Assembly: GCA_002011035.2 (NCBI GenBank)
Contig: MTLY02000003.1
Span: 93,194 to 117,193, forward strand
Reading direction: 5' to 3'
DNA length: 24,000 nucleotides
Source of the DNA: Candidatus Hecatella orcuttiae
GTDB taxonomy: Archaea > Thermoproteota > Bathyarchaeia > Hecatellales > Hecatellaceae
Below the pieces are notes generated by a model, which worked only from the letters and a program-made list of their open reading frames with translations, was not told where the DNA came from and searched no databases. The position numbers and the translations under genes are program-made. Positions 1 to 24,000 of the stretch are shown piece by piece (within the stretch, counting starts at the first letter, position 1; every line of letters begins with the position of its first letter).

Positions 1-320
1 TTCCCTACGAGCATTCTAACTCCGTAAGCCTCCAGCAGCGGAGGCGTTAAAGCCTCCAGCCGGGAGCTGGTGGTGGGACCTGCGGCCAAGAGCTCCCAGC
101 CCCCCTTCTTTCCCCTTCTGACCAAGGGTCCTGAATGGTAGATGACCGCTCCCTCCAAATTCACTGGAAGCCCCCTACCCTTCTGGGCGTATTCCACCAG
201 CCGCAGGTGAGCTCGGTCTCGGGCGGTGAAGATAACTCCTGAAAGGTAGACGGTGTCCTTCACCCGGAGGCGTTGGACATCCGCTTTCTTTAGGGGGGCT
301 GCCAGTTTAAACGTAGCCAA
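1..320 (-). CDS. Class I (Fe-S) fumarate/tartrate hydro-lyase, beta subunit; partial, C-terminus lies beyond the window edge
   Basis: This gene is not in the ORF track because it runs off the window. Manual minus-strand translation from TTG at 320 gives (M)ATFKLAAPLKKADVQRLRVKDTVYLSGVIFTARDRAHLRLVEYAQKGRGLPVNLEGAVIYHSGPLVRRGKKGGWELLAAGPTTSSRLEALTPPLLEAYGVRMLVG..., open to position 1. The YLSG-I-TARD-AH and GPTTS-R motifs are typical of the beta subunit of two-subunit class I fumarases. It starts 14 nt downstream of the alpha-subunit gene. Confidence 0.8.
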   Translation of the reverse strand, partial: MATFKLAAPLKKADVQRLRVKDTVYLSGVIFTARDRAHLRLVEYAQKGRGLPVNLEGAVIYHSGPLVRRGKKGGWELLAAGPTTSSRLEALTPPLLEAYGVRMLVG

Positions 321-334
321 GCGCCGTCAGTCTC

Positions 335-1204
335 CTATTCCAGAATCTCCACCGAACGGTCGGAGTGAATACGGGCCGTGGCTCTTCGGTCAGCCCAGCA
401 TTGAAAATTCAAGGCCACAGGCAGGTTGGCCGTGTGGCAGTGGGCGTGCTCCACCTTGGCGTCTAGGACGGTGAACTTTCCACCTAGGCCCATGGGGCCT
501 ATGCCCGTCCTATTAGCCAGCTTAACCAGCCTGTTCTCCAGCTTTGAAACAGCTTCATCCGGGTTCCGGGACCCCAAAGGCCTGAGGAGGGCCAGTTTGG
601 CCAGCTTGAAGGCCAAGTCCCCTGTCCCCCCTATGCCCACGCAGAGGACCGTGGGAGGGCAAGGCCGCCCCCCAGCCTCCACAACCCTGTTCACCACGAA
701 TTTTTCTACGCCTTTCTCTCCCTCCGATGGGGACAGGACGGCGAAGGCGCTCATGTTTTCGGAGCCCGCCCCCTTGAGGACGACGGTTAACTCCACCCAG
801 TCTGAGTCGTTGAAGACCCACTCGATGTGGGGTATGCGCTTTCCCAGGTTGTTTCCGGAATTTTTCCGGGTTAAAGGGTGAACAGCGTTGGGTCTGAGGG
901 GCAGCTGGGCAGTGGCTTCAGCTGAGGCTTTTTCCAAAGCTCTGCGGAGTTCGGGGAGGAGGGACGGCTTCCTCGTTTTCACATAAAAGGATATGAGGCC
1001 GGTGTCTTGGCATATAGGCCTTCCGAGCCGCTCAGCAGCTTCGATGTTGTCCAAGATGTTTTTAAGCTGGGTTTTCCCTGTGGGAGAAGTTTCCTCCCCG
1101 TAGGCTTTCCTCAGCCTTTTCTTAACATCCGAGGGAAGCCTGACGGAAGCCCTTCGGAGGAGGTGGAAGCCTGTTTCCCTGAAAACTTCAGCCCAAGAGC
1201 TCAT
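335..1204 (-). CDS. Class I (Fe-S) fumarate/tartrate hydro-lyase, alpha subunit
   Basis: The 289 aa ORF contains the RPICQDTGL motif (Fe-S cluster Cys of the hydro-lyase alpha domain), GAGSEN and VGIGGT. Its length fits the separate alpha subunit of archaeal two-subunit fumarases, and the beta subunit follows directly. Confidence 0.85.
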   Translation of the reverse strand: MSSWAEVFRETGFHLLRRASVRLPSDVKKRLRKAYGEETSPTGKTQLKNILDNIEAAERLGRPICQDTGLISFYVKTRKPSLLPELRRALEKASAEATAQLPLRPNAVHPLTRKNSGNNLGKRIPHIEWVFNDSDWVELTVVLKGAGSENMSAFAVLSPSEGEKGVEKFVVNRVVEAGGRPCPPTVLCVGIGGTGDLAFKLAKLALLRPLGSRNPDEAVSKLENRLVKLANRTGIGPMGLGGKFTVLDAKVEHAHCHTANLPVALNFQCWADRRATARIHSDRSVEILE

Positions 1205-1319
1205 TCCAATTCAGCAAACTCCTTTAAAGATATTTTCAGCCAGCTCTCCCTTTTAAAACTGTTCACAGTTCTTAAATAGAGGAAAAGCCTAAAAGGTCCT
1301 TCTGGGTAGGAGCACCTCC

Positions 1320-2321
1320 TTGGCTTGCGGACAAGAGGAATCCGGAGAAGGGAAAACTCCCCAGTATAGGGAGATAGAGGAGATCCCCGGAGTCGGCCCA
1401 GCCACAGCTGAGAAGCTTCGGAAGCTGGGCTACTCCACCATCGAGTCCCTAGCCACCGCCAGCTTAAAAGAGTTAACCCAAACTTTGGGGGAGAAAACCG
1501 CTTACACCGCCATCACAGAAGCTAGGAAATGCATCATATCCATTCCCTTCATGAGGGCGGACGAATACCTGAAGTTCCGCTCAACCGTCGAAAGGCTGAC
1601 CACCGGATGTAAGGCTTTGGACGAACTTTTAGGCGGCGGGGTTGAGTCTCAAAGCATCACCGAGGTCTACGGCGAATATGGGACGGGGAAATCTCAAATC
1701 TGCCATCAGCTCTGCGTCAACGCTCAGCTTCCCAAAGAGCAGGGGGGATTGGACGGAGGCGTCCTTTACATCGACACCGAGAACACCTTCCGCCCTGAGC
1801 GCATTGTGCAGATAGCTAAGCATCTGGACTTGGATCCTGACAGGGTTTTAAGCCGCATAATCTACGCGGAGGCTTTAACCTCCGACCATCAGATGCACCT
1901 GCTGGACAATGCCAGCGCCCAGTTTAAGGAAAACAACATCAGGCTGATAATTTTGGATTCCCTCATCTCCCATTTTAGAAGCGAATTCATCGGAAGGGAA
2001 ATGCTGGCGGAAAGGCAGCAGAAGCTGGAGAAGCACCTTCACAAACTCATCCGGTTGGCCCGGGCCTACAATGCTGTTGCCTTTGTCACAAACCAGGTGA
2101 TGGCTAGGCCTGACGCTTTTCTTTCCGAAGCCGTAGGGCCCACGGGCGGCCACATTTTAGCTCACACAAGCCATACTAGGGTTTTTTTGAGGAAAGCCGC
2201 GGCGCCTCATGTCAGGATTGCCAGGCTGATGGTCAGCCCCTCCCTCCCCGAGGGAAGGGAATGCATCTTCAAAATCTCCGAGAGAGGCATAGAAGACACA
2301 GTCTTGGAAAAGAGGCGGTGA
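1320..2321 (+). CDS. radA: DNA repair and recombination protein RadA
   Basis: The 333 aa ORF has an N-terminal HhH domain ([27 protein letters not shown]), Walker [10 protein letters not shown], Walker B-like LIILDS and the conserved VTNQV segment. A TTG start is required because no in-frame ATG precedes the HhH domain. An AGGAG lies about 8 nt upstream. Confidence 0.95.
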
Positions 2322-2333
2322 AAGAGGTAGCCC

Positions 2334-2729
2334 ATGCAGATATCCAAGGCCTTTGTTCAAAGGTTTCATAAACTCAGGGTGGACCGGGATTTCGCCGGAG
2401 CTGAAAGGGAGCTGGAGGCTCTTCGAGGTAGACTGGCGAGGGCTGAGTGGGGCCGAGGCTACTTAGCGGCCTTGGAAGGAATGCTCACAGCCTACCGCAA
2501 CAGAAACGACAAGTACGCTCTCATTAACAGGTTTCCCTCCAGCAAGGAGGAAGTAGCCCCCCTCCTGGAGGAGTTTCGTCTGAAGTCGAAGAGCTACGTG
2601 AGCTCTGACTACGACAGGGGTTTCTTTCACGCTTGGGCTGACTTCGCTCAACTGGTGGCTGAGGGGCTCATCGAGGTTGAGAAGCCGACTGAGGTGAAAG
2701 AGGAGGAACTTGAAAGCCCCGCCTCCTAA
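2334..2729 (+). CDS. Hypothetical helical protein, probably co-transcribed with radA
   Basis: The 131 aa ORF has an ATG start 13 nt after the radA stop and an acidic C-terminal tail (EVKEEELES). I recognise no motif, so coding is inferred from position and a protein-like composition. Confidence 0.5.
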   Translation: MQISKAFVQRFHKLRVDRDFAGAERELEALRGRLARAEWGRGYLAALEGMLTAYRNRNDKYALINRFPSSKEEVAPLLEEFRLKSKSYVSSDYDRGFFHAWADFAQLVAEGLIEVEKPTEVKEEELESPAS

Positions 2730-2735
2730 GGCCGG

Positions 2736-3032
2736 CTACATGGCAAACCTCACAATCATGGTGTGGAAGAACACCCAGAAAGCAAACCAGACGATGATGT
2801 AGGCGAAAACTCCCTGAAGGGCGAGGTCTCTTTTTTTGGGGAGCTGCTCAGGCTTTATGGCGAAGGCATACCGCAGCACCACGTAGGAGAGAATGTAGAT
2901 GCCGATGGCGAGGAAAAGGGCTAAAAACTTGGAGGCCTCGAAAAATCCCTCCACGTTCAGGTAGGCTGTGAGGGCCGCGGCTGCGAAGGCAAGGCCGAAT
3001 CTAAACCACCAGATTTTGTCGACAAGCCTCAA
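2736..3032 (-). CDS. Small integral membrane protein (about 3 TM helices), function unknown
   Basis: The 98 aa ORF has a TTG start and three hydrophobic stretches: FGLAFAAAALTAYL, FLALFLAIGIYILSYVVL and VFAYIIVWFAFWVFF. It is convergent with the previous gene, with 6 nt between the stops. Confidence 0.55.
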   Translation of the reverse strand: MRLVDKIWWFRFGLAFAAAALTAYLNVEGFFEASKFLALFLAIGIYILSYVVLRYAFAIKPEQLPKKRDLALQGVFAYIIVWFAFWVFFHTMIVRFAM

Positions 3033-3215
3033 CCGGCGCCACCTGTCCTCTCCAAGGATGTCACAGCGAACATCTTCCCCCGTCGGTGGGCATCTGCCAT
3101 CTTTCGGGCTAGATTAAACTATCTGCTAAAAGGATATAAACTCTGTTAGGGCGGCTTCTTCCTCCGAAGATATTTATCCCCCAGTCCTCTCTAAGTTTAG
3201 GGGCCTAAGGCCGGT

Positions 3216-5225
3216 TTGAAGAAGAACAGGGTGAAGACGCAGCCGAGCAGCTTCGACTTGGCGGTTCTATCCGCGGAGTTAGACAGGGCGCTGAAAGACT
3301 ACTACGTGGACAACATCTACCAAGTGAACCCGACCACCCTACTGGTGAAGTTGAACAAGCCTGCCTCACCCGTCAGAAACCTCCTCATCGAAGCTGGGAG
3401 AAGGGTTCACCTCACCGCTTACTCGGTGGAAAAACCTCTGAGGCCTCCGCCCTTCTGCTCCGCCCTCCGAAAGTACCTCCTCAACGGCAGGGTTTCAAAG
3501 GTGGAGCAGCCCGACTTTGAGAGAATGCTCATTCTTCACATCTTCGCGCATGGTGAAAACTTCAAGCTGGCTGCTGAGTTCTTCGGGAAAGGCAACATCA
3601 TCCTGACGGACGGTGAGGACAAGGTGCTCCATGCCCTAGCGCAGAGAAAAACCAAGGACAGGCTCGTGGCCCGCGGCCGGAAGCTTGCCCCACCACCCCC
3701 CCTAGGCCTCGGCCAGAGGCCTTCCAGCCCGGAAATACTCTTGGAAAAGTTGAAGCTGGAGAAAGTCGAGGTGGTTAAGGCTCTTACTCGAATATATGGG
3801 ATTGGAGGCACCTACGCGGAGGAAATTCTCCTCCGAGCCGGTGTGGACAAGAAGCTGGCCGGAGGGGAGGTGACGTTCACCATGGCGGAGAGGATCTTCC
3901 AAGCCGCTCAGAGGGTTTTCCGGGAAATCGAAGACCCCCGGCCTTCGGTGGTGCTGGATGAAGACGGTGAACCCTTGGACGTCGTTCCCTTCCCCCTCCA
4001 AGTCTACTCCGGAAAAAAGGTGGAGAGCTATCCTAGCCTCAACGAGGCCTTCGACGAGTATTTCACCAAGCTTGAAACAGGGAAGGCTGAAGGGGAACGC
4101 CAGGCAAAGGTCGCCTCCAAGCTCGGGGAGCTGAAGAGAATCCTGAAGGAACAGGAAGCCAAGCTCGGGGAGCTGGAAAAGGAGGAAGCCCGGCATCGAA
4201 AGGCGGGGGAAACCATCTTCCACCACTCCCTAGAACTCCAGAGCCTCCTCCGAGAGGTGGAGAAAAACGTCCTCAACGGAAAGCCTTGGCCGGAAATCAG
4301 CCGGGAGATCGATTTGAGGAAAAACAAGGGCGAGACCCCTTACTCTTGGGTGGTGGGGCTCAATCCCAAAGACCGCCGGTTAAGGCTTTCAGTGGAGGGT
4401 TTAGAATTCGACCTCACCGTCGGCAAGTCGGTGTACGAAAACGCCTCCGCCCATTTCCAGGAGTCAAAGGACCTCCGAGGGAAAATCTCAAGCCTGAAAG
4501 AGGCTCTAGGGGAAACACAGCGGAAGATGGAGGCCTTGGAAAAAGACCTAGAGGCCCTGAGGGAGCAGCCCCTGCATCCTGTTAAGGTTAAGGAAAAAAA
4601 ATGGTTTGAAAAGTTTAGGTTCTTCTTCACCTCCGGAGGCTTTCTCGTCGTGGCCGGCAGGGATGCCTCCTCCAACGAGGCTCTGGTTAAAAGATACGCG
4701 GAGCCTGAGGACCGGGTTTTTCACACAGACATAGCAGGCGCCCCCTTCGCCGTTGTCAAAACCGGGGGGAAACAACCCTCCGAATCCGACCTTCGGGAAG
4801 CCGCCCAGTTCGCCGTCTGCTACAGTCGAGCTTGGCGGGAGGGCTTGAACGCCGCCGACGCCTACCATGTGAACCCCGGCCAGCTGAGTAAGGCTGCTCC
4901 CTCAGGCCAGTATTTGGGGAGAGGCGCCTTCTCCGTCAGCGGGCCTCGAATGTACATTCGAAACATCCCCCTAAGAATAGCCCTAGGAGTCAAGCTGGAG
5001 GGGGGGATGCCTCAGGTTTACGCTGCGCCCCCGCAAGTTTTCCAACCCCCACAGCCCCACGTTGTGTTGGCTCCGGGGAACCTGCGCGCCAAAGAACTCG
5101 CCCTAAAAGTAAGGTCCACCTTAGCGGGGAAGACGCCCAAAGAATGGAGAGATGCTGTGTTGAAGATTCCCTTGGAAGACTTCATCGCCCTCATCCCCTA
5201 CGGCAGGGGATGCATGGTAAGCTGA
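3216..5225 (+). CDS. NFACT-family protein (archaeal Rqc2/NEMF / FbpA homologue; NFACT-N, coiled coil, NFACT-R/DUF814)
   Basis: The 669 aa ORF has an N-terminal NFACT-N-like region (FDLAVLSAEL...IYQV) and a long central coiled coil (KLGELKRILKEQEAKLGELEKEEA). Its C-terminal DUF814-like segment reads FLVVAGRDASSNEALVKRY...VFHTDIAGAPFAVVK. The start must be non-ATG (TTG 3216 or GTG 3231). Confidence 0.85.
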   Translation: MKKNRVKTQPSSFDLAVLSAELDRALKDYYVDNIYQVNPTTLLVKLNKPASPVRNLLIEAGRRVHLTAYSVEKPLRPPPFCSALRKYLLNGRVSKVEQPDFERMLILHIFAHGENFKLAAEFFGKGNIILTDGEDKVLHALAQRKTKDRLVARGRKLAPPPPLGLGQRPSSPEILLEKLKLEKVEVVKALTRIYGIGGTYAEEILLRAGVDKKLAGGEVTFTMAERIFQAAQRVFREIEDPRPSVVLDEDGEPLDVVPFPLQVYSGKKVESYPSLNEAFDEYFTKLETGKAEGERQAKVASKLGELKRILKEQEAKLGELEKEEARHRKAGETIFHHSLELQSLLREVEKNVLNGKPWPEISREIDLRKNKGETPYSWVVGLNPKDRRLRLSVEGLEFDLTVGKSVYENASAHFQESKDLRGKISSLKEALGETQRKMEALEKDLEALREQPLHPVKVKEKKWFEKFRFFFTSGGFLVVAGRDASSNEALVKRYAEPEDRVFHTDIAGAPFAVVKTGGKQPSESDLREAAQFAVCYSRAWREGLNAADAYHVNPGQLSKAAPSGQYLGRGAFSVSGPRMYIRNIPLRIALGVKLEGGMPQVYAAPPQVFQPPQPHVVLAPGNLRAKELALKVRSTLAGKTPKEWRDAVLKIPLEDFIALIPYGRGCMVS

Positions 5226-5352
5226 GGAAGAAAGTTTTTGGCGAGAATCCGCCGCCTCCAGTTTACACAGCTCTGTTCCTCCGATGGAAAGTAGCGCAGA
5301 CAAGTTGAAAGCGTAAATAGGCTTCGATGCCTCCTATTCTCTAACTGAGCAG

Positions 5353-6222
5353 GTGAAACAGATGTCAGCGGAGGAAAGAATTAAAAACTATGCAGTAGAG
5401 TGCGGAGCTTTGGCGGCTGGAATCGCCAGCGTGGAAGACATCAACCGGTATGCCCCTGAGGGGCATAGGCCCGACGACATCCTGCCCGGCGCCAAAAGCG
5501 TAGTGGTGACAGGCGGGCCGCCTACGACGGCGGGAGCTTGGAGAAGCCCCAACCCGCGTATAACCACCCTCACGAGGGTCTACCCCATGATAAGGGGAAC
5601 CGTGGTCATGAAACTCGCCGCCCTGATCGAAAGGGAATATGGATACTACGCTGTTTTTTACGACGGCCAAGCTGAGTCAGGGCATAATCCTTTCCTAAGC
5701 CTAAAACTCTGCGCTGAAATGGCCGGGCTGGGAACAAGAGCCCTAGCCGGAGGCGTGATATTAAACAGAGACCACGGCCTGCTAAACTTCAGCTGCGTGG
5801 TCACCTCCATGCCTCTAAAACCCGACGGTCCGATGGAGGAGCCTGTATGCCCGCATCATTCCTGCATCAAAATCTGGGAAGCGAAACATACGACACCGTG
5901 CTTGGAAGCCTGCCCCACATGCCTCTCAGGCTTCCTTGAAGGAGGAAGAATAAAATGGATGCAGTTCCGCCGATACCTCTGCGAGCCTCGGGCTCAAACC
6001 ACCTCGACCACGGCCTTCCGCCAAAAGCTTTTGGAAATTGTCAACGAAACCGACCTTGAAAAGAGAAAGCAGATGGTCTACGGAGAGTTTTTCAGCCGTA
6101 TAGTCAGGTCCTTGGCCTTTTCCAGCGAACTGGTTGGCGGATGCATCGAATGCCTCAGACACTGCCCTGTCTGCATAAAGGCCACTACGCTGAGGCCTAT
6201 CCCGAGGGGTGGAAAACCTTGA
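5353..6222 (+). CDS. Fe-S cluster protein with a QueG/reductive-dehalogenase-like N-terminal region
   Basis: The 289 aa ORF has an N-terminus IKNYAVECGALAAGIASVEDI, reminiscent of the epoxyqueuosine reductase/RdhA superfamily. It has C-terminal Cys clusters CPHHSC...CLEACPTC and CIECLRHCPVC. The start is probably ATG 5362 (MSAEER). Confidence 0.5.
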   Translation: MKQMSAEERIKNYAVECGALAAGIASVEDINRYAPEGHRPDDILPGAKSVVVTGGPPTTAGAWRSPNPRITTLTRVYPMIRGTVVMKLAALIEREYGYYAVFYDGQAESGHNPFLSLKLCAEMAGLGTRALAGGVILNRDHGLLNFSCVVTSMPLKPDGPMEEPVCPHHSCIKIWEAKHTTPCLEACPTCLSGFLEGGRIKWMQFRRYLCEPRAQTTSTTAFRQKLLEIVNETDLEKRKQMVYGEFFSRIVRSLAFSSELVGGCIECLRHCPVCIKATTLRPIPRGGKP

Positions 6223-6488
6223 AGCTGACATTCGCAGAACTATACCGGAGACACAGGGATACCGTGTTCCAGTTAAGTTTGGCGATTCAAAATTACGATG
6301 GAAAAACCTACACGCCTCCGCCGCTCTCCGACAAGGCGATAGCTGAAAAAATAGGGCTGACCGCCGAAGAGGTTAGAGAAATCCGCTGCCTAGCCGAAGC
6401 CGACGCTCTGCCGGCCAGCGTTTGGGCGGAGGCTGACGTGTTCAAAAACGAAAGAGCTAAAAAATTTCGAAGAGCCGAGAAAATTTGA
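6219..6488 (+). CDS. Small hypothetical protein with a possible helix-turn-helix
   Basis: The track ORF 6141..6488 overlaps the preceding gene by 82 nt. An in-frame TTG at 6219 overlaps the upstream TGA stop (cTTGAag), which suggests coupling. The segment LSDKAIAEKIGLTAEEVREIR looks HTH-like. Coding status is uncertain. Confidence 0.35.
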   Translation: MKLTFAELYRRHRDTVFQLSLAIQNYDGKTYTPPPLSDKAIAEKIGLTAEEVREIRCLAEADALPASVWAEADVFKNERAKKFRRAEKI

Positions 6489-6512
6489 CCGCCCTTAAGA
6501 CGTTGCCCTCGG

Positions 6513-7241
6513 TTAGGGTTTCCTTTTGAACAGGTATGCTCCCAGGAAGAGGAAGCCTACGCACACGCCTACGAGGACGGAGAGGTCGAGGAGGAGGGGT
6601 AGGGCGTTTTCTCCGCTGAAGAATCCCCGCAGCGCGTCCACCCCGTAGGTCATAGGATTCACGTAGGAGAGAATCCTCATCCACGTAGGCACCCCGGTGA
6701 GGGGGAAGAAGGCTCCGCTGAGGAAGAACATGGGCATGACGATGAAGTTCATGATCAACTGGAAGCCGTGGGGATCCTCCATCGTCGAGGCGAAGGAAAC
6801 TCCCAAGCTTACAAAGGCCAGAGAAATCAGCATGCACACGCCCACCATGGCCAGCGTGGGGAGCACCCCGGGAAATCTGCCTACGACCAAGATAGCCAAA
6901 CCCAGCATGGCAAGGCCTTGGACCATGGAAGTGGAGGCGCCTCCCAAGGTTTTTCCCAAAACGATGGATGTGCGAGAGACGGGGGCTACCAAAATTTCTT
7001 TGAGGAACCCGAACTGCTTGTCCCAGAGGACGGAGACCCCTGAAAAGACGGAGCTGAAGAGGAGGGCGATAGCCACGACCCCCGGAGCCAGAAACGCGAG
7101 GTAGCCTCCTTTCAGGCCTGGGAAGACGAAGGAGGAGCTGAACCCCACGCCGAAGAAAACCAGCCACATGAGGGGCATGGCTATGGCGCTGGCAACTCTG
7201 GACTTCGCCCTCGCGAAGCGCTTCACTTCCCTAAGCCACAA
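6513..7241 (-). CDS. ABC-2 type transporter permease
   Basis: The 242 aa ORF is polytopic and hydrophobic, with about 6 TM segments. It lies 33 nt downstream of an ABC ATPase on the same strand, and its size and topology are typical of the ABC-2 (DrrB/NatB-like) family. Confidence 0.8.
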   Translation of the reverse strand: MWLREVKRFARAKSRVASAIAMPLMWLVFFGVGFSSSFVFPGLKGGYLAFLAPGVVAIALLFSSVFSGVSVLWDKQFGFLKEILVAPVSRTSIVLGKTLGGASTSMVQGLAMLGLAILVVGRFPGVLPTLAMVGVCMLISLAFVSLGVSFASTMEDPHGFQLIMNFIVMPMFFLSGAFFPLTGVPTWMRILSYVNPMTYGVDALRGFFSGENALPLLLDLSVLVGVCVGFLFLGAYLFKRKP

Positions 7242-7274
7242 AATGTAGACGGCTCTCTTCTCAATCGTGGCTTT

Positions 7275-8279
7275 TCACCTCTTCATGAGCAGGCGCATCC
7301 TCTCCATGGGGCTTGTTTCCTCCTCCCTTATCCTCCGCCCGGTGTAGGTGAGGAAGACATCGTCCAAGGTCGGCCGGTGGAGGTCCACGGAGTTCACTTC
7401 CACCTCCAAGGACTCCGCCAGCTCTAGGACTTGAGGGATCATCTTGGCAGCATCGTAGACGGTGAGGCAGAGGGTTCCCTCCGCGGTTTTAACGGCTCTG
7501 ACAGCCTGGTTCTCCTTGAAGGCTGAGGCTAAGGCATCCGCCTTCCCAGCCACCTTCAACTCGATGATGTCCCCGCCCAGCAGGTCTTTCAGGTGTTTAG
7601 GCTCGTCGCAGGCGATGATCTTTCCGTAGTCGATGATGGCCACCCGGTTGCAGAGGCTGTCAGCCTCGTCCATGTAGTGGGTGGTGAGGAAGATGGTCAC
7701 CCGCTCCCTCCGGTTCAGCTCCCGGATGTAGTCCCAGATGTGACGGCGGGTTTGGGGGTCTAAGCCCAGAGTCGGCTCGTCGAGGAAGAGCACTTTAGGG
7801 TGGTGCATGAGGCCGCGGGCGATCTCCAGTCTCCTCCGCATCCCGCCTGAGTAGGTCTTCACCAGTCTGTCGGCTTTATCCTCCAATTCCACCATCTTGA
7901 GAAGCTCGGTGATTCGCTCTTTGATTTCCCCCGTAGCCATGCCGTAGAGTCTCCCGTGGAAGTCCATGTTCTCTCTTCCCGTGAGGTTCTCGTCGAGGCT
8001 GGGGTCTTGGAAAACTATGCCTATCGACTTCCGCACCAAGTCAGGCTCCTTCGCCACATCATAGCCTGACACCTTAGCCACGCCGGAGGTCGGCTTCAGC
8101 AAGGTGCAGAGCATGTGGATCAGCGTAGTCTTCCCGGCGCCGTTGGGCCCTAGGAAGCCGAATATCTCAGACTCAAAGACCTCCAGGGAAACACTGTCCA
8201 CAGCCCTAACTTTCCCATCGTAGACTTTCGTCAGGTTTTGAGCTTCGATGACTGCCAAAGCTTCTTTACACCTATACAC
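7275..8279 (-). CDS. ABC transporter ATP-binding protein (DrrA/CcmA-like exporter subfamily)
   Basis: The ORF carries Walker A GPNGAGKTT, the signature YSGGMRRRL, Walker B VLFLDEPTLGLD and an H-loop TTHYM. It has a C-terminal extension typical of DrrA-like ATPases. An alternative TTG start at 8258 (MAVIEAQNLTKVY) is plausible. Confidence 0.92.
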   Translation of the reverse strand: MYRCKEALAVIEAQNLTKVYDGKVRAVDSVSLEVFESEIFGFLGPNGAGKTTLIHMLCTLLKPTSGVAKVSGYDVAKEPDLVRKSIGIVFQDPSLDENLTGRENMDFHGRLYGMATGEIKERITELLKMVELEDKADRLVKTYSGGMRRRLEIARGLMHHPKVLFLDEPTLGLDPQTRRHIWDYIRELNRRERVTIFLTTHYMDEADSLCNRVAIIDYGKIIACDEPKHLKDLLGGDIIELKVAGKADALASAFKENQAVRAVKTAEGTLCLTVYDAAKMIPQVLELAESLEVEVNSVDLHRPTLDDVFLTYTGRRIREEETSPMERMRLLMKR

Positions 8280-8360
8280 TCATGGAGACCGTAGGCTCTG
8301 ATAAGCATAGCCCAAGTCGAATGCTGGCCGGCTTGGAAAAATCCAAAAGCCCGAGGAAGC

Positions 8361-8945
8361 CTACCTTTCAACTTTCTCCGTAAGCTTTAAAACCGGTGAA
8401 AGCAGCCTCTCCGCTTCCTCATCCCCCGTCTGGGTGATCCGGAAGGCTTTCATCCCGTCTTTGTCCACTCCCGCCGAAGTCAGCCTGCCTGTGGTGACCA
8501 GCTTGTTCAGGGTGTCGTTGAAATTAGCCGGAGCGGCCAGACGGGCTTCCGCGTAGGCTTCTTGAAGGTCTCGGGCGTTAACCGTCTGAAGCCCTCTCAC
8601 GTTGTAGAGGTAGTAGACGATGAGCAGCGCCTTCTCGGTGTGAGCTTTCACCCCGGACCTTTTAAGCACCTCCACCAAGGACAGCTCCCCGAGAGAAAGC
8701 GCGGCTGGAGCCTTGGGTGTAAAGGCTGGAGGTGGGACTTGGGCGGACGGCAGCCGGCTTCGGGTGAACTCTTCCGCCACCTCCTTCATCAGGCTTAGAT
8801 TATCTCTCACCGCCTCTAAGATGCTTCTCAGGGATTCTCCAAATCCTTCGGTTTTCCAGCCTTTGAGCTCGATGGTTAAGGGCCCTAAGCTCAACTTCAG
8901 GAGGTTTCCGTTTCTCTGAAGCGCGGTTTCTCTTTCTTCTCCCAT
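8361..8945 (-). CDS. Hypothetical DNA-binding protein: N-terminal beta-hairpin/helix module, Pro-rich linker, C-terminal winged-helix-like domain
   Basis: The 194 aa ORF has an N-terminus LLKLSLGPLTIELKG...FGESLRSILEAV and a linker PSAQVPPPAFTPKAPA. Its C-terminus ARDLQEAY...FNDTLNKLVTTGRLTSAG...AFRITQTGDEEAERLL resembles a wHTH recognition helix plus wing. The architecture parallels ORFs 21788..22243 and 22249..22767. A TATA-like TTTATTAT on the minus strand (8972..8983) lies about 30 nt upstream. Confidence 0.55.
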   Translation of the reverse strand: MGEERETALQRNGNLLKLSLGPLTIELKGWKTEGFGESLRSILEAVRDNLSLMKEVAEEFTRSRLPSAQVPPPAFTPKAPAALSLGELSLVEVLKRSGVKAHTEKALLIVYYLYNVRGLQTVNARDLQEAYAEARLAAPANFNDTLNKLVTTGRLTSAGVDKDGMKAFRITQTGDEEAERLLSPVLKLTEKVER

Positions 8946-8971
8946 TTCTCCCTCACCATTAAGAGGTTCTG

Positions 8972-9051
8972 AGGATAATAAAGCTAGTATCCTTAGAGCA
9001 GAGGCTCTCTACCTAGCGTAAGGCTGTCCGCCTATTCTAAACATTTATTTT
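8972..9051. promoter_or_regulatory. Divergent promoter region between the wHTH gene (minus) and the Lrp-TRASH gene (plus)
   Basis: GGATAATAAAGC (8972..8983; TTTATTAT on the minus strand) lies about 30 nt upstream of the ATG at 8945. ACATTTATTTT (9041..9051) lies about 35-40 nt upstream of the ATG at 9085. A short inverted repeat AGAGC-AGAG-GCTCT sits near 8996..9009. Confidence 0.35.
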
Positions 9052-9066
9052 CTCAGCGGAGATCAT

Positions 9067-9714
9067 GTGATAGGGTTAAGCCTCATGCCTATCGAGTTAG
9101 ATGAAGTTGACTTGACTATACTTAGGGAGCTGATGGAGGACGGAAGGAAGGCCTTCCGCCAGATAGCCAAAGCAGCCCAGGTGAGCACTCCCACCGTTGA
9201 AAGCCGTTTCAGAAAGATGCTCAACATGGAACTCATCAAGAAAATAGCCCCCATCCTCGACCCGAACAAGATCGGCTACGGGGTGGTGGCCACCGTTACC
9301 TTGAACGTGGAGGTTCCCCGCCTTGAATCCATCCTCCACACCCTCTCCCAGCGGGAGGAGGTAAGAAGTCTCTACGTGGTAGCCGGGGAAGCCAACCTGC
9401 TTCTCCAAGTTTTCTTCCAGAACATAAGGGAGCTCCAAGACTTCCTTCAGACAACCTTGGGGAAGATGGAAGGCCTGACCGTTGTGTCCAGCCACGTCGT
9501 CACAAGGGTGGTGAAGGAGGAAAGCTCGGTGGTGATCAAGCCCCGAGCCGGCCTCCGCCTGTCCTGCGACTACTGCGGCCGGGAAATCTGCGAAAAGCCG
9601 GGGGTCTTGGAAGTGGGAGGCGGGGAGCGGTATTTCTGCTGCAAACTTTGTCTTGAAGCCTACCGGGAAAAGTACAGGGAAAGAATAGAGAAGATCTCGG
9701 AAGGAAGCCGCTGA
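9067..9714 (+). CDS. Lrp/AsnC-family transcriptional regulator fused to a C-terminal TRASH (metal-binding) domain
   Basis: The ORF has an AsnC-type HTH (LDEVDLTILRELMEDGRKAFRQIAKAAQVSTPTVESRFRKM) and a RAM/AsnC_trans_reg-like middle section (GYGVVATVTLNV...SLYVVAGEANLLLQV). The C-terminal CDYC-x20-CCKLC fits the TRASH pattern C-x2-C-x19-22-C-x3-C. The TATA-like box at 9041..9051 favours the ATG at 9085 (MPIELDE) as the true start. Confidence 0.85.
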   Translation: MIGLSLMPIELDEVDLTILRELMEDGRKAFRQIAKAAQVSTPTVESRFRKMLNMELIKKIAPILDPNKIGYGVVATVTLNVEVPRLESILHTLSQREEVRSLYVVAGEANLLLQVFFQNIRELQDFLQTTLGKMEGLTVVSSHVVTRVVKEESSVVIKPRAGLRLSCDYCGREICEKPGVLEVGGGERYFCCKLCLEAYREKYRERIEKISEGSR

Positions 9715-9725
9715 CTTTTCAAGCC

Positions 9726-11042
9726 TTACCTAATTCTCACATACTGGTAGGCCCCGGTGAGGCTGTGGAAGCAATAGTGAACCTTCTGGTACTGTTTCCT
9801 GAACTCAGCCACCTTGCTTCTGACTTTTTCAGGCGGCTTCCCGTCGACGATGACCTGTTTGAGGAAGTCGGCTATCTCCTCCATCTCAGGCTCCCTCATT
9901 CCCAGCCGGGTTACCTCGGAGGTTCCGAGGCGGATGCCGCCGGGGTTCTGGTAGTGGCGTCCCATCTTGATGTCCCAGGGGAGGAGGTTTCTGTTGGTGA
10001 TGATGTTGGCGTTTTCCAGCTTCTTCTCCAAGGTTCCCCCATCTCCGTAGGGGGTGATGTCCACCCAGACCACATGGGATTCAGTGAAGCCTTTCTTCTC
10101 CCCTAGGACTTTGAGCCCCCTCTCCCAGAGCGCTTGGGCTAGGGCTTTGGCGTTTCTGACAACCTGCTTCATGTATTCTCTTCCAAACTCCAACATTTCC
10201 GCCAGCATGACCGCTACTCCTGCCACAGCGTGGAGATGATGGTTGCTGACAAGCCCTGGGAAGGTTACCTTCTTCACCTGTTCAGCGTAGGTTTGGCGGG
10301 CGACGATCATACCGTGCTGAGGGCCGGGGAGAGTCTTGTGGGTGCTCATGGTCACGGCATCAGCGCCCTCCCGTAAGGGGTCTTGAAACAGGCCGCAAGC
10401 TATCAGTCCAGCCACATGGGCGGCGTCGTAGACCACTTTCGCCCCGGCTTCGTGGAAGGCCTCCGCCAGCTCCCTCACCGGATGGGGGAAGGGGAGGACG
10501 CTTCCTCCGAACATGGCCAGTTTAGGCGGGTCCTTTTCCCTGACCATATCCCTCAGCCTCTTCCTGGTTTCCTCCACGTCGATGTTCAGGTCTTCATAGC
10601 TGTAGGGGAAATACTCCACGCGGAGCCTTCGGGCTATGCCGGCGGTGCCGCCTAGCTCTCTCTTTCCCGTGGTTATGTGCCCCCCGCAGGGTATGGAAAG
10701 GGCGAACATGCGGTCGTGGGGTTCGGTGAAGAGGGAGTAAACAACGAGGTTGGCGACCACCCCGGAGATAGGCCGGACGTCGGCGAATTCAGCTCGGAAA
10801 AGCTTTTTCGCCATTTCGCTGCAGAGCATCTCCACCCGGTCGATGTACGGGCATCCGGCATAGACTCTTTCCCCCGGCCAGCCTTCAGCGTAGCGGTTTC
10901 CGAAATCGGTGGCCAAAGCCTCCCGAACCGCGGGGCTGGGAATGTTCTCGCTGGCTATGAGGGGGATCACTTCTCTAAACCAGCTGTGATGTTCCTCTAA
11001 AAGCCTCAGAACCTGGTCGTAGTAGGTGTGAGCATAGGACAC
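9726..11042 (-). CDS. glyA: Serine hydroxymethyltransferase
   Basis: The 438 aa ORF contains the PLP-lysine motif TMSTHKTLPGPQHG, an N-terminal LIASENIPSPAVREA and GNRYAEGWPG. These are characteristic of SHMT, and the archaeal type matches in length. Confidence 0.95.
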   Translation of the reverse strand: MSYAHTYYDQVLRLLEEHHSWFREVIPLIASENIPSPAVREALATDFGNRYAEGWPGERVYAGCPYIDRVEMLCSEMAKKLFRAEFADVRPISGVVANLVVYSLFTEPHDRMFALSIPCGGHITTGKRELGGTAGIARRLRVEYFPYSYEDLNIDVEETRKRLRDMVREKDPPKLAMFGGSVLPFPHPVRELAEAFHEAGAKVVYDAAHVAGLIACGLFQDPLREGADAVTMSTHKTLPGPQHGMIVARQTYAEQVKKVTFPGLVSNHHLHAVAGVAVMLAEMLEFGREYMKQVVRNAKALAQALWERGLKVLGEKKGFTESHVVWVDITPYGDGGTLEKKLENANIITNRNLLPWDIKMGRHYQNPGGIRLGTSEVTRLGMREPEMEEIADFLKQVIVDGKPPEKVRSKVAEFRKQYQKVHYCFHSLTGAYQYVRIR

Positions 11043-11214
11043 AAGGGAGTCCTCCTGAACTCTTTCTCAATAGTATGCAGTAGGATAAAAGAATTCTCGG
11101 CCTTTGAAGGGGAAATTCAGCTTTTCTAGGCTGAAAACTCTGGCTTAAATCCTAGAGACCTACCCTAAAATTGAAGTAGGCTAAATATTGTAGTTTGAGA
11201 TATATTTAGTTAAG

Positions 11215-12015
11215 GTGAACTTTTTGACTCATCAAAAACTACCCAAGGATGTGCTGTGCGGAATCTACTCTCCAGGGCGGCGGCTGGTTGAGTTCGCCGT
11301 GGAAAAGAAGAACGTGGTAGGGGCTTTGGCGAAGATCTCAGGCGAAATCGCCCGGCTGGGCGTAGACGTTTTCTCAGGTTTCCTCACAGCGTATCCGGGT
11401 GAGGAGCGTTCGCTGTGGAGTTTTGTCGCCGACTTGACAGGCCTTGATTTGACGCCTGAAAAGGTTGCGGAGGAGCTTAGAAAACTCGATGTGGTGTTGA
11501 ATGTCAGATACGCGGAAGCGAGGCTCGACGGCTTGATCATCGACGACTTGCACTTTCCCCTGAAGGCTTCGCTGGGGGAAAGAAACATTCTCATACGCGT
11601 CAAGTCAGTGGCAGACATGTTTGATAGGATCTTTAAAGACTTCGGCACCGGCGGAGTGGCCATCGTCTACAAGATGGGTCTAGAGGCGGGGAAGCGCAAG
11701 GCAGAAGCCACCAAGGCCCACTACAGAGTAGACGGGCGGGAGATGTTGGAAATAATCTTGGCTGAACGGATAGCGAAAGGCTGGGGAATCCCAAGGCTGA
11801 TAGAATTCAACCAAGAAGAGGCTGAGGCTACGGTGGAGGTTCAGGAACTGTTCGAATGCACCCCCTACAAGGGGAGGCTGAAGGAAGCCCGGAGCCATCT
11901 TTTCAGGGGGTACCTCAGCGGAGTGCTGACTGTGCTGTTTGGCAGAGAGGTTTTAGTCTCCGAGGTTGAGTGCATCGCCAAAGGAGACCCCTACTGCAAG
12001 TTTAAAGTTTCATAA
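11215..12015 (+). CDS. ACT domain - V4R domain protein (putative small-molecule sensor)
   Basis: The N-terminus is ACT-like (VEFAVEKKNVVGALAKISGEIARLGVDVFS). The C-terminus is V4R-like (GLEAGK...GWG...ECTPYKG...SHLFRGYLSGVL...VECIAKGDPYCKFKV), ending in the typical Cys-x-x-G-D-x-x-C-x-F. An AT-rich TATA-like box lies at 11182..11190. Confidence 0.7.
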   Translation: MNFLTHQKLPKDVLCGIYSPGRRLVEFAVEKKNVVGALAKISGEIARLGVDVFSGFLTAYPGEERSLWSFVADLTGLDLTPEKVAEELRKLDVVLNVRYAEARLDGLIIDDLHFPLKASLGERNILIRVKSVADMFDRIFKDFGTGGVAIVYKMGLEAGKRKAEATKAHYRVDGREMLEIILAERIAKGWGIPRLIEFNQEEAEATVEVQELFECTPYKGRLKEARSHLFRGYLSGVLTVLFGREVLVSEVECIAKGDPYCKFKVS

Positions 12016-12046
12016 CTCATATACTTAAGATGATTAGGGGAAGGTT

Positions 12047-12517
12047 TTGTCCGAGAAAAGTATGTTGGAGAAGCTCCAGGGCTATTATTCCGTTGAACTG
12101 TATTCAGAAATCGAGTACAAGAGGTTCGCCGATAAGACCGATAACGTCTACGCCAAAAGCTTGTACACGAAACTGGCTGAAGATGAAAGGCGGCATCAAG
12201 GAATACTGAAGGACATCGCTGCATTCTACCATCCGGATTGGAGAGACATCCTAGTAGAGGTGAAGCCTTCGACTCCCATCCAACCCGAGAAACTAACCAT
12301 CACCTCCGAAGTTCAAGAAGCCTACCACGCTATGAAATTCCACCTGAAACTGGAGTTCCTAGCCGTGACGGAATACAGGAAGACAGCCCAAGAAACCCGG
12401 GAGCCCAAGCTCAGAGACCTATGGTTGAATCTAGCATCCGACGAGGAAAGACATCACCGCGAGATAAACTCCCTACTCCAAGCCTTCGAAAAAGCCTACA
12501 AAGAGATTATAAAATAG
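12047..12517 (+). CDS. Ferritin-like/rubrerythrin-family di-iron domain protein
   Basis: The 156 aa ORF has two E...ExxH half-sites: EIEY...LAEDERRHQGIL and LEFLAVTEY...LASDEERHHREI. This is the four-helix-bundle di-iron pattern. ATG 12062 is an alternative start. Confidence 0.7.
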   Translation: MSEKSMLEKLQGYYSVELYSEIEYKRFADKTDNVYAKSLYTKLAEDERRHQGILKDIAAFYHPDWRDILVEVKPSTPIQPEKLTITSEVQEAYHAMKFHLKLEFLAVTEYRKTAQETREPKLRDLWLNLASDEERHHREINSLLQAFEKAYKEIIK

Positions 12518-12529
12518 ACCGCCCGGCTT

Positions 12530-13582
12530 CTACTCAACTTTGACGTGGAAAAAGCTTCTTGTGCTTTTACAGAGCCAGACTAGGAAGAGCATGAAGGGAA
12601 CTTCGGTTAAGACTCCCACAACGGTAGCCAAAGCCGCCCCTGAGGCTAGGCCGAATAGAACCGTAGCCACAGCGATGGCCACCTCGAAATGGTTGCTTCC
12701 CGCGATGATGGCAGTGGGCGCAGCGTCCTCATAGGAGAGATGGATGACCTTGGAAAGCAGATAGGCTATTCCGAAGACAAGGAGGATGTTGGCGAAGATA
12801 CCCGTTGCGATCATTCCGATCACCAAGGGCTGCTCCACCACCACGTAGCCCTGCAGGGAAAACAGCACCACCAAGGTGATGAGCAAGGCGACGACGGAGG
12901 CCCTGCCCAGCCGGGGGGCAAGTCTCAAGTTAAACCACTCGAGGCCCCTCCTCTTGATGGTTTGGCTTCGCGTAATATAGCCTGCGATGAGAGGGACGAC
13001 GATGTAGACCGTCACGGCGAAGGCTATGGTCTCCCAAGGAACCACGATGCCGGAAATCCCTAGGAGATAAACAGCCAAAGGAGCGTAGAGGACCACCATG
13101 GTCAGGGAATTTATAGCCGTCATGACAAGGGTGTGCCCCATGTTCCCGCGGGCTAGGTAGCTCCAAACGAGGACCATGGCAGTGCAGGGGGCGACGCCTA
13201 GGAGGATCAGTCCCGCCCTGTACTGGGCGGAAAGCTCCGAAGACAGGAAAGGGGCGAAGACCACACCTAAAAATAGCCAAGCGAAGAAGGCCATGGTGAA
13301 AGGCTTCACCGCCCAGTTGGCGAAGAGGGTGGCGGCGATGGGCTTAGGGGTCTTCCCCGCCTTCACAACCTCTTTAAAATCAATCTGCACCATGATGGGG
13401 TAGATCATGGCGAAAAGGCAGACAGCGATGGGAATGGACACGTAAGCCACGGTCAACTTGCTGAGAACGTCGGATATCTGCGGGAAAAGCCTCCCCAAGC
13501 CAATGCCGGCGATTATGCAGAGAACCACCCAGACGCTCAGGTATTTCTCCCAAACCCCCAGCCTTCTTTCCTTCGTAGCCAT
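12530..13582 (-). CDS. acr3: ACR3-family arsenite efflux carrier
   Basis: The 350 aa ORF has about 10 TM segments. Its N-terminus LGVWEKYLSVWVVLCIIAGIGLG, the IYPIMVQIDF segment and the signature GVAPCTAMVLVWSYLARGN (with the conserved transport Cys) are those of Acr3/ArsB(ACR3). Confidence 0.9.
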   Translation of the reverse strand: MATKERRLGVWEKYLSVWVVLCIIAGIGLGRLFPQISDVLSKLTVAYVSIPIAVCLFAMIYPIMVQIDFKEVVKAGKTPKPIAATLFANWAVKPFTMAFFAWLFLGVVFAPFLSSELSAQYRAGLILLGVAPCTAMVLVWSYLARGNMGHTLVMTAINSLTMVVLYAPLAVYLLGISGIVVPWETIAFAVTVYIVVPLIAGYITRSQTIKRRGLEWFNLRLAPRLGRASVVALLITLVVLFSLQGYVVVEQPLVIGMIATGIFANILLVFGIAYLLSKVIHLSYEDAAPTAIIAGSNHFEVAIAVATVLFGLASGAALATVVGVLTEVPFMLFLVWLCKSTRSFFHVKVE

Positions 13583-13704
13583 CCCACCGGCACGCTCAGG
13601 AGCGATATTTCTTTCGTCTTTCTTATTATTGACTTTCTATTTGAATTCAATCAACTATGCTGACGCATCTATATGAGTTTGGTTCTGATAAGAAAATATA
13701 GGGT

Positions 13705-13720
13705 AAAAAAAGGCCTTTTT
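13705..13720 (-). terminator. Oligo-T tract within a short palindrome downstream of the BASS-family gene
   Basis: The plus strand reads AAAAAAAGGCCTTTTT. On the minus strand, 5 nt after the stop at 13726, this gives AAAAAGGCC followed by T7. Archaeal termination typically uses oligo-T tracts. Confidence 0.35.
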
Positions 13721-13725
13721 ACGCG

Positions 13726-14664
13726 CTAAGATTTTTTGAGCAGCTTTACCAAAAAAGGCGCAGTGATAAGCATAATCATCCCATAGACAGCGGAAGGTAA
13801 AGCCACCTCAGGGCTGAAGAATTGGAGGGCGACGGCGGTTCCGACGCCGAATTCCTTCATGCCGACGGTAAACATGTAGGTCTTAGAGCCTCCCTCAAAC
13901 TTCATCAATTTTCCAGCTAGGGAGCCGATTAGGTAGCCGCTGAGGTTTAGGATCAGCAGCAACACAGCTAACCAGATGACGCCTATGCTTAGGATGGCCT
14001 CAGCATTGCTGGATGCCACGGTGAATATCAGCAGGACCACCATAACTGACGACAGAGAGGAAAACCGCTCCCTGTATTCTGCCAGTTTTTGAAATCTTGT
14101 CCGCAGCAAGGAGCCTAAAATGACAGGTAAGGCTACAATGAGCAACAGTTCCATCAGCATTTCACCCGCGTCTACAGCCACCGACCTCCCAGCAAACAGC
14201 GAAAGCAACAGGGGCATGATGAAGGGTGCCACTAGGATGGAGCTTCCCATGATAGCTGTGGCGAGGGCGAGGTTTCCGCCTGCAAGGTAGACCATCAAGG
14301 CGGAGGTTATCTCAGAGGGAGCAACGCCGATTATCAAGATGCCTAGGGCGGTGTGGGGGTTTTCTGCCCAGAATGTGAGGGACAGAGCTACAACCGGAAT
14401 CACGGAGTATTGAACCCCCAGCGCGGCCAGTATTTTTTGAGGGGTTCTCGCCACTCTTCCGAAGTCTTGGAAGGTAAGTGTTAACCCCAAACCTAGAATC
14501 ATCACGAACAAGATGGGGTCTACGTAGTGGGAGAGAAAGGAAAATTTGGGAAACAGCACGCCGGTGATCGCGAAAACGATCACCAGAAACAGAAGGTTGT
14601 CGTTAATCCATCTGGATAATCCCATGGATAAGGCCCTTAGGGAAAAAGATGGAGGCTCAAACAA
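13726..14664 (-). CDS. Bile acid:sodium symporter (BASS/SBF-like) family carrier
   Basis: The 312 aa ORF is polytopic. It carries the motif GVAPSEITSALMVYLAGGNLALA, which resembles the BASS/BART-superfamily crossover-helix motif, and a second FTVGMKEFGVGTAVA repeat half. Confidence 0.7.
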   Translation of the reverse strand: MFEPPSFSLRALSMGLSRWINDNLLFLVIVFAITGVLFPKFSFLSHYVDPILFVMILGLGLTLTFQDFGRVARTPQKILAALGVQYSVIPVVALSLTFWAENPHTALGILIIGVAPSEITSALMVYLAGGNLALATAIMGSSILVAPFIMPLLLSLFAGRSVAVDAGEMLMELLLIVALPVILGSLLRTRFQKLAEYRERFSSLSSVMVVLLIFTVASSNAEAILSIGVIWLAVLLLILNLSGYLIGSLAGKLMKFEGGSKTYMFTVGMKEFGVGTAVALQFFSPEVALPSAVYGMIMLITAPFLVKLLKKS

Positions 14665-14735
14665 TTAAGCCGTTCGCAGGCGGCTGCCTATCACTTAGAT
14701 AAACAACCAAAACCCATATAATACCAAGCCCTTAC

Positions 14736-15536
14736 ATGTCTTTAGCCATGACCCTCCGCTCCAGACAGCTTAAAACCCCCAACCTCAGACAGGTTTCTCT
14801 CGTCTGCGGCTTCCCGGACATGGGGTTTGTGGGAAAGCAGTCCGTGGACTATCTCATCCAAGAGCTTAAAGCAGAGCTTTTCCGGGAGCTCTACTCCTCC
14901 CACTTCCCTCCCCACGTCCTCATCCGGAAAGACGGCACGGTGGAGCTGATGAAAAACGAATTCTACTACTGGAAGAACCCGGAAGGGGCGTGGGACCTCG
15001 TGTTTTTCACAGGGAACACTCAAGCAGCCTCCCCCGAGGGACAGTTCGAGGTGGTGGAGGAAGTGCTAAACCTAGCTCAAAAATACGGTGTTCAAAGAAT
15101 CTTCACTCTCTCCGCCCACGTGGTAGAGTCCCGAAGCCCTGATAAGCCCCCCAAAGTCTATGGGGCTGTCACCCATGTTGAACTGGTGAAACTTCTGGAG
15201 AAACATGGAATCGCCCTCCTAGAACGGGGACTCATCGAAGGTGTTCAAGGACTTCTCCTAGGGGAGGCTAGGCTCCGAGGGATGGAGGGCCTCTGCCTCT
15301 TAGGGGAAACTCCCGCCTTTACCACTCCTTCAGGCCGGCCTATTGTGGACGCTAAATCCGCGAGGGCTGTGTTGGAGGTGTTAACCAAACTCCTAGGCAT
15401 ACAGGTCAGCATGGCCGAACTGGAGAAGCAGGCTAAGCTGACGGAGGAGTTCATCCTGAAACTGGAGAAACTCGAGCAAAGCGTGTTGGAGAAGATGGTG
15501 AAAGCCCGACCTCCCGGGCAGTCCTACTACGTGTGA
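14736..15536 (+). CDS. PAC2-family proteasome assembly chaperone (PbaA/PbaB-like), C-terminal HbYX-like tail
   Basis: The 266 aa ORF has an N-terminal CGFPDMGFVGKQSVDYLI...ELYSSHFPP typical of PAC2/DUF75 proteins. A coiled C-terminal extension ends in ...GQSYYV, with the penultimate Tyr preceded by an aromatic residue. TATA-like CATATAATA lies at 14714..14722, and ATG 14748 is an alternative start. Confidence 0.7.
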   Translation: MSLAMTLRSRQLKTPNLRQVSLVCGFPDMGFVGKQSVDYLIQELKAELFRELYSSHFPPHVLIRKDGTVELMKNEFYYWKNPEGAWDLVFFTGNTQAASPEGQFEVVEEVLNLAQKYGVQRIFTLSAHVVESRSPDKPPKVYGAVTHVELVKLLEKHGIALLERGLIEGVQGLLLGEARLRGMEGLCLLGETPAFTTPSGRPIVDAKSARAVLEVLTKLLGIQVSMAELEKQAKLTEEFILKLEKLEQSVLEKMVKARPPGQSYYV

Positions 15537-15551
15537 GGAGAGGAAAACCGG

Positions 15552-16280
15552 TTGACGGTCTCACCCTCCTGCAAGGTCAGATTCCTGTTCAAGCCCAAAG
15601 TATCCGCCCCCACAGCTGTAGTGGGCTCTCCGGGGCTCAGGTCCATCGGCAAGCTGGCCTTAAACCTTCTCAGGGAGCAGCTTCAACCTAAGCTTTGGGC
15701 TGAGCTTTACTCCCCCAGCTTCCCGGCTGTGCATCAGACTCGCCCATCCTACGCCTCCCAGCCAAGCCTCCCCGGCTGGGCCGGCGGGTTGTTGGAAGGG
15801 AAAGCCCTAAGCCTACCTAGGGTTAAATTTTTCCTAACCTCCGCTCCGACCCCGTTGGTGGTGGTTGAAGGCTACCACGCCAACTTCCAGGGCCAATACG
15901 AGGTGGCGGAGAGGGTTGTAGAACTCCTAGGGGAGCTGGGTGTCAAAAGAATGTACGTGCTGGCCGGTTACGGGTTGGAGGGGGCGGAGGTAGCCTGCGC
16001 CGCCACCAGCCTAAACCTCTTGGAGGAGGCTAAGAAGTTCGGGCTTGAACCCGGCTACGAAGGCCCTTTCATGGGCTTCTCCGGCCTCGTCTTCGGCTTA
16101 GGAATGTTAAAGGGCATCGAAGGCCTCTGCCTGTTTGGGAAAACCCAGCCTGACCCCGCGGAGCCGGAAAACCCCGACCCGCAGGCGGCCGCTGCGGTGG
16201 TGAGAAAGCTGGACGCCATCCTAAACCTCCGCCTAGACTCTTCCCGCCTCATGGGTGAGGGAAAAGAAGGTCGAAATTGA
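15552..16280 (+). CDS. PAC2-family protein, second paralogue
   Basis: The 242 aa ORF has a TTG start. VVGSPGLRSIGKLALNLL...ELYSPSFPA parallels the N-terminus of the preceding gene, and GIEGLCLFG matches GMEGLCLLG of the paralogue. It has no HbYX-like C-terminus (ends KEGRN). Confidence 0.6.
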   Translation: MTVSPSCKVRFLFKPKVSAPTAVVGSPGLRSIGKLALNLLREQLQPKLWAELYSPSFPAVHQTRPSYASQPSLPGWAGGLLEGKALSLPRVKFFLTSAPTPLVVVEGYHANFQGQYEVAERVVELLGELGVKRMYVLAGYGLEGAEVACAATSLNLLEEAKKFGLEPGYEGPFMGFSGLVFGLGMLKGIEGLCLFGKTQPDPAEPENPDPQAAAAVVRKLDAILNLRLDSSRLMGEGKEGRN

Positions 16281-17931
16281 GTTGGGCAGCTGCCAGGAAA
16301 ACAAAGCCTCAGCTTTCTCTTTCCAAAATTTCGAGGAAACCCCCCGCCTCCAAGAAGCCTGCAGGGAAATAGCCAAAAGGCTTCTCGCAGCGCCTTCGCC
16401 AAACCGCCGGGAGCTCAGCCGAATTAAGGCGGAGGTCTCAAAACTTTACGGCCTCCCCCAGCTGCCTGCCAACGCTCAGATCCTCCAAGCGGCGGAAAAC
16501 TTAAGCCCAGCCGGCTTTCTCCAAGTTTTACGGAGGAAAGCCGTTCGGAGGACCAGCGGCGTCACGGTCATAGCCGTCATGACCGCGCCTCATCCCTGCC
16601 CCCACGGCCGCTGTCTCTACTGCCCCGGCGGGCCTGAGCAGGGGGTTCCCCAAAGCTACACCGGCCACGAGCCGGCTTCCCTGCGGGGGCTTCAGAACGA
16701 CTTCGACCCCGGGAGGCAGGTGTGGAGCCGCATCCGCCAGTTGAGGGCCATAGGGCATGCGGTGGACAAGGCGGAGCTCATCGTTATGGGAGGCACCTTC
16801 CTTTCCACGCCTCCCAGCTACCAGGAAGACTTCATCCGAGGCTGCTTGGACGCCTTGAACGGTTCACCTTCCCGCAGCCTTTCCGAAGCTAAGTTGAAGG
16901 CGGAGAGGGGTGAAATCAGAAACGTGGGTATCACCGTGGAAACCCGGCCTGACTGGTCTCGGGAGTCCCACATCGACCGGATGCTGGAGCTGGGGGTAAC
17001 CCGGGTTGAGCTGGGGGTGCAGACTCTCTACGACGATGTTTACCGTTTGGTAGGCCGGGGGCACGCTGTGGGGGATGTGGCGGAGGCGGCGAGGATGTTG
17101 AAGGACGCAGGTCTGAAGGTCTGCTTCCACATGATGCCCAACCTCCCCGGCTCCGACTGGGAGAAGGACCTGAAAATGTTTCAAACCCTGTTCGAGGACG
17201 AGGCCTTCAAGCCTGACATGCTGAAGATCTACCCGACAGTCGTCTTGGAGGGCACAGGCCTCCATGAAATGTGGAGGAAAGGAGCCTACCTGCCTTACCC
17301 CCAAGAAGACCTGGTGGAGCTTCTCGCCCGAGTTAAAGCCCAGCTGCCCGGCTGGGTGCGGATTCAGAGAATCCAGCGGGACATCCCCCTCCCAAAAACA
17401 TGCGCAGGGGTGAAGACAGGCAGCCTCAGGGAAGTAGTCCGGAAAGCCATGGCGGCTCGGGGGTGGCGGTGCCGGTGTATTCGATGCCGGGAGGTGGGGC
17501 ATTCCCAGTTGAAGCGCGGCCTCAGACCTAAACCTGAAAACATCAGGCTTAAGGTGGAAAAGTATCCGGCCTCCGAGGGTGAAGAGGTTTTTCTCTCCTA
17601 CGAGGATGTGGAGCAGGATATTCTGGTAGGTTTCCTCCGGCTGCGGAAACCTTCCCCCAAAGCTCACCGCTGCGAGGTGGGAGGAGGCTCTCTCATCGTC
17701 CGAGAGCTCCACGTCTACGGTCCCATGTTGCCTTTGGGGGTGAGGGAGGAGGAGGGATGGCAGCACCGGGGCTACGGGAGGTCCCTGCTGAAGGCGGCGG
17801 AGAAAATCGCTGTGGAAGACTACGGGGCGGAGAAAATCCTGGTAACCGCAGCTCTAGGGGTTAAAGAGTATTATTACCGGCTGGGCTACAGGAAGGAGGG
17901 CCCCTACGTGGCCAAGGAGCTCAGGGGGTAA
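16255..17931 (+). CDS. elp3: Elp3-family tRNA wobble-uridine modifying radical SAM / acetyltransferase enzyme
   Basis: The ORF has the radical-SAM cluster motif CPHGRCLYCPGG (C-x4-C-x2-C as in Elp3), VETRPD, RVELGVQT and a C-terminal GNAT domain (QHRGYGRSLLKAAEKIA). The track start overlaps the upstream gene by 26 nt. An in-frame TTG at 16282, directly after the upstream stop, is an equally good start. Confidence 0.92.
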   Translation: MREKKVEIELGSCQENKASAFSFQNFEETPRLQEACREIAKRLLAAPSPNRRELSRIKAEVSKLYGLPQLPANAQILQAAENLSPAGFLQVLRRKAVRRTSGVTVIAVMTAPHPCPHGRCLYCPGGPEQGVPQSYTGHEPASLRGLQNDFDPGRQVWSRIRQLRAIGHAVDKAELIVMGGTFLSTPPSYQEDFIRGCLDALNGSPSRSLSEAKLKAERGEIRNVGITVETRPDWSRESHIDRMLELGVTRVELGVQTLYDDVYRLVGRGHAVGDVAEAARMLKDAGLKVCFHMMPNLPGSDWEKDLKMFQTLFEDEAFKPDMLKIYPTVVLEGTGLHEMWRKGAYLPYPQEDLVELLARVKAQLPGWVRIQRIQRDIPLPKTCAGVKTGSLREVVRKAMAARGWRCRCIRCREVGHSQLKRGLRPKPENIRLKVEKYPASEGEEVFLSYEDVEQDILVGFLRLRKPSPKAHRCEVGGGSLIVRELHVYGPMLPLGVREEEGWQHRGYGRSLLKAAEKIAVEDYGAEKILVTAALGVKEYYYRLGYRKEGPYVAKELRG

Positions 17932-17936
17932 AGACT

Positions 17937-19262
17937 GTGGAAAAGGAGGAAATCTCAGGCTACAGGCATCAGGCCTTGGATGCCTTGAGGAAAGCCGGTG
18001 CGAGGGTGGGAGACAAGGTGAAGGTGGAAAGGGAAGGTGAAGCAGTGGAGGGAATCCTCATGCCCCGAACTCAGCTGGGCGACCCTAACTATTTGGTCTT
18101 GAAGCTGGCCAGCGGCTACAACATAGGCGTGAAAGTCAACGGGCGGGCGAAAGTGGAAGTAGTAGAGTCCAAGGCTAGGCCCCCGGGCGCTCCGCCCTTC
18201 GCGCCCCCGGAAGAGAAGCCGGACCTACCCTTGGTGGAGGTCATAGGCACAGGGGGAACCATCGTCAGCCGGGTGGAATACCGCACAGGAGCCGTCTACC
18301 CGGCTCTCTCCACCGAAGACCTCTACCGGGCGGTGCCGGAGATTTCCAGCATCGCCAGGGTGAGGGCCCGAGTGCTCTTCAGCCTCCTCAGTGAAAACGT
18401 CTACCCTCCCCACTGGGAGAAGATGGCGGAGGCTGTGGCTGAAGCCTTGGAGGAAGGCGCGGCCGGAGTGATAGTGGCCCACGGCACCGACACCATGGGC
18501 TACACGGCAGCCGCCCTCAGCTTCGCCCTCCAAGACCTACCCGCCCCCGTCATACTGGTAGGCTCCCAGCGGTCCTCCGACAGACCCAGCTCCGACGCCG
18601 CCTTGAATCTTATGGCGGCCGTGAGGGCTGCGGCCTACGGTCCCTTCGCCGAAGTCGGCGTGGCCATGCATGAGTGGGTCTCCGACGAGGCGGTGGTCAT
18701 CCACCGGGGAACCAAGGTGAGGAAATGCCACACCAGCCGCCGGGACGCCTTCAAGACGGTGAACGCTTCCCCCCTAGCCCGAGTGTCCGACGGAAAGCTG
18801 ACCATGCTGGCGTCGGAGGGCTTCAGGCCTCGGAACCCTACGGGAAAGGTGAGGGTGAAGCCTCGCTTCGACCCTAAGGTGGCTTTGGTTAAGTTTCACC
18901 CCGGCTTCAACCCTGAAGTCATCGACTGGTATGTGGACCGGAAATATCGGGGAATAATCCTGGAAGGCACAGGCCTAGGCCATGTAGCCCGGCTTTGTTA
19001 TTCCCACCTCCGAAGGGCCTTGGATGAGGGTCTCTTCGTGGGTATGACCTCCCAATGTCTCTGGGGAGAGGTCCGCATGACGGTCTACGAGGTGGGCAGG
19101 GAGCTCTCAGCCTTGGGAGTGGTTCCCCTAGGGGATATGCTCCCTGAAACCGCCCTAGTTAAGGCCATGTGGGCCTTTGGGCAGGTTTCCGAAAAGGAGG
19201 AAGTGCAACGATTGATGCTCACCAACTTGGCGGGAGAGCTTTCCTCCCGGATTCTCCTCTGA
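17937..19262 (+). CDS. gatD: Glutamyl-tRNA(Gln) amidotransferase subunit D
   Basis: The 441 aa ORF has an N-terminal GatD-specific domain followed by an asparaginase-like core with IGTGGTI, AHGTDTM and the GTGLGH motif. It has a GTG start 5 nt after elp3 and lies immediately upstream of gatE. Confidence 0.93.
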   Translation: MEKEEISGYRHQALDALRKAGARVGDKVKVEREGEAVEGILMPRTQLGDPNYLVLKLASGYNIGVKVNGRAKVEVVESKARPPGAPPFAPPEEKPDLPLVEVIGTGGTIVSRVEYRTGAVYPALSTEDLYRAVPEISSIARVRARVLFSLLSENVYPPHWEKMAEAVAEALEEGAAGVIVAHGTDTMGYTAAALSFALQDLPAPVILVGSQRSSDRPSSDAALNLMAAVRAAAYGPFAEVGVAMHEWVSDEAVVIHRGTKVRKCHTSRRDAFKTVNASPLARVSDGKLTMLASEGFRPRNPTGKVRVKPRFDPKVALVKFHPGFNPEVIDWYVDRKYRGIILEGTGLGHVARLCYSHLRRALDEGLFVGMTSQCLWGEVRMTVYEVGRELSALGVVPLGDMLPETALVKAMWAFGQVSEKEEVQRLMLTNLAGELSSRILL

Positions 19263-19266
19263 CAAA

Positions 19267-21198
19267 GTGGGAAGGTGTAGGAGGTTGGATGTCGACTACA
19301 GGGAGCTGGGAACCAAGGTAGGGATAGAAATCCACAGGCAGCTGGACACCCAATATAAGCTGTTCTGCAACTGCCCCACCCACCTCACCCGGGAGGAGGC
19401 GGAGACCATCTTCCTCCGCCGGCTGAGGCCCACGGCCAGTGAGCTCTGGGAAGTAGACACAGCGGCCCTCTTCGAGTTTCAGAAAGGCCTCACCATCCTC
19501 TACGAAGCCGACCCCAAAACCTGCTGCTTGGTGGAAATGGATGAGGAGCCCCCCCACGACCTAAACCCTGAGGCTGTGGACATCGCCCTCCAAGCAGCCT
19601 TTCTCCTGAAGGCTAAGCCTGTGGAGGAGATCCATGTCATGAGGAAGATCGTCATCGACGGCTCCAACACCTGCGGCTTCCAGAGAACCTGCGTTGTGGC
19701 CTTAGGCGGGGAGGTGGAAGTGGAGGGCCGGAGGATACCCCTCCAAGCCATCAGCCTCGAAGAGGACGCTGCCAGAAAGATGGAGGCCCGGGGGGACAGG
19801 GTTGTCTACCGCCTGGACAGGTTGGGCATTCCCCTCATCGAGGTCGCTACCGCTCCGGCCATGACTACTCCCCGGGAGGCGGAAAGCGCAGCTTTAGCCA
19901 TAGGAAGAGCCTTACGGGGCACGGGGAAGGTTAAGAGAGGCCTAGGCTCCATCCGGCAGGACCTCAACATTTCCATCCGCCGAGGCGCCCTCATAGAAGT
20001 AAAAGGGGTCCAGGAGCTGGGCCTCATCTCCAAGGTGGTGGAAAATGAAGTCCGCCGGCAGCTGGGCCTCCTCAAGATAAAGGAAGAGCTGGAAAGCCGA
20101 GGTCTGAAGGCGGAGGAGCTGGTCTTCGCTCCAGTGGACGTGACCTCCCTCTTTCAGGCTTCCAAGAGCACCGTCATCCGGAGGGCTTTGGCCTCAGGCG
20201 GTCGGGTTTTAGCCTTGGCTCTCCCTAAGTTGGCCGGCCTCTTAGGCTGGGAGCTGGGGCCCAACCTCAGGTTTGGAACGGAGCTGGCGGATAGGGCTAA
20301 GTTCTTCGGAGGCGTGGGGGGGCTTTTCCACACCGACGAGCTTCCCGGCTACGGCATCACCCCCCAAGAGGTGGAGGCGTTGAAGGCTCAGCTGGGCCTC
20401 AGCCCCCTGGACGCGGCTGTGCTGGTGGCTGACCGGGCGGAGAGGGCGGAAAAGGCCTTGGAGGCGGTGGTGGAACGGGTGAAAGAGGCCCTCCAAGGGG
20501 TTCCTGAGGAAACTAGGACAGCTCGCCCCGATGGCTCCACCCGCTACATGAGACCTCGGCCCGGCTCGGCTAGGCTTTACCCGGAAACAGACATACCTCC
20601 CATCCTCATCACCCCGGAAAGGTTGGAGAGGCTGAAGGCGGTGCTTCCTCCTTCTCCAGAGCAGCTGGCAGCCCGGCTTATGGAGCGGTTTAGCATCAAC
20701 AGGAAGCTGGCTGAACAGCTGGTGGACTCGGACTATCTCTCTCTCTTCGAAAAAGTGGCGGCAGAAGGCCGGATTTCTCCCTCCTTTGTGGCCACCGCTC
20801 TCACCGAGACCATGAAAAGCTTGGAAAGAAAGGCGGTGCCCGTGGACAGCCTAAGCGACGAGCAGCTCTATGGAGCCTTCACCCTCATCGGGGAGGGGAA
20901 AGCCGCCAAGGAAATCTTCCTCGAGCTGGTGGAGGAAATGGCCGCCGCTGGTGTCTCCCCCGAGCAGGCGTTGGAGCGGCTGGGCGTCCGAATGCTGAGC
21001 ATGGAGGAGCTGGCGGCTGTGGTTGATAAACAGGTTAAAGAGCACCCTGAGCTGCTGGCGGAAAAGCCTGAAAAAGCTCTAGGCCGGCTGATGAAGATGG
21101 TCATGAGCCAAGTCCGCGGCAAAGCTGACCCCAAAACAGTGGCAGGCCTGCTGAGGGAGAAACTGGAAGACCGTCACTCCTCCAGCAGGAACACCTGA
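19267..21198 (+). CDS. gatE: Glutamyl-tRNA(Gln) amidotransferase subunit E
   Basis: The 643 aa ORF has the N-terminus DYRELGTKVGIEIHRQL, LVEMDEEPP, the GatB/E core IPLIEVATAP and a C-terminal YqeY/GatB-like tail. The start is GTG 19267 or TTG 19285. Confidence 0.93.
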   Translation: MGRCRRLDVDYRELGTKVGIEIHRQLDTQYKLFCNCPTHLTREEAETIFLRRLRPTASELWEVDTAALFEFQKGLTILYEADPKTCCLVEMDEEPPHDLNPEAVDIALQAAFLLKAKPVEEIHVMRKIVIDGSNTCGFQRTCVVALGGEVEVEGRRIPLQAISLEEDAARKMEARGDRVVYRLDRLGIPLIEVATAPAMTTPREAESAALAIGRALRGTGKVKRGLGSIRQDLNISIRRGALIEVKGVQELGLISKVVENEVRRQLGLLKIKEELESRGLKAEELVFAPVDVTSLFQASKSTVIRRALASGGRVLALALPKLAGLLGWELGPNLRFGTELADRAKFFGGVGGLFHTDELPGYGITPQEVEALKAQLGLSPLDAAVLVADRAERAEKALEAVVERVKEALQGVPEETRTARPDGSTRYMRPRPGSARLYPETDIPPILITPERLERLKAVLPPSPEQLAARLMERFSINRKLAEQLVDSDYLSLFEKVAAEGRISPSFVATALTETMKSLERKAVPVDSLSDEQLYGAFTLIGEGKAAKEIFLELVEEMAAAGVSPEQALERLGVRMLSMEELAAVVDKQVKEHPELLAEKPEKALGRLMKMVMSQVRGKADPKTVAGLLREKLEDRHSSSRNT

Positions 21199-21680
21199 AC
21201 CGTCAGCGGGCTGCCGTGGGTGAAGCGGCCGTTAACCCGGACGGCTCCCCGCCCCTCCCTCCCCTGGTAGGCTCCGAAAACTTGAGCCTCCCTAAGAAGG
21301 CGGCGGGGAGGGTGGGAAACCTTCTCCCCCGAACATTTAACCTCCACCAGAAACCTTCTGCCTCGGTAGACGATGAACATGTCCGGGGTTGTCCCGTTGA
21401 CCGTGTCCGCCTTCCCAGCGTAGCCGTCGATGTCCACCCCCAGGCGAGCTGCCACATCTTCCAAGGCGTTGACGGTGAGCTCCACGGACTGCACCGCCAT
21501 CCCCCGTCTGGCTTCCCCCCTTCCTCGGCCGGAGGACTTCGCCTCCAAGGCATAGCTTCGAAAACTCTCCAGAAGAGGGGTGGAGAAGTAGACTTCCCAG
21601 CGCTGCCGCTTCTTTTCCTTGAAAGGGATGTCTGCGAGGAGGGTGAGTTCGAGGAAGCCTGGTGTGAGACTTTGGTTCAT
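21174..21680 (-). CDS. Hypothetical protein with a C-terminal PD-(D/E)xK-like nuclease motif and a possible RHH-like N-terminus
   Basis: The 168 aa ORF has an ATG start. TTPDMFIVYRGRRFLVEVKCSGEKV fits the D-x(n)-E-x-K restriction-endonuclease-fold core, as in Hjc-type IEVK. The N-terminal KKRQRWEVYFSTPLLESFRSYALEA resembles a strand-helix start of a ribbon-helix-helix. The gene is divergent from the wHTH-NurA-HerA operon, and its 3' end overlaps the gatE 3' end by 25 nt. Confidence 0.45.
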   Translation of the reverse strand: MNQSLTPGFLELTLLADIPFKEKKRQRWEVYFSTPLLESFRSYALEAKSSGRGRGEARRGMAVQSVELTVNALEDVAARLGVDIDGYAGKADTVNGTTPDMFIVYRGRRFLVEVKCSGEKVSHPPRRLLREAQVFGAYQGREGRGAVRVNGRFTHGSPLTVQVFLLEE

Positions 21681-21712
21681 GGGCCTTGGGTTTATTTAGG
21701 TGTTCGGGCTTT

Positions 21713-21758
21713 AAATATTTTACGTATTTTTACGTAAAAATCCGAAAAACTTATAAGA
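21713..21758. promoter_or_regulatory. Divergent promoter/operator region: two TATA-like boxes flanking tandem TACGTA palindromes
   Basis: A self-complementary AAATATTT (21713..21720) lies about 36 nt upstream of the minus-strand ATG at 21680. TACGTA occurs at 21721..21726 and 21731..21736, 10 bp centre to centre. The second copy sits inside the perfect 16-bp palindrome ATTTTTACGTAAAAAT (21726..21741). A purine-rich CGAAAAAC followed by TTATAAGA (21743..21758) lies about 30 nt upstream of the TTG at 21788. Confidence 0.4.
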
Positions 21759-21787
21759 GCCACCCGCCATAAAAATATGCGAGAAAG

Positions 21788-22243
21788 TTGAAGGTTAAAA
21801 TCTCCATAAAAAGGTCCTACGGAGACATCGTCCTCGAAGGGGAAAGCTTCGACGACCTAGTTGAAAACCTCAAAGGGCTCCCTCAGTGGCTGGACATTGT
21901 CGACAGCCTAATCCTCCACACCGAAACCCCCTCCACCCGCAAAGAGCTGCTGAAAGGCCTGGTGGAATACACTCAAGAAGGCACCGTCATCTCCCTACCC
22001 CGGGAACGGCTCAGCGACAAAGAAGCCATCTGTCTCCTCCTTTTCGCCAACGAACCCAACCCCCTCCAGCCCAAGGAAATCGCCCGGCTTCTAGCCAATT
22101 CCGGGAGGCTTTCCGCAGGCTTCGGAGCTAGGCTGAGTGAGCTCCGCTATGAGGGACTCATCCTCAAGGAAGCCGGCTCCTACAGGCTTACAGCCACCGG
22201 GAGAACCATGGTGGAGGACATGGTTCAGAGGCTGCGGAGCTGA
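21788..22243 (+). CDS. Small winged-helix protein, paralogue A (first gene of the NurA-HerA operon)
   Basis: The 151 aa ORF requires a TTG start because there is no early in-frame ATG. It has the N-terminal module KVKISIKRSYGDIVLEGESFDDLVENL, a central EGTVISLPRERL, and a C-terminal wHTH-like PKEIARLL...GARLSELRYEGLILKEAGSYRLTATG. It aligns by eye with the next ORF. Confidence 0.55.
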   Translation: MKVKISIKRSYGDIVLEGESFDDLVENLKGLPQWLDIVDSLILHTETPSTRKELLKGLVEYTQEGTVISLPRERLSDKEAICLLLFANEPNPLQPKEIARLLANSGRLSAGFGARLSELRYEGLILKEAGSYRLTATGRTMVEDMVQRLRS

Positions 22244-22248
22244 AGCCC

Positions 22249-22767
22249 ATGGCCGAGAAGCCAAGCCTCAAAGTCCATGTGGAGCTCGGTGAAGCCAAAC
22301 TGGACTTGGAAGGCTCACCGGAGGAGGTGATCAAAGCTTTCCTGCAGCTGGTGGGCAGGGTTTACCCGGCTTACCGTCTGGTGGAGGGCTTGACGTTGAC
22401 CGTGGACTTGGAGGGGTTGATGAAAAACTTGGAGGGCATCCTAGCCTTCACAGCGGAAGGACCCGTGATCCTGATCCCAAAAGACCGGCTGGGAAGGTTG
22501 AGCATCCGAGAGCTCATCGCCCTCCATCTGACCAAAGCTTATGTGGGTAATCAGGTGGGCAGGTTGGAAAGGGTTTCCCTTTCCGTGGATGAGTTGCTCC
22601 AAGCCATAGGGGGGAGGATAGGAGCCATGGCTGGAAGGCTGAGTGAAATGGTGGACGAAGGGCTGGTGGTGAGAATAGGGCGAGGCGAATATAAGATAAC
22701 CACCTATGGGCTCAAGCACTTCCAAGAAAACATTCTGCCCAAACTCAGACAGCTTAAAGAAGCCTAA
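22249..22767 (+). CDS. Small winged-helix protein, paralogue B
   Basis: The 172 aa ORF has an ATG start 5 nt after the previous stop. It has KVHVELGEAKLDLEGSPEEVIKAF, EGPVILIPKDRL and AGRLSEMVDEGLVVRIGRGEYKITTYG. These match paralogue A block for block. Confidence 0.55.
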   Translation: MAEKPSLKVHVELGEAKLDLEGSPEEVIKAFLQLVGRVYPAYRLVEGLTLTVDLEGLMKNLEGILAFTAEGPVILIPKDRLGRLSIRELIALHLTKAYVGNQVGRLERVSLSVDELLQAIGGRIGAMAGRLSEMVDEGLVVRIGRGEYKITTYGLKHFQENILPKLRQLKEA

Positions 22768-22785
22768 AAAAGGCGGAGCGCAGGC

Positions 22786-23862
22786 TTGCTGCTGGAAAAC
22801 ACAGCTGAAGCAACGGTTCCAACCCGATGGGCGGAGGTGAGCCTCCGCTCCTTGAAGGATATGGAAGAAAACTCGGGGGAAAGCTTGGAGCTGACCGTTG
22901 CGGATACAGGGGAGGAGGAGTCGTCTCTCCTCAAAAACTGGACGACATCCTTCCACCTGCACAGCCCTTGGAATGATTTTCAGAGCAGAATCGTGAAACT
23001 TCACCCCCGTCCCCCCCGGGTTAAAGTGGCGGCTGTGGACTGTTCCTCCAGAAAAATTGGGAGAACGAAGAAAGGCTTGGTCTGCGCCTTCCGAGGCACG
23101 GTTGTTTGGAGAGACGACTTCGCCTACCGGTACCTTCGCTATGGGCCCTTCCTTTTCCACATCACCGAGCGTTTTCCTGAAACCTTCAGAGACTTTGCCT
23201 TCAGCTCCACAGTGTCTGCAAGCGCCTTTTCCTTTCTCAACCCCTCCGGCTGGCTGAGCAGGATCAGATACCTCCTAGAGATAGAGCTGCAGAGGATGGT
23301 CTGCGAGTCTTCTAGGGACTCCATCATCCTGTGGGACGGCGTCATGCCGGCGGCCGGTTTAGACCTTGACCCCGTTTCCCCGTATCTTTCCCATATCCTC
23401 AGGCTGGCTAGGAGCGGCAACAACAAGGTTATGGCCCTTGCCAAGGAGACAAGGCTCTTCTCCGAAAACGGAGGCCCCCTCCCAGAAGCCACGGAGCTAC
23501 CCTCCCCTTGCTTGGTGGACGTAGATAAGTGCGTCGGAGAGGTTTCCCCGTCCTCCCAGAGGCTGGGATACACTTTCATCGCCAAGTTCGCCCCTGACAG
23601 CCCGGGTTTCAGGTTGGATGTGGACCGCTGTCTGCCCAAGGGGGAGATGGTGGAGGCGGTGGAGCGGCTTCTAGCCAGCGACCTCACCTTCCAAGGCTAT
23701 CCGGAAACCCTGAGAGCCGCCCACATCCTCTCAGCGTTGACCCCGGTGGATGTTCTGGGTCTTCAAAGGTCCCTGGCGGGGAGATACGGGTTCAAAATTG
23801 TAAGGTCTCCTCCTGTGAGAAGGATGCTCTTCGGACCCTACGGCGGGTGGGATGACAGCTAA
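22786..23862 (+). CDS. nurA: NurA-like 5'-3' nuclease
   Basis: The 358 aa ORF shows NurA-type blocks. These are VAAVDCSS (equivalent to the xAxDGS catalytic Asp block, D85), LLEIELQ (acidic E165/E167), IILWDGVM (D184), MALAKETR (vs the K-x-S/T block) and YPETLRAAHILSAL (vs YPYxLxxAH, H313). The N-terminal 75 residues or so are acidic and poorly defined, and ATG 22861 (M26) is an alternative start. Confidence 0.75.
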   Translation: MLLENTAEATVPTRWAEVSLRSLKDMEENSGESLELTVADTGEEESSLLKNWTTSFHLHSPWNDFQSRIVKLHPRPPRVKVAAVDCSSRKIGRTKKGLVCAFRGTVVWRDDFAYRYLRYGPFLFHITERFPETFRDFAFSSTVSASAFSFLNPSGWLSRIRYLLEIELQRMVCESSRDSIILWDGVMPAAGLDLDPVSPYLSHILRLARSGNNKVMALAKETRLFSENGGPLPEATELPSPCLVDVDKCVGEVSPSSQRLGYTFIAKFAPDSPGFRLDVDRCLPKGEMVEAVERLLASDLTFQGYPETLRAAHILSALTPVDVLGLQRSLAGRYGFKIVRSPPVRRMLFGPYGGWDDS

Positions 23863-24000
23863 TGCGCCTCTTCAAGAAGGAGCATGACACCGTTCAAGTT
23901 CTGTGCTTCCCAGAGGAGACGGTGGAGAAAGGCGACTACCTAGTGGTGGAGGACCTAAAAGCCAAACGCAGCCTCCTCGTCCAAGTGGTGGACATCCAGT
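23862..24000 (+). CDS. herA: HerA-like (FtsK/HerA superfamily) ATPase, N-terminal HAS-barrel fragment; partial, continues beyond the window
   Basis: This gene is not in the ORF track. The ATG at 23862 overlaps the nurA stop (TAATG). Translation gives MRLFKKEHDTVQVLCFPEETVEKGDYLVVEDLKAKRSLLVQVVDIQ..., open to the window end. The G-D/E-Y-hydrophobic-V-E ... LLG/V-x-V-x-x-I pattern resembles the HerA N-terminal barrel, and the NurA-HerA pairing supports the call. Only 46 residues are visible. Confidence 0.5.
   Translation, partial: MRLFKKEHDTVQVLCFPEETVEKGDYLVVEDLKAKRSLLVQVVDIQ

Follow-up and report, generated by a model that had tools for sequence, protein, structure and literature searches.

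The question raised by this locus is whether a NurA-HerA pair headed by two small winged-helix proteins represents a system of its own or a variant of the HerA-NurA-Mre11-Rad50 machinery, which is the model for how homologous recombination begins in archaea. The analysed DNA, a stretch of 24 kb that is called the window in the following, originates from Candidatus Hecatella orcuttiae, a member of the large uncultured lineage Bathyarchaeia. At its 3' end the following features have been found:

21788..22243, plus strand: gene A, called as an open reading frame, encoding the small protein wHTH-A (151 aa, TTG start)
22249..22767, plus strand: gene B, encoding wHTH-B (172 aa), starting 5 nt past the end of gene A
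22786..23862, plus strand: gene 3, encoding the NurA-type nuclease (358 aa, TTG start), 18 nt past gene B
23862..24000, plus strand: gene 4, the first 46 codons of the HerA-clade ATPase, with its ATG start within TAATG
21174-21680, minus strand: a divergent open reading frame of 168 aa, a species-specific orphan

The first-pass annotation had described four plus-strand genes with gaps of 5 and 18 nt and a TAATG overlap between the nurA stop and the herA start, and the coordinates of the reading frames show that this layout is real. The window stops 139 nt into herA; the complete gene, which leaves the window at its 3' edge, encodes 482 aa on the source contig. In the same annotation, the divergent minus-strand neighbour was a PD-(D/E)xK-motif protein transcribed from the shared promoter. 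The reading frame exists and its PD-(D/E)xK nature is putative, but it does not belong to a conserved unit, since homolog searches recovered it in H. orcuttiae only. Family searches with its protein gave zero matches, and it is unrelated to the D/wHTH families described below; hence, it was discarded as a member of the system.

The operon had also been regarded as standing alone, with no Mre11 or Rad50 in view. Literally this is correct for the 24-kb window, in which neither was found; however, it is an artefact of the window edge that falls just inside herA. On the source contig, genes for Mre11 (410 aa) and Rad50 (689 aa, with a CPTC zinc hook) follow on the same strand 1,347 bp past herA, and their best NCBIfam families are the archaeal Mre11 and Rad50. 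In the locus taken from this contig (L001), the genes are positioned as follows:

10001, plus strand: nurA
11077, plus strand: herA
13873, plus strand: mre11
15086, plus strand: rad50

The notion of a stand-alone operon is therefore rejected. The spacer between herA and mre11 has 42% GC and contains three small open reading frames, of which two have the opposite orientation. The closest relatives display the gene order A-B-D-nurA-herA-mre11-rad50 (L008-L010, L012, L092), and the gap between herA and mre11 amounts to 3-21 bp in L008-L010 and L012. In substance, this is the arrangement that, according to the first-pass annotation itself, would undo its claim of novelty. Among 64 loci, Mre11-Rad50 was found downstream of the Hecatella-type HerA in 16. 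The association between the presence of A/B and that of Mre11-Rad50 was not significant (8/28 vs 2/22, p=0.15). On balance, we regard the locus as probably being the Bathyarchaeia form of the archaeal NurA-HerA end-resection cluster, equipped with dedicated wHTH regulators. The HerA hexameric translocase and the NurA nuclease would then act together with Mre11-Rad50 in the resection of DNA double-strand break ends, and we infer such a resection role for the Hecatella-type pair.

The identification of gene 3 as NurA holds. The protein passes the Pfam NurA model (PF09376) marginally but consistently, scoring 24.6 bits at a cut-off of 21, and orthologs reach 23.1 and 32.8 bits; NCBI uses the NurA label for some members of this family. 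The AF2 model of gene 3 (pLDDT 81.6, pTM 0.84) has a predicted RNase H-like NurA fold. Its top Foldseek match is the Sulfolobus (Sso) NurA structure 2YGK (E=7e-9), TdpB (8WFD_G) and the NurA of T. kodakarensis (9X1M_G) are the other leading matches, and EndoV as well as Argonaute PIWI rank below the NurA/TdpB structures. The catalytic residues proposed initially, D85, D184 and H313, show no variation across 60-69 homologs (two alignment sets), while E165 is invariant in the set of 69 homologs and at least 90% conserved in the set of 60 loci. D85, E165, D184 and H313 are thus putative metal-binding residues, which would match the active sites of solved NurA proteins. A sequence-profile search with the Hecatella-type NurA against the solved NurAs gave zero matches, and the fold search alone linked them. 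Judged by sequence, gene 3 belongs to a divergent NurA subfamily that is found throughout the Bathyarchaeia, and it is a predicted nuclease.

The HerA identity of gene 4 is likewise supported. The full protein matches DUF87 (E=4.8e-15), a domain that was detected in 30/30 orthologs, and contains the Walker A motif GRKGSGKS as well as the Walker B motif FLFAEEAH; G165, K167, G170-K171-S172 and F363-H370 (FLFAEEAH) are invariant in the ortholog alignment. For the putative N-terminal HAS barrel suggested by the first-pass annotation, the Pfam HAS-barrel model gave matches in 2/30 orthologs only, all of them weak (E of at least 0.06). The family profile has its best match in the PDB with the Sulfolobus (Sso) HerA 4D2I (E=1.7e-12). 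Like NurA, the protein scores far under the NCBIfam equivalog cut-offs, i.e. both are highly divergent: it reaches 24.8 bits with helicase_HerA (cut-off 970), which is below equivalog level, and 20 bits with HerA_Thermprot (cut-off 800). The top NCBIfam match is actually CedD of the Ced DNA import system, yet with 43.6 bits at a cut-off of 600, and this match spans residues 163-440 only, with the N-terminus outside. CedD possesses an N-terminal transmembrane anchor (PMC11868833). The low score, the membrane anchoring of CedD and the pairing of the herA gene with nurA led us to reject this assignment. From its motifs and profile matches, gene 4 is predicted to be a HerA-clade ATPase.

The reference for such clusters is the herA-mre11-rad50-nurA end-resection operon of Sulfolobus and Pyrococcus (Constantinesco et al. 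2004, to which PMC3396285 and PMC9905601 refer). The Hecatella locus resembles this operon in that 8 kb of one strand contain all four gene families, whose genes adjoin each other in the closest relatives, and in the conserved NurA fold, catalytic residues and HerA ATPase core. It differs in the order nurA-herA-mre11-rad50, which is not the single, uninterrupted operon of canonical order, in the strong divergence of NurA and HerA, in the two to four small wHTH genes that stand at the operon head in Bathyarchaeia, and in the low-GC insert of 1.35 kb that separates herA from mre11 in H. orcuttiae.

HerA orthologs were found in at least 569 species-level genomes. From these, 80 loci with 50-67% identity were kept, and almost all of the loci listed belong to Bathyarchaeia. 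The nurA gene adjoins herA in 75/75 loci. Synteny with gatDE has been kept in several genomes, and the neighbourhood in L001 is of a housekeeping type comprising gatDE, ELP3 and PAC2. By this distribution, the conservation of the NurA-HerA pair is vertical and class-wide in Bathyarchaeia.

The two small proteins at the operon head are paralogs, as had been suggested at the beginning, with 31% identity over 127 aa in BLASTP (E=2e-9). The AF2 model of wHTH-B (pLDDT 86.7) has a predicted winged-helix fold at residues 86-150, built from helices H86-102, H113-120 and H124-136 and a beta-wing at 140-150, which is followed by a C-terminal helix. wHTH-A combines a beta-hairpin/helical domain at its N-terminus with a winged helix at its C-terminus. 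Foldseek relates the B model to AspA, MarR, CRP and PadR, but with E~0.01 and a TM to target of ~0.7 this similarity is generic only. The C-terminal half of A and B, a winged helix and then a long C-terminal helix, is arranged as in AspA (pNOB8) and PadR. The N-terminal domain sets A and B apart from small dimeric wHTH DNA-binding proteins such as AspA, PadR, MarR and the AbiEi N-terminal domains: this beta-hairpin/helix domain of ~80 residues is common to the paralogs, and no matching fold or related protein was found for it. At the sequence level, A shows weak wHTH matches in Pfam and PADLOC, every one under cut-off, with HVO_A0261_N as the best Pfam match (18.9 bits, cut-off 35); the best Pfam match of B is AbiEi_4 (13.3 bits, cut-off 25), a cut-off that is passed only by paralog C of L005 (26.8 bits).

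The family as a whole comprises 404 clusters at 50% identity, forms four paralog groups (A, B, C and D) and is confined to Bathyarchaeia. Close homologs of wHTH-B number 43, all from Hecatellales/Bathyarchaeia where named. Orthologs of A with 48-63% identity are found at the equivalent position in L003, L005 and L006. According to hhalign, the D family shares homology with A/B (96%, E=1.5e-9). D adjoins nurA in 63/72 loci, and in 58 of these 63 its orientation is divergent. In 30/57 loci, A/B are at most 4.5 kb away from nurA, and in one MAG they are found on another contig than nurA. The survey of related genomes thus shows that small wHTH genes are conserved next to nurA-herA, and the first-pass annotation could not assign the gene combination to a described system; our literature search found no published account of this wHTH family alongside nurA-herA. 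This lineage-specific family heading the NurA-HerA operon is previously undescribed and represents the novel part of the locus.

Hints on the function of the wHTH proteins come from the region between gene A and the divergent reading frame, which contains:

21718..21739, no strand assigned: candidate operator with TTTTACGTA in three exact, overlapping copies spaced by 10 bp

It holds the perfect 14-bp palindrome TTTTTACGTAAAAA and lies between two TATA-like boxes of divergent orientation, namely TTTAAATA (21710-21717) and CTTATAAG (21750-21757). These copies are the sole exact matches of TTTTACGTA in the 24-kb window. In seven related loci, the density of ACGTAA/TTACGT hexamers is 16.5 per kb over the 130 nt preceding gene A and 0.20 per kb elsewhere, an enrichment of ~80-fold. 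In the loci with D next to nurA, a non-coding element of ~50 nt was detected in 61/65 cases; it reads TTGTGCAT-N7-ATGCACAA and then TTTAAATA. Conservation in most of its core columns reaches 80-99%, although the proteins share just 30-50% identity. Most other Bathyarchaeia have the inverted repeat directly beside the TATA box of nurA, and Hecatella has the ACGTAA repeats. A scan of the window for bacterial-type promoters and terminators is uninformative for an archaeon. Most likely, the wHTH proteins act as dedicated DNA-binding regulators of the nurA-herA operon. In Hecatella, the phased TTTTACGTA repeats, which are bordered by the two divergent TATA boxes, would be the target of A and B, and D, which is divergent from nurA in most other Bathyarchaeia, would bind the inverted repeat abutting the nurA TATA box; binding to these repeats and the resulting transcriptional control are predictions from the promoter sequences. 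This reading is weakened by the 27/57 loci in which A/B are absent from the 4.5 kb around nurA.

The wHTH paralogs might alternatively be physical subunits of the machine, forming a hetero-oligomeric DNA-binding module that recruits, loads or gates NurA-HerA on certain DNA ends or structures, which transfers the original proposal of a wHTH heterodimer directing NurA-HerA into a repair context. The tight packing with the TAATG overlap suggests stoichiometric co-production with NurA-HerA. Moreover, two to four tandem paralogs that are kept class-wide as distinct orthologous groups are unusual for simple autoregulators, and a hetero-oligomeric complex fits better to them. The family also sits with both NurA-HerA types, for example in L006, where D, A, B and C genes are located beside the second NurA-HerA pair and an Lhr helicase. 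The appearance of the DNA-spreading centromere protein AspA among the best structural neighbours of B, as well as the shared N-terminal domain matching no known fold, point into the same direction. However, regulators are classically laid out in the way seen for D, whose gene is divergent and accompanied by a conserved, operator-like inverted repeat at the TATA box, and roughly half of the loci show no linkage of A/B with nurA. We therefore consider physical subunits rather unlikely, though worth keeping in mind. That an A/B/C/D hetero-oligomer is an integral NurA-HerA accessory, e.g. a sensor of DNA ends or structures that loads or licenses the translocase-nuclease, is an unlikely but tenable version; if true, the resection machine of Bathyarchaeia would possess extra subunits unknown in Sulfolobus and Pyrococcus.

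It is more doubtful that the Hecatella-type NurA-HerA is a specialised paralog, for instance for fork processing, segregation or DNA uptake, with HerAc/NurAc as the true recombination pair. This second NurA-HerA pair is present in many Bathyarchaeia. Locus L005 has both pairs and the second one directly abuts mre11, so that either pair may serve Mre11-Rad50. As single sequences, HerAc shows a full-length alignment with Sulfolobus HerA, whereas the Hecatella-type HerA aligns around Walker A only, and the NurA profile, as mentioned, retrieves no solved NurA by sequence. In addition, 75% of the loci have no Mre11-Rad50 inside 10 kb, and Pyrobaculum provides a precedent with at least three pairs in distinct contexts (PMC3396285). 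On the other hand, in Hecatellales-type loci it is the Hecatella-type pair that is joined to mre11-rad50, the HerAc genes of L088 and L089 are also not located beside Mre11-Rad50, and the top PDB match of the Hecatella-type profile is the HerA of repair, 4D2I. A weaker argument is that no Hecatella or Hecatellales name appears among the 120 HerAc matches listed, in which names are sparse.

A defence role of the Hecatella NurA-HerA, which had been considered initially, is unlikely, and an anti-virus or anti-plasmid module of the HerA-scaffold type (Sir2-HerA, DUF4297-HerA, TdpAB) with the wHTH proteins as sensors is very improbable. The likeness consists of the pairing of a hexameric ATPase of the HerA family with a nuclease, the fit of the NurA model to TdpB of TdpAB (TM ~0.55), nearly as good as to Sulfolobus NurA, weak matches of HerA to the PADLOC HerA and mad8 models (36-49 bits, with its weak PADLOC matches overall at 30-49 bits) and faint AbiEi-type matches of wHTH-B and wHTH-C. 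It is opposed by the vertical conservation in the at least 569 genomes, the gatDE, ELP3 and PAC2 surroundings and the physical linkage to mre11-rad50, so that the pair appears core-like in a housekeeping/repair context, not patchy or defence-island-like. PADLOC models gave no match to NurA, an IMG/VR scan revealed no viral contig with relatives of the Hecatella-type HerA, and PHROGs and Foldseek against viral structures returned generic ATPase and terminase similarity and generic wHTH matches, respectively. Neither a Sir2 nor a DUF4297 Pfam domain was found in the 21-kb neighbourhood. No dnd or other phosphorothioation genes, CRISPR array or integrase were found near NurA-HerA, and scans of the window for Rfam families, tRNAs and tandem repeats revealed neither a CRISPR array nor a tRNA or a signature of mobile elements.

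The locus interpreted as an end-resection cluster with dedicated wHTH regulators opens no new class of systems, and one candidate "orphan defence module" can be struck off. In Thermoproteales, several nurA-herA paralog pairs have been reported, including the CRISPR-associated nurA-csm6-herA (Bernick et al. 2012, PMC3396285). Bathyarchaeia resemble them in having several vertically inherited NurA-HerA pairs, one of which has a small accessory gene within or next to it. In contrast to nurA-csm6-herA, the accessories are beta-hairpin plus wHTH proteins and not Csm6/CARF, domains for which Pfam searches of A and B gave no match, and the Hecatella locus is linked to mre11-rad50 without a nearby CRISPR array.

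To our knowledge, little is known about the control of HerA-NurA-Mre11-Rad50 outside Sulfolobales, in which TFB3 and Orc1-2 act. The wHTH family and the operator-like sites at the nurA promoter provide a testable handle on how end resection is regulated in Bathyarchaeia or which subunits it involves, as well as on the sharing of tasks among their two or three NurA-HerA pairs.

The locus at the window's end belongs with the known NurA-HerA-Mre11-Rad50 repair cluster, of which it represents a lineage-specific variant, and its apparent novelty looks to lie in a Bathyarchaeia-specific beta-hairpin-wHTH (winged-helix) family and in conserved promoter elements. The first-pass annotation had observed the sequence correctly, but its interpretation as a stand-alone, unassignable system did not hold. 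All four plus-strand ORFs were found with the claimed coordinates, with gaps of 5 nt between A and B and 18 nt between B and nurA, and with a TAATG overlap shared by nurA and herA:

21788-22243, plus strand: gene A, wHTH protein, 151 aa, TTG start
22249-22767, plus strand: gene B, wHTH protein, 172 aa
22786-23862, plus strand: nurA (gene 3), 358 aa, TTG start
23862 to beyond the window, plus strand: herA (gene 4), 482 aa on the source contig

The proposed paralogy of A and B is borne out by BLASTP, which aligns 127 aa of the two at 31% identity (E=2e-9). The NurA call was likewise confirmed, since the 358-aa protein scores 24.6 bits against the Pfam NurA model (cut-off 21), the named residues D85, D184 and H313 are invariant in 60-69 homologs, and the fold matches solved NurA. 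Residue E165 shows no variation in the 69-sequence set and almost none in the 60-sequence set. Sequence profiles alone did not reach solved NurA structures from the window NurA; the AlphaFold model from 69 homologs (pLDDT 81.6, pTM 0.84) has Sulfolobus NurA 2YGK (E=7e-9), TdpB, and Thermococcus and Deinococcus NurA chains as best PDB matches, with EndoV and Argonaute PIWI domains scoring below the NurA/TdpB chains. Gene 4 indeed encodes a HerA-clade ATPase, as shown by its DUF87 match (E=5e-15), its Walker A (GRKGSGKS) and Walker B (FLFAEEAH) motifs, and Sulfolobus HerA 4D2I as best match of the family profile (E=1.7e-12). CedD, a membrane-anchored import ATPase (PMC11868833), was the top NCBIfam match of HerA and was rejected with a score far below cut-off.

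The reported absence of Mre11/Rad50 is due to the window end. By exact sequence, the window was located on a 1.27-Mb contig of assembly GCA_002009985.2, from Candidatus Hecatella orcuttiae (order Hecatellales, class Bathyarchaeia). The source contig (L001) encodes Mre11 (410 aa) and then Rad50 (689 aa, CPTC zinc hook) downstream of herA on the same strand, archaeal Mre11 and Rad50 being the best NCBIfam families for the two proteins. Between herA and mre11 lies a low-GC stretch that looks like a recent insertion splitting the operon, with two of its three small ORFs on the opposite strand:

L001:12526-13872: herA-mre11 insert, 1,347 bp, 42% GC vs about 56% in the surroundings
minus strand, in the insert: small membrane protein, 121 aa
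plus strand, in the insert: small membrane protein, 136 aa
minus strand, in the insert: coiled-coil ORF, 65-92 aa

No repeats flanking the insert were found. Downstream of rad50, a 487-aa protein (L001:17567-19030, minus strand), probably located at the surface, combines an N-terminal signal/TM segment, a (TP)n linker about 30 repeats long and a C-terminal TM anchor.

Scanning species-representative genomes with a HerA alignment returned at least 569 stretches encoding the protein; almost every one of the 80 listed loci comes from Bathyarchaeia, with 50-67% identity to the window HerA. Their ORFs, together with those of earlier-fetched loci, were classified by HMMs from seed loci. A nurA gene adjoins the window-type herA in all 75 loci with sufficient upstream sequence, and Mre11-Rad50 follow in 16 of 64, at 3-21 bp in relatives without the insert (L008-L010, L012), about 500 bp in ten loci and 1.1-2.8 kb in two. 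The order gatE / A-B-D-nurA-herA-mre11-rad50 occurs in L010, a Hecatellales MAG, and in L092, where D denotes a fourth wHTH group (about 135-160 aa) found in relatives besides a third paralog, C. Two changes set the window genome apart from these relatives, the loss of its D gene and the gain of the low-GC insert.

Profile-profile comparison shows D and A/B to be homologs (96%, E=1.5e-9), and the neighbourhood survey upheld the association of the small wHTH genes with nurA-herA. D abuts nurA in 63 of 72 loci (58 divergent, 5 co-directional). In 30 of 57 loci, A and B are located upstream of nurA at a distance of up to 4.5 kb, often preceded by an extra D copy. Starting from B homologs, a NurA-HerA pair was met within 3 kb in six of seven independent contexts. 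The exception is L091, whose wHTH genes stand beside gatE, with the D-nurA-herA of that MAG placed on a separate contig (L036). L006 has its D, A, B and C genes next to the other NurA-HerA type and an Lhr helicase. The gatD-gatE pair (window 17937-21198) is directly upstream of wHTH genes in at least four distinct genomes (also L005, L091, L092), a synteny retained in L091 even with nurA-herA located elsewhere. The family is a small one, comprising 404 clusters at 50% identity among 1.8 billion representatives searched, and received no assignment above threshold in Pfam, NCBIfam or PHROG. In its AlphaFold model (pLDDT 86.7), B folds into a roughly 80-residue N-terminal domain (beta-hairpin, three helices, second hairpin), a winged helix at residues 86-150 and a long C-terminal helix; the PDB hits, with E near 0.01, belong to generic wHTH proteins (AspA of pNOB8, MarR, CRP, PadR).

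The 107-bp region between gene A and a divergent orphan ORF contains a repeated element:

21718-21739: three overlapping exact copies of TTTTACGTA, between two TATA-like boxes
21174-21680, minus strand: orphan ORF, 168 aa, 61% GC

These copies are the only exact ones in the 24-kb window and include the palindrome TTTTTACGTAAAAA. Relatives with the same layout carry one to three ACGTAA/TTACGT copies at the equivalent position, the density being 16.5 per kb at the operon promoter position vs 0.20 per kb elsewhere. In other Bathyarchaeia, 61 of 65 loci with divergent D hold TATTGTTTATTGTATTGTGCAT-N7-ATGCACAACATTTAAATA in the D/nurA intergenic region, an inverted repeat of 8 bp that directly adjoins the TATA box, with core columns mostly 80-99% conserved while the flanking proteins are just 30-50% identical. 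The full element, TTGTGCAT-N7-ATGCACAA followed by TTTAAATA, is situated about 90 nt upstream of nurA (L014-L087; e.g. L019:4408-4430). In L006, the gap separating the D gene from the other type of nurA holds a similar TGCGCAA..TTATAT string. A divergent D gene with an inverted repeat at the TATA box is the layout expected of a regulator and an operator that it would bind. The combined reading, a repair-cluster variant with wHTH proteins as dedicated regulators, is somewhat probable and is favoured over its rivals; that these proteins are instead integral subunits appears rather improbable. The orphan ORF, taken earlier for a PD-(D/E)xK protein, has a D...EVK string and overlaps the gatE 3' end by 25 nt. 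It had no match in Pfam, NCBIfam, PADLOC or PHROG and no homolog in related loci outside its own species, and is possibly not a real gene.

Less probable still is that the window pair is a paralog with a non-recombination function. Bathyarchaeia have at least one further NurA-HerA pair (c-type), whose HerA is widespread too and has the ATPase core alone in common with the window type. In L005 (GCA_038883335.1, 11519-20102) the two pairs stand one behind the other, with mre11-rad50 coming immediately after them. L088 carries a third herA-nurA pair beside the c-type pair, the latter followed by a short 225-aa metallophosphatase in place of Mre11. Pyrobaculum has several vertically inherited NurA-HerA pairs, one of them CRISPR-linked as nurA-csm6-herA (PMC3396285). 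No c-type homolog named Hecatella or Hecatellales was among the matches listed, which hints that the window pair might be the sole one of H. orcuttiae.

The anti-phage defence reading offered earlier is very unlikely, given the class-wide conservation, the housekeeping neighbours (PAC2, ELP3, gatDE), the linkage to mre11-rad50, a NurA without and a HerA with merely weak PADLOC matches (30-49 bits), no relative in IMG/VR, and a window in which neither a CRISPR array nor a tRNA or Rfam element was found.

Archaeal nurA-herA genes of the window type were also found on two contigs of MAGs labelled bacterial (L025, L086; Krumholzibacteriaceae, Sulfotelmatobacter), in L025 with mre11-rad50 too, and single NurA homologs were labelled [Eubacterium] cellulosolvens and Freyarchaeota; these labels are probably binning or contamination errors. 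The sole tandem repeat of the window in a tandem-repeat scan is a weak one (21 bp x 3, 55% matches) at 4117-4178, within a 669-aa ORF (3216-5225).
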